The translations under genes and the position numbers were made by a program. Below are positions 1 to 64,000 of a stretch of DNA of 64,000 bases, piece after piece. Numbering within the stretch: position 1 is the first letter of the stretch; every line of letters begins with the position of its first letter. Source of the stretch: a candidate division WOR-3 bacterium (GTDB lineage Bacteria > Hydrothermota > Tepidihabitantia > SM23-42); assembly GCA_020349965.1 (NCBI GenBank), contig CP070705.1, forward strand, positions 545,934 to 609,933. Reading direction: 5' to 3'. A model generated the notes under the pieces. The model did no database searches and was not told the origin of the DNA. It saw only the letters and a list, made by a program, of their open reading frames with translations.

Positions 1-144
1 AGATCAATACAAAGCATACATGAAAAAAGTTCCGTTCAGGTTCATACCGCGAATCTTCTGACCCCCAGGGCAATGTGGGATTTGCATGGGGCATGGGGCA
101 AAGAGCATGGCGAAGTGCGTTAGGCGTGTTGCGTTTGGCATTTT

Positions 145-807
145 ATGATTCTTCCAAAGGTCGTAATACATAATTCAATGAGCCTCGACGGTTCGCTTAC
201 TGGTTTCGAGGTGAACATGGCATTGCACTACGCGTTGGCCGCAAGATACAAACCGGGTGCACATCTAATCGGTTCCAATACCCTCATGGGAGGTATTGAA
301 TCATCCGGAAAGGAAGTGCCGCCTGAGGAAAAGGATGATTTTTCAAAACCCGAAAAAGATCCATCTCTGCCCTACTGGGTCATACCGGATACAAGCGGAA
401 AGCTCTATGGAATGCTTCATACTTTCAGAAGATTCGATTATTGCAGAGACGTTATCCTGGTTGTGTCTGATAACACGCCAAGGGAATATTTGAGATATCT
501 GGAAGAGAGGTCATATGATTACCATTCGGTCGGCAAAGAACATGCCGATCTTAAAAAATCTCTTGCTCTTCTGGAGGAAAAATACAAAGTGCAAAGTGTA
601 CTGGTTGATGCCGGAAGAATACTCAGTAGTTTGCTTCTGGGACAGGGTCTTGTGGATGAGATTAGTTTGCTCGTACATCCTGTCATTGTAGGAAAGAAGT
701 CCCACAGCATGTTCTCGGATATTGTCGAGAAAATGACTTTGACATTGGATAGGAGTGAAAGATTGGATGAGCACTATACATGGTTGGTGTACAGAATTGA
801 GGAATGA
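145..807 (+). CDS. Dihydrofolate-reductase-like protein (RibD C-terminal domain family)
   Basis: N-terminal 'VIHNSMSLDG' and overall length are typical of the bacterial deaminase-reductase C-terminal (DHFR-like) fold. Family assignment is from motif memory only. Confidence 0.55.
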   Translation: MILPKVVIHNSMSLDGSLTGFEVNMALHYALAARYKPGAHLIGSNTLMGGIESSGKEVPPEEKDDFSKPEKDPSLPYWVIPDTSGKLYGMLHTFRRFDYCRDVILVVSDNTPREYLRYLEERSYDYHSVGKEHADLKKSLALLEEKYKVQSVLVDAGRILSSLLLGQGLVDEISLLVHPVIVGKKSHSMFSDIVEKMTLTLDRSERLDEHYTWLVYRIEE

Positions 808-840
808 TTCTCAGCAAATGTGTCGGGAAAGGAGCATGAG

Positions 841-1908
841 ATGAAGTACCTGAGGTATGTCCTCTTGTTAGTAAGTATAACTGCAATCTATTCAAATGAT
901 GCTGTTGCATGCACAACGTTCTGTTTCATGAATGACGGAGAATGGGTATACGGAAGAAATTATGATTGGAGTACTGAGCATTGTTTGGTCATGGTCAATA
1001 AGCGGGGTGTTGTTAAGAATGCGTTAACCCAAGACAATCCAGCGAGTTGGGTGTCAAAATATGGTAGCATCACATTCAATCAGTACGGCAGGGAATTTCC
1101 GCTCGGAGGTATGAACGAAGCCGGCTTGGTGATCGAAGTAATGTGGCTTGAGCAAACCGAATATCCCCATCCTGATTCACGGAGAGGTTTGTCGGACTTG
1201 CAATGGGTTCAGTACCAGTTGGACAACTGCTCGACAGTCGATGAAGTGGTTGCCAGCGACGGTGATGTGAGAATAACGCCAAGGAACGCAACGCCGTTGC
1301 ATTTTCTCGTATGCGACCGGACCGGCAGAGCGGCAGCGATAGAGTTTCTCGAGGGCAAGATGGTCGCGCATACCGGCAATGAACTTCCGGTTAGCGCACT
1401 CACCAACAGTACCTACGCGCATTCCTTGAGCCTGTATAAGGCATTCGACGGTGATCAGAATAGAGAGGCATTTGCCGCAGCAGACTATTCGCTCAAGCGT
1501 TTTGTGTGGGCTGGGCAAGGTTTGAAAAATTGGAATCCTTTGGCAGGAGATTCGCCGGTTGACTATGCGTTCGGTATTCTGGAAAAGGTTGCGGTCGACT
1601 TTACGCAGTTCAGGATCGTCTACGATACGGGGAATGGCCGGATTTATTACTGCTGTCAGTCGAATGAGGACATTCGCTACGTTGACGTCAATGAGTTTGA
1701 CTATTCATGCAGCAAGCCGGTTAAGGTCTTGGATATTGTGGCAGGCGAGGCAGGTAATGTGACGGGCATTTTCAGTGATTACACGTATGAAGCGAACTAC
1801 GATTTGATCAACAAGGCCTATTCAGGCACCGATTTTCTGAAGGAGGTACCGGCAACAGTACGCGAAAAGGTGGCACGGTATCCAGAAGGTATGACGTGCA
1901 ATCAATGA
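841..1908 (+). CDS. Secreted Ntn-hydrolase of the choloylglycine hydrolase / linear amide C-N hydrolase family
   Basis: A signal peptide is followed by 'AVA|CTTFCF', with Cys as the putative N-terminal nucleophile after cleavage, which is the hallmark of this family. An AAAGGAG RBS sits before the ATG at 841; the track's 820 start is a GTG further upstream. Confidence 0.6.
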   Translation: MKYLRYVLLLVSITAIYSNDAVACTTFCFMNDGEWVYGRNYDWSTEHCLVMVNKRGVVKNALTQDNPASWVSKYGSITFNQYGREFPLGGMNEAGLVIEVMWLEQTEYPHPDSRRGLSDLQWVQYQLDNCSTVDEVVASDGDVRITPRNATPLHFLVCDRTGRAAAIEFLEGKMVAHTGNELPVSALTNSTYAHSLSLYKAFDGDQNREAFAAADYSLKRFVWAGQGLKNWNPLAGDSPVDYAFGILEKVAVDFTQFRIVYDTGNGRIYYCCQSNEDIRYVDVNEFDYSCSKPVKVLDIVAGEAGNVTGIFSDYTYEANYDLINKAYSGTDFLKEVPATVREKVARYPEGMTCNQ

Positions 1909-2075
1909 CGATTACGCGTTGACATTTGGCTTTTCCGAACAACTGTCGATTACGTAGGTATCTGTGATAGTTCATGTGAGCATTTCGTGAAGATTAATGA
2001 TATAATGCTAAAGTAGGGCATGATCAAGGCAGTGCTAATCTATCTGTCATGTGAACTATTTCGGAGGGAGGTAAG

Positions 2076-2645
2076 ATGAACAGAAGATGTCTGCAGTCTA
2101 TGATTATCGGGCTTGCGGTTTTGTCGGTACCGCTGTTATCGGCCGATGAGGTACAAGACACGGTCGTGCAGTGTGAGGAGGTGAAGATGGATGGTCCATT
2201 TACGTTCAATAGCATAAACAATCCCCACGATGAATTGGCAAACATCGAGAAGACTATTAAGGCCAGCATTGAGTGGGCAGTGCACGACAAGGATACTGCC
2301 ATGTCGTACGGGAGTGTTGTGAACAACGACGAACTATTCTTCTTTCAGACCGATTCCAGGAGCACGATTGTCGGTTTTGAAGATTTCCGGAATCTAACAG
2401 AGAAGTTTTTCATGCGCGATGATTTTATGGCAATCCGCGTAGTCATCAAAGATCTTCGTATCCACATGTCGTCGAGCGGGAAGACTGCTTGGTGGGCCTG
2501 TATTCTGGATGATTATAACGAATTTCAAGGCAAGCCAGCAAACTGGGAGAATGTCCGGTGGAGCGGTGTGCTCGAAAAAGTGGAGGATAACTGGAAAATA
2601 TTCCAGATGCACTTCTCTAAAGCAGAGGACTTATTAGAAAAATGA
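2076..2645 (+). CDS. Secreted NTF2-like (SnoaL/DUF4440-like) protein
   Basis: Signal peptide, ~170-aa mature size and a C-terminal W-rich pattern shared with ORF 22001-22471. Weak assignment. Confidence 0.4.
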   Translation: MNRRCLQSMIIGLAVLSVPLLSADEVQDTVVQCEEVKMDGPFTFNSINNPHDELANIEKTIKASIEWAVHDKDTAMSYGSVVNNDELFFFQTDSRSTIVGFEDFRNLTEKFFMRDDFMAIRVVIKDLRIHMSSSGKTAWWACILDDYNEFQGKPANWENVRWSGVLEKVEDNWKIFQMHFSKAEDLLEK

Positions 2646-2807
2646 TACAGGATCCCCGATACAAGATAATTGATTCTTGATTCTCGACACCAGATTGATG
2701 GATTTCGGGGATCGAATTTCGAATCAAGAAATGGGGATTGCAAAAAGGTGAGATTGCTTCGGGGCGATGCCCCTCGCAATGACGGGAAGGTGTAACGCGT
2801 CGGGTTT

Positions 2808-3371
2808 ATGGCGTATCAGGGGGTTTCTGTGACATTCTACCAAAATCCTTTCTTCTGGGCTATGATCGGTATGTTTTCTCTGGTCGGCGGTGGTGTGATA
2901 GTGAGCAGCAGGAAATCCGGTTATTCAGTCCTTTACGGAGCTGTTGTCGTGACCGTGTTCGTGCTTGCAAGGGGTGTGCTCGTGCTGCCGTTCTGCATCC
3001 AACCCCGGTTCGAGGCGAACGGGTGGCATCTGTTTGTGGGGGGTGCGATATTTGTCCTTGGGTTGATCTTCAGTGTACCTGCATTGGCCATCAAACCGCT
3101 TACGGCTCCCAATGAGCAGATGAGATTGGTGGTTACGGGATTCTACGCGCTGGTGAGAAACCCGATATACCTTGGTGAAGTTCTGTGGTTTCTTGGCTGG
3201 TCCATAATGTTCCGTTCAGTGATCGGTTTGGCGATCGCCCCTCTGTGGTGGATGGCATTACTGCTACACACACTCGTCGAGGAAGATGCGCTTGAACGCG
3301 CTCTCGGTGAGAAATATCTGGCATACAAAAGAAAGGTTCGCGGCCGTATTATTCCGGGGCTGCCGATATAA
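2808..3371 (+). CDS. ICMT/PEMT-family membrane methyltransferase
   Basis: Multi-TM protein carrying the 'LVRNPIYLGEVLWFLGW' motif that is characteristic of isoprenylcysteine carboxyl methyltransferase / phospholipid methyltransferase family proteins. Confidence 0.55.
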   Translation: MAYQGVSVTFYQNPFFWAMIGMFSLVGGGVIVSSRKSGYSVLYGAVVVTVFVLARGVLVLPFCIQPRFEANGWHLFVGGAIFVLGLIFSVPALAIKPLTAPNEQMRLVVTGFYALVRNPIYLGEVLWFLGWSIMFRSVIGLAIAPLWWMALLLHTLVEEDALERALGEKYLAYKRKVRGRIIPGLPI

Positions 3372-3546
3372 AGTAGGCGCGAGACACTGGTAAAGACATC
3401 TGACCAAGCCTCGGCGATGTTGTTTGGCAAACGTTCCTTCTCCGGCCTGTACCTTGACACCATAATCTTAGTTGCTATAATCAAGTGATGCACGAGTGAT
3501 ACAAGTCGTACGTATTGAATGATTCTGTAGAAGAAAGGAGATTGGT

Positions 3547-3927
3547 ATGGAAACCGCAAATCTATTCGCTGCGTGGGTCGGTATGCTCGTTGGTGCCGTA
3601 GTCGGCGCCTTCAGCGGGCTATTCTTTCATAGGCAAGAGTGGTTTGGTGGTTACGATTCATGGCAACGACGTATGCTGAGGCTTGGACATATTTCTTTCT
3701 TTGGTATCGCTTTCATAAACTTCGCTTTCGTTTTCACGATAATGTACCTCGGTATCAGTAAGCCTTTGTTTTTACCTTCGCTCTTGCTCATAGTCGGTGC
3801 CATCACCATGCCGCTCATTTGTTTTCTGTCTGCATACAAAATGTTCTTCCGTCATCTGTTTTTTATTCCGGTTGTGAGTATCATAATCGCGATGTTCCTC
3901 TTTCTTGTCGGAGGCGTGTTATCATGA
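3547..3927 (+). CDS. Small polytopic membrane protein, translationally coupled to the downstream radical SAM gene
   Basis: Four predicted TM helices. Its stop overlaps the downstream ATG (ATGA). Confidence 0.4.
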   Translation: METANLFAAWVGMLVGAVVGAFSGLFFHRQEWFGGYDSWQRRMLRLGHISFFGIAFINFAFVFTIMYLGISKPLFLPSLLLIVGAITMPLICFLSAYKMFFRHLFFIPVVSIIIAMFLFLVGGVLS

Positions 3928-5252
3928 AGATAGGATTGATTGCCATGAGCGGTATCCGTTGTTGTGACGATGAATTGTTGGAACTCGGGTTGACTTTGCC
4001 TGGCTTTGTCGAACGCAGTAAGGTGATCGCGGCTCTCCCGAGTCTTGGTCTGTTGACGCTGGCCGGTATGACACCTAAGAATCACACAGTCGAGTATATA
4101 GAAGTGCCTGATATAAAGACACTCGATTCGTTGCCTTTGAATTGGGATCTTGTTGGCATCTCGAGTTATTGCGCGCAAATCGATGAGGCCTATGAGCTCG
4201 CCCGGCAGTACAAAGCAGCCGGTGTTCCGGTCGTGCTTGGCGGTCCTCATGTAAGCCATATGCCTGATGAAGCGGCGAAATATTGTGATTCAGTGGTCAT
4301 TGGTGAGGGTGAAGTCACCTGGCTTGATGTTCTGAACGATTGCGAAAGAGGTAAGCTTAAGAGATACTACGGGTCCGTCAAGAACAGCTTTGACCTTTCA
4401 GATGCGCCACTGCCTGCTTTTGAATTACTCGATATCGGCAAGTACAACCGGCTGACTGTTCAGACAAGCCGGGGCTGTACCCATTTATGTGAATTCTGTG
4501 GTAGTTCACCATTGATCACAAACAAATATCGTCAGAAGCCGATAGAGAAGGTGCTCGCAGAGATAGATAAAATAAAGAGCCTGTGGGAAGGCCGCTTCAT
4601 CGAATTCGTGGATGACAACGCGATCGTTGATAAGAAGTATTGGAAGGAATTACTCGCAAAATTGGAGAAAAGAAGGATAAGGTGGTTTGCGGAAACCGAC
4701 CTATCTGTTAGCGAGGACGATGAACTGTTGAGTCTGATGCGTGAAAGCGGCTGTGCACAGGTCTTGATCGGACTCGAGAGTCCTATCGAGGCAGGTCTGA
4801 ATGGGTTGGAGCTCCGCAGTAATTGGAAATATAAGCAATTGCCGAAATACCGGCAAGCGATCAAGAAGATTCAATCCCACGGAATAAGGGTCACAGGTTG
4901 TTTCATCTTCGGCCTCGATGGGCAGACAGCAGACATATTTGACACTGTGGCCGAATTCGCCAAAGAGACAGAACTTTTCGACGTACAGATGACATTTATG
5001 ACGCCATTTGCAGGAACTCCACTCTACGATCGGTTGACGCGGGAAAAGCGGCTCATTCAGGAGAGGGATTGGAAGAAATGCACTCTGTTCGACGTTATGT
5101 TCAAACCGACGGATATGTCGGTGGAAGAATTGAGAAAAGGATTTCGATCCCTGGGCGTGGCGATCTACGGTGAGGATGCTACAAACCGTAGGCGTGAAAC
5201 ATTCAAGAACTATCTCAGGGACGTCGTAAGAAAAAAAGTTGACAGAGATTAG
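3924..5252 (+). CDS. B12-binding (class B) radical SAM protein
   Basis: N-terminal 'MKIGLI..LPSLGLLTLAG' cobalamin-binding-type domain plus a 'CTHLCEFC' CxxxCxxC radical SAM motif. The start was moved to the ATG at 3924, which overlaps the upstream stop; the track ORF begins at 3819. Confidence 0.75.
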   Translation: MKIGLIAMSGIRCCDDELLELGLTLPGFVERSKVIAALPSLGLLTLAGMTPKNHTVEYIEVPDIKTLDSLPLNWDLVGISSYCAQIDEAYELARQYKAAGVPVVLGGPHVSHMPDEAAKYCDSVVIGEGEVTWLDVLNDCERGKLKRYYGSVKNSFDLSDAPLPAFELLDIGKYNRLTVQTSRGCTHLCEFCGSSPLITNKYRQKPIEKVLAEIDKIKSLWEGRFIEFVDDNAIVDKKYWKELLAKLEKRRIRWFAETDLSVSEDDELLSLMRESGCAQVLIGLESPIEAGLNGLELRSNWKYKQLPKYRQAIKKIQSHGIRVTGCFIFGLDGQTADIFDTVAEFAKETELFDVQMTFMTPFAGTPLYDRLTREKRLIQERDWKKCTLFDVMFKPTDMSVEELRKGFRSLGVAIYGEDATNRRRETFKNYLRDVVRKKVDRD

Positions 5253-5662
5253 GTCTTTTTGGATATTCTGCTCAAGAACAGGCGGCACTCGAGCATCAAC
5301 ACGAAGAATATCAAATCGCATCCGCCAAAGAGGTAGACAAAAATCATGTGTGGCACGTCTTGGACGATCGTATAGTAGACCGCCACAGAACAGTATGCCA
5401 GTTTGTAGAGAGTTCCGATGGTGACTAGGTCGCGATTTCGTTCGAGATTGCCGCGGTACAGCAGGTAATATGCTACTCCGATCACGAATAAAAAAATGCC
5501 GATCAATGACAAGTATGCTCCGTGAGGAGGTAATTTGTGGGCTATCCCTATTATCTCGAATGCCATTCTGTAGAAGAACGTAAAAATGATGCCCAGTGAA
5601 ATGTCATAGATGGCTGCGATTAGAAAGAGTATCTTATAGTACTTCTCTCTTCCTTCACTCAT
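5249..5662 (-). CDS. Hypothetical membrane protein
   Basis: A 137-aa ORF with 3-4 hydrophobic helices and no recognisable motif. Confidence 0.3.
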   Translation of the reverse strand: MSEGREKYYKILFLIAAIYDISLGIIFTFFYRMAFEIIGIAHKLPPHGAYLSLIGIFLFVIGVAYYLLYRGNLERNRDLVTIGTLYKLAYCSVAVYYTIVQDVPHMIFVYLFGGCDLIFFVLMLECRLFLSRISKKT

Positions 5663-5942
5663 ATATCCTCCTTATTACATGACTACGTGCCTGCTTGTTG
5701 TTTCTTATTATAATTGTGTTTCAATTCTTGTCAATGATCTGGAATGATCTTCAGCAAATTGGTGCAATGGCAGTGTGCTTCTTCCATCCTGCACAGCGAA
5801 TAAGGCGTATTGTGCTTGGAATCTTGTAACCGGTGTCGTTGACAAGTCATTATTCAGTGTATACAATTCGTAACGTTATTACGGCAGTTGCTTCAGTTTC
5901 TTTTGCTTGATTTTGTGGAAGCGCAAGAAATAAGGAGGTCCA

Positions 5943-6323
5943 ATGAGACTAATCATTCGCTGGATCATTGTAGCTTTTTCACTCTTCGTGGCAGCCTGGC
6001 TTGTCCCGGGCATCCGTGTGGAAGGTAATGCATGGCTCATATTCACGGTCATGGCGGTCATTCTAGGTCTAGTGAACGCGATAATACGCCCCATTTTGGC
6101 ATTGCTCACATGTTCGCTCATCATCCTCACCTTGGGCTTGTTTGTTTTGGTGATAAACGCGATAACTCTGTGGCTTGCATCGTCAATAGCCGTTAATTGG
6201 TTTCATGTCGGATTCTACGTAGATGGCTTCTGGTCGGCATTCCTGGGTGCACTCATTGTGAGTGTTGTGACCGTGATTCTCTCGACTGTGTTTAAGGAAA
6301 GGGTGAAACTGCGCAACGCGTGA
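5943..6323 (+). CDS. YvlD/DUF360 (phage holin family IV-like) membrane protein
   Basis: 'WLVPGIRVEG...LVNAIIRPILALLT...ILTLGLFVLVINAITLWLAS' closely follows the DUF360/YvlD consensus. An AGGAGG RBS is present. Confidence 0.55.
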   Translation: MRLIIRWIIVAFSLFVAAWLVPGIRVEGNAWLIFTVMAVILGLVNAIIRPILALLTCSLIILTLGLFVLVINAITLWLASSIAVNWFHVGFYVDGFWSAFLGALIVSVVTVILSTVFKERVKLRNA

Positions 6324-6394
6324 ACTGCGTTCAGAATGACGGCGGCGATCAATAAAAAAGGTCACAGCGATGAAAGCACACCGGCCTGTGTTCC

Positions 6395-7012
6395 GTGGCA
6401 TACAGTGTGAGTAGGAGAAAGAAGATCGTAGTATTGGCGCCGATCGCGTTGCTGGCGTCGATGTACATTGTCTACCGGCAATTGGCACATGCTTACGGCA
6501 ATCAATTTGCCTGGTATGCAGGATTCTGGGTGTATTGGTTGGGTTGGGGTGCTGTTTTCTCGTTCGCAGTTGCCGGCAAGGAAGAGATACTCAAGTTGAT
6601 TCGTCCGCGAAAACCCAATCATAAAATCGTGCTGTTCGTGATCTTTCCATTGATAATAACGGTGATATTCAGAGTTGCCACCGGGACACAATACGCTAAG
6701 CCAAGCTTTCTGTGGACGGTTCTTTTGATATCAACCGCGTTTGGTAACGGGTTTTTCGAAGAGATTTTGTGGCGTGGCATATATTATAGTTTCTTTCCGA
6801 AGAGTATTTTCTACGGCATAATATGGCCTGCGTGTTGGTTTGCTCTCTGGCACTATATTCCAGGTTCGCTCTCGCCAAATTCGAATGTCATTGGTTTGGT
6901 GATCGGTTCTGGATTGTTCGGGCTTTACCTGGGTTTCTTGTCAAGGAAGACCGGAACAATCTGGTGGTGCATGGTCTGCCACTCAATTGGCGGTATACTG
7001 ATGGTCATGTGA
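6395..7012 (+). CDS. CPBP-family (CAAX/Abi) intramembrane metalloprotease
   Basis: Carries the 'FFEEILWRG', 'FALWH' and 'MVCHSIGG' motifs (EExxxR, FxxxH and HxxxN/G), which are diagnostic of the CPBP family. Confidence 0.65.
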   Translation: MAYSVSRRKKIVVLAPIALLASMYIVYRQLAHAYGNQFAWYAGFWVYWLGWGAVFSFAVAGKEEILKLIRPRKPNHKIVLFVIFPLIITVIFRVATGTQYAKPSFLWTVLLISTAFGNGFFEEILWRGIYYSFFPKSIFYGIIWPACWFALWHYIPGSLSPNSNVIGLVIGSGLFGLYLGFLSRKTGTIWWCMVCHSIGGILMVM

Positions 7013-7164
7013 TCAATGTTGACAGTTTGCCGGTTTTCATAATAATAGTCATGGCGGAGCAAGTATGGTGGTAAGGTTGACAGCCAATGTCGTCTTGCCT
7101 GTACCCTTGTGCCATTTCACAATGCTCCGACTCTTAAAGGTATGCATGACCCGAGATTGCTAAT

Positions 7165-7533
7165 ATGATTTGCCCAAAGTGTAAGGCGCAATACATCCGC
7201 GGTATATATGTTTGTGCCGATTGTGACGTACCACTGGTAGACCAGCTACCTGACGACGAGCAGCCTGAAAACGCAGAAGACATTGGGTGTCAAGACGCAA
7301 CTTTCCTTGATGTTTATGTTACTGGTAATGCCGGAGAAATTGCTTTGATCAGATCGCTGCTCGACGATGCGGGTATCGATTACCATTTCAGTGGTGAGCG
7401 TTTCTCGATGCTGCATTCAGGTGTATATCCGTCACGTTTGTTCGTGCGTGAAGATCAATGTGAGGAGGCGTTGGAGATCCTCAGGGATCTGAATTTTGGC
7501 GTATTCGGAGAGGTGGATGAGGCAAGTGAGTGA
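7165..7533 (+). CDS. Zinc-ribbon + DUF2007-like small protein
   Basis: N-terminal CPKC...CADC zinc ribbon. The C-terminal 'LIRSLLDDAGIDYHF' segment resembles the DUF2007 putative signalling domain. Confidence 0.35.
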   Translation: MICPKCKAQYIRGIYVCADCDVPLVDQLPDDEQPENAEDIGCQDATFLDVYVTGNAGEIALIRSLLDDAGIDYHFSGERFSMLHSGVYPSRLFVREDQCEEALEILRDLNFGVFGEVDEASE

Positions 7534-8311
7534 TCATGGGTCGGATTTGTGGGCCCGGTTGCTGTCCTGTCGGCAGAAGTATCGTCTTACGTGCCAATTC
7601 AGGATTTTGAAACCGACGTCAAAGACCCTTTTGCTGTCTTTGGTGTATCTCTATGTAGCGTGCACACAGGGGCAGAAAGATGAACAGAAGGCTTGGGTCC
7701 TGGCTACGACGGCCATTCTAACTGAATATAATCACGAACAGCACGACATCCTGGAAGGGGTGGATCGTACTGAAGACAACATCACGAAGCATAAGATGCT
7801 GTTGAACTATTGGTGGGGTATTGACAGCAGGGAAGATCTTTTCTTTCTGTTAGAGTGGCTTGAGCAGATCGGCCACCGTAAGCGGTTCGACGAAATGGGT
7901 CAATACATGAACACGCTTTCAAGAGAGGAGTTTAACCGCATGCTGAGGGGTCTGAACAAGGATGACCGGAGTTCATGGGAGACCGTCATGGAACATTGGT
8001 CTGCACTGGGTCCAAAGAGTCTGGTTGGTTGGGATTACTGCCGATACATACACCTTTGCCGTAGGGGATATCTGCTGGGATACGTTAGCAAGAACGAAGC
8101 GTGGAGTTTGATAATGCCCAAAGCGCGTTTATTGCAGGCAACCTTCGATTCGTGGAAAGACCTTGGTGAGAATTACCTGATTGGTCGAGAGTTTTGGTCT
8201 TTCGAGAGAACCGAAGCGAGCGGAGAATTTTTTCACCAGGCTTATGAGAAGATGATCAATGATCCAGCTAGCCCGTGGAATACCATTCCATGGGGTCTTA
8301 ATTTGGAGTAA
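7517..8311 (+). CDS. DUF1266-like protein
   Basis: The W/Y-rich 'WDYCRYIHLCRRGYLLGYVSKNEAW' region resembles DUF1266. The start is uncertain because it overlaps the upstream gene. Confidence 0.35.
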   Translation: MRQVSDHGSDLWARLLSCRQKYRLTCQFRILKPTSKTLLLSLVYLYVACTQGQKDEQKAWVLATTAILTEYNHEQHDILEGVDRTEDNITKHKMLLNYWWGIDSREDLFFLLEWLEQIGHRKRFDEMGQYMNTLSREEFNRMLRGLNKDDRSSWETVMEHWSALGPKSLVGWDYCRYIHLCRRGYLLGYVSKNEAWSLIMPKARLLQATFDSWKDLGENYLIGREFWSFERTEASGEFFHQAYEKMINDPASPWNTIPWGLNLE

Positions 8312-8506
8312 TGCCCGGTTGACAGGTAGGGGAAAATGTATATGATATGTTACTTTTGACACATAAGTATGCAAGGTTAGCAAGTTTGTGAAATTACCCA
8401 AGCTTCTAGCGGTTCAGAACTAGGTATCAATTAGCGTGAATCGTTAACCCCAAAAATCTACTTTATCTAGTGTCAATTGTTAGTTTTACACTTGAAAGGA
8501 GATATT

Positions 8507-8935
8507 ATGGTTCAGGTAAAAAGTGGTGACAAAGTCAAGATTCACTATACTGGCAAATTGAACGATGAGACAGTCTTCGACTCCTCGATTGACCGTGAAC
8601 CCCTCGAATTCACTGTGGGTGACGGTAAGATAATTCCGGGATTTGAAAAAGCGGTGGTTGGGATGGCCCCCGGAGAATCGAGGACCGTGACGATTTCGCC
8701 CGACATGGCCTATGGCCCGCACCGTGAGGAATTGGTCGTTGACGTTGAGCGCGAGCGCGTACCAGACAAACTGGATCTGAAGGTTGGGGGTTTTGTGCAG
8801 ATACGCCAGCGCGATGGTGGGGTCATTCAGGCAAAAGTGACCGGTATGTCCGAATCTAAGGTCACCCTGGACGCTAACCATCCCCTGGCAGGCAAAGACC
8901 TCACTTTTGATATCAAGCTGGTTGAAATCGTTTGA
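8507..8935 (+). CDS. FKBP-type peptidyl-prolyl cis-trans isomerase (SlyD/FkpB-like)
   Basis: 'GDKVKIHYTGKLNDETVFDSS...LEFTVGDGKIIPGFEKAVVGM' is a canonical FKBP domain, and an IF-chaperone insertion is present. A GGAG RBS precedes the ATG at 8507. Confidence 0.8.
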   Translation: MVQVKSGDKVKIHYTGKLNDETVFDSSIDREPLEFTVGDGKIIPGFEKAVVGMAPGESRTVTISPDMAYGPHREELVVDVERERVPDKLDLKVGGFVQIRQRDGGVIQAKVTGMSESKVTLDANHPLAGKDLTFDIKLVEIV

Positions 8936-8979
8936 GCCTTGGCAGAAGCGGGGTGCAAATTCAGGTGCTTACATATCTC

Positions 8980-9007
8980 TTGACATTGGGCATTTTCTAT
9001 ATATAAT
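8980..9007 (+). promoter_or_regulatory. Consensus sigma70 promoter (TTGACA-N16-TATAAT) for the first cold-shock gene
   Basis: Seen directly in the sequence; it lies ~95 nt upstream of the ATG. Confidence 0.55.
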
Positions 9008-9101
9008 AATACTTAAGCTAAGTCATTTAGTTTGTTGATGGTTAAGTAGAATACTCATATTCTAGATCCCCTCACTTATTAAAGACTTGAAAGGAGAAAA
9101 A
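9008..9101 (+). promoter_or_regulatory. Long conserved csp 5' UTR (candidate cold-responsive RNA thermometer / cold box)
   Basis: About 90% identical to 11320-11411 and partly conserved with 35662-35747. Long structured 5' UTRs are a known feature of cspA-type genes. Confidence 0.45.
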
Positions 9102-9305
9102 ATGACTTACGGAAAAGTCAAATGGTTCGATGGCAGAAAAGGCTATGGTTTCATTGAGAAAGAAGACGGAACCGGTGATGTTTTTGTCCATTATGGCGAC
9201 ATAGCGGGCGGCGGTTATCGTTCACTTAATGAAGGCGATAGAGTTAAGTTTGAGCTTGGCCAGTCTACAAAAGGTCCAAAAGCTACACAAGTCGAACTTG
9301 CATAA
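9102..9305 (+). CDS. csp: Cold-shock protein, CspA family
   Basis: 'MTYGKVKWFDGRKGYGFIEKEDGTGDVFVHYGDI' contains the RNP1 and RNP2 motifs of the cold-shock domain. Confidence 0.9.
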   Translation: MTYGKVKWFDGRKGYGFIEKEDGTGDVFVHYGDIAGGGYRSLNEGDRVKFELGQSTKGPKATQVELA

Positions 9306-9323
9306 TATGCAATAAATGCATAG

Positions 9324-9355
9324 GTGAGGGCCCCCTTTTGGGGGCCCTCACTTTA
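9324..9355 (+). terminator. Rho-independent terminator
   Basis: 12-bp GC-rich stem GTGAGGGCCCCC / GGGGGCCCTCAC with a TTTT loop and a T-rich tail. Confidence 0.7.
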
Positions 9356-9539
9356 CAAAGTGATGTTACGTTAGTATTGACAAAAGCGATATTGTTCTTA
9401 GAATATGTCGTAGGTTACGAGAACTGCTTTTGATTAGTAAAATACGCCGACCGAATTCGATTGGGTATATGGTGAATGTGCATAGTTTTGTATCCGGCAC
9501 CATCACCTTTCGTAGGAAAAGAAGGGAGCTATCAAGATT

Positions 9540-11018
9540 ATGAAAATACTTCTGGTTTATCCGAAAAATCCGGACACATTCTGGTCGTTCAAACATGCGT
9601 TGAGATTCATTTTCAAAAAAGCGACAAATCCGCCGCTTGGATTGCTCACTGCCGCTGCTATGCTGCCGGATGAATGGGAAAAACGACTCATTGATATGAA
9701 TGTAAGCATGTTGAAGGATCGGGATATCGAATGGGCAGATTTTGTCTTTATCAGTGCGGCAACCATTCAGAAAGATTCGGTAAATGAGGTAATTACGCGC
9801 TGTAAGGCAAGAGGTGTAAAGATTGTTGCCGGGGGACCTTTGTTCACAAGTTCTTATGATGAGTATGAGCATGTTGATTATCTCGTGCTCAATGAGGCGG
9901 AAATAACGCTCCCGCAATTTTTGGATGATTTACGTCAAGGAAAACTCAAGCATATTTACACATCCCCCGAGTGGGCAGACCTGAAAAAAACGCCGGTACC
10001 GGATTGGCGCTTGCTCAATATTAGAAAGTATGCGTCCATGAGTATTCAATACTCACGTGGCTGTCCGTTCGATTGCGATTTCTGCGACATCCCCTTGCTC
10101 TACGGGCATAGGCCTCGTATAAAAAACAGGCAACAGATTATCACCGAACTCCAGAATCTTTACGATCGGGGTTGGCGTGGTGTAGTTTTTTTTGTTGACG
10201 ATAATTTTATCGGGAACAAGCGCGGACTGAAGTCAGAAGTTCTGCCTGCCATCGCCGATTGGATGGAGCGTATGAAGTATCCGTTTACGTTTCTCACTCA
10301 AGCGTCGGTTAACCTGGCAGATGATGAAGAATTGATGAACCTGATGGTCAAGGCCAATTTCAATACCGTTTTTGTTGGTATCGAAACGCCGGATGAAGAG
10401 AGTCTTGCTGAATGCGGGAAGCGTCAGAATAAGAATCGCGACCTGGTCGAGTGCGTCAAAAAGATTCAGCGGTTCGGCCTTCAGGTCCAGGGTGGTTTTA
10501 TCGTTGGTTTTGATAGTGATCCGCTGACCATTTTCGAAAGACAAATACGATTCATCCAAAATAGCGGAATTGTTACTGCGATGGTTGGTTTACTCAATGC
10601 CGTGCGCGGTACGAAACTATACCAGCGTCTCAAAGGCGAGAACCGGTTGTTAACGGAAGCCACGGGCGACAATACGGATTGTTCCCTGAATTTCATCCCT
10701 AAGATGCAGTACACGACACTTCTGGAGGGCTACAGGAATATCGTCAGGACGATTTATGCTCCCGATCAATTCTACGCACGGGTGAAGAAATTTCTGGAGA
10801 ATTACAGGCCATTGCATAATAGCCTGGGGCGTCTTAGTATGAGCGAGATCAAGGCGTTCATACTTTCAATATTTGTCCTCGGCATAAAGGAAAAGGAACG
10901 GTTTCATTACTGGCGTCTTTTTCTCTGGAGCGTTTTCAGCCGACCGCGGCTCGCTCCACTTGCCGTGACTTTTGCAATATACGGCTTTCATTTCAGAAAG
11001 GTATTCGAGAAGACCTGA
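9540..11018 (+). CDS. B12-binding radical SAM protein with C-terminal DUF4070
   Basis: 'MKILLVYP..PPLGLLTAAA' B12-binding-like N-terminus, a 'CPFDCDFC' radical SAM motif, and a C-terminal hydrophobic DUF4070-like tail. Confidence 0.75.
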   Translation: MKILLVYPKNPDTFWSFKHALRFIFKKATNPPLGLLTAAAMLPDEWEKRLIDMNVSMLKDRDIEWADFVFISAATIQKDSVNEVITRCKARGVKIVAGGPLFTSSYDEYEHVDYLVLNEAEITLPQFLDDLRQGKLKHIYTSPEWADLKKTPVPDWRLLNIRKYASMSIQYSRGCPFDCDFCDIPLLYGHRPRIKNRQQIITELQNLYDRGWRGVVFFVDDNFIGNKRGLKSEVLPAIADWMERMKYPFTFLTQASVNLADDEELMNLMVKANFNTVFVGIETPDEESLAECGKRQNKNRDLVECVKKIQRFGLQVQGGFIVGFDSDPLTIFERQIRFIQNSGIVTAMVGLLNAVRGTKLYQRLKGENRLLTEATGDNTDCSLNFIPKMQYTTLLEGYRNIVRTIYAPDQFYARVKKFLENYRPLHNSLGRLSMSEIKAFILSIFVLGIKEKERFHYWRLFLWSVFSRPRLAPLAVTFAIYGFHFRKVFEKT

Positions 11019-11292
11019 TATCCGAATATAGACCGTTACCTATACTCGGGATTCGCGCACATTGAAACCAAGCGGCAAATTGCACAGCGGCGAATTAGAC
11101 AATAGTGGGCAGGTTATTCGAGTATCACCATATCAGGATCTGCAGATCGGCTACATGGACCGTGTTATTGGTATTCTGATCTGCTTGTCTGCTCGATACT
11201 GATTTGTTGATCATCTGGAAGCGTTAGTTGTCAAATTCAGCGCGTGCGTCATTGAGCTTGCGGCATGTGTCGGTTCATTAAATCATCGCTAT

Positions 11293-11319
11293 TGACTTTA
11301 GTCGTTATTTATATATAAT
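11293..11319 (+). promoter_or_regulatory. Sigma70-like promoter (TTGACT-N15-TATAAT) for the second cold-shock gene
   Basis: Seen directly in the sequence. Confidence 0.5.
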
Positions 11320-11411
11320 AAACGTTAAGAAAGTCATTTAGTTTGTTGAAGGTACGGTAGAATACTCATATTCTCGATCCCCTCAATAAATAAAGACTTG
11401 AAAGGAGAAAA

Positions 11412-11615
11412 ATGACTTACGGAAAAGTCAAATGGTTCGATAGCAGAAAAGGCTATGGTTTCATCGAAAAAGAAGACGGAACCGGTGACGTTTTTGTCCA
11501 CTATGGTGACATAGCGGGCGATGGTTATCGATCCCTTAATGAAGGCGAAAGAGTTAAGTTTGAAATAACTCAATCCCCCAAAGGGGCGAAAGCTTCGAAT
11601 GTCGAACTTGCATAA
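11412..11615 (+). CDS. csp: Cold-shock protein, CspA family (paralog 2)
   Basis: Differs from copy 1 at only a few residues. Its 5' UTR is conserved with copy 1. Confidence 0.9.
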   Translation: MTYGKVKWFDSRKGYGFIEKEDGTGDVFVHYGDIAGDGYRSLNEGERVKFEITQSPKGAKASNVELA

Positions 11616-11635
11616 CATGTGATAACACACATGCG

Positions 11636-11662
11636 AAAAAGCCCCCTTTTGGGGGCTTTTTC
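11636..11662. terminator. Bidirectional rho-independent terminator between convergent csp and MFS genes
   Basis: AAAAAGCCCCC-TTTT-GGGGGCTTTTT, with A/T tracts on both sides of the hairpin. Confidence 0.7.
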
Positions 11663-11686
11663 ATTATCTGTAAGGTTGACTCTATG

Positions 11687-12964
11687 TCAGCCCTGCAGAT
11701 CGATTAGTTCTTTGTCTCTCAAGAATAGAACGGCGGCGGCGCATGCAACGATTATGCCGCCTATTCTCAAGGCCATTTGCGCGCCGAGATGGTCAGCTAT
11801 GAATCCTGCTTGCAGGCTGCCAAAGGGCATCATTCCAATGAAGAAGAGTACGTAAAGGCTCATGATCCTCCCACGGAGATGGTCGGGAGTGATTGTCTGG
11901 AGCAGGCTGTTTATCGAGGCATTCTGCATCACCATGCCCCAGCCTAAGAAAAGGAGGAGAATCAGAGAAACGTAGTATGTATTCGAAAGTGAGAACAATA
12001 TCGTGGCGATGACGAAAGACGTTGTGCCTGCGATGACGAATCTACCCTTCTTTCGGTAATCGCTGAGGAAGGCAAGACTCAGCGCACCGATCAAGGCGCC
12101 GACGCCAGCCGAAGCAAGTAGCATGCCCAATCCTTTCGCTCCGACCTTCAGTATGTCTCGGGCAAAAACAGGCATAAGCATTGCAAATGGCATTATGAAG
12201 ATGCTCGAAAGGGCCACGAGCAGAATCAGGGACATTATGTTCTTATCGCGCCGAGCATGGCCGAACCCCTCCCTGATATCTCTCAATACGTGCGTTCTCT
12301 TCCTATTTGTGGGGTTGAAGTTGCCTTTCATCATGAAGAGACCGATGATCACTGCCAGGTAACTTATCCCGTTGAGATAGAAGCATAGTACGATACCTAT
12401 TGCACTGATGATCAGGCCGGCCATGGCCGGACCGACGATCCGGGCGAGATTGAAAATGGACGAATTGAGGGCAATAGCGTTGAGCAGGTCCTTCTTGCCG
12501 ACAATTTCGACGATGAACGACTGACGGGTTGGCGAGTCGATTGCCATAGTCACACCCAATATCGAGGCGAGTACGAGTATGTGCCAATATTGAATCTGTT
12601 TTGTAAGAACGAGTGTTGCCAGTGCAAAGGCAAGTACCATGGCGGTGATCTGGGTGGTGATAACGACCGTTCTCTTATTGAGATTGTCTGCCAGGGCGCC
12701 GCCAAAGGGTGCAACAAACAAGACCGGTAATGTCCCGAGCATCGATACAAGACCGAGCAGAAAAGGTGAGTTCGTCATCTGCAACACCAACCAGCCCCGC
12801 GCAACGTTCTGCATCCAGGTGCCGACTAGCGAAACCATCTGGCCAAACCAGAACAAGCGGAAGTTACGGTGATGCAGCGCGGCAATCATCCGGGGAAGTC
12901 TGCCCGTCGGCTCGGGCAACGTATCGACGCTGGTGAAAATTACTTTGGATTCATTGGAGGACAC
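11687..12964 (-). CDS. MFS transporter
   Basis: 12-TM architecture with an N-terminal 'GQMVSLVGTWMQNVA...LGGALADNLNKR' region typical of the major facilitator superfamily. Confidence 0.75.
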   Translation of the reverse strand: MSSNESKVIFTSVDTLPEPTGRLPRMIAALHHRNFRLFWFGQMVSLVGTWMQNVARGWLVLQMTNSPFLLGLVSMLGTLPVLFVAPFGGALADNLNKRTVVITTQITAMVLAFALATLVLTKQIQYWHILVLASILGVTMAIDSPTRQSFIVEIVGKKDLLNAIALNSSIFNLARIVGPAMAGLIISAIGIVLCFYLNGISYLAVIIGLFMMKGNFNPTNRKRTHVLRDIREGFGHARRDKNIMSLILLVALSSIFIMPFAMLMPVFARDILKVGAKGLGMLLASAGVGALIGALSLAFLSDYRKKGRFVIAGTTSFVIATILFSLSNTYYVSLILLLFLGWGMVMQNASINSLLQTITPDHLRGRIMSLYVLFFIGMMPFGSLQAGFIADHLGAQMALRIGGIIVACAAAVLFLRDKELIDLQG

Positions 12965-13203
12965 ATTCGATTATAAGCATCCGTGCGCAACAGTCAATGT
13001 GGTATGAATCCTCCTCGACTTTATTATCTGATGGGATCAGTGGAATAACCGGAAGTTGTAGATTTTCGTTGCATGGCAGTATTGACATGAACGGTTATGC
13101 AGCTACAATGCATGTTGTTTTCCTCCCGCTGGTGTCGTGAATGACTGGTCTCAGTCTGTGATTTTATTGACGGGCCGAAGGTTGCGTATAAACCTATATT
13201 GAG

Positions 13204-13905
13204 ATGACAAAGGAGGTGGGTATGTGCGCGATGCCGCGATCGAAGTTAATCAGACAGGTATTGTTCCGATTCGGACTGGGCGCCATTGTGATGGGTTTGT
13301 TATTCTTCGTGTCGGCCGGCACACTCCGGTTCTGGCACGCTTGGGTCTTCATTGCGATTCTATTCATCCCGATGTTCTTTGTTGTTTTGTATCTGATCAG
13401 AAATGACCCTGCTTTAATTGAACGCCGTATGAGAACCAGAGAGAGGGAACCGTTTCAAAAGAAATCTCAGATAATCTCGACCTTTCTTTATTTGCTTGCA
13501 TTCCTGATACCGGGGCTCGATCATCGTTTTGGGTGGTCATCGGTGCCGGTCGTGTTCGTCGTGATCGCCGACGTGATAGTCTTTCTGGGATATATGCTAT
13601 TCTTTCTTGTATTGCGAGAGAATTCTTATGCTTCGAGGGTCGTTGAGGTTGAGAAAGAACAGAAAGTCATCTCGACCGGGCCATATGCCGTAGTCCGCCA
13701 TCCCATGTACGTTGCTGCTTTGATGATCTTCCTATTCAGTCCCGCGGCACTTGGTTCATTATGGGCATTGTCTGCGATGATACCTTCAATGTTGTTTATA
13801 ATCCCCCGGATCAAAGATGAAGAGCGCTTGCTAACCGCTAATCTCACAGGATATGAGGAGTACACGCGAAGGGTGAAGTATCGACTGTTGCCCCTGTTGT
13901 GGTGA
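13204..13905 (+). CDS. ICMT-family membrane methyltransferase
   Basis: 'EEKVISTGPYAVVRHPMYVAALMIF' C-terminal motif of isoprenylcysteine carboxyl methyltransferase family proteins. Confidence 0.55.
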   Translation: MTKEVGMCAMPRSKLIRQVLFRFGLGAIVMGLLFFVSAGTLRFWHAWVFIAILFIPMFFVVLYLIRNDPALIERRMRTREREPFQKKSQIISTFLYLLAFLIPGLDHRFGWSSVPVVFVVIADVIVFLGYMLFFLVLRENSYASRVVEVEKEQKVISTGPYAVVRHPMYVAALMIFLFSPAALGSLWALSAMIPSMLFIIPRIKDEERLLTANLTGYEEYTRRVKYRLLPLLW

Positions 13906-14139
13906 AGGTTTACGGGGCTGGCGCGTGAGCATTGATCATTTCTTGCGATAGGAGCCGCGTAGTACGTATTGACATAATTCTTGCATAGTATAGAATTACT
14001 GCAGACGAATTCTTGGTAGTATGTAGGATCTGGAGGCGTGCATGATAGGGATATCGTGTAGTCATGGTTCATTCATTTGCCGGGCATGTCGAATTATTAC
14101 ACAAGATCCTAGGAGTGAAGCACAAAAATAGCGAAGATC

Positions 14140-17100
14140 ATGTATTATCTATTATTATGTTTGTGTTGTTTGATGTACCCTGCTGATATCGGCGCAGATA
14201 CCATCATAGTTATTCAGACATTGGATAGTCTGCTTGAACAGAGTGCGACGCATGCCGAAAGCTTCGAATTTGAGGAGGCAATATCTGTGTGCCGGGCTTC
14301 ACTTGCGATTGAATCCTTATTACAGGAGTACGGTATGGTCGCTCAAACATTTTATCGCATTGGTGAAGCATTTTACGAGTTGTCTGAATATGACAGTTCG
14401 CTGTATTACCTCGACTCGGCCCTGGTGCTTGCACGTGTGCTTAAGAGCGAGGATCTTGAATGCCACATTCTAAACAAAGTTGGTGAAAACAACGAGCGGT
14501 TGAGCGAGTTTGAAAAGGCGCTCGCGTTCTATGACTCGGCGCTTGCAGTGGCAATTGCCACGAAGGATAAGCGTATTGAAGGTCTCATCTTATGCAATAT
14601 CGGATGGACCCTCGATGCCTTGAGCAAATATGAAGAGGCTTTTGTGTATCATGATTCAGCCCATGCTATAGCACATGCAGTTGGAGACAAACGCTTAGAA
14701 GGTCGGATCCTGCGGCGGCTTGGGACTGCTTGCAGCGTGCTTGGCCAATTCGATCGCGCCCTTGCGTGCTACGATTCGGCGCTCGTGATCGCGCATCAGA
14801 CCAACGACAGGCGACTTGAAGGCCGCACGCTTATGGGCATAGGCCGCGTAAAGTTTGCGCTCGACGACTATGATGAAACACTGGCGATCAACCGACTTGC
14901 GCTTGATGTGATGCGCGCTACCAGAGATAGGGTATCAGAAGGATATGTGCTCGATTGTAGTGGCATGGCTTATCGTATGCTCTGCGAATATGATAGCGCG
15001 TTTGCATGTCACCGGGCTGCATTGACTATCAGGAGGAAGGTAAAAGACCGTATGGGTGAGGGGAACGCACTGGTGAATTTGGGGCTGACGTACATCGACG
15101 AGTACAAGTATGAAGAAGCGCTTGCATACCTGGATTCCGGATTGGCTATCGCGAAGGCAATTAAAAACCACACGGGGAAAGAGATCATCTATATCTCGGT
15201 TGGTTCAATATTCGACGATTTAGCACATTATGAAAACGCTTTGGCGTATTATGACTCGGCGCTTGTGATATCACGGGAGACAGGTGAGAAAATGAGAGAG
15301 GGCTCACTGCTTATGTATATCGGAGGAATTTACCACGACCTGAAGCAGTATGAGCGGGCACTTCTGTATTACGATTCTGCTTGGGTGTGTCTAAGAGAGC
15401 TGAGGATAGAATATACTGATGCGCTGATCCTCGTGTACGCCGGTGCTGCCTACTGTGCACTAAAGCAATACAGAAGAGCTTTGAGTGTTTATGATTCGGC
15501 ACTGGTGACAATTCGGACAATAGATGAGCAGAGATTGGAAGGTGTGATATTGCATAACATGAGCAACGTGTATTTTGACCTTGGACAATATGATACGGCT
15601 TCCGCTTATCTTGATTCAGCGTTTGTGCTAGTCGACAAGGTTCATAATATGTTTCGCAAGGCTTCTATCCTATGCCGGAGGGGTACAATTCTTCGTATGC
15701 AAGAGAAGTATGATCGTGCTCTTTCGTACTATGATTCGGCGCTCGTGGTGGCAAGAGAGATAAGGGACCAAAGCACAGAAGGCACAACACTTCACGAGAT
15801 CGGTTATTTGCATGAGCAGGTCTCGGATATAGAAAATGCTGTTGCATTTTACAAACAGTCTATTGATGTAAAAGAATCCATCAGGGAAGCATTGCAGCAC
15901 GAAGAGCTGAAATCCTATTACATTGAAGCGGAGAGGGACATCTACGAACGATTAATCAACTTGCTCATCATATTACAACGCTACAAAGAAGCATTTGATT
16001 ATATGGAGCGGAGTCGTTCGCAGAAGATACGGCGAAAACTCGAGAGGCAGGATATCGTGGCCTTTGACCCTTCGCTTAGAAGGATACAGCAGCGCATTAA
16101 TTTCGCTGAGGCAGAGATGCACGGGTTGAATTTGAGATTGCGAGAAAGAAGATTGCCGCACGATGAGTATGTTCAGAAAATGACCGAGCTTGAAGGCAGG
16201 CGCAATCAGCTTATGTTTGATTTGAAAACCTATCACCCCGAGTACTATAATTTCATGGTACCCCACATCATATCACTGGAAACCGTTCAGGGCTGGATTC
16301 CAGAAAACACAGTGTTTGTGGAATACGTACTAACTGGTGAGCACTACACTGTGTTTCTCGTTGCGGACAAATTATTTTTGCTGAAGAAACTAACATATCC
16401 CCGGTCTCTTATCGACAGTGTGGTACGTGACGCACTAAGCGATCTTAGATGGTTGCGCGATAAGACGGTGATCGATGCCCACCTCCAAGATCTGTACTTG
16501 TTACTAATGGAACCATTAGAAGCGACGTTGAATGATTTTAGCGATGTTGTCATCATTCCTTGGGGATTACTTCATTATGTGCCGTTTCATGCTTTGAGGA
16601 AGAACAGGGCGCAAGGCGGCGGGTACGAATACATGATGGAATGGAAGAGGGTCAATTACCTGCCATCGGCTCAATTTTTGCAGGACTTGTCGCCCATCGA
16701 ACGCAAGCAAGAAGAAAAGTTATTGGCATTCGCGAATTGCGACGGCACGTTACCCTGCGCAGAAATCGAGGTCGACTCAATCTGCGAGATATACCCCGAT
16801 GCGTGTATCTGCAAGAAAGACAGCGCGACAAAGGAACAGTTCATCACGATGTGTGGCGAATACGAGCTACTCCATCTGGCCACACACGGGATCCTTGATC
16901 CTGATCCGCGTTTTTCCCATATTGTCTTTGCGCCGACAGGTTCGGGCAATCTCACGGTCAGAGAAATACTTGGTCTGTCCGGACGTTTTGATCACACTTC
17001 TCTTGTCACGCTCTCGTCGTGTGAAACGGCCATCGAAGAGGATCCCGAGAAGGCAGGTACGGAATTGACAACACTCGCCGTGGGATTCAAGATGGCGGGT

Positions 17101-17301
17101 GTCCCCAGTATCGTAGCAACGCTCTGGGAGATAGCAGACCGCTCGACCGCGGTTTTCATGAAGCACTTCTATGCGAACGTAAAAGTCGGAAAGAGCCGAA
17201 GCGAGTGCCTAAGGGAGGCGCAGATAGCTGTGAAGGAGCATTCCGATTACGCGCACCCTTATTATTGGGCGCCTTTTATCTTGATTGGCAGCTGGCAGTA
17301 A
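14140..17301 (+). CDS. TPR-repeat protein with C-terminal CHAT (caspase-like) protease domain
   Basis: About 12 TPR-like repeats with a recurring 'A..YYDSAL' motif span residues 30-560. The C-terminus carries 'LLHLATHG' (His) and 'LVTLSSCETA' (Cys), the catalytic-dyad context of CHAT domains. Confidence 0.75.
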   Translation: MYYLLLCLCCLMYPADIGADTIIVIQTLDSLLEQSATHAESFEFEEAISVCRASLAIESLLQEYGMVAQTFYRIGEAFYELSEYDSSLYYLDSALVLARVLKSEDLECHILNKVGENNERLSEFEKALAFYDSALAVAIATKDKRIEGLILCNIGWTLDALSKYEEAFVYHDSAHAIAHAVGDKRLEGRILRRLGTACSVLGQFDRALACYDSALVIAHQTNDRRLEGRTLMGIGRVKFALDDYDETLAINRLALDVMRATRDRVSEGYVLDCSGMAYRMLCEYDSAFACHRAALTIRRKVKDRMGEGNALVNLGLTYIDEYKYEEALAYLDSGLAIAKAIKNHTGKEIIYISVGSIFDDLAHYENALAYYDSALVISRETGEKMREGSLLMYIGGIYHDLKQYERALLYYDSAWVCLRELRIEYTDALILVYAGAAYCALKQYRRALSVYDSALVTIRTIDEQRLEGVILHNMSNVYFDLGQYDTASAYLDSAFVLVDKVHNMFRKASILCRRGTILRMQEKYDRALSYYDSALVVAREIRDQSTEGTTLHEIGYLHEQVSDIENAVAFYKQSIDVKESIREALQHEELKSYYIEAERDIYERLINLLIILQRYKEAFDYMERSRSQKIRRKLERQDIVAFDPSLRRIQQRINFAEAEMHGLNLRLRERRLPHDEYVQKMTELEGRRNQLMFDLKTYHPEYYNFMVPHIISLETVQGWIPENTVFVEYVLTGEHYTVFLVADKLFLLKKLTYPRSLIDSVVRDALSDLRWLRDKTVIDAHLQDLYLLLMEPLEATLNDFSDVVIIPWGLLHYVPFHALRKNRAQGGGYEYMMEWKRVNYLPSAQFLQDLSPIERKQEEKLLAFANCDGTLPCAEIEVDSICEIYPDACICKKDSATKEQFITMCGEYELLHLATHGILDPDPRFSHIVFAPTGSGNLTVREILGLSGRFDHTSLVTLSSCETAIEEDPEKAGTELTTLAVGFKMAGVPSIVATLWEIADRSTAVFMKHFYANVKVGKSRSECLREAQIAVKEHSDYAHPYYWAPFILIGSWQ

Positions 17302-17329
17302 AGCGGCAAGTCAGTTCTTGTTTCCTGCT

Positions 17330-17635
17330 CTATGGTCGTGTTTCGATACTTCCGCCTGGAGGACCGGGTGGTCTAGGTTCTGGTTGCGTGTCGGCTTCTA
17401 TACCCTTGAGAATAACAGCCCGCGCCTCTGGTGGGATTTTCAATTGGAGTTTAATGAGGTTGTCTTGAATCGTTACCGTTCTATCATAATGAGCCGATAA
17501 CTCGACGAGGTAATCCTGGATTTCCTTTATCTCGCTCTTTACCTCGTTCAGCTCTTCCCTGCTTACGCCAGTACCCTGGCATCCGACCATCATCACGCAG
17601 ACGATGGCGCTTGCTATGGTTAAGATTTTAACCAT
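17330..17635 (-). CDS. Small lipoprotein with a Pro-rich C-terminus
   Basis: Signal peptide plus a 'MVGC' lipobox, a coiled-coil-like middle and a 'PEPRPPGPPGG' tail. It converges on the CHAT gene. Confidence 0.4.
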   Translation of the reverse strand: MVKILTIASAIVCVMMVGCQGTGVSREELNEVKSEIKEIQDYLVELSAHYDRTVTIQDNLIKLQLKIPPEARAVILKGIEADTQPEPRPPGPPGGSIETRP

Positions 17636-18104
17636 GTCTCCTCCTTGTTTCGAATCCTGTTAATGGCTTCGATGTCGGACTGGAGTCCGTGCAGATAAGG
17701 ACTTATAGAATGGAGTTGTATAAGGCGCATCGCGTGGCGTTGTTCTGGGAGAATGTCTAGAAAATACGGGGTGCATTGTATGATCCTTACTATCATCTGT
17801 TGCCCCAATCCTATCTACTTCGACAATCAATGTTATTTTATACGTGAAGGACTGTAAGTCAACAGAGAAGAGGATCTAATGTTGACCACACGTAAGAAGA
17901 TGGTCTGTATAGCACTGACTGACGCTGTTGATGAATCTAATCAGCCCGTAGTATGAATATAGACCCCAGTTCCGCCACTGCGGCGATTCGGCAACATGAT
18001 CTGCGTGTGAGCGGCTCTGCGATCGATATTTTCAAAGAGGAATAAGGTAGGCACCACCTTCGTTCGTAGCTTGGTCATGTCCATCATTTCTGATGTTCCG
18101 CCGG

Positions 18105-18133
18105 TTGACAGCCGTTTGTCATTCATGTATTAT
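18105..18133 (+). promoter_or_regulatory. Sigma70 promoter (TTGACA-N17-TATTAT)
   Basis: Seen directly in the sequence. Confidence 0.45.
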
Positions 18134-18171
18134 GGTTGGTGACATTATACAGCATTATTTTGGTCAGAACG

Positions 18172-18199
18172 TTGACCGATGTTTCACGAATAGTATAAT
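18172..18199 (+). promoter_or_regulatory. Sigma70 promoter (TTGACC-N16-TATAAT) immediately upstream of the C25-like peptidase gene
   Basis: Seen directly in the sequence, with an AAGGAGG RBS at 18204-18210. Confidence 0.5.
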
Positions 18200-18210
18200 G
18201 TATAAGGAGG

Positions 18211-20358
18211 ATGAAATTGAAGCTATTGATGACCTTTATGATTTGCACGATAGGTTGGGCAAATGTGCTGAGAGTGAACGTGGCAGCACCAGCCTACACC
18301 TTTGAAGAAGATCGATTGGTCGTATGTGGCGCTGCGTACCGTAATCCGATCGGCGCGCCTGCACTTCCGTGTAGAGTGGTTACAATAGCCTTGCCGCCGG
18401 GCGCAATAGTAGAGGCGGCTGATTTCCACGGCGTATGGCGTGAAGTGGGTGAAGTGTTCGTGCCACCGTCTGAACCTTCCCTTCCTCTATCATACGGTAC
18501 TGCTGTGGAAGAACTGCTCGAGCAGTTCAGATGGGCAAACGAGCTGTATTACCATTCTAGTCAAATATATCCGGCTTCCTATGGTAGTATCATCTCGACC
18601 GGTGGATTACGCAAGTATACGTTGGTTACGGTGGCGTGTAATCATTTTGCATATAATACGATTGCCGGAATGTTGTATTGTTCAGAAAACATAACAGTTG
18701 ATATTTATTATACATTGCCGCCTCCGTCAAGTAATCGAACAATCTATTGGAACGGTTTGAACGATGATGTCACATTCGACGCGATCGCGAAAGATCTAAT
18801 CTATAATTGGAATGACGCGCAAGTCTGGTATCACACTGATGAACCTAATCGTGCGAACGGTTATTACATCATAGTACCAACGGCACTTCAAGGTGCGGTT
18901 GATGCACTCGTGCAACACCGACAGAACCAGGGATATGATGTTGAAATAGTGACGAAGGAATATATAGATGCTAATGTCTCTGGCATTGATATCCAGGCAC
19001 GATTGAGGAACTTTCTGAGGGCGAACGTGGCGGACATAGAATATGTGCTGCTCGTTGGTTTCTCGACCGATATGCCGTGGAGGAACTTGGTGCCTTTCAA
19101 TAACGACCCGAATAGCCCCTATAATCATCCTGATTACTCACCGATACCGAGCGATCTCTATTATGCCGAATTGACTGACCCGGACAGCGTGTCATGGAAC
19201 AGTGACGGTGATTCATATTACGGAGAAGTATATACAGAGAATTTTCAGCCGATGGGTGAGGATGATCCAGATTACCATGCGGATGTGCACCTTGGGCGCA
19301 TTCCGTTTAGTGACCAGAACACGATCGAAGACATTTGCGCAAAGACGATTGCTTTTGATACGGACAACGATGTCGGGTACAAAACGGCTTCTCTATTGAC
19401 CGGGGCCATTTACTATTACGCAAACGAAAACAGTACTGGCAATGCCCGCAGGGATGGCGCGGAATATTGCGAGCAATTGCTTATTGATTCGGTCCTTCCT
19501 CGTGCGAGCGCAGTGACTCTCTATGAAAAGGGAGGGCTTGATCCGTGCACGCTCTCCTGTACGGACTCGCTCACGAGGAGCAATCATGTAGTGTACTGGC
19601 AGAATAAGGGGATCATGTATGAAGCCCATCACGGCAATGTGCCGCTGTATGCGCGCAAATTGTGGGCATGGGATGACGGCGATCTTATTCCCGAAGACCC
19701 TGAGATCACCTGGCCGACATCATTCTATATCACGGATGTGTACCTCTTGGATAATGATCACCCTTCAACATGCTTTCTCCGTTCATGCCTTTGCGGAAAA
19801 CCCGAGGAGACTAGTCTGGGTGCTATGCTCTTGTATCGCGGCGGCTCCAGTGTAATCAGCAGTTCACGTATCTCATGGGGGAGCCTGGCCGACCCTGGCG
19901 GCATTCCGTACCACTTCTATAACAGGTTAATTCAGGATACAGTTGCGAGCGGTGGTATTATCGGGATTGCCTATGACGTTGCCCGAAATGATTTCATGGG
20001 CAATACCGGCTTTTGGCTGCCGGCTTACCATTACAATCTTTTCGGTGATCCAGCGCTGAGACAATTCGGGCAATTTGTCGGGATAGCGGAGAATGAAATC
20101 GAAGCCCCGCGTTTTGTTCTGAGTGTTTTCCCGAACCCATCGCGCGGTAAGATTAGGTGCAGCCTTCACTCAGACCAGGAACGGTCAATTGATTTCGACG
20201 TCTATGATGTATCAGGGCGTTTGGTAAGAAGTATTCGGTCTGACGCATCATATGGGCATAGTGTTTATGTGGACATAAGCCTTCCTTCCGGTGTATACTT
20301 TCTAATATGTAACAATGGCGCGAATGATTTTCAAGAGAAGATTGTTATTACGGAATAG
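18211..20358 (+). CDS. Secreted gingipain-like (peptidase C25 family) protein with T9SS C-terminal sorting domain
   Basis: Signal peptide, then 'YYIIVPTALQGAVDALVQHRQNQGYDVEIVTKEYI...YVLLVG' and 'YEAHHGN', which resemble the C25 catalytic-domain signatures. The C-terminal 'VYDVSGRLVRSI...GVYFLICNNG...EKIVITE' is a Por/T9SS CTD-like beta-sandwich. Confidence 0.5.
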   Translation: MKLKLLMTFMICTIGWANVLRVNVAAPAYTFEEDRLVVCGAAYRNPIGAPALPCRVVTIALPPGAIVEAADFHGVWREVGEVFVPPSEPSLPLSYGTAVEELLEQFRWANELYYHSSQIYPASYGSIISTGGLRKYTLVTVACNHFAYNTIAGMLYCSENITVDIYYTLPPPSSNRTIYWNGLNDDVTFDAIAKDLIYNWNDAQVWYHTDEPNRANGYYIIVPTALQGAVDALVQHRQNQGYDVEIVTKEYIDANVSGIDIQARLRNFLRANVADIEYVLLVGFSTDMPWRNLVPFNNDPNSPYNHPDYSPIPSDLYYAELTDPDSVSWNSDGDSYYGEVYTENFQPMGEDDPDYHADVHLGRIPFSDQNTIEDICAKTIAFDTDNDVGYKTASLLTGAIYYYANENSTGNARRDGAEYCEQLLIDSVLPRASAVTLYEKGGLDPCTLSCTDSLTRSNHVVYWQNKGIMYEAHHGNVPLYARKLWAWDDGDLIPEDPEITWPTSFYITDVYLLDNDHPSTCFLRSCLCGKPEETSLGAMLLYRGGSSVISSSRISWGSLADPGGIPYHFYNRLIQDTVASGGIIGIAYDVARNDFMGNTGFWLPAYHYNLFGDPALRQFGQFVGIAENEIEAPRFVLSVFPNPSRGKIRCSLHSDQERSIDFDVYDVSGRLVRSIRSDASYGHSVYVDISLPSGVYFLICNNGANDFQEKIVITE

Positions 20359-20393
20359 CGATGTGGAAGGCATAATCCGGAAGGTAATACAGA

Positions 20394-21002
20394 ATGGATG
20401 ATATCATCTGGGCCACGCCGCTTTACGAATTTCTATGGCAGTGTAATGCAGCTCCGTTAGACCGAAATGTTTTGGATTGCGGAGCCGGTTCGTCTGCAAA
20501 CCGCCCTCCCCCGCTTCTTCTTTTCTTCCAGCAGGGATATGTAACGTACGGTATCGAGATTACCGAGGAGGGGCTGGCGAATGCGCACCAATTCTGCATT
20601 GAGAATGATAAACCTTTGAATATCTTGCGAGGTGATATGAGGCGGATTCCGTTCGCGGCAGGAACCTTCAGTTTTGTATACTCTTACAATGCAATATTCT
20701 TCATGACCAAAGCGGACATTGCACGCGCCATGCTCGAGATAGAAAGGGTCCTAAAACGCAACGGTATATGCTTTGTGAATTTTCTGTCGGTGGATGATCC
20801 GGATAGAAGGCCATTCTGCGAAAGTTCCTTTGCACGGCGAATGCTCGGCAGCAAACAGTTCTCCCGTTTTCGTGACAATGAGGCAGACGTATATTTCGGC
20901 CATTTCGAAATTCTGCGCAAGGAGAAGCGACTTGTCGAAAAATTGTTCGATGGCAAGAGGATTAAGCAAGCGTATATAGATTATATTGCAAGGAAATGTT
21001 GA
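20394..21002 (+). CDS. Class I SAM-dependent methyltransferase
   Basis: 'VLDCGAGSS' glycine-rich motif I and a ~200-aa Rossmann-like size. Confidence 0.6.
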   Translation: MDDIIWATPLYEFLWQCNAAPLDRNVLDCGAGSSANRPPPLLLFFQQGYVTYGIEITEEGLANAHQFCIENDKPLNILRGDMRRIPFAAGTFSFVYSYNAIFFMTKADIARAMLEIERVLKRNGICFVNFLSVDDPDRRPFCESSFARRMLGSKQFSRFRDNEADVYFGHFEILRKEKRLVEKLFDGKRIKQAYIDYIARKC

Positions 21003-21059
21003 TTGCTTGTCCGCTTGGGTCGCCGATGCAAGCGATACGCTCATCACAAGGAGTAGGTT

Positions 21060-21881
21060 ATGTCAGGCAAAAGAAAATGGATTCTCTGGATCGGTGTGGC
21101 TATGGCGCTGAACGCACTTGACAGCCAAACACTGTCTGAAGGTGGACCGGCCGAGAATTCAATAACGGTCATATACAATAATGTACCAGGTGATATATCG
21201 AGTGGCCTTCAAGTCGGAGGTGGATTTAGTGCGTTCATCGTATTTGAACAGCACAATATACTTTTTGATACTGGTGGCGACACCACAATCCTATTAGGAA
21301 ACGTTAAATCATTGGGTCTCGACTCGAGAAATCTGGATGCCGTGGTGATTTCGCATAATCATTGGGATCACGTTTATGGTCTGCCAGGCGTCTATTGTAT
21401 TGGCGAGATAGTTCCGAAAGTCTATGTGCCTTGTTCTTCTAAGGACTCGGTGCTGCAGCAGAATCCGAGTTTGGATATTGTACCGGTCGATGAGCCGGCG
21501 GAGATACTGCCGCGAGTATGGCTGACCGGCGAAATGGAGACAACATATAGGGATATTACATTGTATGAGCAGGCGATGATTTTGGACGACGATGACGGTT
21601 TGTATGTTATTACCGGATGTGCTCATCCCGGGATAGTAGAAATAATTGAAAGAGTAAGAACGATTCTCCATGGAAGGCCGATCACCTTGGTCGCCGGTGG
21701 CTTTCACCTGATCAATGCTAGTGAAAAATATGTGAGAGACATATCGACGCGGCTAAAGGAATTGGGGGTCATGGCCATCGCACCTTCGCACTGTACGGGC
21801 AATCTGGCGATGGACATTTTTAGAGAGGAGTTGGGTGAGCGATGCCTTTCTCTTTACCTCGGGAACGTCCACAAATTCTGA
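21060..21881 (+). CDS. Secreted MBL-fold metallo-hydrolase
   Basis: Signal peptide plus the 'VISHNHWDHVYG' HxHxDH motif. Confidence 0.65.
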   Translation: MSGKRKWILWIGVAMALNALDSQTLSEGGPAENSITVIYNNVPGDISSGLQVGGGFSAFIVFEQHNILFDTGGDTTILLGNVKSLGLDSRNLDAVVISHNHWDHVYGLPGVYCIGEIVPKVYVPCSSKDSVLQQNPSLDIVPVDEPAEILPRVWLTGEMETTYRDITLYEQAMILDDDDGLYVITGCAHPGIVEIIERVRTILHGRPITLVAGGFHLINASEKYVRDISTRLKELGVMAIAPSHCTGNLAMDIFREELGERCLSLYLGNVHKF

Positions 21882-22000
21882 GTGCCGCATATAGTTGACA
21901 TCAAGACTTCTGCTATTATACTATAATCCGGATTAGTCAGCACAGTTTCTATTAGGAGCCATCTGTAGTTAACGTGCAGTAGCAAAAACAGGAGGTTTAT

Positions 22001-22471
22001 ATGAGGTACATTACGCTGATGTCGGTCATTATGTTGATTGGGATCATTGGGTGTACGTCTCAGCCGGCCGTTGACGTGGATGCTGAGATTACGGCGATCA
22101 ATGCACTGCTTGATGAATATGTGAAGAGCGTCGAAACCGAGGATATGGAACTCTATGCCAAACTTGTAAAACACGACACGACGATGATGAATTTCGGTGG
22201 GTTTGGCAAACCGATAATAGGATGGGATGGTTTGGTGAAGGTTATGGAAGGTCAGAACGAGTTACTTTCGGATACGAAAATAACGATGAGTGACCTGAAA
22301 ATATTCGTTTCCGGCGACGGCAAGATGGCCTGGGCCAGATGTCTGTGGATATTGACGGCGAACATGGCGGATAACCCCGTCGAATTGCCGATCCGGTGCA
22401 CATGGGCTTTTCAGAAAAATGATACAGGGTGGATGATCGTGCATTTTCACAAATCCTTACCGGCCGGTTAG
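22001..22471 (+). CDS. NTF2-like (DUF4440/SnoaL-like) lipoprotein
   Basis: 'IIGC' lipobox, a ~130-aa NTF2-like domain and a terminal 'GWMIVHFHKS'. Confidence 0.45.
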   Translation: MRYITLMSVIMLIGIIGCTSQPAVDVDAEITAINALLDEYVKSVETEDMELYAKLVKHDTTMMNFGGFGKPIIGWDGLVKVMEGQNELLSDTKITMSDLKIFVSGDGKMAWARCLWILTANMADNPVELPIRCTWAFQKNDTGWMIVHFHKSLPAG

Positions 22472-22544
22472 AAGGTAAGATCTGCATTGATCGGTAGTGG
22501 AGACTTCTACGGTTTTATTAACGAAGCAAGGTTAAAGGAGCCCA

Positions 22545-23246
22545 GTGGTTAAGGCAGTTGCAATCAATGGGAGCCCCAGGGCAGAAAAAGGCAATACTGC
22601 AATGATCATGATTCCGTTCATAGCGGGGATGAAAGATGCAGGAGCCGAGGTTGAAGCGTTCTATGCGAAACTCATTAAGATCAAACCGTGTACTGGAGAG
22701 ATGCACTGCTGGTACGAGAAACCCGGCGTATGCTACATTCAAGATGGTATGCAAAAGGTTTATCCCTCACTGAGGCGCGCTGAAATCCTCATCCTCGCAA
22801 CACCTGTTTATATCCCGCTGCCGGGCGAGATGCAAAACATCATGAACCGCCTCTGCCCTCTGGTAATTCCAAAACTCCAGACGCGGGAGGGGCGAACGAG
22901 GGCAAGATTCCGCGATGGCGTCAAAATTCGCAAGGTCGTGCTCGTTGCCACCGGTGCCTGGTATGAGAAAGAGAACTTCGATACTGTTGTCCGAATTGCC
23001 CGCGAGTTCGCTGAGGATGCAAGTATTGAATTTGCTGGTGCTGTACTCCGACCGCATGCCTTTCTGATGAAACAACAGGGAGAATTGACAAAAGATGGTG
23101 CCAGGATCCTGGAAATAGTAAGGCAGGCCGGTCGAGAACTGGTAAAGAACGGCAGGATCGCAAAGGAGACTCTGGATCTTATTGCGGGTCCTTTGGTTGA
23201 CCGAGAAGAATTGCTGCAGAGATACAACAGGGCAGTGAAGTCCTAG
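22545..23246 (+). CDS. Flavodoxin-like-fold NAD(P)H-dependent FMN reductase (iron-sulfur flavoprotein-like)
   Basis: 'MVKAVAINGSPR' N-terminus and a partial Isf-type Cys motif 'CTGEMHCW'. Confidence 0.55.
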   Translation: MVKAVAINGSPRAEKGNTAMIMIPFIAGMKDAGAEVEAFYAKLIKIKPCTGEMHCWYEKPGVCYIQDGMQKVYPSLRRAEILILATPVYIPLPGEMQNIMNRLCPLVIPKLQTREGRTRARFRDGVKIRKVVLVATGAWYEKENFDTVVRIAREFAEDASIEFAGAVLRPHAFLMKQQGELTKDGARILEIVRQAGRELVKNGRIAKETLDLIAGPLVDREELLQRYNRAVKS

Positions 23247-23334
23247 GGTGTAGAGGAGGATAGACATCCGGCGCGACAAATACAGGATCTTTTCGGAAGG
23301 CAAGATCGCCGGCCTCAGTCCAAAGAACCGGGTT

Positions 23335-24453
23335 GTGCGGTCGGCAACATGGGATGTCCCGGTCACGGTCACAAAGGAAGTGACCGATGATGTGGTCGAT
23401 TACTACCGTAAAATTACGTTGGGTGGTGCAGGGATGATCATAACCGGGGATTTTCCGGTAACGCCGGATGGTGGGCTCGGGACCGACACTTCCTTTGGTG
23501 ATGTTGCGGTCAGTGGTCTGGAAAGAATCGCCGAGGTCGTGCACAGGACCGATGACCGGTGCATGGTAATTGCCCAACTGAACACCGGATACGTTGGCAA
23601 GGCTCCATCACAGAGGCAATCGCCCTTTAGCAAGAAGCCTACTCCGGCTCTTTCTGACAAAGAAATAAAAGTCATTATTGAGTGCTTTGCGCAAGGAGTC
23701 ATCAAGGCGAAATCCCTTGGCTATGACGGTGTACAATTCCATGCTGCACACGGGACCTTGCTTTGTGACTTTCTGTCACCATATGCGAACAAGCGGGAAG
23801 ATGATTACGGGGGAACCGTTAGAAAGAGAGTGAACATAATCAGGGAGATAGTGGATCTGGCGCGGCAGGACGCTGGAGATTTTCCGATTTTCATCAAGGC
23901 AAATTGCACAGACTACATTAAAGGTGGAATCGACGCCGACTCCTTTCCCGGATTGGCATCCGAGATAGAAAATGCGGGTATTGATGCTATTGAAGTAAGT
24001 GGAGGCCGTTATGACTGTCTGGTCAGGACTGAGGAGGAATTAGGGTTCAGACCCGTGCCTGGAGCTGAATCTCATACACGAATAAACTCGGCAGACAAAC
24101 AATCGTACTTCTATCCATATACGGAGAACTTGCACCTATCCATACCGGTCATTCTTGTCGGGGGTAATAAGGATGTGGAACATCTCGAAAAATTATTCAA
24201 GAACGGCAGGGTGGATTTCATGGCAATGTGCAGACCATTGATCTGTGAACCGGACTTGCCCAATCGATGGCTTTCAGGAAAGGGAAAGAGTGTCGCGCAA
24301 TGCATATCGTGTAATTCCTGTATCTACGATATGATTATGAATTTCATCAACAAACATGCCAAGATAACAAGGTGTCTATACAAGGAAGACAAGGGAGAGT
24401 ACAAGAAAGCTCAGAAATGGCTTTCGTCCTGGGTCGCAGATCACAAAGTCTGA
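23335..24453 (+). CDS. Old Yellow Enzyme family NADH:flavin oxidoreductase; the true N-terminus probably lies upstream of the track start
   Basis: 'VQFHAAHGTLLCDFLSPYANKREDDYGG' is the OYE active-site signature, and there is a Cys-rich C-terminus. The conserved N-terminal 'IFSEGKIAGLSPKNRVV' lies in-frame upstream of the GTG at 23335, with no ATG/GTG/TTG before it. Confidence 0.7.
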   Translation: MRSATWDVPVTVTKEVTDDVVDYYRKITLGGAGMIITGDFPVTPDGGLGTDTSFGDVAVSGLERIAEVVHRTDDRCMVIAQLNTGYVGKAPSQRQSPFSKKPTPALSDKEIKVIIECFAQGVIKAKSLGYDGVQFHAAHGTLLCDFLSPYANKREDDYGGTVRKRVNIIREIVDLARQDAGDFPIFIKANCTDYIKGGIDADSFPGLASEIENAGIDAIEVSGGRYDCLVRTEEELGFRPVPGAESHTRINSADKQSYFYPYTENLHLSIPVILVGGNKDVEHLEKLFKNGRVDFMAMCRPLICEPDLPNRWLSGKGKSVAQCISCNSCIYDMIMNFINKHAKITRCLYKEDKGEYKKAQKWLSSWVADHKV

Positions 24454-24539
24454 GTGTGGCGGGGATGTCATTGCCATCATTACATATCGTCATCGCACTG
24501 ACCAGGATGAGAATTTACCGGGCTCTACTCCTTGAATAG

Positions 24540-24995
24540 ATGAAGTCAATCATCACAATGCGTTTGAGAACCGCAGGATTGATCTATATCGCATGTGATC
24601 TAATGTTTGTCATATTGGGAATGGGCGTGCCTATTCTGTGCATCATCCTGGGTTTTATCGTCGGCTGGTTTGTTGTCATCAGGTTATGGGAAGAGCACGG
24701 GCATGCTGATCTGCAAGGATTGATGCGCAGGACATTAAAGTACAGTATTCTGAGTGTGCTGGTGACCTTTGCGGTTATGCTGGTCATCTGGGGTCGTATG
24801 TTCGTATTGCTCTTTCATACCAGTACAGATTATGCGAATCTGGGTATTCCATTGATCCTGTACGATCCCAAATTGAGTTTTGTTGGTTGGCTGATTTTGA
24901 TGATTTTCATTTCACCCGGCCTTCAATTGTTGACGACGATCTTTGCCGCGTGTGTCACGATCCAGAGGAAGTTAAAATGCCGGGGCGTAAATTAG
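24540..24995 (+). CDS. Hypothetical membrane protein
   Basis: Four hydrophobic helices and no recognisable motif. Confidence 0.3.
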   Translation: MKSIITMRLRTAGLIYIACDLMFVILGMGVPILCIILGFIVGWFVVIRLWEEHGHADLQGLMRRTLKYSILSVLVTFAVMLVIWGRMFVLLFHTSTDYANLGIPLILYDPKLSFVGWLILMIFISPGLQLLTTIFAACVTIQRKLKCRGVN

Positions 24996-25164
24996 CATCT
25001 ATGGTTTGGTTTCACCCTAATTCGTAACGCTTGACTTTCTGACAAGGTTCGGAATAATAATCACCGGTGGTCGTATGCGTTCTGTGTGATCATAAAGGTA
25101 CGGAGTATTGAGATATCTTGTTCAATCATGAGATTGTGGGAACGATGATCTATAGGGGGAGCAT

Positions 25165-26778
25165 ATGAGAGTGAGTGTGATGGTTCTTAGCTTGCTGCTT
25201 CTGATCTCTGGTTACGTTCATGCCACACAATATCTTATCAGGATCGATGCCCGGGCAGGGCAGGATTTGCAGATCGTTGAGTTGATCGATGGATATGCAC
25301 TGCTCGTTGCAAATGACGAAATGTTGCAGGAATTCGGTGAAAAGAAAACTGATTACGTCATTCTTGACGAAAATCCCTCCGATAAGTTTTATCTCTTTGT
25401 TTTTCCTCTCGCTGAAGATGTAGAGAGTATTGCGCGGTTCGGTATGATCATTGATAACTATGAAGAGTGTGTTCTGATAGCGACGACACCGGATAACATA
25501 CGGCTATTGAATCGTTTACAGGTAGAGCTAGAGCAGCTGACACTCAAACCGATCGTGCGGCGGGATCTTGGGGATCTTGACTATTACGACTTCGATGATT
25601 TTCCAGTCACGAGAGATACTCTTATTGAGCAGATGCTTAATGAGGTCGATCCGGAGAATATTACGAACATAGTGTGGACCCTGCAGAATATGTACACGCG
25701 ATTCTCGATGAGCGACTCAAACAGGATAACCGCTGTGAACTATATCGACAGCATGCTCATTGCATACGGGTGCGATAGTGTTTACCGGCATAGTTTTTCA
25801 AGTTTGTACGGCGATAATGTCGTAGGTATTAGAATGGGGGAGTATTATCCGACGACACAATGCTACGTTTTGATCGGCGGGCACCTCGATGACGTCCCGG
25901 ATTACGGGTATGCACCTGGTGCCGATGATAATGCCTCGGGAGTGGCTGCAATGCTCGAGGCAGCCCGCGTAGTGAGTGACTATGATTTCGAGCGCACGAT
26001 AAGGTTTGCCGCCTTCAATGCTGAAGAACAAGGCCTGATAGGAAGCGACTACCTGGCTGCTGAGGCGAGCAGCGAGGGTGATACCATCATCGCTGCTCTT
26101 TGTTACGACATGATCGGGTATGTTACTGCTCCGCTGCTTGATACGATGCGGCTGAGGTACACGACTGCCGTACCCGGCTGTAGTCTGTTTACGTGCGATT
26201 TTTATCAGACGGTTGCAGATACTTACACTCAACTGAAAATACGTCCGGTACGCTACACGGGGACAAGCGGTTCCTCTGACCACGCGAGTTTCTGGCAGCA
26301 TGGTTATATATCAACCGGGGGCATCGAGCGCGTTCTGTGTCCAGGTTACCACACGGTCGGCGATTCCATCGGCCCGACCGGGTTCAACAATATTGAATTC
26401 GCAACTGAGGTCATTAGGACGGCAATAGCTGTGCTTGCTACAATTGCCGTTCCGATCGATTCAGGTACTGCCGTAAGTGAATTGTCGACATTTGAGAGTT
26501 CTCCCCTTTTTATTGTCAGGCCAAACCCCGGGGAAAGTTTCGATATTAGTTTTGCGATCGATAATGAATTTGAAAATGTCGATCTAGTAGTGTACGATTG
26601 CATGGGGCGTTTCGTTCAAAGGCTTGTGTCAGGGCGCTATTACCGGGGTGTTTACTCGTGCCGCTGGGATGGGAACACTACAGATGGCTCTGAAGTAACA
26701 CCCGGGGTCTATTTCTTGGCGCTAAGGTCTGAGGGCAGAACTGAAAGACGTAAGATCATATTACTCGATTGGCCATAG
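25165..26778 (+). CDS. Secreted M28-family peptidase with T9SS C-terminal sorting domain
   Basis: 'GGHLDDV...GADDNASGVAAMLEAAR' and 'FAAFNAEEQGLIGS' are the metal-binding signatures of M28. The C-terminal 'VYDCMGRFVQRLV...GVYFLALRS' is a T9SS CTD. Confidence 0.75.
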   Translation: MRVSVMVLSLLLLISGYVHATQYLIRIDARAGQDLQIVELIDGYALLVANDEMLQEFGEKKTDYVILDENPSDKFYLFVFPLAEDVESIARFGMIIDNYEECVLIATTPDNIRLLNRLQVELEQLTLKPIVRRDLGDLDYYDFDDFPVTRDTLIEQMLNEVDPENITNIVWTLQNMYTRFSMSDSNRITAVNYIDSMLIAYGCDSVYRHSFSSLYGDNVVGIRMGEYYPTTQCYVLIGGHLDDVPDYGYAPGADDNASGVAAMLEAARVVSDYDFERTIRFAAFNAEEQGLIGSDYLAAEASSEGDTIIAALCYDMIGYVTAPLLDTMRLRYTTAVPGCSLFTCDFYQTVADTYTQLKIRPVRYTGTSGSSDHASFWQHGYISTGGIERVLCPGYHTVGDSIGPTGFNNIEFATEVIRTAIAVLATIAVPIDSGTAVSELSTFESSPLFIVRPNPGESFDISFAIDNEFENVDLVVYDCMGRFVQRLVSGRYYRGVYSCRWDGNTTDGSEVTPGVYFLALRSEGRTERRKIILLDWP

Positions 26779-26794
26779 TTGAGCAATTCATTTC

Positions 26795-27568
26795 TTGATT
26801 GCCCCTCGAGGGCTTCAGGCGATGTGGGACAGCATAATAGACTGCGGGAGTAGATTACGATCCATCATTGTTTCAACAGTCGCAATGTATGCAGTCACCC
26901 ATCTGATGATTTTTGCGCTGATGCCCATTAGATTCATGGTATTCATTTTCGCTGCCGAAAATACAATTAAGAAGTTCAAAAGATTCTTTGCTGAAGTAGT
27001 CTTCGGTGTTATCGGTAAGAAGATTAGAGTTATTGGTATTGAGAAGATCAGAAATGACAGGAAATATCTTGTAATATGCAATTATCCAAGTGGCTATGTT
27101 ACGTTCGCGTTGATGAAATACTTCCCATCGATAACGTTCGTTGCCGACGATTTTCTCACTAAGTTACCGTTCATTGCTTTCTTCTTGAAGCATATTGGTG
27201 CAATATTCATAGACCAGAAAAATGCGTGGAAATCAAAGGCTGCTATTGACGAGCGGTTGAAGAATCAAGGCAGAGAGATTCAATATTTGCTGATATATCC
27301 CGAAGGAAAGCGTACTGTCAATGGTCACATAGGCAGATTCAAATATGGTTTCATATATATTCTGCGGCATAGCAACTTTGATCTGTTACCAGTGACAGCA
27401 AACGGGTTTTATCAGCTGAAACCTGTCAAGCGCCTGTATTTGGATCCTGGTGCTGAACTGGAGATGATAATCAATAGTCCCATTAAACATACCGAAATTG
27501 AAAGGATGAGCAAGATGAGAATTGCGGCAAGATCGGAGGAGTTGATAAAGAGAGCGTACAGACCGTAG
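26795..27568 (+). CDS. PlsC-family-like acyltransferase with a divergent HX4D motif
   Basis: 'IYPEGKRT' matches motif III (FPEGTR). The expected NHxSxxD motif reads 'CNYPSGY', with no His. Confidence 0.4.
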   Translation: MIAPRGLQAMWDSIIDCGSRLRSIIVSTVAMYAVTHLMIFALMPIRFMVFIFAAENTIKKFKRFFAEVVFGVIGKKIRVIGIEKIRNDRKYLVICNYPSGYVTFALMKYFPSITFVADDFLTKLPFIAFFLKHIGAIFIDQKNAWKSKAAIDERLKNQGREIQYLLIYPEGKRTVNGHIGRFKYGFIYILRHSNFDLLPVTANGFYQLKPVKRLYLDPGAELEMIINSPIKHTEIERMSKMRIAARSEELIKRAYRP

Positions 27569-27855
27569 TGGCACGGTTTGGGTTTGAGCAGGAGCTCCCG
27601 ATATAGTCTAATCCAGATTGCGTAACTGAATCCTTAATTGATTGCTGGCAAAGAGATAATATACGAAATCATAGTACGTGGCAGAGCGACCCGGTCGTTA
27701 TAATGCGGGATCAAGAATGCACCTTTTAAAGACGACGCCTGATTCTCTTGCGCAGCAAATTGTGCGGCATCATGTGAAAAAAGTGAATTATCGCAATATT
27801 CCAACTGACGATGCTCGGGGAACCGCTGCGATAATCAATAGGTTTGTGGTCTGAA

Positions 27856-28002
27856 TTACTTTTCTGTCCTTCTCCGATCCTCTCCCGACCTTCGGTCTTT
27901 GCCGCTTCTACGTTCCGGTCCTTTGTAGTTAGGATCCTGAGACTTCCTGCGTTCTTTCCCGGACCTACGTTCTTCCCCAGACCTGCGGTTCTTCTTTTCC
28001 AT
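27856..28002 (-). CDS. 48-aa arginine-rich repeat microprotein (MEKKNRRSGEERRSGKERRKSQDPNYKGPERRSGKDRRSGEDRRRTEK)
   Basis: Not in the ORF track because it is under 60 aa. It has a textbook AAAGGAGGG RBS 8 nt before the ATG and a perfect TTGACA-N18-TATAAT promoter upstream. The product contains 4 imperfect ERRSG(K/E) repeats. Confidence 0.45.
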   Translation of the reverse strand: MEKKNRRSGEERRSGKERRKSQDPNYKGPERRSGKDRRSGEDRRRTEK

Positions 28003-28069
28003 AGATTACACCCTCCTTTCAATCAACAGATGTGGCATAGATCTGCTACATTGCTTCCGTTGCCGGGCC

Positions 28070-28099
28070 ATTATACAATAGAAATCAAAGGTCTGTCAA
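28070..28099 (-). promoter_or_regulatory. Consensus sigma70 promoter driving the microprotein ORF
   Basis: On the minus strand the sequence reads cTTGACAgacctttgatttctattgTATAATgg. Confidence 0.55.
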
Positions 28100-28116
28100 G
28101 TGATGCAATTGATTAT

Positions 28117-29466
28117 TTATTTCGTCCTTTTAGAAGCATCTCTTCTTCCATTATCATAAATGCCAACTAACTCTTTCACTGTGCCCTTCTTATCCACGAG
28201 CATTTCTATTCTGAAGTAATCCAGTCCTTCCAATGTAAACAGATTATCCTTAAGCGGAATCAGTCTGTATTTCGGCCCAGTGCGCTGATAATAGAGTTCA
28301 CCGTTTTCATAAGTTATCTTTCGTTCGCCGTACTCCCCGGCGTATTGTCTTAATAACGCATCGTCAATGGTTATCGGTTCGATTCTTGCTCTTACGCCAT
28401 CTATTGCCCATACTATATGGAATTTTTTACTTTCGTTTTGAATATTCTTCATAATTTTCTCTAATGCCATCAGATACGCTTTGTCGAGAGCTTGCTTGCC
28501 CGGAACTGAAATGTGCGGTTCAATACCTGTGCCCTCCCAGCCTGTTCCAGTGATTGGATTGACCGGTCTGCGTACGGGTAGATGCATTACAAAACTCTCC
28601 TGTATGACCTCGATGTCGACATTGTGCCCTGAGCCAACTGTTGTTTCGCCGATTATGACGGCACGATCGAGTGCTTTCATGTTATGTGTGAATTCCTCGG
28701 CGCCTGAGCCTGTGTATCCATCCGTCAAGATATACAGGTCCGTGTCGTACATCCGCTTGCCCGGAACGTATGGCATGGTCCAGTATTGTTCAATTTTACC
28801 GTCGTACACCTGTTCGAGAGTATTCAGGTGTGTTCTACCCTGGCCAGTACCTCTAACAAAGTAACTGCTCAGCATTTGCACCATCGTTGGTTCGCCGCCC
28901 GGTGTATCTCTGAGATCAATTATGACGGCGTCTGAATTGGCGAGAAAATTCATGGCGGCAACTGCTGTTTCTCCAGCATAGTCTGGATTTGAGAAGAAAT
29001 CGAGATCCAGATATCCTACATTGCCTTTCAAGATCTCAACTTTCTTGAATCCGAAATTAGTCAGCCGTTCTTTCTCAGCCATTGCTTTGCTTGCGTTTTC
29101 GATTTCCTCGGGGGATTGACTCTTTTCAGCCGTGACCAACTTAGCCCGCTCTGGATTGTATTCAATGTAGAAGTGGTTGTCGCTACTGCTCTCGCGGAGA
29201 TCTACCGCTAGTGCACGGGCAAACTCCGCCGAACTGAGTAGTTTATCATAAGAGCCGTTCTTGAATCTTTTGCTCAGGTGCTCTGCAATTTGTTGCGCAA
29301 TGTCTCGTATCACGTATCTTTCGATGATCAAGCGATTAACGCTTCCGATAACAGCCTTTTTTGTTTTGGAATCCATCGTTATTTCTTCAGCCTCCCCCGC
29401 TGCGATTTGTGTTAAGAGGAAAAACACGGTGACCAATATGTATGTTTTTTTTATGTTGTTGTACAT
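28117..29466 (-). CDS. Secreted S41-family (C-terminal processing / tricorn-core-like) serine peptidase
   Basis: Signal peptide, then 'AVIIDLRDTPGG', 'GYTGSGAEEF' (Ser nucleophile context) and 'HNMKALDRAVIIGETTVG' (Lys), matching the Ctp S41 motifs. Confidence 0.7.
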   Translation of the reverse strand: MYNNIKKTYILVTVFFLLTQIAAGEAEEITMDSKTKKAVIGSVNRLIIERYVIRDIAQQIAEHLSKRFKNGSYDKLLSSAEFARALAVDLRESSSDNHFYIEYNPERAKLVTAEKSQSPEEIENASKAMAEKERLTNFGFKKVEILKGNVGYLDLDFFSNPDYAGETAVAAMNFLANSDAVIIDLRDTPGGEPTMVQMLSSYFVRGTGQGRTHLNTLEQVYDGKIEQYWTMPYVPGKRMYDTDLYILTDGYTGSGAEEFTHNMKALDRAVIIGETTVGSGHNVDIEVIQESFVMHLPVRRPVNPITGTGWEGTGIEPHISVPGKQALDKAYLMALEKIMKNIQNESKKFHIVWAIDGVRARIEPITIDDALLRQYAGEYGERKITYENGELYYQRTGPKYRLIPLKDNLFTLEGLDYFRIEMLVDKKGTVKELVGIYDNGRRDASKRTK

Positions 29467-29499
29467 CGTTTTGGCTCCTCTTCGACATTTATGTTCTTT

Positions 29500-29907
29500 C
29501 TACTTGATTGTTTTTTCTACGATTCCGAGGATTCTGAGCACGATGAGCACCGAGACGCAGGCGATAATCGCGAGCAGATAATAGCCTGCGCCGATCGCCA
29601 GTCCGAGTCCGCTCGCGAGCCAGATCGTTGCCGCCGTGGTCAGCCCATAAACCTCGCCACGGGCACGGATGATCGCACCTGCACCCAGGAATCCAATTCC
29701 TGTTACGGCGCCAGCAACGATCCTGCCGAGTTCGGAACTGGCTAGGCCCAGTTCGAGGCCGATGAGCATGAAAATGCTTGAACCCAGGCATACAAGGATT
29801 ATCGTGCGCAGACCTGCGGGTTTGTGTTCGAGCTCACGTTCGAGGCCGACCAGGCCTCCTATCACTATGGACGTAGCAAGCCGTATGACAATTGTTGTCC
29901 ACTCCAC
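29500..29907 (-). CDS. mgtC: MgtC/SapB-family membrane protein
   Basis: 'IVIGGLVGLERELEHKPAGLRT' signature. GTG start. Confidence 0.8.
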   Translation of the reverse strand: MEWTTIVIRLATSIVIGGLVGLERELEHKPAGLRTIILVCLGSSIFMLIGLELGLASSELGRIVAGAVTGIGFLGAGAIIRARGEVYGLTTAATIWLASGLGLAIGAGYYLLAIIACVSVLIVLRILGIVEKTIK

Positions 29908-30258
29908 GGGAGTATGATAACTACCGAGAGGGCGATGTCAATAACGAGACAAGACTCCAGTAGCTAAGTGCTATGTTCGCTATTATCGTTACTTCCGCTG
30001 ATCTCGCTGAGAATTCGATAATTAATTCTTACTGACTCCGCGCAGTGATAGACTGTATTCCGCTCAAAGCGTTGGGCGTATAGCGTGTTGCGTAGAGCAT
30101 ATGTAGTTGCTTGCAATAATGATATATGTGGATAATATAATGTATTACAATGAGTTCGAGACCGAGGAGAGTTTGGACCACTTTAGATGATGGATAACGT
30201 GAAATCGGCGGGCGATCGGTGCGCTGTATTTTTCTCGAGTGAATCTTAAGGGGGTCTA

Positions 30259-31092
30259 ATGTTTGAATTACCCGAATACGTTACTCTAGCAAAACAAATG
30301 AACAAAATCCTACAGGGCAGGAAGATAAAGAAGGGCACGTTGGGGAATTCACCTCACAAATTTGTGTGGTACAACCGGAAGCATGCTGAGTTTGAGAAGT
30401 TGACCAGAGGCAAGACTGTCGGCGAGTCAAGATCAAAAGGAAGGTGGCTGTTCATCGACCTGAAGCCCGGATACGAACTGTTGTTCGGTGAATGCGGAGG
30501 TAAGATGTTGTATCATCCTGCCGGAACCAGTCTCCCAAAGAAATATCATTTGTGGCTCGCTTTCGAGGATGGTTCGTCCTTCACTGCGGTGACTCAGATG
30601 TGGGGAGCTTATGAATTATATGAAAAGGGTAGGGCGTGCAACCGCAAGTATGTCAAGGATATGAGAACGACACCGATAGATGAAGAATTCACGTTCAAAT
30701 ATTTTTGCGGGCTTATTGATACTCTTCTCGAAAGGAAGAGTGTGAAGGGGCTTCTGACTCAAGATCAGTTGATACCCGGTTTGGGGAACGCGATCGCGCA
30801 GGATATAATGTTTGGGGCGGGTCTGCACCCAAAACATATGGTCGACGCATTGACCAGGGACGAGAGGCGGAAATTGTACCGGGCGGTTACAGCTACGGTA
30901 CGCAAGGTGATCAGCAAGGGCGGGCGTTATGATGAATACGATCTTCACGGCGTTCCCGGAAAGTATGTTCGATTGATGGACAAAAACACGGTAGGGCGCC
31001 CCTGCCCTGAGTGCGGCACCAAGATACAGAAAATTCAGTACCTTGGTGGGGCATGTTATTTCTGCCCCGAGTGTCAGAATGGAAGAACTTGA
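30259..31092 (+). CDS. Fpg/Nei-family DNA glycosylase/AP lyase with atypical N-terminus (MFELPE)
   Basis: 'GLGNAIAQDIMFGAGLHPKH' H2TH motif and a C-terminal 'CPECG...CYFCPECQ' zinc finger. The N-terminus reads 'MFELPEY' rather than the canonical 'MPELPEV'. An AAGGGGG RBS is present. Confidence 0.75.
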   Translation: MFELPEYVTLAKQMNKILQGRKIKKGTLGNSPHKFVWYNRKHAEFEKLTRGKTVGESRSKGRWLFIDLKPGYELLFGECGGKMLYHPAGTSLPKKYHLWLAFEDGSSFTAVTQMWGAYELYEKGRACNRKYVKDMRTTPIDEEFTFKYFCGLIDTLLERKSVKGLLTQDQLIPGLGNAIAQDIMFGAGLHPKHMVDALTRDERRKLYRAVTATVRKVISKGGRYDEYDLHGVPGKYVRLMDKNTVGRPCPECGTKIQKIQYLGGACYFCPECQNGRT

Positions 31093-31146
31093 ACAGTTTT
31101 CAGATATGAGTGATCCCATCGTGGCGGAGGGGTCGAAGGAGGTCAT

Positions 31147-31746
31147 ATGGCCAAGACAAAGAACCTGAAGGAGATCCTGATTTTACTTCGTAAATACAGT
31201 CAGTTGATAGTTGACCTCGGTTATGCAGCAGTGCTGGAGGACAATCTTGAACTGGCGCAGGAGGCGTTCAGGATCAAGTCCGAGATCAAAGAACTAGATT
31301 ATCAGCTGAGAAAAGAAGCCTTGATGGTTGCGCGTCTTTCCAGGTCTGCCAAAGAAGGCATACCGCAAATCGCCAACATACTACAGATTGGTGTGGCGAT
31401 CAAGGAAATATCTGACGGTATCGATGACTTGATCGAAATAGCGCTCAGAAACGTCGGCGTCCATCCGATAATCAAGATAGCCTACTCGCGCAAGGATATT
31501 AGGATCACGAGACATGAAATCGGAGAAGGGTCGAAACTCGATGGCAAGAGAGTAGATGAAATAAAAATGGACCCGGAATCCATTTTCAGGATAATTGCAA
31601 TGAGGCGGGAAGACGAGTGGACACTCGACCCGCCAGGAGGCAAGAAATTACAGGGCGGTGATATCATAATCACCGAAGGAAGGGACGCGGCAGTACGAAA
31701 GATGCAGGAATATGCCAAAGGCAAGAAAGAAGAGACGGGTAAATAG
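31147..31746 (+). CDS. PhoU-like / TrkA-C (RCK_C) domain regulatory protein
   Basis: The C-terminal 'GKRVDEIKMDPESIFRIIAMRREDEWTLDPPGGKKLQGGDIIITEG' matches TrkA-C. The N-terminal half is helical and PhoU-like. Confidence 0.55.
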   Translation: MAKTKNLKEILILLRKYSQLIVDLGYAAVLEDNLELAQEAFRIKSEIKELDYQLRKEALMVARLSRSAKEGIPQIANILQIGVAIKEISDGIDDLIEIALRNVGVHPIIKIAYSRKDIRITRHEIGEGSKLDGKRVDEIKMDPESIFRIIAMRREDEWTLDPPGGKKLQGGDIIITEGRDAAVRKMQEYAKGKKEETGK

Positions 31747-32917
31747 AAGAATAGTTGCCGATATTCTCCTTCAGGCGACTCCCGTAGTCATTTTGACTTC
31801 AATCGGCGAGCTCTTTGCCGGGTCGATACTCGGTAAGATGCATGAACGGCTCGATCTGATCCCCGGTCTCATTATCCTGGTTCCAGCCGTCATGGGGCTG
31901 AGGGGGAACATCGGTACGGCGCTTGGCTCGAGGATGTCTGCATCACTACATCTTGGCCTTGTCAGTAGTAGATTCACGTTTAATAGATTCAACCTTGGTA
32001 ATATCGAGGCAGGTTTACTCTTATCTTTGATGGTTTCCGTGATCATAGGAATGTTCGCACGGCTGGCGTGTCAGATTTTTGGTCTTCCGAGTATACCGTT
32101 GGTCAACATGGTTCTGATCGCGATCATGGCATCGGCAATGGCGTCGCTGTTGCTCGTACCCTTTACCGTGACCCTAACCTTCTTTGCTTTTAATAAACGC
32201 CTGGACCCGGACAATATCGTAGCGCCGGTCATCGGGATGGTTGGTGATGTAATAACCGTTGCCGTTGTGTTCATTGCTGCCGACGTTGTGTCGCGATTGG
32301 AGATCGGCAATGCGTGGATCCTGTTATTGCTGCCGGTCATTGCTATGGCAGCCAGGCGTGTCCCTGTCCGGTACCGACTGCTGAGCATACTGAAGCAGAG
32401 CATTCCAATATTGATTATATGTACAATGCTCGGGGTTCTCGCCGGGATTTACCTGCACTGGCAATATGAGAAATTCTATCTTATTCCCGGGCTGCTCATT
32501 CTCGTGCCGCAGATCATAGCCAAGGCCGGAAGTATTGGTGGGATTTTCGGCGCGCGCTTTTCATCGGCACTCCACCTTGGGTATCTGAAGCCTTACCGTG
32601 TGAATGACTACGTCGTCAAGAATTTTCTAGGCGGAATTGCTTTGGCAATGGTGATAGCGCCGATCGTTGCGATGATCACAAAGTTCGGCGCAGATCTATT
32701 CGGGATCCCAATCGTTCCGTTTGTACCGCTTCTCTTGATGAATATTTTCGCCATTGTGGCAATAACGTTCATCATTTTCATTCTAGATTTCCTGACTGCA
32801 TCATTGTCATACAAGGTGCGAATCGACCCATCGAACGCGGTCATACCTCTCGTTACCAGTTTAGGCGACATCGTAGGAACTGTAATCCTTGTGCTGGCAA
32901 TTGGTATATTTTTGTAG
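31712..32917 (+). CDS. MgtE-like (SLC41-type) divalent-cation transporter with two tandem MgtE transmembrane domains
   Basis: The 'LIPGLIILVPAVMGLRGNIGTALGSRMSASLHLG' signature is repeated as 'LIPGLLILVPQIIAKAGSIGGIFGARFSSALHLG'. The gene lacks the cytosolic MgtE N- and CBS domains, and a PhoU/TrkA-C gene lies directly upstream. Confidence 0.65.
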   Translation: MPKARKKRRVNRRIVADILLQATPVVILTSIGELFAGSILGKMHERLDLIPGLIILVPAVMGLRGNIGTALGSRMSASLHLGLVSSRFTFNRFNLGNIEAGLLLSLMVSVIIGMFARLACQIFGLPSIPLVNMVLIAIMASAMASLLLVPFTVTLTFFAFNKRLDPDNIVAPVIGMVGDVITVAVVFIAADVVSRLEIGNAWILLLLPVIAMAARRVPVRYRLLSILKQSIPILIICTMLGVLAGIYLHWQYEKFYLIPGLLILVPQIIAKAGSIGGIFGARFSSALHLGYLKPYRVNDYVVKNFLGGIALAMVIAPIVAMITKFGADLFGIPIVPFVPLLLMNIFAIVAITFIIFILDFLTASLSYKVRIDPSNAVIPLVTSLGDIVGTVILVLAIGIFL

Positions 32918-33092
32918 CTGACGTTACATCTTGCCTATTAATCAAATTCTGCAGTAGCAACCTTTCATCCAATCGACATATCGATATATGTACATATGCG
33001 CAATTGCGCATTTGTCGATAGTGGTGATTATCATTTCGGGACTGCAGATGTGAGGGCAGTGCGTATTAAGGTCGGGAAATAGAGGCGAGTGG

Positions 33093-33434
33093 TTATGATT
33101 TTATCATGACGAGAAGCATCTTAAATTTGCTCGTCGCCAGGAGTGCATGCGGTTCATGCGCCGGCATAATGATCAAATCGCCTGCGCTCAGCGTGTGTTT
33201 CGTGCCCGATATCGTGATCTCGCCTTCGCCTTCTATATTATAGACGAGCGCGTCAAAAGGCGCTGTGTGTTCACTCAATCCTTGTCCCTGGTCAAAGGCG
33301 AAAACGGTCACGCTGCCGCCCTGGCTTTTTACGATCTCACGACTGACGATAGAATTAGCTGCATACTCGACAAGATCCTTGAGCGCGGAAGTTTGTGCGC
33401 GCAGTTCGTCCAGCTTTCTAGGTTCGCTTTTCAT
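33093..33434 (-). CDS. Cupin-domain protein
   Basis: 'SEHTAPFDALVYNIEGEGEITISGTKHTLSAGDLIIMPAHEPHAL' cupin-2 motifs. The start was trimmed to the Met that does not overlap the upstream gene. Confidence 0.6.
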   Translation of the reverse strand: MKSEPRKLDELRAQTSALKDLVEYAANSIVSREIVKSQGGSVTVFAFDQGQGLSEHTAPFDALVYNIEGEGEITISGTKHTLSAGDLIIMPAHEPHALLATSKFKMLLVMIKS

Positions 33435-33465
33435 GGTGTGTATTATAGTGATGGAACCGGGTGTG

Positions 33466-34212
33466 TCAATCCGCCTTGACTTGTCCGGTCCGGAGCCAAA
33501 ACGCCCAATCAGCGCGTCCGTTCTTACCGGCCAGAGAAGATGCTGCTTCCCAATCATATACGACCTCTTGATGTTCCGCATGCCACGTTCCATTGCCTTC
33601 GGTCAGAATGGTGTAACGCGCGTGAGGTGAATGGTTCTGCATTGCGTGACGGTGCGGTGTTTCATCCTGGAAAGCCTGCAGTCCCACGCTGCCGGGGTCG
33701 ACGACCAGTGTTCCGTTGTTCAGGAAGAGCGACCGTGGAACGTGGTCGTGTCCGCACAGCACGACACGACAAGAGATTTTCTTGACCATCTTCTCCATCT
33801 CGCATCCGTTACGCAGGACTTTCCCATCAGGGTTAATGTGCCAGAAAAAGTATTCGGTGTCTGAACGCGGTGATCCGTGGCAGGCGAACAATACATTGTC
33901 GATGGTCGCAGTACAGGGCAGGCATGAAAGCCATTCTACCTGTTCACGTTTGAGCCTGCTGCGTACATATTGCAGGGTGGGTGACAGTTCATTTTCCCGA
34001 GCCGAACATATCATACGGTCCTCATTGCCCCGCACCGATCTAATGTTCAGGTCCACGATCAGTTCGGCAGTGCCTGAAGGATCAAGAGGCCCGTATAATG
34101 CATCACCCAGGTTGATGATATCGCGGACGGCACGGGTCCGGATATCGGCGAGGACGGCCTCCAGTGCGCCGCAGTTTCCGTGGATGTCAGAAATTATTGC
34201 ATACTTCTTCAT
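33466..34212 (-). CDS. Metallophosphoesterase (calcineurin-like)
   Basis: 'ISDIHGN', 'GDALYGP', 'GNED' and 'GHDH' motifs. Confidence 0.75.
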   Translation of the reverse strand: MKKYAIISDIHGNCGALEAVLADIRTRAVRDIINLGDALYGPLDPSGTAELIVDLNIRSVRGNEDRMICSARENELSPTLQYVRSRLKREQVEWLSCLPCTATIDNVLFACHGSPRSDTEYFFWHINPDGKVLRNGCEMEKMVKKISCRVVLCGHDHVPRSLFLNNGTLVVDPGSVGLQAFQDETPHRHAMQNHSPHARYTILTEGNGTWHAEHQEVVYDWEAASSLAGKNGRADWAFWLRTGQVKAD

Positions 34213-34300
34213 GAGGTTACCTGCTCGCTCGGTTCGTTAGAATTCAACGAGAAAAGGCTCGACGATTCCGCATTGTGACTGCCGGGAAATCCGGTGAAGG

Positions 34301-35311
34301 TTATTCTATTCTTTCGATGAGCCAATGTTTGAGCCGATCTCCGAACGGAATTTTCTGTCTCCAGTCTTCCTCCAAATAGAAATTCTCATGGCGTATTGTG
34401 ATCAGATCATCTATTGCTTGAGGGCGGAATTCGGTCGTATCCTCGGCATAAAGATGGATGGGGTAATTATAGGTTGGTGGCAGTTCGTATATCTCGTTTT
34501 TGGAGAATGAAGACAGGATGATGCCGGATAATAATGCCTGGTGTATGAAGATATGGTAACGATTATCCTTTTTGTAGAGTTCCAAGAACTGGGGTTCGCG
34601 GTAGAGGCCTAAGAACGTATCTTTCCATCGCCTTAATAAAGCCTGTTCCGGACGGGTTACAAGTATCCCGGCGTTGAAATATGGCCTGATGATGTTGTCA
34701 TCGACGTGTGTCCTCATCGGGAAGACGTAATCTTCGCGCACTCCGCAGCTTTGGTAAACGAGTGCCCAAAATTCATCGAGCGGGTTGTCATAGAGCGACC
34801 CGACATTCGTATGGTGTACGGGTCGATACCCCAGATTTCTATCCTGTGGCAGGATGAACTCAGACGGTTCATGCAGGATCAAGGTGTTTGAGCTCAGCCA
34901 GATTAATGTTTTTGCCTTGCCGATGGCAAGTGATTCAGCCAGTGCCGCCGCCTCGATGTCGGCGGCGAAGAAGAAACGGACGATCTCGGGTTTGGCTTCG
35001 AACGGTATCACGTCGATGTTCAGTGCCGAGGCTCTCTCTCTGAACGATTCTGATAACGCCTTGCCATATTCGGGCACCATGCACCAAATGGGAGCATTGG
35101 CCATGCTGCCTCCGAAGGCGCGAATGCTTTCGCCGAGAAGAATCGTGTTAATTTCAGAATGTGGCGCGGGATAGGTGACGGTGACGAAAATCGGCGTATT
35201 TTCAGGCACCATGTTCACATCCACATCTGCAGAAGAGTGGCGGGTATTGAGGAGAGCGAAGAAGAGAAGAACGATATTGAAAGATGTTCTGCAAAGACGA
35301 TTCCATTTCAT
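34301..35311 (-). CDS. Secreted hypothetical protein
   Basis: Signal peptide only; no motif I recognise. Confidence 0.3.
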   Translation of the reverse strand: MKWNRLCRTSFNIVLLFFALLNTRHSSADVDVNMVPENTPIFVTVTYPAPHSEINTILLGESIRAFGGSMANAPIWCMVPEYGKALSESFRERASALNIDVIPFEAKPEIVRFFFAADIEAAALAESLAIGKAKTLIWLSSNTLILHEPSEFILPQDRNLGYRPVHHTNVGSLYDNPLDEFWALVYQSCGVREDYVFPMRTHVDDNIIRPYFNAGILVTRPEQALLRRWKDTFLGLYREPQFLELYKKDNRYHIFIHQALLSGIILSSFSKNEIYELPPTYNYPIHLYAEDTTEFRPQAIDDLITIRHENFYLEEDWRQKIPFGDRLKHWLIERIE

Positions 35312-35633
35312 ATCAGTCCATCGTACAAACGGGAAACAGAGTCATGCTGTCGAATGCGTTGAGACTTGCACCCTGCTGATTGAGGACGACGGCAGTCGTG
35401 CCGAGGCCGAGCGGGTCCATAGGTGTAAGTTTTGCAGAAGGGCTCTTTTCAATTGTGGTCGATGCAGTGATTGGAATGATCGCCTGCGTTCCTTTCTTAG
35501 ATTCACAATTAACCCGATGATCCTCCGATTCAGTTCCGCGGAAAATGCCCGCTTCTTTTTACACATCCAACCGAGTATATCCGGCGTTCTTCCGATGTCA
35601 ATCTTTGCTGACCATCGAGGGTGCATTTCGCCA

Positions 35634-35661
35634 TTGACAAGTTTGAGATAATTAATATAAT
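35634..35661 (+). promoter_or_regulatory. Consensus sigma70 promoter (TTGACA-N16-TATAAT) for the third cold-shock gene
   Basis: Seen directly in the sequence. A 5' UTR partly homologous to the other two csp leaders follows. Confidence 0.5.
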
Positions 35662-35747
35662 TAGCTTAAGTCACATGGTTTGTTGGCGGAGTTCAGAATA
35701 TCAAAATTCTCACCCCCTCAATAAATATGGACTTGAAAGGAGCAAAT

Positions 35748-35951
35748 ATGGTGTATGGAAAGGTGAAATGGTTCGATAGTAGGAAAGGGTATGGTTTCAT
35801 AGAGAAAGAAGACGGAACCGGTGATGTTTTTGTTCACTACGCGGATATCGCAGGTGAAGGATATCGGTCCCTTAGAGAAGGCGAGAGAGTTAAGTTTGAG
35901 ATTACCCAATCCCCCAAAGGGGATAAAGCTACAAAGGTCGAACTTGCATAA
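35748..35951 (+). CDS. csp: Cold-shock protein, CspA family (paralog 3)
   Basis: 'MVYGKVKWFDSRKGYGFIEKEDGTGDVFVHYADI'. An AAAGGAG RBS is present. Confidence 0.9.
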   Translation: MVYGKVKWFDSRKGYGFIEKEDGTGDVFVHYADIAGEGYRSLREGERVKFEITQSPKGDKATKVELA

Positions 35952-35968
35952 CACTCAACGAATGTAAG

Positions 35969-35996
35969 AAAACGCCCCCGGTAGGGGGCTTTTTCT
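35969..35996. terminator. Bidirectional rho-independent terminator (csp3 / kinase gene convergent pair)
   Basis: AAAACGCCCCC-GGTA-GGGGGCTTTTT. Confidence 0.7.
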
Positions 35997-36007
35997 TTTG
36001 CTGTGAC

Positions 36008-36748
36008 TCAATTCTTCTGCCACGACATGTTTTCAAGATACTGACGCAGATGTCCCGCCGTGCGAAACTTGCGTACGATCAGGGAACGTTTAAGTCCGCA
36101 GCAGATTTCCTTAACTTCGGTTGGTAATTTCTTGTATTGTTGGGCGCCGCCCAACACATCGTAGAAGATGCGGATGAGATCGCATACGTCATCCTTGATG
36201 TTGTCGGCGCCGGGTGCGCCCCAATTATACATGTCGACAAGTTTGACGACGAATGATAACCCCTGTCGCTTTATTATGATATTTTCATCGTGAAGATCAC
36301 CGTGATATTCGCGTGCCCGGTGTATTTGCTCAACTCCTGCGGCGAGAGAGTGGAGAAGGTGCAGGCCTTCGAATGGTGTGAGCCGTTTTCCGAGTTGGCG
36401 TCTGACAAAGTCAATTAGCAATTCGCCTTCTACATATTCCGATATCAAGACCGTTACTGGTTCCCTGTGAAAGACGATGCGCTCCTGTGTATGGTATTGT
36501 ATGAGAATGGAACAGTGTCTTAATCTGTGAAGTTTCCTTGCATAGAACTTCGTTGCACGGTCATACCGATTCCGCTGCGGAAAGAACACCTTTGCAGCCC
36601 TTTCCACTCCGGTATTTCTTTCCTTCACGCGGTAGACTTCGCCTTCCCATCCACTGCCCAGCAACGACAAAACCTCGTATTTACTTGCTAGAATCCGTCC
36701 GGGAAGGAGGTTGAAACTTATGACACGTTCGATCTTCTTACGTGACAT
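36008..36748 (-). CDS. Atypical small protein kinase (RIO/Bud32/Kdo-kinase-like)
   Basis: 'LLGSGWEGEVY' Gly-loop, an 'AAKVF' Lys, 'YHGDLHDENIII' catalytic loop and 'LVDMYNWG' in place of DFG. There is no APE motif, and the protein is ~246 aa. Confidence 0.55.
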   Translation of the reverse strand: MSRKKIERVISFNLLPGRILASKYEVLSLLGSGWEGEVYRVKERNTGVERAAKVFFPQRNRYDRATKFYARKLHRLRHCSILIQYHTQERIVFHREPVTVLISEYVEGELLIDFVRRQLGKRLTPFEGLHLLHSLAAGVEQIHRAREYHGDLHDENIIIKRQGLSFVVKLVDMYNWGAPGADNIKDDVCDLIRIFYDVLGGAQQYKKLPTEVKEICCGLKRSLIVRKFRTAGHLRQYLENMSWQKN

Positions 36749-36868
36749 CTCGTGATTCCTCTGATAGAATAGTATGCATAATGAAAAGTGAAGTCAATAC
36801 ACTGTAATCGAGTGCGTTCGGCGTGAGTGGGTGATTGACACAGGTATCATGCTGCCTACACTTGTCTC

Positions 36869-37219
36869 ATGAAAGTAATACATATGAATGAGGCCGAAAG
36901 ATACGAACCGGAGAACGGCTGGATGCGCGCCAGCACGTGCAGTGAGAAAAATATCTCCGTAGAATATTTCATTAAACCGCCGCGCCACGTCTCTCCATTG
37001 CATCAACATCCCCAAGAGCAGGTTTGTGTTGTATTCAAGGGGAAGATGCGGATCAATGGTGCTGGTGGTGAGGAGTCGCTGCTCGAACCAGGAGATGCAG
37101 CATACTTTGGAGCCGGAGAACCTCATTCAATCGAAAATATACTGGATAGAGAATCCATCGGCATCGATATATTCGTTCCCGGGAGGTCTTTCGATTTCTG
37201 GCTGAAGCGAAAGACCTGA
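36869..37219 (+). CDS. Cupin-domain protein
   Basis: Small beta-barrel carrying 'PLHQHPQEQVCVVFKG...GDAAYFGAGEPHS'. Confidence 0.55.
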   Translation: MKVIHMNEAERYEPENGWMRASTCSEKNISVEYFIKPPRHVSPLHQHPQEQVCVVFKGKMRINGAGGEESLLEPGDAAYFGAGEPHSIENILDRESIGIDIFVPGRSFDFWLKRKT

Positions 37220-37274
37220 GCTTTCCGCTGGCGCTGAGTCGTGACCGGTTAGCGGCTTGTGTTTCGATACATCC

Positions 37275-37685
37275 TCAAGAGGATATATTGGTGTAAGACC
37301 AATGAGTGTGGATGATCTTCCACTTACCGTCGATCCTACAGTATACTTCAGTGGCGTTCCATCGTTCATCCGTTTGTTCTATCGCAGTACGAATGTGGTC
37401 GATGAGGTTAAATGTGAGAACAGCAGTATCGCCGTGAACCTGCACTTTGGGGTTGAGCATATCATACCGTTCGATTTTGATCTTGCCCTCTCTGGGGGTG
37501 TAGAGTCTTCTTAGCTCTTGTATCCCGTCCACACGGTGTTCAGTGCCGGTGTCAAAATATGTTACCTCATCCGCGCTTAACTCGGTAAATCCCCAGGGGT
37601 CGCCTTTGCCCCATCGGTCGAGCGCAGCGCGTTCAAGCGCGATGATCGCTGCTTCTATTTCTGCATCGTTGGTGCTGTTACTCAT
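37275..37685 (-). CDS. NTF2-like (DUF4440/SnoaL-like) protein
   Basis: 'IEAAIIALERAALDRWGKGDPWGF...' is typical of DUF4440. Confidence 0.5.
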   Translation of the reverse strand: MSNSTNDAEIEAAIIALERAALDRWGKGDPWGFTELSADEVTYFDTGTEHRVDGIQELRRLYTPREGKIKIERYDMLNPKVQVHGDTAVLTFNLIDHIRTAIEQTDERWNATEVYCRIDGKWKIIHTHWSYTNISS

Positions 37686-38165
37686 TCATTTTACTCCTTC
37701 TTTGCGAGACATATCCATTTGACCTTTACCTTTCTCATGTTGCGCGAGATTGTCAAATATCTTTCTTAGTTGTGCTTCGAATTGATCGATCTCCTTTCTT
37801 TTGAACCCTTGGTAAGAAATGCGGATCATTCTATGCGATACTTCGGTGTAGAGTTTTTCAAATGCACGGTCCTTTTCGGTACGCTTTATCAGTGTAGCGC
37901 GGCGATCGTCGACACTCTGGGTACGTTTTATGTAGCCCGAGGTTTCGAGTCGGTCGAGCATGCTGGTGAGAGTAGACTTGCCAAGAGCCGTCTTCTTTGC
38001 CAATTCATTGATCGGAATGCCGTCTTTCTGCCAAAGTACGAACATGATGCGGCCTTGTGCTGGATTGATCTCGATGCCGTTTTCCCTTAACATGCGGCTG
38101 AAAATCCGGCCGGCGAGCTGATGTATTTTCGCGATGAGAAAACCGCCTTCGCGTTGTATCTTCAT
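37686..38165 (-). CDS. MarR-family transcriptional regulator
   Basis: The winged-helix 'INPAQGRIMFVLWQKDGIPINELAKKTALGKSTLTSMLDRLETSGYIKR...DDRR' matches the MarR consensus. Confidence 0.8.
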   Translation of the reverse strand: MKIQREGGFLIAKIHQLAGRIFSRMLRENGIEINPAQGRIMFVLWQKDGIPINELAKKTALGKSTLTSMLDRLETSGYIKRTQSVDDRRATLIKRTEKDRAFEKLYTEVSHRMIRISYQGFKRKEIDQFEAQLRKIFDNLAQHEKGKGQMDMSRKEGVK

Positions 38166-38635
38166 TTCTTATCCGGGAATTCGAATGAAAACGGTTCCGT
38201 CTTCATCCAGCCTTTTGCCTTTGTCGGACAAAGCCTCAATACGGTGTGGTCAGGGTCGTGCGGACCTTGCGGATAGTATTGCTCCCACCCGGGATGCCAG
38301 ATCTCCTCGCGTATCTTTGGGTCATCAACGATTTCGAGGTCACCTGAAAGCATAAGACCCTCGAAGCCGTCGGGTATGCAGTAATATATACATGCCGCTG
38401 GATTCTGTCTTATGTGTGTAATCTTGGCCGAAGAGGTGTTGGTCGTGAAAAGGACCATGAAATCGTCATTATGACTTCGAAAGATATCGACAAGTCTCGG
38501 GAATCGTTTCTTGCTGCGCAGATTGAACATGCAGCGTGTTTGGGGATAGCCGTGTTCGTCGACCGTTGTGACATATGCTTCGTCTACCGACGCTATTAGG
38601 TCGAGACATGCCCTCTTCAATTCACTGCCCTTCAT
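38162..38635 (-). CDS. Pyridoxamine 5'-phosphate oxidase-like FMN-binding protein
   Basis: Split-barrel-sized ORF with 'AYVTTVDEHGYPQTRCM' similar to the PNPOx / general stress protein 26 family. It overlaps the marR stop and is co-transcribed with it. Confidence 0.55.
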   Translation of the reverse strand: MKGSELKRACLDLIASVDEAYVTTVDEHGYPQTRCMFNLRSKKRFPRLVDIFRSHNDDFMVLFTTNTSSAKITHIRQNPAACIYYCIPDGFEGLMLSGDLEIVDDPKIREEIWHPGWEQYYPQGPHDPDHTVLRLCPTKAKGWMKTEPFSFEFPDKK

Positions 38636-38778
38636 GCTGCCTCCTTATTTTTATTCTATATAGTATAATCCTATATAGAACTATGTCAAGTACTTTGTTT
38701 GTGCCGGGTCGGAGGCTTTTCACTATTTGACAAAAGGCAATAGTGTGGTTATTATATACATAAGCGTAAGGTGATTCG

Positions 38779-39366
38779 ATGAATATGGATGATAAATTGG
38801 TTAGATTGAGTAAATTCCTCTGTCTTGTACTGAGACACAAGCCCGAAACGATCGGCCTGGCACTGGATGAAGAGGGATGGGCCAACATCGAAGAATTAAT
38901 AAGGAAATCACTCGATGCTGGAGTATTCGTGGATCAGCCAACGCTCCGCCAGATCGTGGAAAACAGTGAGAAGAAACGTTTTTCATTCAGCCCCAACGGC
39001 GAGAGTATAAAGGCCGATTACGGACATTCTATTCCGATCTCTCTCGGCCGTGAGACCTCAGAACCTCCAGAGTATCTTTACCACGGTACGGCACGTGCGT
39101 CTCTTTCCTCTATCGCTAAAAAAGGTCTCGGTCCGGGCGCGAGACAGTATGTGCATCTGGTCGAGGATAAAGAGACTGCCTTTCAGGTGGGTGGGCGGCA
39201 TGGTGAGCCGGTCGTTCTCATAGTCAAGGCGCAAGCAATGAATGAGAATGGGTTCAAATTCCACAGGACCGAGAGCGGTATCTGGCTGACGAAAGAAGTT
39301 CCGGCGGAATATATAGAAGCACAGGGCAATTTCCCCGCATCTTCTGGCGAAAATGCGGGATGCTGA
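38779..39366 (+). CDS. kptA: RNA 2'-phosphotransferase (KptA/Tpt1)
   Basis: The 'LSKFLCLVLRHKPETIGLALDEEGWANIEELI' and 'YLYHGTA...GL...RQYVHL' Tpt1 motifs are present. Confidence 0.8.
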   Translation: MNMDDKLVRLSKFLCLVLRHKPETIGLALDEEGWANIEELIRKSLDAGVFVDQPTLRQIVENSEKKRFSFSPNGESIKADYGHSIPISLGRETSEPPEYLYHGTARASLSSIAKKGLGPGARQYVHLVEDKETAFQVGGRHGEPVVLIVKAQAMNENGFKFHRTESGIWLTKEVPAEYIEAQGNFPASSGENAGC

Positions 39367-39474
39367 ATCTTGGACAAAATCAAAGATTTTGATAAGATTC
39401 GTAAGGGCAGTACAGGTTAACCTCGCTGCTTCTTCCTTCATTGACAAGTATCCGGTTGCATCTACAATAGACGA

Positions 39475-40629
39475 GTGATCTACCGCAGTTTTGGCACTAC
39501 GAACATTAAGCTGTCGCAAATCGGTTTTGGTGCGATGAGATTCCCGCTTACAGAAGAGTATGATCCGACGAAAATTGACGAGGTCAAGGCGACGGAGATG
39601 TTACACTATGCGATCGATAATGGCGTCAACTACATTGACAATGCATACCCTTATCACCGCCAAACGAGTGAAATCTTCCTTGGCAAAGCACTGAGGGATG
39701 GGTATCGCGAGAGAGTCTATTTGGCAACGAAGATGCCGGTGTGGTTGGTAAAATCTAAGGATGATTCTATCAAGTACTTTGAAGAACAGCTGCTTCGTCT
39801 TCAGACCGATGTGATCGACATGTACCTGTTGCATTCCTTGAGTAAGAACGCATGGAAGACTGTCCAGGAATGCAATGTCCTGGGATGTCTCGATGAGATG
39901 CTCAATGCTGGAAAGATCCGCTATGCAGGTTTTTCATTCCACGATGAACTGCCGCTCTTCAAGGAGATCGTGGATGCGTATCCGTGGACTTTCTGCCTTA
40001 TACAACTCAATTATGTTGATATTGATTACCAGGCCGGTCTCGAAGGCCTTGAATACGCGCACAAGAAGGGTCTTGCCGTTATGGTCATGGAGCCACTGCG
40101 GGGCGGTAAGCTCGCCAACAACGTACCGAAGAGGGTACTGGAGATAATAGGAGGATCACGGTGGAAACAGACGCCCGCGCAGTTCGCGCTCAGGTGGGTC
40201 TTGAACCGCCCTGAAATTACGTGTGTGCTGAGCGGTATGAGTACTCTGGCCCAAGTAAAAGAAAATATCGCGTTTGCCTCTGGTGAACATATCGATACCC
40301 TGACCGCTGATGAACTTCAATTGTATGCGCAGGCAAGGGAGTTCTACAGGTCACGAACCAAGGTCAACTGCACGCAGTGCGGATACTGCATGCCCTGCCC
40401 TCAGAAGATACCGATTCCCTTCATTCTGGAAATCTACAATGATGCCCGTATGTATGGAGCGATTGATGATTCACGTTGGATGTACAAGGTTTTCGTGAAG
40501 CCGGAGCACCGCGCAGACCGATGTACTGCGTGCGGAGAATGTGAGGAGAAGTGTCCGCAGAAGATACCGGTCGCGAAATTCATGGCAGAGGCAGATTCCT
40601 TGTTACGGCAGAGCGGAGATGACGCGTGA
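39475..40629 (+). CDS. Aldo/keto reductase with C-terminal 4Fe-4S ferredoxin-type cysteine clusters
   Basis: 'IDNAYPYHRQTSEIFLGKAL' AKR motif plus C-terminal 'CTQCGYCMPCPQ' and 'CTACGECEEKCPQ'. Confidence 0.75.
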   Translation: MIYRSFGTTNIKLSQIGFGAMRFPLTEEYDPTKIDEVKATEMLHYAIDNGVNYIDNAYPYHRQTSEIFLGKALRDGYRERVYLATKMPVWLVKSKDDSIKYFEEQLLRLQTDVIDMYLLHSLSKNAWKTVQECNVLGCLDEMLNAGKIRYAGFSFHDELPLFKEIVDAYPWTFCLIQLNYVDIDYQAGLEGLEYAHKKGLAVMVMEPLRGGKLANNVPKRVLEIIGGSRWKQTPAQFALRWVLNRPEITCVLSGMSTLAQVKENIAFASGEHIDTLTADELQLYAQAREFYRSRTKVNCTQCGYCMPCPQKIPIPFILEIYNDARMYGAIDDSRWMYKVFVKPEHRADRCTACGECEEKCPQKIPVAKFMAEADSLLRQSGDDA

Positions 40630-41153
40630 ACGAGCAGTGGGGCCACCAGAACCGTGATGATCTGGCGGGCGAGCACCGCTTCGGTGACGCCGGCCAGTTG
40701 GTTTTACTGGTCGCGTTCGTTTTCACATGGATACTTGATTCATTCGTGATACACTATTCGACATTCGCCGTGCGGTATGTTTCACCGTTCATAAGAGTAC
40801 CGCTGGGCTTGGTGATCTTAGGGTTGTCGATATTCCTGGTGACAGAGGGTATGCGTATTGTCTTCGGCGAAAAGAGAGAGATACCGGCGGTGATCACAAA
40901 GGGCGTGTTTGGACGTATGCGTCATCCATTGTACCTGGGATCAATTCTGCTCTACGTCGGCTTGTGGTCATTCACGCTGTCGCTGTTTTCGGCTTTGCTC
41001 ATTGTAGTCATCATCGCCTTCTATCATTTTATTGCAGGGCACGAAGAAAAACTGTTGGTTGCTAAATTCGGCGAAGAATACAAACAATACATGCGCACTG
41101 TGCCGATGTGGATTCCCCGTCTCAGTCTCATCGTGCGTGATAAAGAACGATGA
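40626..41153 (+). CDS. ICMT-family membrane methyltransferase
   Basis: 'GVFGRMRHPLYLGSILLYVGLW'. ATGA-type overlap with the AKR stop. Confidence 0.55.
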   Translation: MNEQWGHQNRDDLAGEHRFGDAGQLVLLVAFVFTWILDSFVIHYSTFAVRYVSPFIRVPLGLVILGLSIFLVTEGMRIVFGEKREIPAVITKGVFGRMRHPLYLGSILLYVGLWSFTLSLFSALLIVVIIAFYHFIAGHEEKLLVAKFGEEYKQYMRTVPMWIPRLSLIVRDKER

Positions 41154-41196
41154 AGTGACAAAGCATGATGCTGTATCTTGAAATGCTTCCATAGAT

Positions 41197-42042
41197 ATGA
41201 TCGCACTAGGATTCTTGCTTGTGGTCATGTCTGCTATATTGCATGGCGTTTGGAATTTCTTGACGAAGACGGTATCGGGAAATTTGAGTGTTCTGTACAT
41301 CGGTATTTCCGGCATGTGTTTTGTATTGTTTCCTTTTGTGCTAATAATGAGAGGTTCGAATATTCTGTCCACGGCTGCGTGTCCTTTCATCATTGCAACG
41401 GGTGTTATTCATGCGATCTATTTCTTTTCGTTATCGCAGGCATACAGATATGGCAGCATTTCAGTCGTGTACCCCGTAGCCCGCGGCTTCGGCGTGATTG
41501 GCACGGCGCTTGTTGCAGTCGCTGTTCTGGGTGAAAAGGTTTCTCTGGTAGGACTTTGCGGAATCGTCAGCAGCGGGTTGGGGATATTCGTCATTGGAGC
41601 GAGTATTGGACAAAGCCTCGAGAGCAGGAAAGGTCTGTGGTTTGCCTTGCTGGTCGGAGCTACGATGATCGGATACTCGATTGTCGACAAAATGGCTATG
41701 GCTTCGATCAATCCGGTGGTGTATATATTCTGGTTATTCCTGCTGAGTATGTTCTTACTGACACCCTACATTTTGATCAAGCGGAGACACGAACTCTCCG
41801 TTGCGTGGAAAGAGCACAAGAAGAGTGGCATTATAATCGGAATGGGCGCCACTGCAGGTTATTTGCTCATCCTTTTTGTCTTTCGGATGGCTCAGGTCAG
41901 TTATGTGGTTGCGGTTCGAGAATGTTCGGTGGTAATAGGTTCGGTTCTCGGTATTATATACCTGCGTGAATCACTTTCGATGCGGAAAGTGATCGGCATC
42001 GCAATGGTTGTCCTCGGTCTGGTCTTTATCAGACTTGCATGA
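41197..42042 (+). CDS. EamA/DMT-superfamily transporter
   Basis: 10-TM protein with two repeated 5-TM halves; the composition is typical of EamA. Confidence 0.55.
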   Translation: MIALGFLLVVMSAILHGVWNFLTKTVSGNLSVLYIGISGMCFVLFPFVLIMRGSNILSTAACPFIIATGVIHAIYFFSLSQAYRYGSISVVYPVARGFGVIGTALVAVAVLGEKVSLVGLCGIVSSGLGIFVIGASIGQSLESRKGLWFALLVGATMIGYSIVDKMAMASINPVVYIFWLFLLSMFLLTPYILIKRRHELSVAWKEHKKSGIIIGMGATAGYLLILFVFRMAQVSYVVAVRECSVVIGSVLGIIYLRESLSMRKVIGIAMVVLGLVFIRLA

Positions 42043-42128
42043 ATGTTGTTGTTTGATTCGGCCGTTTTTCCTCGCGGCAAATGATAACAGGCAGAGCGGT
42101 AAGTTGCGGTAATGAAGGGAGATTAATC

Positions 42129-42734
42129 ATGAGAGACCGTATGTTTTTCTTTCTTGTCTTGATTGCATGTTTGTCGCATGTCAGTTGGAGGTGCCGCGCC
42201 GGTAAAATTCCATATATCCTCGTGGAAACAGATGCCGGGGATATTGTGATCGAGGTCTATGCAAAGAGATCTCCTGTTACGGCGGTTAATTTTCTGCGGT
42301 ACGTAGACGAAGGGCGCTATAAGGAAGCGAAGTTCTACAGGGTCGTCAGGGTAGACAACCAACCTCGCAATGAGATAAAAATAGAGGTCGTCCAGGGCGG
42401 GATCGGCTTCGTGGAGAGTGAATTGAGGCTCCCGCCGATCGTTCATGAGACGACCGAACAGACCGGCATTTTGCACCTCGACGGTGTGGTATCGATGGCC
42501 CGGGCCGAACCCGGAACGGCGAGCTCAGAATTCTTCATTTGCATCAATGATCAGCCGGAGCTGGATTACGGGGGCAGACGTAATCCGGACGGGCAGGGTT
42601 TCGCCGCATTCGGACGCGTGGTGCACGGCATGGACGTTGTCCGTAAGATACAGACAGAGGAGGCAGACGGGCAGATGCTGCGCACACCGGTCAGGATATC
42701 CTCGATAAGAAGGGTTATACGCGCATCGAAGTGA
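42129..42734 (+). CDS. Secreted cyclophilin-type peptidyl-prolyl isomerase
   Basis: 'VIEVYAKRSPVTAVNFLRYV...FYRVV' and 'FFICINDQPELD' cyclophilin signatures. An AAGGGAG RBS precedes the ATG at 42129. Confidence 0.8.
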   Translation: MRDRMFFFLVLIACLSHVSWRCRAGKIPYILVETDAGDIVIEVYAKRSPVTAVNFLRYVDEGRYKEAKFYRVVRVDNQPRNEIKIEVVQGGIGFVESELRLPPIVHETTEQTGILHLDGVVSMARAEPGTASSEFFICINDQPELDYGGRRNPDGQGFAAFGRVVHGMDVVRKIQTEEADGQMLRTPVRISSIRRVIRASK

Positions 42735-42778
42735 TGCGCTCGTCAGAGTATGAAGTCAAGAAATGAGGGGAATATCAC

Positions 42779-43195
42779 ATGAAGAGTCATAGAAGGGAAT
42801 TGTGGTTCAACACACAGCACCGGGTAGATCTGGTGAACATCACGTCGCAGGTCGAAGAAGCCTTACGTGAAAGCGGGATAAGAGAGGGGCTATGCCTCGT
42901 CAATGCGATGCACATTACGGCCAGCGTCTTCATTAATGACGACGAAGAGGGTTTGCACGAAGATTTCTTAAAATGGCTGGAACATAATATCCCCCACGAT
43001 CCCAAGCTGTACAGGCACAATCTGACTGGTGAGATGAATGCGGATGCCCATATTAAAAGGCAATTCATGGGACGTGAGGTTGTCGTCGCCGTAACCCGAG
43101 GCAGGTTGGACTTTGGACCGTGGGAGCAGATCTTCTACGGTGAATTTGATGGCCGGCGTAAGAAGAGGGTTCTGATAAAGATCGTAGGCGAGTAA
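42779..43195 (+). CDS. YjbQ/UPF0047-family protein (secondary thiamine-phosphate synthase-like)
   Basis: '[14 protein letters not shown]...[20 protein letters not shown]...[14 protein letters not shown]' matches the YjbQ consensus. Confidence 0.75.
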
Positions 43196-43290
43196 CATTC
43201 GGTACTTGAGGGATGCGAGTATACCACAGTGAGCCCCAGCGGCCTGAGTCGGCGTACTTGCAATCCGATCGAATTTGAGTAGTATTAACC

Positions 43291-44778
43291 ATGGCAAAAG
43301 ATAATGATTCGACCAACCCCAGACCAGTTGTAAGGTTCCTCACTGACAAGACGATCGAAAAGATTGTCTCTGAGGCTCGCGAAATACTCTGTAGACTCGG
43401 AGTGGAGATAAACAACGATGAGATCCTTTCGATGCTGCATGATCATGGCGCGACCGTGGATAGAAAGAAGAGCCTTGTTCTCTTTAAAGACGGTATCATC
43501 GATCGAGCCTTGAAGACGACGCCTCGTTCGTTTAAGCTATATGACGTCTTAGGCAACCAAACCCACGATTTTTCTGGTTATGGCGTGCATTTCACGCCGG
43601 GCTCGGCAGCGTTGAATATACTGGACGGAGTGACGCAGCAGATCAGGAAGCCTGTGACCGCTGATTATGTCAAATATGCGATGATCGTAAGTCAGCTCAG
43701 AAATATTGCATCGCAGTCGACCGCCTTCATTCCGGCTGACGTCCATGAAAGAATTTCTGACAGTTACCGTCTTTACTTGAGTCTGCTTTATTGCGAGAAA
43801 CCGGTGGTGACCGGTGCATTTACAATCGAGGCGGTCGGGGTGATGAAAGAGTTGCAGCTTGCGGTGCGCGGCAGTGAAGAAAAACTGGCTCAACAACCGC
43901 TCACAGTGTTCTCGTGTTGTCCGACATCGCCGCTTAAGTGGAGCGATGTAACATCACAGAATGTCGTTGACTGCGCCCGCGCATCGATACCAGTAGAATT
44001 CATTTCAATGCCGTTATCCGGTTTTATGGCACCGGTGACGCTTATAGGCACGCTCATACAGCATACAGCTGAGACACTGAGCGGTATAGTGATAAGTCAG
44101 CTTGTGAATCCGGGTGCGCCTATACTCTATGGTGGGTCGCCGGCGATATTCGATATCAGGTATGAGACGACACCGATGGGAGCCATTGGGACGCAGATGA
44201 TAGATTGTGCGTATAACGAAGTCGGCAAGTATCTGGGTATGCCCACGCAGGCATATATATCGCTGAGCGATGCCAAACAACTCGATGCCCAGGCTGGTCT
44301 CGAATCATCGATGGGTGCGACCCTTGCCGCACTGGCCGGGATCAACAACATATCTGGACCTGGAATGCTTGATTTTGAGAGCTGCCAGAGTCTCGAAAAA
44401 CTCGTACTCGACAACGAAATATGCGGAATGGTTTTGCGGTTGGTTGAGGGGATTCAGCCGAAAGAAGATTTTCCGTCGTTGCCGCGGTTTGAGGAATTGC
44501 TTGCTGAAAAGCATCTTCTTATTTCGGAACATACGCAGAAATATCTAAAGGAAGAACTCTGTTTGCCAGGACCGGTCATAGACAGGGCGAACCGGACGAG
44601 GTGGCAGGAAGAGGGTGGATTGACACTTCTTGAGCGAGCCAACCGTGAAATAGACAAATTGATGGGTAGTTACGTTCCCTCGCGGCTTTCCGGAAGCGTG
44701 CAGGCCGATCTAAGAAAGATCATGTTACGGGAAGCACATGCTTGTGGTATGACCAACCTACCGGATATTTCCATATGA
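43291..44778 (+). CDS. MttB-superfamily (trimethylamine-type, non-Pyl) substrate:corrinoid methyltransferase
   Basis: About 495 aa. The N-terminus 'LTDKTIEKIVSEAREILCRLGVEINNDEILSMLHDHGATVD...LKTTPRSFKLYD' matches the conserved MttB-family start. The ORF has no in-frame internal stop, so it is not a pyrrolysine-type gene. Confidence 0.7.
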   Translation: MAKDNDSTNPRPVVRFLTDKTIEKIVSEAREILCRLGVEINNDEILSMLHDHGATVDRKKSLVLFKDGIIDRALKTTPRSFKLYDVLGNQTHDFSGYGVHFTPGSAALNILDGVTQQIRKPVTADYVKYAMIVSQLRNIASQSTAFIPADVHERISDSYRLYLSLLYCEKPVVTGAFTIEAVGVMKELQLAVRGSEEKLAQQPLTVFSCCPTSPLKWSDVTSQNVVDCARASIPVEFISMPLSGFMAPVTLIGTLIQHTAETLSGIVISQLVNPGAPILYGGSPAIFDIRYETTPMGAIGTQMIDCAYNEVGKYLGMPTQAYISLSDAKQLDAQAGLESSMGATLAALAGINNISGPGMLDFESCQSLEKLVLDNEICGMVLRLVEGIQPKEDFPSLPRFEELLAEKHLLISEHTQKYLKEELCLPGPVIDRANRTRWQEEGGLTLLERANREIDKLMGSYVPSRLSGSVQADLRKIMLREAHACGMTNLPDISI

Positions 44779-45518
44779 GGAATGTGCTTAAGATCTCGGT
44801 AAAAGATGTCATTCCCGGGCAGAAGGAATCACTCGCCCTACAGGGAATTTCGTCTTTGAAAGAACCCTCTGATAGAATAGTGAAACTTTATCAAGGGGCC
44901 AGAGAATCATTCGAGGCAGTTTGTCACCCGGTCGGCGTGGTCGCCGATATCACGAAAGAGGATTTTGTACGCGTCTACAGAGGAGACGGGCGCAACGAAG
45001 CATCGACACCGGTTGGGGAGATATTCGAGAAGGCGGATCGCCTTGCTCTTTTCGCTGTGACCGTGGGTCATGATGTGCATGAGAGGATAAATGAACTTTT
45101 CGGGCAGAAGGATTTTGCGCTTGGCAGTATGTTGGATTCCGTTGCTTCTGCCGGAGTCGAAAAGGCGGCCGATGTCGTTGAAGCACGTTTCTCGAGATAT
45201 TCGAGGAAAAGAAGAAGTCGTAGTGAACCTATAGTGACAATGCGGTATAGCCCAGGTTACTGCGGGTGGCACGTAAGTGGACAGAAGAAACTGTTCGAGT
45301 TCCTAAAACCGGGGGATATCGGAATCACGCTGCGCGAGAGTTTTCTCATGGAACCATTGAAATCAGTGTCGGGAGTCTTGATACAAGGGCATGCTGAGAT
45401 ACACAAGGTTGAAGATAAGTATCCATTCTGTATTCAATGTGATACTCATTCGTGTCGGGAAAGGTCGTTGAGATTAGATCGCCATGTGACATCAAGAAGT
45501 GCTAATGAAGGGGAGTGA
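44775..45518 (+). CDS. Standalone MetH activation (AdoMet-binding, Met_synt_B12-like) domain protein
   Basis: 'MRYSPGYCGWHVSGQKKLFEFL...ITLRESFLMEPLKSVSGVLIQ' aligns with E. coli MetH '[22 protein letters not shown]...KLTESFAMWPGASVSGWYF'. ATGA overlap with the mttB-like stop. Confidence 0.65.
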   Translation: MRNVLKISVKDVIPGQKESLALQGISSLKEPSDRIVKLYQGARESFEAVCHPVGVVADITKEDFVRVYRGDGRNEASTPVGEIFEKADRLALFAVTVGHDVHERINELFGQKDFALGSMLDSVASAGVEKAADVVEARFSRYSRKRRSRSEPIVTMRYSPGYCGWHVSGQKKLFEFLKPGDIGITLRESFLMEPLKSVSGVLIQGHAEIHKVEDKYPFCIQCDTHSCRERSLRLDRHVTSRSANEGE

Positions 45519-45519
45519 T

Positions 45520-46158
45520 ATGGGCATTTTAGAGGACATCTCATCAGCGTTACAGCGCGGGAATGGAAAAGACGTAGGCAAACTGGTAGAAGAGGCTTTG
45601 GCAGGCCGCAGAGAACCTAAAGAAATACTCGATAATGGTTTGATCGCGGGTATGAATGTAATCGGGCAAAAATACAAAGATCATGAAATATTTCTACCTG
45701 AAGTGTTGCTTGCGGCCAAAGCGATGTATGCGGGCATGGACATATTGAAGCCGCTATTCCTGAGCGGTAAGATGCCGACTTTGGGGCGTGTAGTTATTGG
45801 TACTGTACAGGGAGATATCCACGATATCGGCAAGAACTTGGTTTGCATAATGCTGCGTGGAGCAGGCTTTGAGGTGATCGATCTGGGTAAGGACGTTGCA
45901 CCGAAGAAGTTCGTTGACACTGCAGTAAATGAAGGTGCGCGTGTCATCGGCATGTCGGCGCTGCTGACGACTACCATGCCGGTTATGAAGAACGTCGTTG
46001 AACTGCTTAAAAAAGATGGGCTTCAGTCGAAGATAAAGACGATCATCGGCGGCGCGCCTGTCTCGGATGAATTCGCCAGGCACATAGGCGCCGATGCGTA
46101 CGGCTACGACAGCATGCAGGCCGTTGAGCGGATAAAGAGATTCTTCTCTGAAGCGTAA
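45520..46158 (+). CDS. Corrinoid (cobalamin-binding) protein
   Basis: B12-binding cap helices followed by the 'GDIHDIGKN' DxHxxG motif, 'MSALLTTT' and 'IIGGA'. A GGGGAG RBS is present. Confidence 0.8.
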   Translation: MGILEDISSALQRGNGKDVGKLVEEALAGRREPKEILDNGLIAGMNVIGQKYKDHEIFLPEVLLAAKAMYAGMDILKPLFLSGKMPTLGRVVIGTVQGDIHDIGKNLVCIMLRGAGFEVIDLGKDVAPKKFVDTAVNEGARVIGMSALLTTTMPVMKNVVELLKKDGLQSKIKTIIGGAPVSDEFARHIGADAYGYDSMQAVERIKRFFSEA

Positions 46159-46159
46159 A

Positions 46160-47047
46160 ATGGAACCATTCTTGAAACGGTTGGCCAACGGTGAAGTACT
46201 CATTGCCGACGGTGCCATCGGCACGATGCTTATGGAGCGCGGTCTCGAACCAGGACGACCGCCTGAGTCATTCAACTTGACGCACCCGGACGTGCTTGAA
46301 GGTGTTGCGCGTGAATACCTGGAATCGGGCGCAGATATTATCCAGACGAATACTTTCGGCGGATCGCGCCTCAAACTCCAAGCGTGCGGGCTCGGGGACA
46401 GGGTCTTGGAGATAAATCGCAACGCAGTTCTTGCTGTGAGAAGGGCAGTTGGTGACTCTGCGTATGTATATGGAAGTTGCGGCCCAACCGGACAATTTCT
46501 CGAACCGTACGGGCAGGTTAGCGTTGATGAGATGTACGCCGTGTTCAAAGAACAGATCAGCGCACTCTTTGGAGCGGGCGTCGACGTTATATGCGTAGAG
46601 ACCATGAGTGATCTGAATGAAGCGACCTGCGCAATAAAGGCGGCAAAGAACTCTGCGCAGGTTCCGGTGATGGCGACGATGACCTTCGACCATACACCTA
46701 AAGGGTTCTATACAATTATGGGGGTGACGATCAAGGAAGCGGTGAAGGGCTTGGAGGAGGCCGGAGCTGATGTTATCGGATCGAATTGTGGGAATGGAAT
46801 TGATAGGATGGTTGCCATCGCGCGTGAATTCAGGCAGTATACAGAACTTCCGGTGGCGATCCAGGCGAATGCAGGTATACCTGAACTGGTCGGTGATCGA
46901 GCCGTCTACCCTGAAACTCCGGATTTCATGGCCGAGCGGGCAGGAGAGCTGCTCTCATTGGGGGTTTCGGTCATTGGGGGCTGCTGCGGGACTACGCCGG
47001 CGCATATTAGAGCGTTGAGGACGGCAGTCGATTCCCTCAGGCGATAG
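46160..47047 (+). CDS. Standalone homocysteine S-methyltransferase (MetH Hcy-binding / BHMT-type, PF02574-like) domain protein
   Basis: 'IADGAIGTMLMERGL...ADIIQTNTFGG', with zinc-ligand Cys at 'GSNCGNG' and 'GGCCGTTPAHI'; the 63-residue spacing matches MetH C247/C310/C311. It starts 1 nt after the corrinoid gene. Confidence 0.75.
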   Translation: MEPFLKRLANGEVLIADGAIGTMLMERGLEPGRPPESFNLTHPDVLEGVAREYLESGADIIQTNTFGGSRLKLQACGLGDRVLEINRNAVLAVRRAVGDSAYVYGSCGPTGQFLEPYGQVSVDEMYAVFKEQISALFGAGVDVICVETMSDLNEATCAIKAAKNSAQVPVMATMTFDHTPKGFYTIMGVTIKEAVKGLEEAGADVIGSNCGNGIDRMVAIAREFRQYTELPVAIQANAGIPELVGDRAVYPETPDFMAERAGELLSLGVSVIGGCCGTTPAHIRALRTAVDSLRR

Positions 47048-47134
47048 GATTCTATGCGAAAGTTTAAAAGTTTATGCCTGTCCCCGGGGTGTAACCATAT
47101 CCGGGTAATCATCGTTTAGTATGTACAAGGAGGC

Positions 47135-47518
47135 ATGATGGATTGGGCTGGAAGTATTGCACTGATCTTTAATTTCTTCGTGGTCGGGGCCATCATCTTC
47201 GGAGTTATCTGGTTCCAATACATGAAGAGGAAGAAGCATTACGACACGCTACTCAAGGCGCTCGAGATGTCAAAGAACCCCGACCAGATCAAAGAATTGT
47301 TCGCAACGCAGAAGGTTCCAAAGCAGAAGAACGGTAAGGGTCTGGTCAAAAGCGGCATCGTGACCATCGGTATCGGCGCGGGTCTGGCATTTATGAGTCC
47401 TTTTCTACCTGCAGAGGCCATGGGAGGGCTGCTTGCATCTGGGGTTCTCATTGCCGTGCTTGGACTCTCGCTCGTGCTTGCCTACGTGTTGACCAGGAAG
47501 AAAGAAAAAGCTGAATAA
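47135..47518 (+). CDS. Hypothetical membrane protein
   Basis: An N-terminal TM helix, a charged linker and two C-terminal TM helices. It sits upstream of the ECF sigma operon. Confidence 0.35.
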   Translation: MMDWAGSIALIFNFFVVGAIIFGVIWFQYMKRKKHYDTLLKALEMSKNPDQIKELFATQKVPKQKNGKGLVKSGIVTIGIGAGLAFMSPFLPAEAMGGLLASGVLIAVLGLSLVLAYVLTRKKEKAE

Positions 47519-47521
47519 TCT

Positions 47522-48085
47522 TTGGAATCGAAGATCAATGAGATTGGGTGTTTGATCAAGAGCGCCCAGGATGGTGATGAGCAGGCGATGACAAAGCTCA
47601 TCACCATTCATAAAGGATTGGTGTTTACGATCGTGCTACGTATGACCAATGATTATGACTTGAGTCAGGATCTCACACAGGATACCTTTATTAAGGTCTT
47701 CATGAACATCAAAAGAGTGAAGAGTGCTGAGCACTTAAGGCCGTGGATTTGCGCTATTGCACGTAACGTCGTGCGCGACCACTTCCGGAAAGCGAAGAGA
47801 ACGCAGGCGATTTCATTTGAGAGCGTCAAGGATTTCCATGTGAAAGGAGAATCGAATATCGATTCCACAAAGCGGCGAATGGTGATCCAGGATGCATTAG
47901 CAAAACTGGCCGAAAGAGACCGCATGATTCTAACACTCACTTACTATGATGGATTGAGTCTTGGTGAGGTGGCGCAGGCATTGAAGATGTCAGAGAATGC
48001 TGTAAAAGTGGGCGTTCATCGGGCCCGCAAGAGACTGAGGAAATACTTGGAAGGGTATGAGCATGAACTCTTGTCCATACGTTGA
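47522..48085 (+). CDS. ECF (sigma-70 family group 4) RNA polymerase sigma factor
   Basis: Region 2 'DLTQDTFIKVFMNI' and region 4 'LTYYDGLSLGEVAQALKMSENAVKVGVHRARKRLR'. Confidence 0.8.
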   Translation: MESKINEIGCLIKSAQDGDEQAMTKLITIHKGLVFTIVLRMTNDYDLSQDLTQDTFIKVFMNIKRVKSAEHLRPWICAIARNVVRDHFRKAKRTQAISFESVKDFHVKGESNIDSTKRRMVIQDALAKLAERDRMILTLTYYDGLSLGEVAQALKMSENAVKVGVHRARKRLRKYLEGYEHELLSIR

Positions 48086-48539
48086 AAAGATAATCGATTA
48101 CAGGCTGCATCGCTTGACCGACGAAGAGAGGAGTTCATTCGAAACACATCTGGATTCCTGTCCATCTTGCCGGCATGAATTGGCAATTGAGATGGCGGTC
48201 GAGGATGAATTGGCAGCTGAATTTCAACCCGGTCTCATCGAGCAAGCAGTGATGAGGCGTCTGGAAATACATAAAGAGGAAGATATGCGGTCGTTCTGGC
48301 TGTACTCCTACCGGATCGCAGTTCTGGGGATAACTGCCGCGATTGCGATCTTTGTTCTGTTGCCCTACCTTTTGAAATTTCCGCGCAGTTATCTCCCGGA
48401 TTTGGGTAAATACGCCATTGTGTTCACGGATTTCTTCGCAGGGTTGGCATCGATCGATCCGATCTTCTTTTTCATGGGATTCGGCTATTTCCTGCTCATC
48501 ACGAGTTCGATATACGCGCTGGTACAGCTGCGGCGTTGA
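48057..48539 (+). CDS. Putative zinc-finger anti-sigma factor (membrane-anchored)
   Basis: Overlaps the sigma-factor stop. 'HLDSCPSCRHELA' is an HxxxCxxC anti-sigma motif, and there are C-terminal TM helices. Confidence 0.55.
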   Translation: MSMNSCPYVEKIIDYRLHRLTDEERSSFETHLDSCPSCRHELAIEMAVEDELAAEFQPGLIEQAVMRRLEIHKEEDMRSFWLYSYRIAVLGITAAIAIFVLLPYLLKFPRSYLPDLGKYAIVFTDFFAGLASIDPIFFFMGFGYFLLITSSIYALVQLRR

Positions 48540-48673
48540 TTCGTGTCCTGACGCGTCCGTACACTCACACTTTCGTTCCCTTTAGTTGACATCAGATGGT
48601 TGTTGTTTATAATACCTTTGCAGAAGTTCCACTCGTTCATGGAATAGTGTCATAGCGGACCGAAGGAGGCAAA

Positions 48674-48889
48674 ATGAAGGTTAAAGGAATAATCATTATC
48701 GTCCTCATCATTCTTGCCGTAATTTTAATCGCCCAGAACACTGAGGTTGTTCCCGTTCAAATCCTCTTCTGGCAGATATTGATGTCGCGAATCGTCCTGA
48801 TCGCCCTCATGCTCGTCTTGGGATTCGGCATAGGATTCATTCTTGCCAAGGTGACCGGGAGGAAACGATCGCCGCCAAAGGAGAATTAG
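48674..48889 (+). CDS. LapA/DUF1049-family small inner-membrane protein
   Basis: Two-TM, 71-aa protein with a 'IIIVLIILAVILIAQN...ILFW' pattern. Confidence 0.45.
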   Translation: MKVKGIIIIVLIILAVILIAQNTEVVPVQILFWQILMSRIVLIALMLVLGFGIGFILAKVTGRKRSPPKEN

Positions 48890-48956
48890 CGAAGAGGATG
48901 AGACTGCACAACGCTTATTCTCCGGTGAGGCACTTGCTGCGCCTTGAAGGAATAGA

Positions 48957-49715
48957 TTGAATATCGATTTAAAAGGCCAAGTCGTTCTTGTTACCGGCGC
49001 GGCCGGCGGTATTGGCGAGGCGATCGTGCGCCAACTGGGCGAGCATGGGGCGACCGTGGCTATTCATTACAACAGTAACAAGGAGCATGCGCAGAAACTC
49101 GCCCGTGAAGTGGGCAATGAATCAAAGATATTCGGTGCCGACTTGTCAGTACCACTTAACGGCGTTGCGCTCGTGCGCGATGTAATCCGTACATGTGGAT
49201 CTTTGGGCACACTCGTGAACAATGCCGGCGTCTATCTATGCTCACCGAATGAGAAGAATATTGGCGAATGGTTGACCGACTGGAACCGGACGATCGCCGT
49301 CAACCTTACGGCAACTGGCGTGCTATGCCGTGAAGCGGTGAACTACTTCAAGAAAGCGGGTGGAGGTAGAATCGTAAATATCGCCTCGAGAGCGGCGTTT
49401 CGAGGTGATTACGAGGACTATTTTGCCTATGCGGCGTCGAAAGGCGGCATGGTCGCGTTGAGCAAGACGATTGCCCGGGCATACGGAAAGCACAACATCA
49501 AATCCTTCGTCGTGGCGCCAGGTTTTGTCAGAACGCCGATAATCGACGAATACATTAAGGAACACGGGGCCGAGAAGATAATGAATGAATTGGCATTGAA
49601 TGAGCTGACAAGGCCAGAAGATATTGCGCCGACCATTGTTTTTCTTGCCAGTGGATTGATGGATCATGCAACGGGTTGCAGTATCGATATAAATGCTGCA
49701 AGTTATGTGAGGTAG
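48957..49715 (+). CDS. SDR-family oxidoreductase
   Basis: 'VVLVTGAAGGIGEAI' and 'NNAG' motifs, plus a 'YAASKGG' catalytic Tyr/Lys. Confidence 0.8.
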   Translation: MNIDLKGQVVLVTGAAGGIGEAIVRQLGEHGATVAIHYNSNKEHAQKLAREVGNESKIFGADLSVPLNGVALVRDVIRTCGSLGTLVNNAGVYLCSPNEKNIGEWLTDWNRTIAVNLTATGVLCREAVNYFKKAGGGRIVNIASRAAFRGDYEDYFAYAASKGGMVALSKTIARAYGKHNIKSFVVAPGFVRTPIIDEYIKEHGAEKIMNELALNELTRPEDIAPTIVFLASGLMDHATGCSIDINAASYVR

Positions 49716-49722
49716 CATCGAC

Positions 49723-50106
49723 ATGAATGAACAAGAAAAAGCAGTCAGGGAATTCTGGCGGATATTTGATGAAGCCCGCTATGACGATGTGAGACCATTG
49801 CTGCATCCTGATTGTCCTGTGTATTGGCCCAACACCCGCGAATTGTTCAGAGGAAGTAAGAAACTGATAGATGTAAACAAGTATTATCCGGGCAGGTGGT
49901 ATATCGAGGTTGTGGACGTGATCTCGAAAGACGACACGGTTGTATCGGTTGTGCGCGTCTATTCCAAAGAAAAGAAGGAAAGTTTCTACGCCACTTCGTT
50001 CTTCAAATTCAAAGACGGGTTGATCGCGGAGATAACCGAGTATTGGGGGGAGATCACCGAACCGCCGGCATGGCGCGTCACTGAGGGGCTATCGGAGCGG
50101 TATTGA
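49723..50106 (+). CDS. SnoaL-like (NTF2 superfamily) protein
   Basis: 'VREFWRIFDEARYDDVRPLLHPDCPVYWPNT...' is the typical SnoaL polyketide-cyclase-like fold signature. Confidence 0.55.
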   Translation: MNEQEKAVREFWRIFDEARYDDVRPLLHPDCPVYWPNTRELFRGSKKLIDVNKYYPGRWYIEVVDVISKDDTVVSVVRVYSKEKKESFYATSFFKFKDGLIAEITEYWGEITEPPAWRVTEGLSERY

Positions 50107-50131
50107 ATTCGACCACGCCTGACGGTGTCAT

Positions 50132-51286
50132 ATGAAAGGGGTGTCCATGTGTGATTTGCGCAGCTGCATTTTGGTCATAGTGCTTGGGATGTTATCGTCC
50201 TCTGGCACGATAAAAGCTGAAGATGATTTGTCTGTACCTCAGTTCTACTCGGCACGGTCGAAATCATCTCGATATCCGGCGACACACAGGGCCACGCCGC
50301 CGCTGCTGGCTGCGTTTGCAGCACCGGATGGAGCAATGCGCGGTCTTGCGTATGACGGTCAATATCTGTGGGCTGCAAACAGTGGTGACGGCAACAGCAT
50401 CGGCGGTTCCAAGATCTACAAGCTCGATCCTGACAGCGGTACGGTCCTCGTTGCGCTCAACGCACCGAGTGATTATGCCTGTGGTCTAACGTGGGATGGT
50501 CAATACCTGTGGTATTCGGCGTATATCACCGGTCTGATCCATCAACTCGACACCTTTGCCATGACTGTACTTAAAACCTTCAACGCGCCGACAACCCATC
50601 CTTTTGACCTGGCATGGGATGGCATGCGTCTCTACGCGGTCAGAGGCAATCAGACTTATATATCGGTAATCGACACCAGTGACGGTGAGGAAGTGGATTC
50701 GATTGAAACCACATATTCATCGCCAAATGTCCGGCCGTTTGGGCTGACGTTCCTACCGAGAAGCGCACCACAGCTACTTACCTCTGATGGCGACTATGGC
50801 TCCAATCTCGTGCATGTGTGGAATTTCTACACAAGCGCGTGGCTGGACCAGTGGGCTTCAGAACCTGCAGTATATCCATCCGGGCTTGCGTACGATTCGG
50901 TGACCGAACGGATGTGGGTATCTTGCTACGAACGGGATTCCATATACGTGTATGACGTCAGCCAGGTGGGCGTGCTCTCGGACGAACTCGTGACCATACC
51001 CGCATCCGGGATTCATGTGCACCCGAATCCGTTCAACCATAAGACTAAAATCGGATACACGATACACGATGCAGGATACCTGCCTGGAGAAACAACGCTG
51101 AATGTATATGATGCTACAGGCAGGTTGGTAAGGTCTTTATATCTTGAATCTAGTATCGTGAATCATGAATCAGCTGTTTGGTGGGACGGTACGGATGATA
51201 ATGGCCATATATTGCCTGGGGGTGTGTATTATGTCGTTGCACCGGTTAAAAGTCTTATAGTAAAATTGGTGAAAACGAGTAAGTGA
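50132..51286 (+). CDS. Secreted beta-propeller-repeat protein with T9SS C-terminal sorting domain
   Basis: Signal peptide and a recurring 'WDGQYLW/WDGMRLY' blade motif. The C-terminal 'VYDATGRLVRSLYLE...GVYYVVAP' is a T9SS CTD. Confidence 0.45.
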   Translation: MKGVSMCDLRSCILVIVLGMLSSSGTIKAEDDLSVPQFYSARSKSSRYPATHRATPPLLAAFAAPDGAMRGLAYDGQYLWAANSGDGNSIGGSKIYKLDPDSGTVLVALNAPSDYACGLTWDGQYLWYSAYITGLIHQLDTFAMTVLKTFNAPTTHPFDLAWDGMRLYAVRGNQTYISVIDTSDGEEVDSIETTYSSPNVRPFGLTFLPRSAPQLLTSDGDYGSNLVHVWNFYTSAWLDQWASEPAVYPSGLAYDSVTERMWVSCYERDSIYVYDVSQVGVLSDELVTIPASGIHVHPNPFNHKTKIGYTIHDAGYLPGETTLNVYDATGRLVRSLYLESSIVNHESAVWWDGTDDNGHILPGGVYYVVAPVKSLIVKLVKTSK

Positions 51287-51299
51287 CACAGCACGCAAT

Positions 51300-52354
51300 G
51301 GGGTCAGATCTTGACTATTGACAATTTCCTGATGCCCTTCTCGGCTGCTTCGTAAAGCACTGCGATTTTTTGTTTCTTGGCGATTCTACTTTGTAGGCGC
51401 GAGCGTAGTTTGCTCACTGCAGAATAGCTGATGCCTCCCAGCATGTCGCCAATTTGCGACTGCGTCAAATCTGAATACTTGTATAACAAATCTGCAGCTA
51501 TACTCCTCGCTTCGCTGTTGACATAGCAAGCAAGAATCTCTTTCTCTGTGACGCTACAGGCTTTTGCAGTCTGTTCTATAACGCGGTGGGGATTGACGCG
51601 CTGGACCACCAGCTCGCGGTACGAAGGTTGCTCTTGCTTTGATCCCTCCTCAATACACTCTGCCCGGATTTTCTTTACGAAGCTCTCATCGCCAAGAAGC
51701 AGACCGTACTTTACGTCCATGAAAGGATTTTTTACTTCCTTCTTGATGGCGTCGATAACAAATTGCGAATAGGATTTACGACCTCCAGTCATGGATAGTG
51801 TTAGGTCGTAGTATACGAATGCTACTGCATTTTTCGCTCTCATGTATCCAGGGAGACTACTCCACCGGTATGATGAAAGATGTCGCAATCGACGCTCATA
51901 TCCTGAGGCTGAAAACTGCGGGGTGCGTAATGCATTCAAATGAATATACCTGGAGACCTCTAGTAGGTAATTATCGGCATCTATTACTATTGCCTTATAC
52001 CGACCTTGGAATAGATGACCATACCTGTCATGACGATGATTGAACCATCCCACATACGTAACATTGAGTGTGCGTACAAACTCGGCGCAGTTCGGTTTGA
52101 GTGTTTGGATGAGAAGGTGGTAATGATTGTCCATTAGAATATATGCATGAATCCTAACAGAATATGTTTTGGCCGAATCGGCGAGCAGAGAGACAAATCT
52201 ACTTCGATCATCGTCGGCATAGAAAATTCTCTGTCTGCTATTGCCCCGACACATCAAATGGTAGTGCGCACCGGGAAATTGGATACGCAGTGGGCGTGCC
52301 ATGAAATCAGTCTAGTTGCAGTGCAAGAATTGTCAATGGTCAAGATCTGACCCC
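51300..52354. mobile_element. IS-like element: Y1 (IS200/RAYT-like) transposase gene bounded by 27-bp imperfect terminal inverted repeats
   Basis: Left end GGGGTCAGATCTTGACTATTGACAATT (51300-51326). The reverse complement of the right end (52328-52354) is GGGGTCAGATCTTGACCATTGACAATT, a 26/27 match. No target-site duplication detected. Confidence 0.55.
51304..52302 (-). CDS. IS200-like / REP-associated Y1 tyrosine transposase with C-terminal DnaA-C-like HTH domain
   Basis: 'AHYHLMCRG...IHAYILMDNHYHLLIQT' HuH motif and a '...SRYIHLNALR' catalytic Tyr context. The C-terminal 'LTQSQIGDMLGGISYSAVSKLRSRL' is a DnaA domain IV-like HTH. Confidence 0.6.
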   Translation of the reverse strand: MARPLRIQFPGAHYHLMCRGNSRQRIFYADDDRSRFVSLLADSAKTYSVRIHAYILMDNHYHLLIQTLKPNCAEFVRTLNVTYVGWFNHRHDRYGHLFQGRYKAIVIDADNYLLEVSRYIHLNALRTPQFSASGYERRLRHLSSYRWSSLPGYMRAKNAVAFVYYDLTLSMTGGRKSYSQFVIDAIKKEVKNPFMDVKYGLLLGDESFVKKIRAECIEEGSKQEQPSYRELVVQRVNPHRVIEQTAKACSVTEKEILACYVNSEARSIAADLLYKYSDLTQSQIGDMLGGISYSAVSKLRSRLQSRIAKKQKIAVLYEAAEKGIRKLSIVKI

Positions 52355-52433
52355 GAGGAGTTTGTCCCGCTGCCGCATCACTGAACCACAGACATCTGGA
52401 CAGTGTCTAAATTAGAGATAGGAGGATCGTAAT

Positions 52434-53525
52434 ATGAAGTGGTTTTCATTGGCCACCATTCTCGCGGTCTTCACCATTAGCATGTGCAAGAGCGAGGGTG
52501 CGGCTGAAGATAAGGGGATGGGTATGACGAAAAACAGCGGCAGTTATGAGAAGGCAACATTCGCAGGCGGGTGTTTCTGGTGTATGGAACCACCCTTTGA
52601 GAATTTGGATGGTGTGATAGAGGTAGTTCCGGGATATACCGGCGGTCAGACAGTAGATCCTACCTACGGGCAGGTCTCAAGTGGCACGACCGGTCATCTT
52701 GAGGCGGTTCAGGTAACCTATGACCCTTCTAAGATTGACTATACCGGAATGCTAGAGGTGTTTTGGATGCAGATAGATCCAACGGACGGCAGTGGCCAGT
52801 TCGTCGATCGTGGTTCTCAGTACAGCACGGCAATATTCTATCATAGCGAGGAACAGAAGAGGATCGCAGAAGAGTCAAAGTTGCGGCTCCAGAAGTCAGG
52901 GAGGTTCAGCAAGCCGATCGTTACTCAGATAAGGCCGTTCACCGAATTTTACGAAGCAGAGGATTATCACAAGGATTTCTACAAGAAGAGCCCTGTTCGA
53001 TACAAGACATATAAACTCTTCTCGGGGCGGGAAGCGTTTCAGAAGAAGAACTGGAGTGATGCGGCAGGGGAAGAAACTGAAAGTCGGTATAAGAAGCCTT
53101 CGGAGAAGGAGATTCGCGCGAAATTGACGCCAGAACAATACAGTGTTACACAGCAGTGCGGAACTGAACCTCCTTTTCAGAATGAATACTGGAATAACAA
53201 GAGAGAAGGTATCTACGTCGACGTAGTCTCTGGCGAGCCGCTCTTCAGTTCGAAAGACAAGTTCGATTCAGGCAGTGGCTGGCCGAGTTTCTTCCGTCCG
53301 ATAGATGAGATGAACATCGTTGAAAACGTGGATTCCAGTCACGGAATGGTGCGAACCGAGGTCCGCAGCGGAATCGGTGATTCCCATCTCGGGCATGTGT
53401 TCAATGATGGCCCTGAACCAACCGGCCTGCGGTATTGCATTAACTCTGCCTCTTTACGCTTCATACCAAAAGAGGATCTTGATAAGGAAGGGTATGGAGC
53501 ATACAAGATTCTCTTTGAGGAATAA
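52434..53525 (+). CDS. msrAB: Bifunctional peptide methionine sulfoxide reductase MsrA-MsrB (lipoprotein)
   Basis: MsrA '[11 protein letters not shown]', an MsrB zinc site, and '[11 protein letters not shown]' catalytic Cys. Signal peptide with Cys. Confidence 0.85.
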
Positions 53526-53732
53526 TTCGTATCCTGGAAGACGCAAGAGGGGGCGGTTTCGCCGTCCCCTCTAACTACATGCGGACGATTTTACTTAGAT
53601 AGTACGCAATCAATGCCGTTGACATAGAACATTCCATAGGTTATACTACCGTCAAAAATTCCATAATCAGGCAGCACGATGCTATTCGAGATTCTTGCAT
53701 CAGTGCTATGCTTCTATCAAAGGATGTGACTT

Positions 53733-54533
53733 ATGGCCGAAAAAAGCGTTAGTCGGGAGAATATTATTACGGCAGTGATTACAGCTCTCAGGCCGTTGGA
53801 ATATATTCATACGGTATGGGAAGGCGGTGCGGCAAGCTGGGGTAGGGTCGATGATTGGTCAGATATCGATCTCTATGTGGTATGTAGTGACGACTGCGTT
53901 GAGGATACTTTTGCTGTTCTGGAAAGGACAATAAGCGAGATAGACGAGATCGACCTGAGGTTTCGGGTGCCGGAACCGGCGTGGCATGGACATTCTCAAG
54001 TATTCTGGCGCCTGAAGACGGCAAGTCCGTTTCTGTTTCTGGATATCGCGGTAATGAAAAAGTCAAGTAAGGATAAATTTCTGCAGTACCGTATACACGG
54101 CAAACCCTTCATCCATTTTGACAAAATCGGCATTGTGGAGGATGACCCGGTCGATCCGAGTAGCTATGCCGATCAGCTTGCGAAACGTTTGGAGGTTTTG
54201 AAGACACAATTTGCCATGTTCCAGGTTTTGGTGCTAAAAGAGCTCAATCGCGGCAATAGCATGGAAGCTTTGAGTTATTACCTCAGCTACATTCTGCGAC
54301 CGCTGATCGAAGTGCTGCGGATCAAATATAGTCCGTGGCATTACCGGTTCTTCACGACTTACATATATTATGAAATGCCTAAGGAGATAACGGATCGGCT
54401 CCAACGGTTGTATTTCGTTCATGATGTAGATGCATTGAAAAAGTGCCGTGAGGAAGCAGAGGTTTGGTTCTGGGATGTGGCGGCAAGTATCGATCTGGAC
54501 GCGGTAAGAAGGAAACTCGATCTGGCGGATTGA
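53733..54533 (+). CDS. Nucleotidyltransferase-fold protein (possibly ANT(6)/AadK-like)
   Basis: 'GGAASWGRVDDWSDIDLYVV' is the G[SG]...D.D pattern of the minimal nucleotidyltransferase fold. The size of ~266 aa fits the aminoglycoside 6-adenylyltransferase family; the assignment is tentative. Confidence 0.4.
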   Translation: MAEKSVSRENIITAVITALRPLEYIHTVWEGGAASWGRVDDWSDIDLYVVCSDDCVEDTFAVLERTISEIDEIDLRFRVPEPAWHGHSQVFWRLKTASPFLFLDIAVMKKSSKDKFLQYRIHGKPFIHFDKIGIVEDDPVDPSSYADQLAKRLEVLKTQFAMFQVLVLKELNRGNSMEALSYYLSYILRPLIEVLRIKYSPWHYRFFTTYIYYEMPKEITDRLQRLYFVHDVDALKKCREEAEVWFWDVAASIDLDAVRRKLDLAD

Positions 54534-54647
54534 TGCCGAAGTAATCCAATGTAATGATAGATCCTTGACAACCTTGGGCAGACGGTTAGTATATTCAGTA
54601 TATTCTGATATTTTTGATAATTATGCTCAACCTGGTGGAGGTGAATA

Positions 54648-54920
54648 ATGGCAAGACAATGTGATAAGGGGAAGGCTGGAGCAAGCGAAGCAGGATCACG
54701 ATGTTGTGAAATAACGGCGGTTGTTACGGTTGATGAGCGTGGTCAAATGGTGCTTCCAAAAGAAATGCGTGAGGCGGCGGCGATCAATGCAGGCGACAAG
54801 TTGGCTGTGATTGCCATGTTCAAGGATGACAATGTTTGCTGCCTCTCCCTTATGAAGGTAGAAGAACTCTCCGATGCGGTAAAGGCGAAGCTCGGCCCAG
54901 TTATAAAGGGTATGACGTAG
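54648..54920 (+). CDS. AbrB/MazE/SpoVT-type DNA-binding domain protein with Cys pairs
   Basis: 'ITAVVTVDERGQMVLPKEMREAAAINAGDKLAV' swapped-hairpin motif, with CC pairs on either side. Confidence 0.45.
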   Translation: MARQCDKGKAGASEAGSRCCEITAVVTVDERGQMVLPKEMREAAAINAGDKLAVIAMFKDDNVCCLSLMKVEELSDAVKAKLGPVIKGMT

Positions 54921-54987
54921 ACGTTGCCGTTCCCGCCCCCAAGGAGAGTCTTCGGGAAGTGCTGCGAAGATTTCATCGTAACGAGAG

Positions 54988-55281
54988 GTGGATGCTGTGT
55001 TCAAGAATATAAAAGTAACCGTGGTGAAAGCTGAAGGTCCATGTAGCCGGATGAAAGAGGGTATGGAGTTCCGTATCAGAAACGCAAGGCTAGAAATACC
55101 TGAAGGTCAGAGTGTCTGCATTTTCGCGCTCGGAAGCTTATTGCCCGTGATCTCCGGTGCCATCATAAAGAACGTTGAGGGTCAAGGTGTATTGAACATA
55201 CTCCAGGAATGGCAGTGTCCTGATCCGCTGTCCGAGGTAATATTCAGAATCGAGGAAGAGAAATCTACAGCAACGAGCTAG
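54988..55281 (+). CDS. Small Cys-containing protein of unknown function, paired with the AbrB-like gene
   Basis: 97 aa; contains 'KVTVVKAEGPCSRMKEG' and 'WQCPDP'. I cannot assign a family with confidence. Confidence 0.3.
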   Translation: MDAVFKNIKVTVVKAEGPCSRMKEGMEFRIRNARLEIPEGQSVCIFALGSLLPVISGAIIKNVEGQGVLNILQEWQCPDPLSEVIFRIEEEKSTATS

Positions 55282-55317
55282 GCCGCATCCAGAAAATCGA
55301 CTTTCTTGTAGCCGGTG

Positions 55318-55716
55318 CTACTTGTCCCTGCATTCATCACTGTGTGAGCATGGTCTTCCCGGTTCATCGAATAGTCTGCCTTTCACATACAGGTCTATTG
55401 CATTTTCGATCTGGGTTTCGCTAGTTACATAAACATTTATGCCCGCTTTCTTCAGATCGGCATAGATCCTTCTTCCCATTCCTTGTGATATTACAGCTTT
55501 GCAATCCCTGAGTGCTTCAAGAATCGAATGGTGGTGACCGGATCCATGTCCGGTACCGTTCATTCCTCTGACGTGGCCGGTAAAAGTGTTGGGCAGATAG
55601 GCCATTCTTATTGGCTTTTTATCTTCGATATCGAATACTACAAAACCACGCGTTCTGCCAAAATGAGGTGCGATTGTCACCTCATCATCTGATGCAACTG
55701 CAACTTTTTCAATCAT
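55318..55716 (-). CDS. NifB/NifX-family (dinitrogenase FeMo-cofactor-binding-like) protein with His-rich loop
   Basis: 'MIEKVAVASDDEVTIAPHFGRTRGFVVFDI' and 'AVISQGMGRRIYADLKKAGINVY' match PF02579. It carries a 'GTGHGSGHHHS' insertion. Confidence 0.65.
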   Translation of the reverse strand: MIEKVAVASDDEVTIAPHFGRTRGFVVFDIEDKKPIRMAYLPNTFTGHVRGMNGTGHGSGHHHSILEALRDCKAVISQGMGRRIYADLKKAGINVYVTSETQIENAIDLYVKGRLFDEPGRPCSHSDECRDK

Positions 55717-55717
55717 A

Positions 55718-55984
55718 TTAATCGGCCCCCATTTCGTTTTGGAGTTCCAGAATTCGACGTTCAAGGTTCTTCTTTTCTTCACGTAATGCGTCCAGTTCTG
55801 CTTTGCTATCGCCCTTTAATCCAAAGTCTCGTGTCCACCGAAGTATGTGGCGGCCGTGGACAAAATGACCAAACCGATCCTGATAATATGCATTTGGCCC
55901 GCGTCCGCAATGACATGGTCCAACATAAACATACCCGTGAGGAATCACAGGTTGGGCGTGCTCTTTCCACCAACGTCGGTGCAT
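55718..55984 (-). CDS. DUF5320-family protein
   Basis: 'GPCHCGRGPNAYY...ELDALREEKKNLERRILELQ' is the typical DUF5320 pattern. Confidence 0.5.
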   Translation of the reverse strand: MHRRWWKEHAQPVIPHGYVYVGPCHCGRGPNAYYQDRFGHFVHGRHILRWTRDFGLKGDSKAELDALREEKKNLERRILELQNEMGAD

Positions 55985-56144
55985 TCTTACTCACCTCCTT
56001 TCACTCTCATCCATGATTCTTCAGCGGTGCGCAGAGGCTATCGTGAAGAGGCTCCTTGTGTATCCGGTACATGTTCATCGGCAGTTTCGGCACTGTGGCG
56101 TGACGATACGGAATATCGCCCGATGTTCATCTTCCTGCTGCTGA

Positions 56145-56516
56145 TCATCGGCGAAATCCACGGTAGCGTTTTCTGCCTCGTCGCTCGCTGCGCCCCATGG
56201 TATCTCTCGGTCGGCGGCAGGCTCCGATCATCTTGATGTTACCTCCTTCAATCTTGATGGCGCTTCCCGTAATCAGGGCATGAGCGATTTTGTTGTGCGC
56301 AGAATCGATTATGCGGCCGAATGTTTGACGGGATACGTTCATGATCTGTGCTGCCTCTTCTTGGTATCGGTCTTCATGGTCGGCCAATCTCACTGCTTCG
56401 AGTTCGTCCATTGTCAATGTGACTTCATCAAGTTGTGATAACGGTATTCCACGTGGCTTGAAGTAATATACCGAAGGTACAAATCTGACACTGCGGCAAC
56501 ATTGTGGGCGCGCCAT
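56145..56516 (-). CDS. DUF134 (UPF0251) predicted DNA-binding protein
   Basis: 'MARPQCCRSVRFVP...YFKPRG...MDELEAVRLADHEDRYQEEAAQIMNVSRQTFGRII' follows the DUF134 consensus. Confidence 0.6.
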   Translation of the reverse strand: MARPQCCRSVRFVPSVYYFKPRGIPLSQLDEVTLTMDELEAVRLADHEDRYQEEAAQIMNVSRQTFGRIIDSAHNKIAHALITGSAIKIEGGNIKMIGACRRPRDTMGRSERRGRKRYRGFRR

Positions 56517-56682
56517 ATAGTTGTCTCCTTAGGTTATCTATACTATTATAAGCATATGCCCATAATTGTCAAGGGCTGAAAATCCATGTTGTTTGAAGGA
56601 CACATATTGACAGCGGTTTATTATTGCCTAAAGTATGTAAAATGAGAGCGATTTCAGAACCTATAAATGGCGGAGGTCAACG

Positions 56683-57726
56683 ATGAAGACGGTCGATTTA
56701 CGGAGTGATACTGTGACATTGCCGACAGAAGAAATGCTCGAGGCAATGTCTGGTGCGCCGCTGGGCGATGATGTCTTTGGAGAAGATCCAACGATCAATG
56801 AGTTGCAACACATCGCCGCCAAATTAACCGGAAAAGATGCGGCGCTGCTCGTGAGCAGCGGAACGATGGGTAATCTGGTGTGCGTATTGACTCATTGCCG
56901 CCGGGGTGAGGAAGTTGTACTTGGCGACAAATCGCACATGTTCCTCAACGAATGCGGGAGTATGTCGAGTGTTGGCGGTGTGCATCCGCACACGGTCTTC
57001 AACCAGCCAGACGGCACCATATCGCTTGGAGATATTGAAGGCGCGATTCGAGGTGTTAACGATCACTGGCCGCGCACGCGGCTGGTCTGCCTCGAGAACA
57101 CGCACAACCGCTGTTATGGTGCTCCTCTGACTCCTGAATACATGGCATCTGTCAAGGATCTCGCAGGGCAGCGCAGTCTCAAGGTCCACCTCGACGGTGC
57201 GCGTATATTCAATGCCGTCGTTGCGTTGGATGTCGATATGAAGGACTTAACAAAGCATGTTGATTCACTATCATTCTGTCTATCAAAGGGCCTGTCGGCT
57301 CCTGTCGGATCAGTCGTTTGCGGTTCACATGAGTTCATTGCGGAAGCCCGGCGAAACCGCAAATTACTGGGCGGCGGCATGCGCCAGGCCGGTATAATCG
57401 CGGCACCTGGTATTGTGGCCCTCGGACGGATGGTCGACCGCATTGCCGATGACCACAAGAATGCCCGGCGCCTGGCCAAAGGCATTGCGCAGATTCCTGG
57501 GTTGTCGATAGATCTAAGTACTGTGTACACGAACATAGTGTATTTCGATGTCGACATTAAAAGGATCACGACCGACGCATTGAAGGCAATGCTCGACAGA
57601 AAAGGGATCAGGGCTTTGCCGACCGGTCCGACCCGTTTCCGAATGGTTACCCACTACGGAATTACCGAGGAGGATATTGACCTCACCATATCAGTGCTCA
57701 ACGATGTTATGAAAGGAGTAGGATGA
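56683..57726 (+). CDS. ltaE: Low-specificity L-threonine aldolase
   Basis: 'DLRSDTVTLPTEEMLEAM...GDDVFGEDPTINELQ' N-terminus and a PLP-fold size of 347 aa. Confidence 0.8.
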   Translation: MKTVDLRSDTVTLPTEEMLEAMSGAPLGDDVFGEDPTINELQHIAAKLTGKDAALLVSSGTMGNLVCVLTHCRRGEEVVLGDKSHMFLNECGSMSSVGGVHPHTVFNQPDGTISLGDIEGAIRGVNDHWPRTRLVCLENTHNRCYGAPLTPEYMASVKDLAGQRSLKVHLDGARIFNAVVALDVDMKDLTKHVDSLSFCLSKGLSAPVGSVVCGSHEFIAEARRNRKLLGGGMRQAGIIAAPGIVALGRMVDRIADDHKNARRLAKGIAQIPGLSIDLSTVYTNIVYFDVDIKRITTDALKAMLDRKGIRALPTGPTRFRMVTHYGITEEDIDLTISVLNDVMKGVG

Positions 57727-57727
57727 A

Positions 57728-58102
57728 ATGGCTGGCACACTTTTCTTATACCTTGGTTCTGGTTTGATAATAATCTGGGGCATTGCCCATTTAATGCCAA
57801 CAAGGTCTATCGTGAAGGGCTTTGGCGTTATTTCCAAAGAAAATACTTTGATCATAACGATGGACTGGATCGCCGAAGGAATGACCATGATCTTCATAGG
57901 TTTACTGATTTTATGCGTAACCTTGATATCGGGATCCGCGAATATCGGGTCCGTGGTCGTTTACAGACTTTGCTTCGGGATGTTGGTTTTACTTGCGATT
58001 TTGTCGTTCTTCACGGGTGCGAGAACTTCGATTTTGCCGATGAAGATCTGTCCGTTCGTAAAATTACTTGTCGCGGCATCTCTTATCCCGAACATGGTGT
58101 GA
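57728..58102 (+). CDS. Hypothetical membrane protein
   Basis: 4-TM small protein; its start overlaps the ltaE stop. Confidence 0.3.
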   Translation: MAGTLFLYLGSGLIIIWGIAHLMPTRSIVKGFGVISKENTLIITMDWIAEGMTMIFIGLLILCVTLISGSANIGSVVVYRLCFGMLVLLAILSFFTGARTSILPMKICPFVKLLVAASLIPNMV

Positions 58103-58134
58103 TTTGAGTTGAACGAAATACGAACGAATATAAC

Positions 58135-58752
58135 GTGAATAGTTTGATTCTAAGCCTGATGATTTCTTTCACTGTAGATGTTGGGTCAAGCAACGGGCTC
58201 TATCGCGCGGCTGTTCAGTATGGTGGTGGGTCGGAACTGATCACCAGCTCTCTTACACTATATGATGCTTACGACAATGTTGTTTATGTGAAGAACAATA
58301 TTATCATGAACACGTTCTACGTCTGCGATAACGGCAACGTCTTTGCTTTGAATGAGCATCGCCTTTGTTTTTATCGCATGGACGGCAGCGAGATGCTTTT
58401 GCAGGAGCTTTCATATCCCAATGGATTCGGTTTCTCACCGGACAATGCTGTCTTCTTCGCATCGGACAAAGAAGGGTTGTTTGCCTACTCAGACGAGGGT
58501 AGTTTGACGGGCAAATACCGACCGGGAAGACTGTTCGCGAGCACCAGTGGCGGTGGGGCAGTCGCCATCATCTCGGCCGATACGCTCTTCGTTTACCGGA
58601 GTGGTGGTCTTGTTGATCGGCAATTCCTTTCTTCTCCGTATGTGCACGATGTTTGCTTTTCCGATGATGGAGCGTCTATCGTGATCCGTTTGCCGGGCGA
58701 TATCAGAGCGATATATGATACGCACCGTCGCGAATGGGTGGAGCAGAAATGA
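58135..58752 (+). CDS. Hypothetical protein upstream of and overlapping the M23 peptidase gene
   Basis: ORF only; no motif. Confidence 0.25.
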   Translation: MNSLILSLMISFTVDVGSSNGLYRAAVQYGGGSELITSSLTLYDAYDNVVYVKNNIIMNTFYVCDNGNVFALNEHRLCFYRMDGSEMLLQELSYPNGFGFSPDNAVFFASDKEGLFAYSDEGSLTGKYRPGRLFASTSGGGAVAIISADTLFVYRSGGLVDRQFLSSPYVHDVCFSDDGASIVIRLPGDIRAIYDTHRREWVEQK

Positions 58753-59963
58753 TCGTTCTGTTCATTGTGACGACGGGTTGGCCCCTCGCGCCAGTTGACG
58801 TAACCCAGCCTCTCGGCAACAATTGGGGTGAATATCAGAATTATGGAGGCTCTCCTTACCTTCATCCAGGTGTCGATGTTATGGCCGATACCGTACACCG
58901 GCCGGTCTACGCAGTACAATCCGGGGTCGTGAAAGCGTGGCTTACCATTTCCGGAGATTATCACTGGCGTCTGGCAATTGCCGACTATGAGACGAACGAT
59001 TCGGTTGAAGCCTGGCTTTATGCCCACATTGATCCTTATCAGTTTCATAAGAATATTGGCGATACAGTGGCTGAGGGCGAACTCATCGGTTATCTTGTCT
59101 GGTGGCCCGTAGCAGGTTTTGACCATCTACATTTTGCGCGCATCAAGGATGAAGGATCGGTATGGCAATATGGTGATTGGGCATTCATAAAGAACCCGTT
59201 GACAATCATTGCTCCATATGATGACACGACCAAGCCTATTTTTGAGAACAGCTATAACAATGATAAATTTGCTTTTTGCCAGAATAACACAAGCAATTAT
59301 TTGCCGTCTCAAAGCCTTCACGGCAGTGTTGATATCATTGCCAAGATATTTGATGATACAGGGCTGCCTCTATCCAATCCAGTGTGGGAGCGACTCATTC
59401 CATACAAGATAGAATATGAGATACATGGGGCGGAGAACGCGCCCGTCAGTCTGTCTTTCATCTTCCATGGCATTTTAGAGCACACAAACAATGTCGATGT
59501 CATCTACAAGGATGATGGCGTGTGCAATACTGAGGGAGATTACGGCTCCCGCGAATATTATTTCATCGTCACCAATACCGATGGCGATAGCCTTATCGAA
59601 AGCACGGACGCCGCCCATGCTTGGGAAACTGACGACTTCCCTGATGGTGATTACTATGTCATCGTTACGGCTTTTGATGCTGCAGGAAATTCTCAGCGAG
59701 ATAGTATGCTCGTAACGGTGGCGAATGTCGGCGTTCAGGAGCATGAGGCACAGACCGAATCGTATTGGCTGATAGTGTCACCCAATCCCAGCAGCGGATT
59801 GATCGCAATTGAGACGGAAAGAATGGTGAAGATAATAGATGCTAGTGGCAGAGTTGCAGCTTCCGGGTCTGGCGGGTCATATGTACTTGCTCCAGGGGTT
59901 TATTTCGTCGTCCTTGAGGGAGATGATTCATTGATCTCCCGGAAGATTGTTGTCGTGAGGTAA
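58734..59963 (+). CDS. M23-family (LytM/lysostaphin-like) metallopeptidase with T9SS C-terminal sorting domain
   Basis: 'YLHPGVDV' (HxxxD) and 'FDHLHFARI' (HxH) zinc motifs. C-terminal 'IIDASGRVAASG...GVYFVVLEGDD...RKIVVVR' CTD. Confidence 0.65.
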   Translation: MGGAEMIVLFIVTTGWPLAPVDVTQPLGNNWGEYQNYGGSPYLHPGVDVMADTVHRPVYAVQSGVVKAWLTISGDYHWRLAIADYETNDSVEAWLYAHIDPYQFHKNIGDTVAEGELIGYLVWWPVAGFDHLHFARIKDEGSVWQYGDWAFIKNPLTIIAPYDDTTKPIFENSYNNDKFAFCQNNTSNYLPSQSLHGSVDIIAKIFDDTGLPLSNPVWERLIPYKIEYEIHGAENAPVSLSFIFHGILEHTNNVDVIYKDDGVCNTEGDYGSREYYFIVTNTDGDSLIESTDAAHAWETDDFPDGDYYVIVTAFDAAGNSQRDSMLVTVANVGVQEHEAQTESYWLIVSPNPSSGLIAIETERMVKIIDASGRVAASGSGGSYVLAPGVYFVVLEGDDSLISRKIVVVR

Positions 59964-60017
59964 ACGTGTGTCTGATTGACACTAGGGTGCAACTCACCGA
60001 AGATTGAGAGGATCGGT

Positions 60018-60719
60018 ATGTGTGGAAGATTCGTCAGGAAGAGCACGATAACCATCATCGAAGACGAGTTCGATATCTATGAAGTCCAATGGGCGTTTGA
60101 GCCCAGTTACAATATTGCGCCCAGTCAGGATGTTGCCTGCGTGATAGGGAACGGCGGAAACCGGTTGGTTAAGTTCCGCTGGGGATTAGTGCCCTTTTGG
60201 GCGGATGACCCGTCGATAGGGTACAAGATGATCAATGCGCGATCTGAGACGCTCGCCCAGAAAAGAAGCTTTGCGCGGGCTTTCAGAACGCAGCGTTGCC
60301 TGGTCGTCGCCGATGGTTTCTACGAGTGGCGTAGACTCGCAGACGGCAAAAGAAAGATGCCGATGTATATCCACTTGCGTGAAGACCGTCCGTTCGGTTT
60401 TGCCGGCCTCTATGAAAACTGGAAAGGAAAGGATGGAACAATCCTGCAGACCTGTACGATCATAACTACCCCTCCCAATGAACTGATGGCATCGATTCAC
60501 AACCGTATGCCGGCAATCATTACCTTGGAACAGCGCAATATATGGCTGAATAGGGAGATCGATGACCCCGAATTACTCATGCCCCTGCTCGCCCCATACC
60601 CGGCAAAAGGAATGGAGGCCTACGAAGTATCAAAGAAGATCAATTCACCGTCGTATAATGAACCTGATTGTATAAACCCGGCGAGTGAAGAAGATGGGCA
60701 ACAGTTGGGCTTTCTGTAA
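60018..60719 (+). CDS. SOS-response-associated peptidase (SRAP/YedK, abasic-site processing protein)
   Basis: 'MCGRF' with Cys2 as nucleophile, and 'SYNIAPSQ...RWGLVPFWA' SRAP motifs. Confidence 0.8.
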   Translation: MCGRFVRKSTITIIEDEFDIYEVQWAFEPSYNIAPSQDVACVIGNGGNRLVKFRWGLVPFWADDPSIGYKMINARSETLAQKRSFARAFRTQRCLVVADGFYEWRRLADGKRKMPMYIHLREDRPFGFAGLYENWKGKDGTILQTCTIITTPPNELMASIHNRMPAIITLEQRNIWLNREIDDPELLMPLLAPYPAKGMEAYEVSKKINSPSYNEPDCINPASEEDGQQLGFL

Positions 60720-60901
60720 GCAGGATATCCCGAATGCAAATAAAGAATCATAACGGCTATGACTCATTAGGAGGCATGAGCAATCTGATTGGTGAAACTT
60801 TTCTTCGATCATTTGCGTAATATTCATGAGGGATGAATGATTTCTGAGGACTCTCATATGATATTGTCTAACGATATCTCATTTTGTGATAAAAATGGAG
60901 G

Positions 60902-62773
60902 ATGACAATGAAGAAATCTAGCTTGACGGCAGTATTATGCGTGATGGCGATTTTACAGGTGTTCTCTCGAGCCCAGGATGAGCCTAAGAAGAGGATTGAG
61001 GGTGTCGATGATCTGCCGCGTCATACCTACAAGGTTGAGGGAACCGTGACCGAACTCTACAACGACCAGGATGCGTTCCGCTCGTTTAGGAAGCTTGTAC
61101 GCGCAGATATTGAAAACGACCTGGCCGTATACGAGATCGAGGATAGGACTACGCTGCGTGGCTATTACAATGTGCTCCTTTTGCTTGATGTGATGGATGC
61201 TGATTACGAAAATGCGTTGGAGAAGATCCATAGGATACGAGAGCTGCATGACAAACAGGCACGCCGGCTCACAAGCGGGATAGTTACGGAAAGCGTGCTC
61301 AGGACGTATATCGAAGCCGGTCCTGACAGGATGTTCGACAAAGAACTCTTTGTTCGCATTCTTTCAAAGGCGGTCGACACCTTGCCTTGGGATATCGTTC
61401 AGGAGAGCATTGAACAATTGAAGGGCAGGATGGATTTGCTAAGCGAGAATTTCATACTCAGCATAATTCAGGGGCAGTTCGATCCGGTTGTTGAAAGAGC
61501 CGGGCATATCAGTAATGACATTGCCGAGCGTTTGATCTCGCTACGTTTCATTCGTGATTTTCAACTACCTTTGAAGGAAGAGATCATTTTGGTATTCGAG
61601 GAATACATTGCAGCGAATCAATATGAGAAGGAAGACATATGGCAGGAACGTAATGTCATACTGTCTGAAAAGGATGATCTTCGTCCGGTCATAATTGCCA
61701 TATGGGATACAGGCATTGATACGGCAGTTTTCCCGGATCGGCTCTATGTCAATCCAGGTGAGGAGGTCAATGGCATAGATGATGATCTGAATGGATTCAT
61801 AGATGATGTGAATGGTATTGCATACGATGTGCAAGAGGAAAAGACAACTGAAATACTGTATCCGCTCGGTGATGCCGAGGAACGTTTGCCTGAATTGAAG
61901 AAATCTATCAAGGGATTCATGGATATCCAGACTGCAATCGAGAGCCCTGAGGCAGCTGCCCTCAAGAGCAGGTTGGCGGAAATGCAACCGGAAGAATTGA
62001 AGCTGATGCTTGAGGATATGACGCGTATGGCTTTGTATGCACACGGCACGCACGTCGCCGGTATCGCAGTGGAAGGCAATCCATTGGCACTCATAATGGT
62101 TGTCCGCTTCACCATTGATTATCACACGATCCCCATGGCGCCAACAATCGAACTTTCAACGAAGATGGCTCGGGTATACAGAGAGACAATTGAATACATG
62201 AAGACACATGGGGTCCGTGTGGTAAATATGAGTTGGGGTGGTGCCGTGCGAGATACGGAGCGAGACCTGGAGGCAAATGGCATTGGTGAAACAGCAGAAG
62301 AACGAGCACGCATGGCCCGGGAAATGTTCGATATAGAGAAGCGTGCCCTCTATGAAGCGATGAAGAACGCACCGGAGATACTATTTGTCAATGCAGCGGG
62401 GAATGATAACGACGATGTCGCCTTTGAGGATCATTATCCGGCGGCATTTGATCTACCCAATTTGCTGGTGGTGGGCGCTGTCGATAAGGCAGGTGACGTG
62501 ACTTCCTTCACAAGTTTCGGTAAGACGGTGGACGTTTATGCAAACGGCTACGAAGTCGAAAGCTACCTGCCTGGCGGAGACAGGCTTGCTGCGTCCGGAA
62601 CATCTGCCTCGTCGCCGATGGCAGTCAATCTGGCGGCAAAATTGCTCGCCCTCGATCCTTCTTTAGAACCGTCAGAGGTGATCGAACTAATACATACCGG
62701 AGCCGATCCCAATAGTGAAGGATTACTGCTTATCAACCCGAAACGTTCGGTGCAACTGCTCGGTTCGCGCTAG
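60902..62773 (+). CDS. Secreted S8-family (subtilisin-like) serine peptidase with long N-terminal domain
   Basis: Signal peptide, then 'IAIWDTGID' (Asp), 'HGTHVAGIA' (His) and 'GTSASSPMAV' (Ser). Confidence 0.75.
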   Translation: MTMKKSSLTAVLCVMAILQVFSRAQDEPKKRIEGVDDLPRHTYKVEGTVTELYNDQDAFRSFRKLVRADIENDLAVYEIEDRTTLRGYYNVLLLLDVMDADYENALEKIHRIRELHDKQARRLTSGIVTESVLRTYIEAGPDRMFDKELFVRILSKAVDTLPWDIVQESIEQLKGRMDLLSENFILSIIQGQFDPVVERAGHISNDIAERLISLRFIRDFQLPLKEEIILVFEEYIAANQYEKEDIWQERNVILSEKDDLRPVIIAIWDTGIDTAVFPDRLYVNPGEEVNGIDDDLNGFIDDVNGIAYDVQEEKTTEILYPLGDAEERLPELKKSIKGFMDIQTAIESPEAAALKSRLAEMQPEELKLMLEDMTRMALYAHGTHVAGIAVEGNPLALIMVVRFTIDYHTIPMAPTIELSTKMARVYRETIEYMKTHGVRVVNMSWGGAVRDTERDLEANGIGETAEERARMAREMFDIEKRALYEAMKNAPEILFVNAAGNDNDDVAFEDHYPAAFDLPNLLVVGAVDKAGDVTSFTSFGKTVDVYANGYEVESYLPGGDRLAASGTSASSPMAVNLAAKLLALDPSLEPSEVIELIHTGADPNSEGLLLINPKRSVQLLGSR

Positions 62774-62841
62774 AAGGGTGAAATTCGTGTTCGCTTGGAC
62801 GAAGTGCCAGGGATCCGGTTCGGTGCTTTGAGAAGCGATTC

Positions 62842-63633
62842 CTATAGCAAATTTTCGATTATTCCGATTATCCTATCGGAGAGTTTAGGTTCGTAACCGA
62901 TCAATACGCTGCGTACCAACCCATTCTTATCGATGATGATGAAGGTCGGATAACTTGTGATGTCGAATTTTTTAATGAGATTACGCCCCCTGATGTTGAC
63001 ATAAGGAGGATTGGTTCTTTCGATCACGAATAACGCATCGGCCTGTTCCCGATCGGTATTGACTCCGAGGACCGACACCGGTTTGTCCTTGAAATATCGG
63101 GCTACTTCTTCGATCATCGGCATTGACCTTATGCACCAGGGGCATGCACGGTACCAGAAGTCGAGCAACACTATCCTGCCCTTCTTATCTTCAGACGAAT
63201 GTTGTTGCCCTGAGAAATCCTCAGCACGCCACTTTGGCGCCGGTTTGTTAACTATCTTTGCTCTATTGGTTATCTGCTCGGTCAAGTCTTCAAAATCATC
63301 GGGCAATGAAACGATGCGTTCATTGAGCTGGTTTCTGATGTCAGCCGTCGTGATCTGCGTCCTTAGCCGGTCGTATAGTTTCCCGGCCTCCTGACGCAGC
63401 GGAATCAGCTGTGCAGGGTTGGTTTCTATCTCATAGATTATTTCACTGTATTGCGAGTCGGCCGTCAGTAAAGCCGCCAGGTCGCGTGCGAATCGCGAAG
63501 CCTGTAGTGTGTCAAGGTCGACTATTGAATCCAGAATAGCTGTTGTCGTTCCTTTGCCTGCATAGTAGCCGTAACCGCGCGTGCTTGTTCGTTTCATATA
63601 TACAGGAATAGCCTTCAATAGATCAATATACAC
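62842..63633 (-). CDS. TlpA/ResA-like thiol-disulfide oxidoreductase (thioredoxin fold) with N-terminal extension
   Basis: 'VLLDFWYRACPWCIRSMP' WCxxC redoxin motif. The N-terminal ~130 aa are unassigned, and the true start may lie upstream. Confidence 0.6.
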   Translation of the reverse strand: MYIDLLKAIPVYMKRTSTRGYGYYAGKGTTTAILDSIVDLDTLQASRFARDLAALLTADSQYSEIIYEIETNPAQLIPLRQEAGKLYDRLRTQITTADIRNQLNERIVSLPDDFEDLTEQITNRAKIVNKPAPKWRAEDFSGQQHSSEDKKGRIVLLDFWYRACPWCIRSMPMIEEVARYFKDKPVSVLGVNTDREQADALFVIERTNPPYVNIRGRNLIKKFDITSYPTFIIIDKNGLVRSVLIGYEPKLSDRIIGIIENLL

Positions 63634-64000
63634 CTCGGCTTCTTCACCAAGAAGAAGGATCGCGTCTAACGGTGTTTGGTGGTCGACCCGTACGATCCAT
63701 GATCGTTCTTCAGTGGCCGGTTTGCTTGCTGTGTAGCGATCCTTCTCACCGAATACATGATCAGCATACTCCCAAGCAAGGGAGGTTTGCGAAAAGTCAT
63801 TCGGGAGCGGGATGAAGATATTCGGTAGGTAGAGATCGAAACGGGAAAGGTTATCGACTGACCGATTGCGTTCAAATCTTCCGGTTGGAAGAAAATCACA
63901 GAATCCCCAAGATGACTTGGCCGGTAGTTCTTCCTTTGTGCCTTTGCTATCGACATTGACCGAACTCTCGCTATTGTGTAGCAGTATCTGCCAACTGCGA

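Follow-up and report, generated by a model that had tools for sequence, protein, structure and literature searches.

Units named TIRtrons, each containing a gene named TIRYT and repeats whose ends follow the pattern GGGGWSAS, were described by Di Nocera et al. (2013, BMC Genomics 14:522; PMC3733652). The published examples, 26 in number, come from cultured Proteobacteria, Acidobacteria and others. Quentin, Siguier, Chandler and Fichant (2018; PMC6006769) placed the TIRYT genes in subclass 2.1 of the TnpA_REP proteins, the C-termini of which are of the Bac_DnaA_C/HTH type, and this subclass was present in 14.9% of the strains sampled. In the literature that we searched, the class is seldom named, and we found no experimental test of any TIRYT.

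We analyzed one such unit in a stretch of 64 kb from a candidate division WOR-3 bacterium (hereafter, the window). A first-pass annotation, made from the letters of the window, had suggested that the unit might belong to an undescribed IS family. This should be withdrawn, as Di Nocera et al. had already reported the architecture in 2013 under the names TIRYT and TIRtron (PMC3733652), and it was classified in 2018 (PMC6006769). Of the three options offered by that annotation, a REP/RAYT-like domesticated element comes closest. In our view, the best explanation, and a moderately probable one, is that the unit is a TIRtron, namely a RAYT/REPIN-like system with self-regulation, in which a TIRYT gene on the chromosome is bracketed by its own cognate repeats.

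Anatomy of the repeat-bounded unit

The whole unit (51300-52354, minus strand) spans 1055 bp, with its bounds set by a 27-nt terminal inverted repeat (TIR). The two arms returned by the repeat finder, at 51300-51326 (GGGGTCAGATCTTGACTATTGACAATT) and 52328-52354 (AATTGTCAATGGTCAAGATCTGACCCC), are complementary at 26/27 positions (96%), lie 1001 nt apart and constitute the longest inverted repeat of the whole window. When up to three mismatches were allowed, the 27-mer was found at two places in the 64 kb, both at the TIRYT gene, such that the window holds no extra copy beyond the gene flanks. As none of 100 dinucleotide shuffles yielded any match under the same threshold, the near-perfect 27-bp TIRs that had been noted earlier are indeed real. 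The upstream arm, i.e., that on the 5' side of the gene (52328-52354, minus strand), reads GGGGTCAGATCTTGACCATTGACAATT on the gene strand, with a terminus, GGGGTCAG, that fits the GGGGWSAS pattern of the TIRtron description (PMC3733652). The outer half of this arm corresponds to the family-wide motif described below, and TTGACA lies at its inner end. The downstream arm (51300-51326, minus strand) overlaps the stop codon TGA (51304-51306) and the last seven codons (LSIVKI*), and is situated between two convergent genes. The TIRs had been said to sit exactly at the ends of the ORF; more precisely, the downstream arm covers the stop codon, and the upstream arm ends 25 nt short of the ATG, with the promoter spacer and the -10 box lying within those 25 nt.

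Could the inverted repeat be a chance or structural feature, such as a bidirectional terminator or an RNA panhandle, that is unrelated to the protein? The downstream arm does lie where terminators would be expected. However, zero matches are expected by chance, neither a terminator-like site nor an Rfam family was found at the arms, and the predicted transcript begins downstream of the upstream arm, meaning that both arms would not be carried on one RNA. Moreover, the motif follows the gene across phyla. This family-wide association refutes such a reading, to which we give practically no credence.

The TIRYT gene (51304-52302, minus strand, ATG start) encodes a protein of 332 aa that comprises a RAYT-like Y1/HUH nuclease, a helical linker and a DnaA domain IV-like helix-turn-helix (HTH). 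The HUH/Y1 catalytic domain (residues 1-130; 51913-52302, minus strand) contains the HUH motif as H60-Y-H62 and the catalytic tyrosine in the context Y119-I-H-L-N123. H60, H62, Y119 and N123 are invariant among 32 divergent homologues, and the residue after N123 is alanine in the clade of the window and proline in most homologues. The N-terminal domain matches the Y1 family in a profile search, with the protein scoring 55 bits against Pfam Y1_Tnp (cut-off 23). It remains under the cut-offs of the NCBIfam model REP_Tyr_transpos (equivalog NF047646; 47.9 bits, cut-off 80) and of the transpos_IS200 model (20.4 bits, cut-off 55). In a Foldseek comparison of the AlphaFold2 model (pLDDT 85.8), the HUH/Y1 domain best matched 4ER8 (E 5.8e-5), which is the REP-associated tyrosine transposase of E. 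coli. The TnpA proteins of IS608 and ISDra2 came next (E about 1e-4). A conserved serine-containing motif after the core is found in the window protein as W147-S148-S149.

The C-terminal domain (residues 233-327; 51322-51606, minus strand) resembles domain IV of DnaA by both profile and fold. A profile search matched it to the solved DnaA DNA-binding domains 3PVP, 8BTG and 1J1V with E-values of 0.002-0.003, and the predicted model superposes on 3PVP with a TM-score of 0.86 and an rmsd of 1.7 Å, and on 1J1V with a TM-score of 0.82. When the window protein was searched with Pfam, the C-terminal matches to Bac_DnaA_C (17.6 bits, threshold 31.5) and HTH_23 (16.6 bits) were both below threshold; precomputed PF08299 matches are, nonetheless, present in relatives. 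The first-pass description of a 332-aa HUH/Y1 protein with a DnaA domain IV-like C-terminal HTH is thus upheld by the Y1_Tnp score and by the superposition on 3PVP.

Conserved repeats, the predicted promoter and recognition by the protein

The TIRYT class is large, with more than 7,400 homologues retrieved, and repeats were surveyed at 78 related loci that were usable, in WOR-3, Stahlbacteria, Desulfobacterota, Nitrospirota, Binatia and Auribacterota. In most of these loci, the motif GGGGTCAAATCT...TTGACA is present at both ends of the gene and at a fixed distance from the ATG, with a perfect core of at least 14 nt in about 65 of the 78. The TIRs are thus not a peculiarity of the window, as they would be for a gene whose homologues lack flanking repeats. 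In motif-bearing loci, the start of the upstream arm is usually about 52-56 nt before the ATG, and the homologous arm occupies about -54 to -28 in most of the 78 loci, while the downstream arm overlaps the stop codon or lies just beyond it. Across phyla, a 25-nt site is conserved, with an invariant outer half, T|GGGGTCA(A/G)ATCT, and a lineage-specific inner half. A distant homologue from Legionella (32% identity) has a related 26-nt repeat, of the GGGTCAGG type, that overlaps its own stop codon. The repeats are also under constraint. Even with a dS of 1.3 separating the two genes, the arms of the window and of locus L001 differ at 0-1 nt. In L002, an A>G change is common to both arms, and in L003, where six bases differ from those of the window, five of the changes have a mirror counterpart in the other arm, with the sixth base being kept there.

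A sigma70-type promoter is predicted at 52309-52336 (minus strand), with the -35 element TTGACA (52336-52331) inside the TIR, a 16-nt spacer and the -10 element TAGACT (52314-52309). It matches 10/12 positions and is the sole promoter-like site in 51100-52500. The TIRYT gene would thus be transcribed from a promoter whose -35 element is provided by the upstream arm, at its inner end. As only 6 nt separate the -10 element from the ATG at 52302, too few to accommodate a Shine-Dalgarno sequence, a leaderless mRNA is probable. In a strict family-wide test, TANNNT was found 16-18 nt past the TTGACA of the TIR in 21/52 upstream arms, as compared to 1/51 downstream arms, and in 17 of those 21 upstream arms, the -10 element ends 6 nt ahead of the ATG. 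An antisense promoter in the downstream arm, which we also considered, was rejected on the basis of the same count and because the downstream arm of the window has no -10 box.

The residues that align with the base-contacting D-H-T-T-V of DnaA vary between repeat types. The inner halves include TTGACTATTGACAA and CGAAACTTGACAA, and the HTH residues include S-Y-S and D-Y-T. Locus L016 combines the repeat type of the window with the S-Y-S motif, although overall identity is only 47%. Spearman correlations between three protein regions and the inner half of the repeat were 0.23, 0.29 and 0.30, values that are weak and similar for all three regions. The co-variation of HTH and repeat, which is largely confounded by phylogeny, argues mildly for reading of the repeats by the HTH, a possibility doubted by Quentin et al. 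(2018; PMC6006769). We propose that the protein would bind the repeats, with the HTH reading the variable inner half and the HUH/Tyr domain likely acting at the invariant outer half. The latter is conjectural, as a single TIR arm gives no significant hairpin (z -1.3 to -1.8) and, to our knowledge, the substrates of all characterized Y1 enzymes differ from such an arm. It should also be noted that the GGGG end of one arm is on the strand opposite to that of the other, an arrangement at odds with the same-strand chemistry of IS200/IS605.

These observations must also be weighed against a purely regulatory cassette, in which an HTH transcription factor would act on operator copies flanking its gene on either side, and on doublets in other places, while the HUH domain would be catalytically irrelevant or would not serve DNA mobilization. 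Such a cassette would account for the overlap of the -35 element by the upstream repeat at a fixed position, for the co-variation of the HTH recognition residues with the inner half of the repeat, and for the two to three tandem upstream repeat copies at some loci (L002, L014, L016, L038, L039 and L051), which resemble operator arrays. Likewise, the vertical inheritance and purifying selection seen at this locus (see below) are typical of a host gene. Nonetheless, the invariance of the HUH histidines, the tyrosine and the metal-site asparagine in the 32 homologues argues for retained catalysis, and at the downstream arm there is no promoter on which regulation could act. In addition, conservation within the repeat is strongest in the outer GGGGTCAAATCT half rather than in the -35-proximal half, and repeat doublets (see below) have multiplied whole and in both orientations, requiring a copying mechanism at the DNA level. 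We consider regulation alone to be an unlikely account of the unit.

History of the locus and dispersed doublets

With its -35 element and its stop codon placed in the left and the right repeat, respectively, the unit has a classic IS layout, and one could thus picture an autonomous IS of an unlisted family, combining Y1/HUH, HTH and true TIRs, that transposes as a unit of 1055 bp and was inserted beside the T9SS-type gene. Several observations are in line with such an element. The unit measures 1055 bp in each of three genomes, i.e., the window, L001 (5949-7003) and L094 (1698-2752). The closest relative, L086, whose flanks are 89-91% identical, lacks the unit, with homology ending 13 nt before it and resuming 8 nt after it, such that gain or loss of the gene tracks the repeat boundaries to 8-13 nt. 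Truncated extra copies, consisting of the repeat and the 5' end of the gene, are found in L034, L043, L064 and L082, one assembly contig (L087) breaks exactly at the repeat, and genomic contexts differ between lineages of the TIRYT family. L086 does not, however, offer a clean empty site, as 181 nt of unrelated DNA stand in place of the unit. The similarity of these 181 nt to the unit and to other loci is no greater than that of shuffled controls, and the gene-less intergenic regions of L086 and L088 share only marginal similarity (score 21, as compared to a shuffle maximum of 19).

Against an autonomous IS stands the age of the locus. The site between the T9SS-type gene and msrAB is occupied by the unit in six WOR-3 genomes (the window, L001, L002, L006, L087 and L094), in which the orthologues share 62-79% identity and synonymous sites are saturated, and dN/dS among the orthologues is 0.08-0.10 (0.10 in comparison to that of L001). 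Because of this common site, the saturated dS and a dN/dS of about 0.1, the unit is considered as an old resident under selection, and the TIRYT gene as inherited vertically under purifying selection. The statement that the unit was inserted after a T9SS substrate gene is accordingly not supported if a recent insertion is meant. The neighbor itself was only partly as annotated, since FlgD_ig alone reaches its Pfam threshold (33 bits) and for Por_Secre_tail, the T9SS sorting domain, there are only faint precomputed matches, in orthologues. Furthermore, no target-site duplication was seen flanking the repeats, and the sole trace of a target motif was T at position -1 (in 69%), together with flanks rich in A/G. 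No near-identical second copy was found in any genome examined, the paralogues within a genome being 48-59% identical and each having its own repeat type. The family is rare on plasmids, with matches in 24 of 72,556 records, one of them full-length, and viral contigs lack the repeat. Taken with the nature of the doublets described next, these data render an autonomous IS improbable.

In related metagenomes, 73 stretches hold the repeat variant of the window, and only about seven of these include the gene. Inverted doublets make up 34 of the 73 and are typically 125-131 bp long (about 127 bp); solo copies and tandem arrays are also found. The repeats of the doublets match the search pattern with at most three mismatches, many of them perfectly. 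On one contig, a TIRtron (L094) is accompanied by a doublet (L112) whose repeats are identical to its own, and the repeats of the Ga0224495 doublets are 100% identical to those of the L094 TIRtron. The spacers form families with 66-79% identity in both orientations, as compared to a null mean of 43%. Judged by these spacers, the doublets have been multiplied as whole units, in a REPIN-like manner. We rejected the idea that the doublets are deletion derivatives of the gene unit, since the 25-29-nt repeat is all that the two have in common, a point that also counts against an autonomous IS. A repeat pair lying 3.4 kb apart in L125 was likewise rejected as a cargo element, as it encloses an ordinary ComM/YifB-like gene; the pair is probably two solo copies.

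A possible mode of action and comparison with known systems

A TIRtron of the kind that we favor could work as follows. Protein bound to the upstream repeat would cover the -35 element and so repress its own gene, as in many insertion sequences. The same TIRYT might maintain, and occasionally multiply, repeat-bounded units elsewhere in the genome, where the inverted doublets of about 127 bp would be able to fold into a hairpin with a 27-bp stem in single-stranded DNA. RAYTs are thought to handle REPINs in a like manner. The TIRYT gene itself would be immobile and passed on vertically under purifying selection. A broader proposal, which we put forward only tentatively and hold to be doubtful at present, is that TIRYTs, together with their doublets, make up a second system of resident repeats that is widespread and REPIN/RAYT-like, in which the HTH would read a lineage-specific, double-stranded half-site, the HUH domain would act on T|GGGGTCAAATCT, which does not vary between WOR-3 and Desulfobacterota, and self-repression would operate via the repeat-embedded -35 element and a leaderless mRNA. 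If this were true, several orthogonal pairs of paralogue and repeat could coexist in one genome, TIRYTs would be the first HUH nucleases to be targeted by a reader of double-stranded sequence, and the system would offer a tractable model for the keeping and multiplying of short repeats by bacteria. The comparative data, namely the split 25-nt site, the promoter in the repeat, the vertically inherited gene and the doublets, make the class testable and bear on the role of domesticated Y1 nucleases, and of their repeats, in bacterial genomes.

Among the known systems, the IS200/IS605 TnpA proteins (IS608, ISDra2) have the HUH/Y1 fold and a presumed single-strand DNA chemistry in common with the window protein. 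They are, however, of about 130-150 aa with a Y---Q context, whereas the window protein has 332 aa and asparagine in place of glutamine. Moreover, the subterminal hairpins, lack of TIRs and several near-identical copies of these elements do not apply to the window unit, which thus cannot be counted among them. In IS1, IS10 and IS911, the transposase promoter lies in the left repeat, and elements of this type are, like the window unit, compact (about 1 kb), with the -35 element in one repeat and the end of the ORF in the other, a layout that implies autoregulation via binding to the ends. Unlike in these classical elements, the enzyme here is not a DDE transposase, and the target duplication, precise empty sites and recent copies that generally mark an autonomous TIR-bounded IS were not seen for this unit.

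The unit also resembles RAYT/REPIN systems (E. coli TnpA_REP, Pseudomonas REPINs). In these, as in the TIRtron, a single-copy, vertically inherited gene is flanked by inverted cognate repeats, and copies of the repeat are scattered as inverted doublets, which have a fixed length and less-conserved spacers and are multiplied as units. Nonetheless, the repeats in those systems are GTAG-tagged hairpins, while the arms in the window start with GGGG and do not fold on themselves, and the window protein has about 200 extra residues, including an HTH of the double-strand DNA-binding type. With neither GTAG REP hairpins nor an NF047646 match above cut-off, the unit is not a RAYT in the strict sense.

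A further comparison is with subclass 2.1 (2.1.2) of TnpA_REP (PMC6006769), with which the window protein shares the class-2 context Y---N(P), a long protein, a C-terminus like Bac_DnaA_C/HTH_23/HTH_28 (here DnaA_C-like by profile and fold), the serine motif after the core and the lack of REP-like hairpins near the gene. The clade of the window differs in having alanine for proline after N123, and the assignment is by features. Finally, the TIRtron description (PMC3733652) likewise presents a RAYT-like Y1/HUH gene with long TIRs in place of REPs, with repeats that keep much the same distance from the ORF and at times overlap its 3' end, as here. The available part of the paper makes no mention of a leaderless start with the -35 element placed in the upstream repeat, of the 25-nt motif shared across phyla or of long-term synteny, and the host here, candidate division WOR-3, is a further difference. 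The paper reports single repeat copies, dimers or clusters in some genomes only, which can be set beside the 34 doublets of the same repeat variant in related metagenomes and the lack of any extra copy in the 64 kb of the window. As the window unit combines a Y1 domain with HUH and tyrosine, long TIRs and a GGGGWSAS end at a similar distance from the ORF, its label should be corrected from a new IS family to a WOR-3 member of the TIRYT/TIRtron class.

The TIRYT gene and its terminal repeats

The TIRtron at 51300-52354 (minus strand, 1055 bp) holds a single long ORF of 332 aa (51304-52302) between two 27-nt arms, 51300-51326 and 52328-52354, which an inverted-repeat finder placed 1001 nt apart with 26/27 positions complementary. 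The TGA stop and the final seven codons fall within the arm at the gene's 3' end, and the arm at its 5' end stops 25 nt upstream of the ATG. The pair is the longest inverted repeat of the 64-kb window; with up to 3 mismatches allowed, the 27-mer has no third site there, and no match was found in shuffled sequence (0/100 shuffles). The near-perfect 27-bp TIRs that the first-pass annotation had placed around a Y1 gene are thus a real feature.

Other repeats were seen in the window. A 24-nt inverted repeat (88%) pairs the msrAB upstream region immediately outside the TIRtron (52359-52382) with a site within msrAB (53055-53078). Three paralogous small cold-shock protein genes (MTYGKVKWFDGRKGYGFI..., 79% nucleotide identity; 9020-9318, 11331-11628 and 35714-35964) are each followed by a GC-rich hairpin terminator, with a conserved promoter/5' region common to at least two copies, and are ordinary. 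A 240-nt periodic direct repeat in a coding region (14512-15752; 41-nt cores GA..GC.CT.GCGT.CTA.GA.TCGGCGCT) probably encodes a TPR-like repeat protein.

The Pfam Y1_Tnp model matched the window TIRYT with 55 bits (cut-off 23), while Bac_DnaA_C (17.6 bits) and HTH_23 (16.6 bits) were both under threshold. REP_Tyr_transpos was the top NCBIfam model (47.9 bits, under its cut-off of 80), and the IS200 model reached 20.4 bits against a cut-off of 55. Across 32 aligned homologues (39-76% identity) there is no variation at the HUH histidines H60 and H62, at Y119 or at N123. A Y---N(P) context marks class 2 (TnpA_REP), as opposed to Y---Q in IS200-type enzymes (PMC6006769). The AlphaFold2 model (pLDDT 85.8) best matches E. 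coli RAYT (4ER8), followed by IS608 and ISDra2 TnpA, and its C-terminal 95 residues resemble DnaA domain IV (3PVP, TM 0.86, rmsd 1.7 Å; 1J1V, TM 0.82). DnaA DNA-binding domains were likewise among the hits when solved structures were searched by profile (E 0.002-0.003). On these results, the earlier reading of a HuH/Y1 domain with a DnaA domain IV-like HTH, and of the architecture as a whole, was correct. A database record with the exact sequence, from a WOR-3 MAG, is labelled 'transposase'.

RAYT-like genes with long flanking TIRs are described by Di Nocera et al. 2013 (PMC3733652), who call the protein TIRYT and the whole unit a TIRtron. As common traits they give the motif GGGGWSAS at the repeat terminus, a comparable distance from repeat to ORF and overlap with the ORF ends. 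The window arm starts with GGGGTCAG, which fits GGGGWSAS. Quentin et al. 2018 (PMC6006769) treat TIRYT as equivalent to their TnpA_REP subclass 2.1, within which group 2.1.2 has Bac_DnaA_C, HTH_23 or HTH_28-like C-termini; in the literature searched, the term is confined to these two papers. We are highly confident that the unit is a new member of this known, uncharacterised class, and not of an undescribed IS family, which had been one of the options raised.

Repeats, promoter and HTH residues across the family

Homologues of the window TIRYT number more than 7,400. We compared 80 genome loci (WOR-3, Stahlbacteria, Desulfobacterota, Nitrospirota, Binatia, Auribacterota and others) and three more obtained by protein look-up. 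The first-pass annotation had raised the question of flanking repeats at homologues, and in a gene-flank scan most of the 78 usable loci proved to have an inverted repeat, its core perfect over 14 nt or more in about 65. Judged by these sequences, the repeats are a property of the family and not of the window locus alone. The conserved motif is GGGGTCAAATCT, then some 6-7 variable bases, then TTGACA; in loci with the motif, the start of the upstream arm is usually some 52-56 nt ahead of the ATG, and the stop codon is either overlapped by the downstream arm or located directly in front of it. The outer 12 nt are near-invariant (mean 0.5 differences between loci) and the inner 15 nt lineage-specific (mean 5.7 between loci, 2.8 between arms of the same locus). 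A Legionella plasmid homologue (32% identity) has a 26-nt flanking repeat, GGAGGGTCAGGCC..., that overlaps the stop codon.

Several loci show further arrangements. Two or three tandem direct copies precede some genes with a period of about 33-42 nt (L002:5872-5972, L016:3910-3980, L014:1087-1150), L157:3273-3380 is a three-copy array with a 42-nt period and no gene, and at L145:489-540 a single copy runs into a short microsatellite, (TTTGACA) about 4x, built from the inner motif of that copy. Tandem partial duplications of repeat, promoter and first 77-105 codons lie immediately upstream of the full gene at L034:3400-5960 and L043:3941-5380, the encoded N-terminal residues of the L043 copy being identical to those of the full one; these could reflect one-ended copying from the repeat, or plain slippage. 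In L034 (3748-3790 and 5920-5960) and L052 (~120-160), the repeat is broken after GGGGTCAAATCTTTAC by foreign sequence ending in GGCCTGTTGCCCAAAC, with DDE-transposase-like text nearby, which looks like another IS inside the repeat at two independent loci.

The upstream arm contributes to a predicted sigma70-like promoter, the only such site in 51100-52500, with -35 TTGACA within the arm (52336-52331), a 16-nt spacer, -10 TAGACT (52314-52309) and 6 nt to the ATG. TANNNT lies 16-18 nt past the arm's TTGACA in 21/52 upstream arms as compared with 1/51 downstream arms (antisense reading), and in 17 of these 21 the distance from the end of the -10 to the ATG is exactly 6 nt. Because a -10 so near the ATG leaves no room for a ribosome-binding site, we infer a leaderless TIRYT mRNA. 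A protein bound to the arm would mask the -35, giving autoregulation.

In the alignment from the structure profile search, the TIRYT residues opposite DnaA D-H-T-T-V, which we take to be the base-contacting residues in the 1J1V complex, vary with repeat type. Inner half TTGACTATTGACAA goes with G(I/V)SYS, CGAAACTTGACAA with DYTGVSKLRV, C(G/A)ACA... with DYSAVNKLR, AAACATTTGACA with DYMSVYQLR and TTTGCATTTTG with DYVSVHHLR; the outer-half variant AAACCT goes with VS(V/A)AAL. L016 has the window's repeat type and the SYS motif at 47% overall identity, no closer than lineages with other repeat types. Global correlations between repeat and protein are weak and confounded by phylogeny, and the pairing should be considered only suggestive of which part reads what.

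Residence and mobility at the site

The TIRtron has the same neighbours, a T9SS-type secreted protein gene on one side and msrAB on the other, in the window and in five compared loci (L001, L002, L006, L087, L094); the TIRYT orthologues share 62-79% identity. For window vs L001 dN/dS is 0.10, and for L002 vs L094 it is 0.08, at dS 1.3-1.5, with dS saturated in the remaining pairs. Despite the high dS of the genes, the arms of window and L001 differ by only 0-1 nt; L002 has an identical A>G change in both arms, and L003 differs from the window at six positions, five of which are mirrored in the opposite arm, where the sixth base is retained. Arm conservation, mirrored changes and low dN/dS at a shared site therefore indicate strong constraint on gene and repeats and long residence. 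The L087 contig (35.5 kb) begins exactly within the repeat beside msrAB (L087:1-25), an assembly break that suggests repeat copies or strain-level presence/absence.

The unit is absent from L088 and from the closest genome, L086 (MsrAB 91% identical, flanks 89-91% nucleotide identity), where homology to the window ends at 51286 and restarts at 52363, 13 nt and 8 nt outside the arms. In its place L086 has 181 nt of unrelated DNA (7749-7929), for which no similarity to the TIRtron or to other loci could be detected.

An active, autonomous IS is a rival explanation. However, no target-site duplication is present at the repeat flanks, where the sole signal is T at position -1 (69%), TIRYT is rare on plasmids and the repeat is absent among viral contigs. 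Where a genome has 2-3 family members, these are old paralogues (48-59% identity) that each go with a separate repeat type, and the same types recur as orthologues in other genomes (71-77% identity). Together with the constrained site shared by six genomes, these observations argue against an active IS: the feature is a real, long-resident chromosomal gene and not the fresh insertion implied by the word 'inserted' in the first-pass annotation.

Dispersed repeat doublets

Further copies of the TIR, also suggested for search, do occur in metagenomes: an exact-pattern contig scan found this clade's variant in 73 stretches, only about 7 of which have the TIRYT gene. Inverted doublets (GGGG...TTGACA, spacer, TGTCAA...CCCC; typically 125-131 bp) account for 34/73, their repeats deviating from the search pattern by no more than 3 mismatches, and many not at all; none lies within the 64-kb window. 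The scan also gave solo copies, one three-copy tandem array and two 43-bp perfect palindromes. The latter (L113:9088-9130, L118:5569-5611) are two overlapping repeats without spacer, and their loci, from different samples, are mutually reverse complement. Doublets at L096 are intergenic, 10-12 nt past gene ends. On contig Ga0224495_10000009 a 1055-bp TIRtron (L094) occurs together with a doublet (L112), and the repeats of the two are identical. Doublet and gene unit have the 25-29-nt repeat and nothing else in common.

The spacers can be grouped, in both orientations, into families of 66-79% identity (for the null, mean 43% and maximum 64%), and the Ga0224495 doublets keep repeats 100% identical to those of the L094 TIRtron. 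The doublets thus multiplied as units, after which only the repeats were preserved. As single-stranded DNA, a doublet forms a hairpin with a 27-bp stem (z -10); a single arm has no significant fold (z -1.3 to -1.8). The most likely mechanism, which we hold with moderate confidence, is that a self-regulated RAYT-like nuclease would bind and act on its cognate repeats, and that TIRYT would thereby maintain, and now and then multiply, the doublets. TIRtron repeat families occur as dimers or clusters in some genomes, according to Di Nocera et al. 2013 (PMC3733652). The doublets follow the same pattern as REPIN/RAYT systems, but with another kind of repeat.
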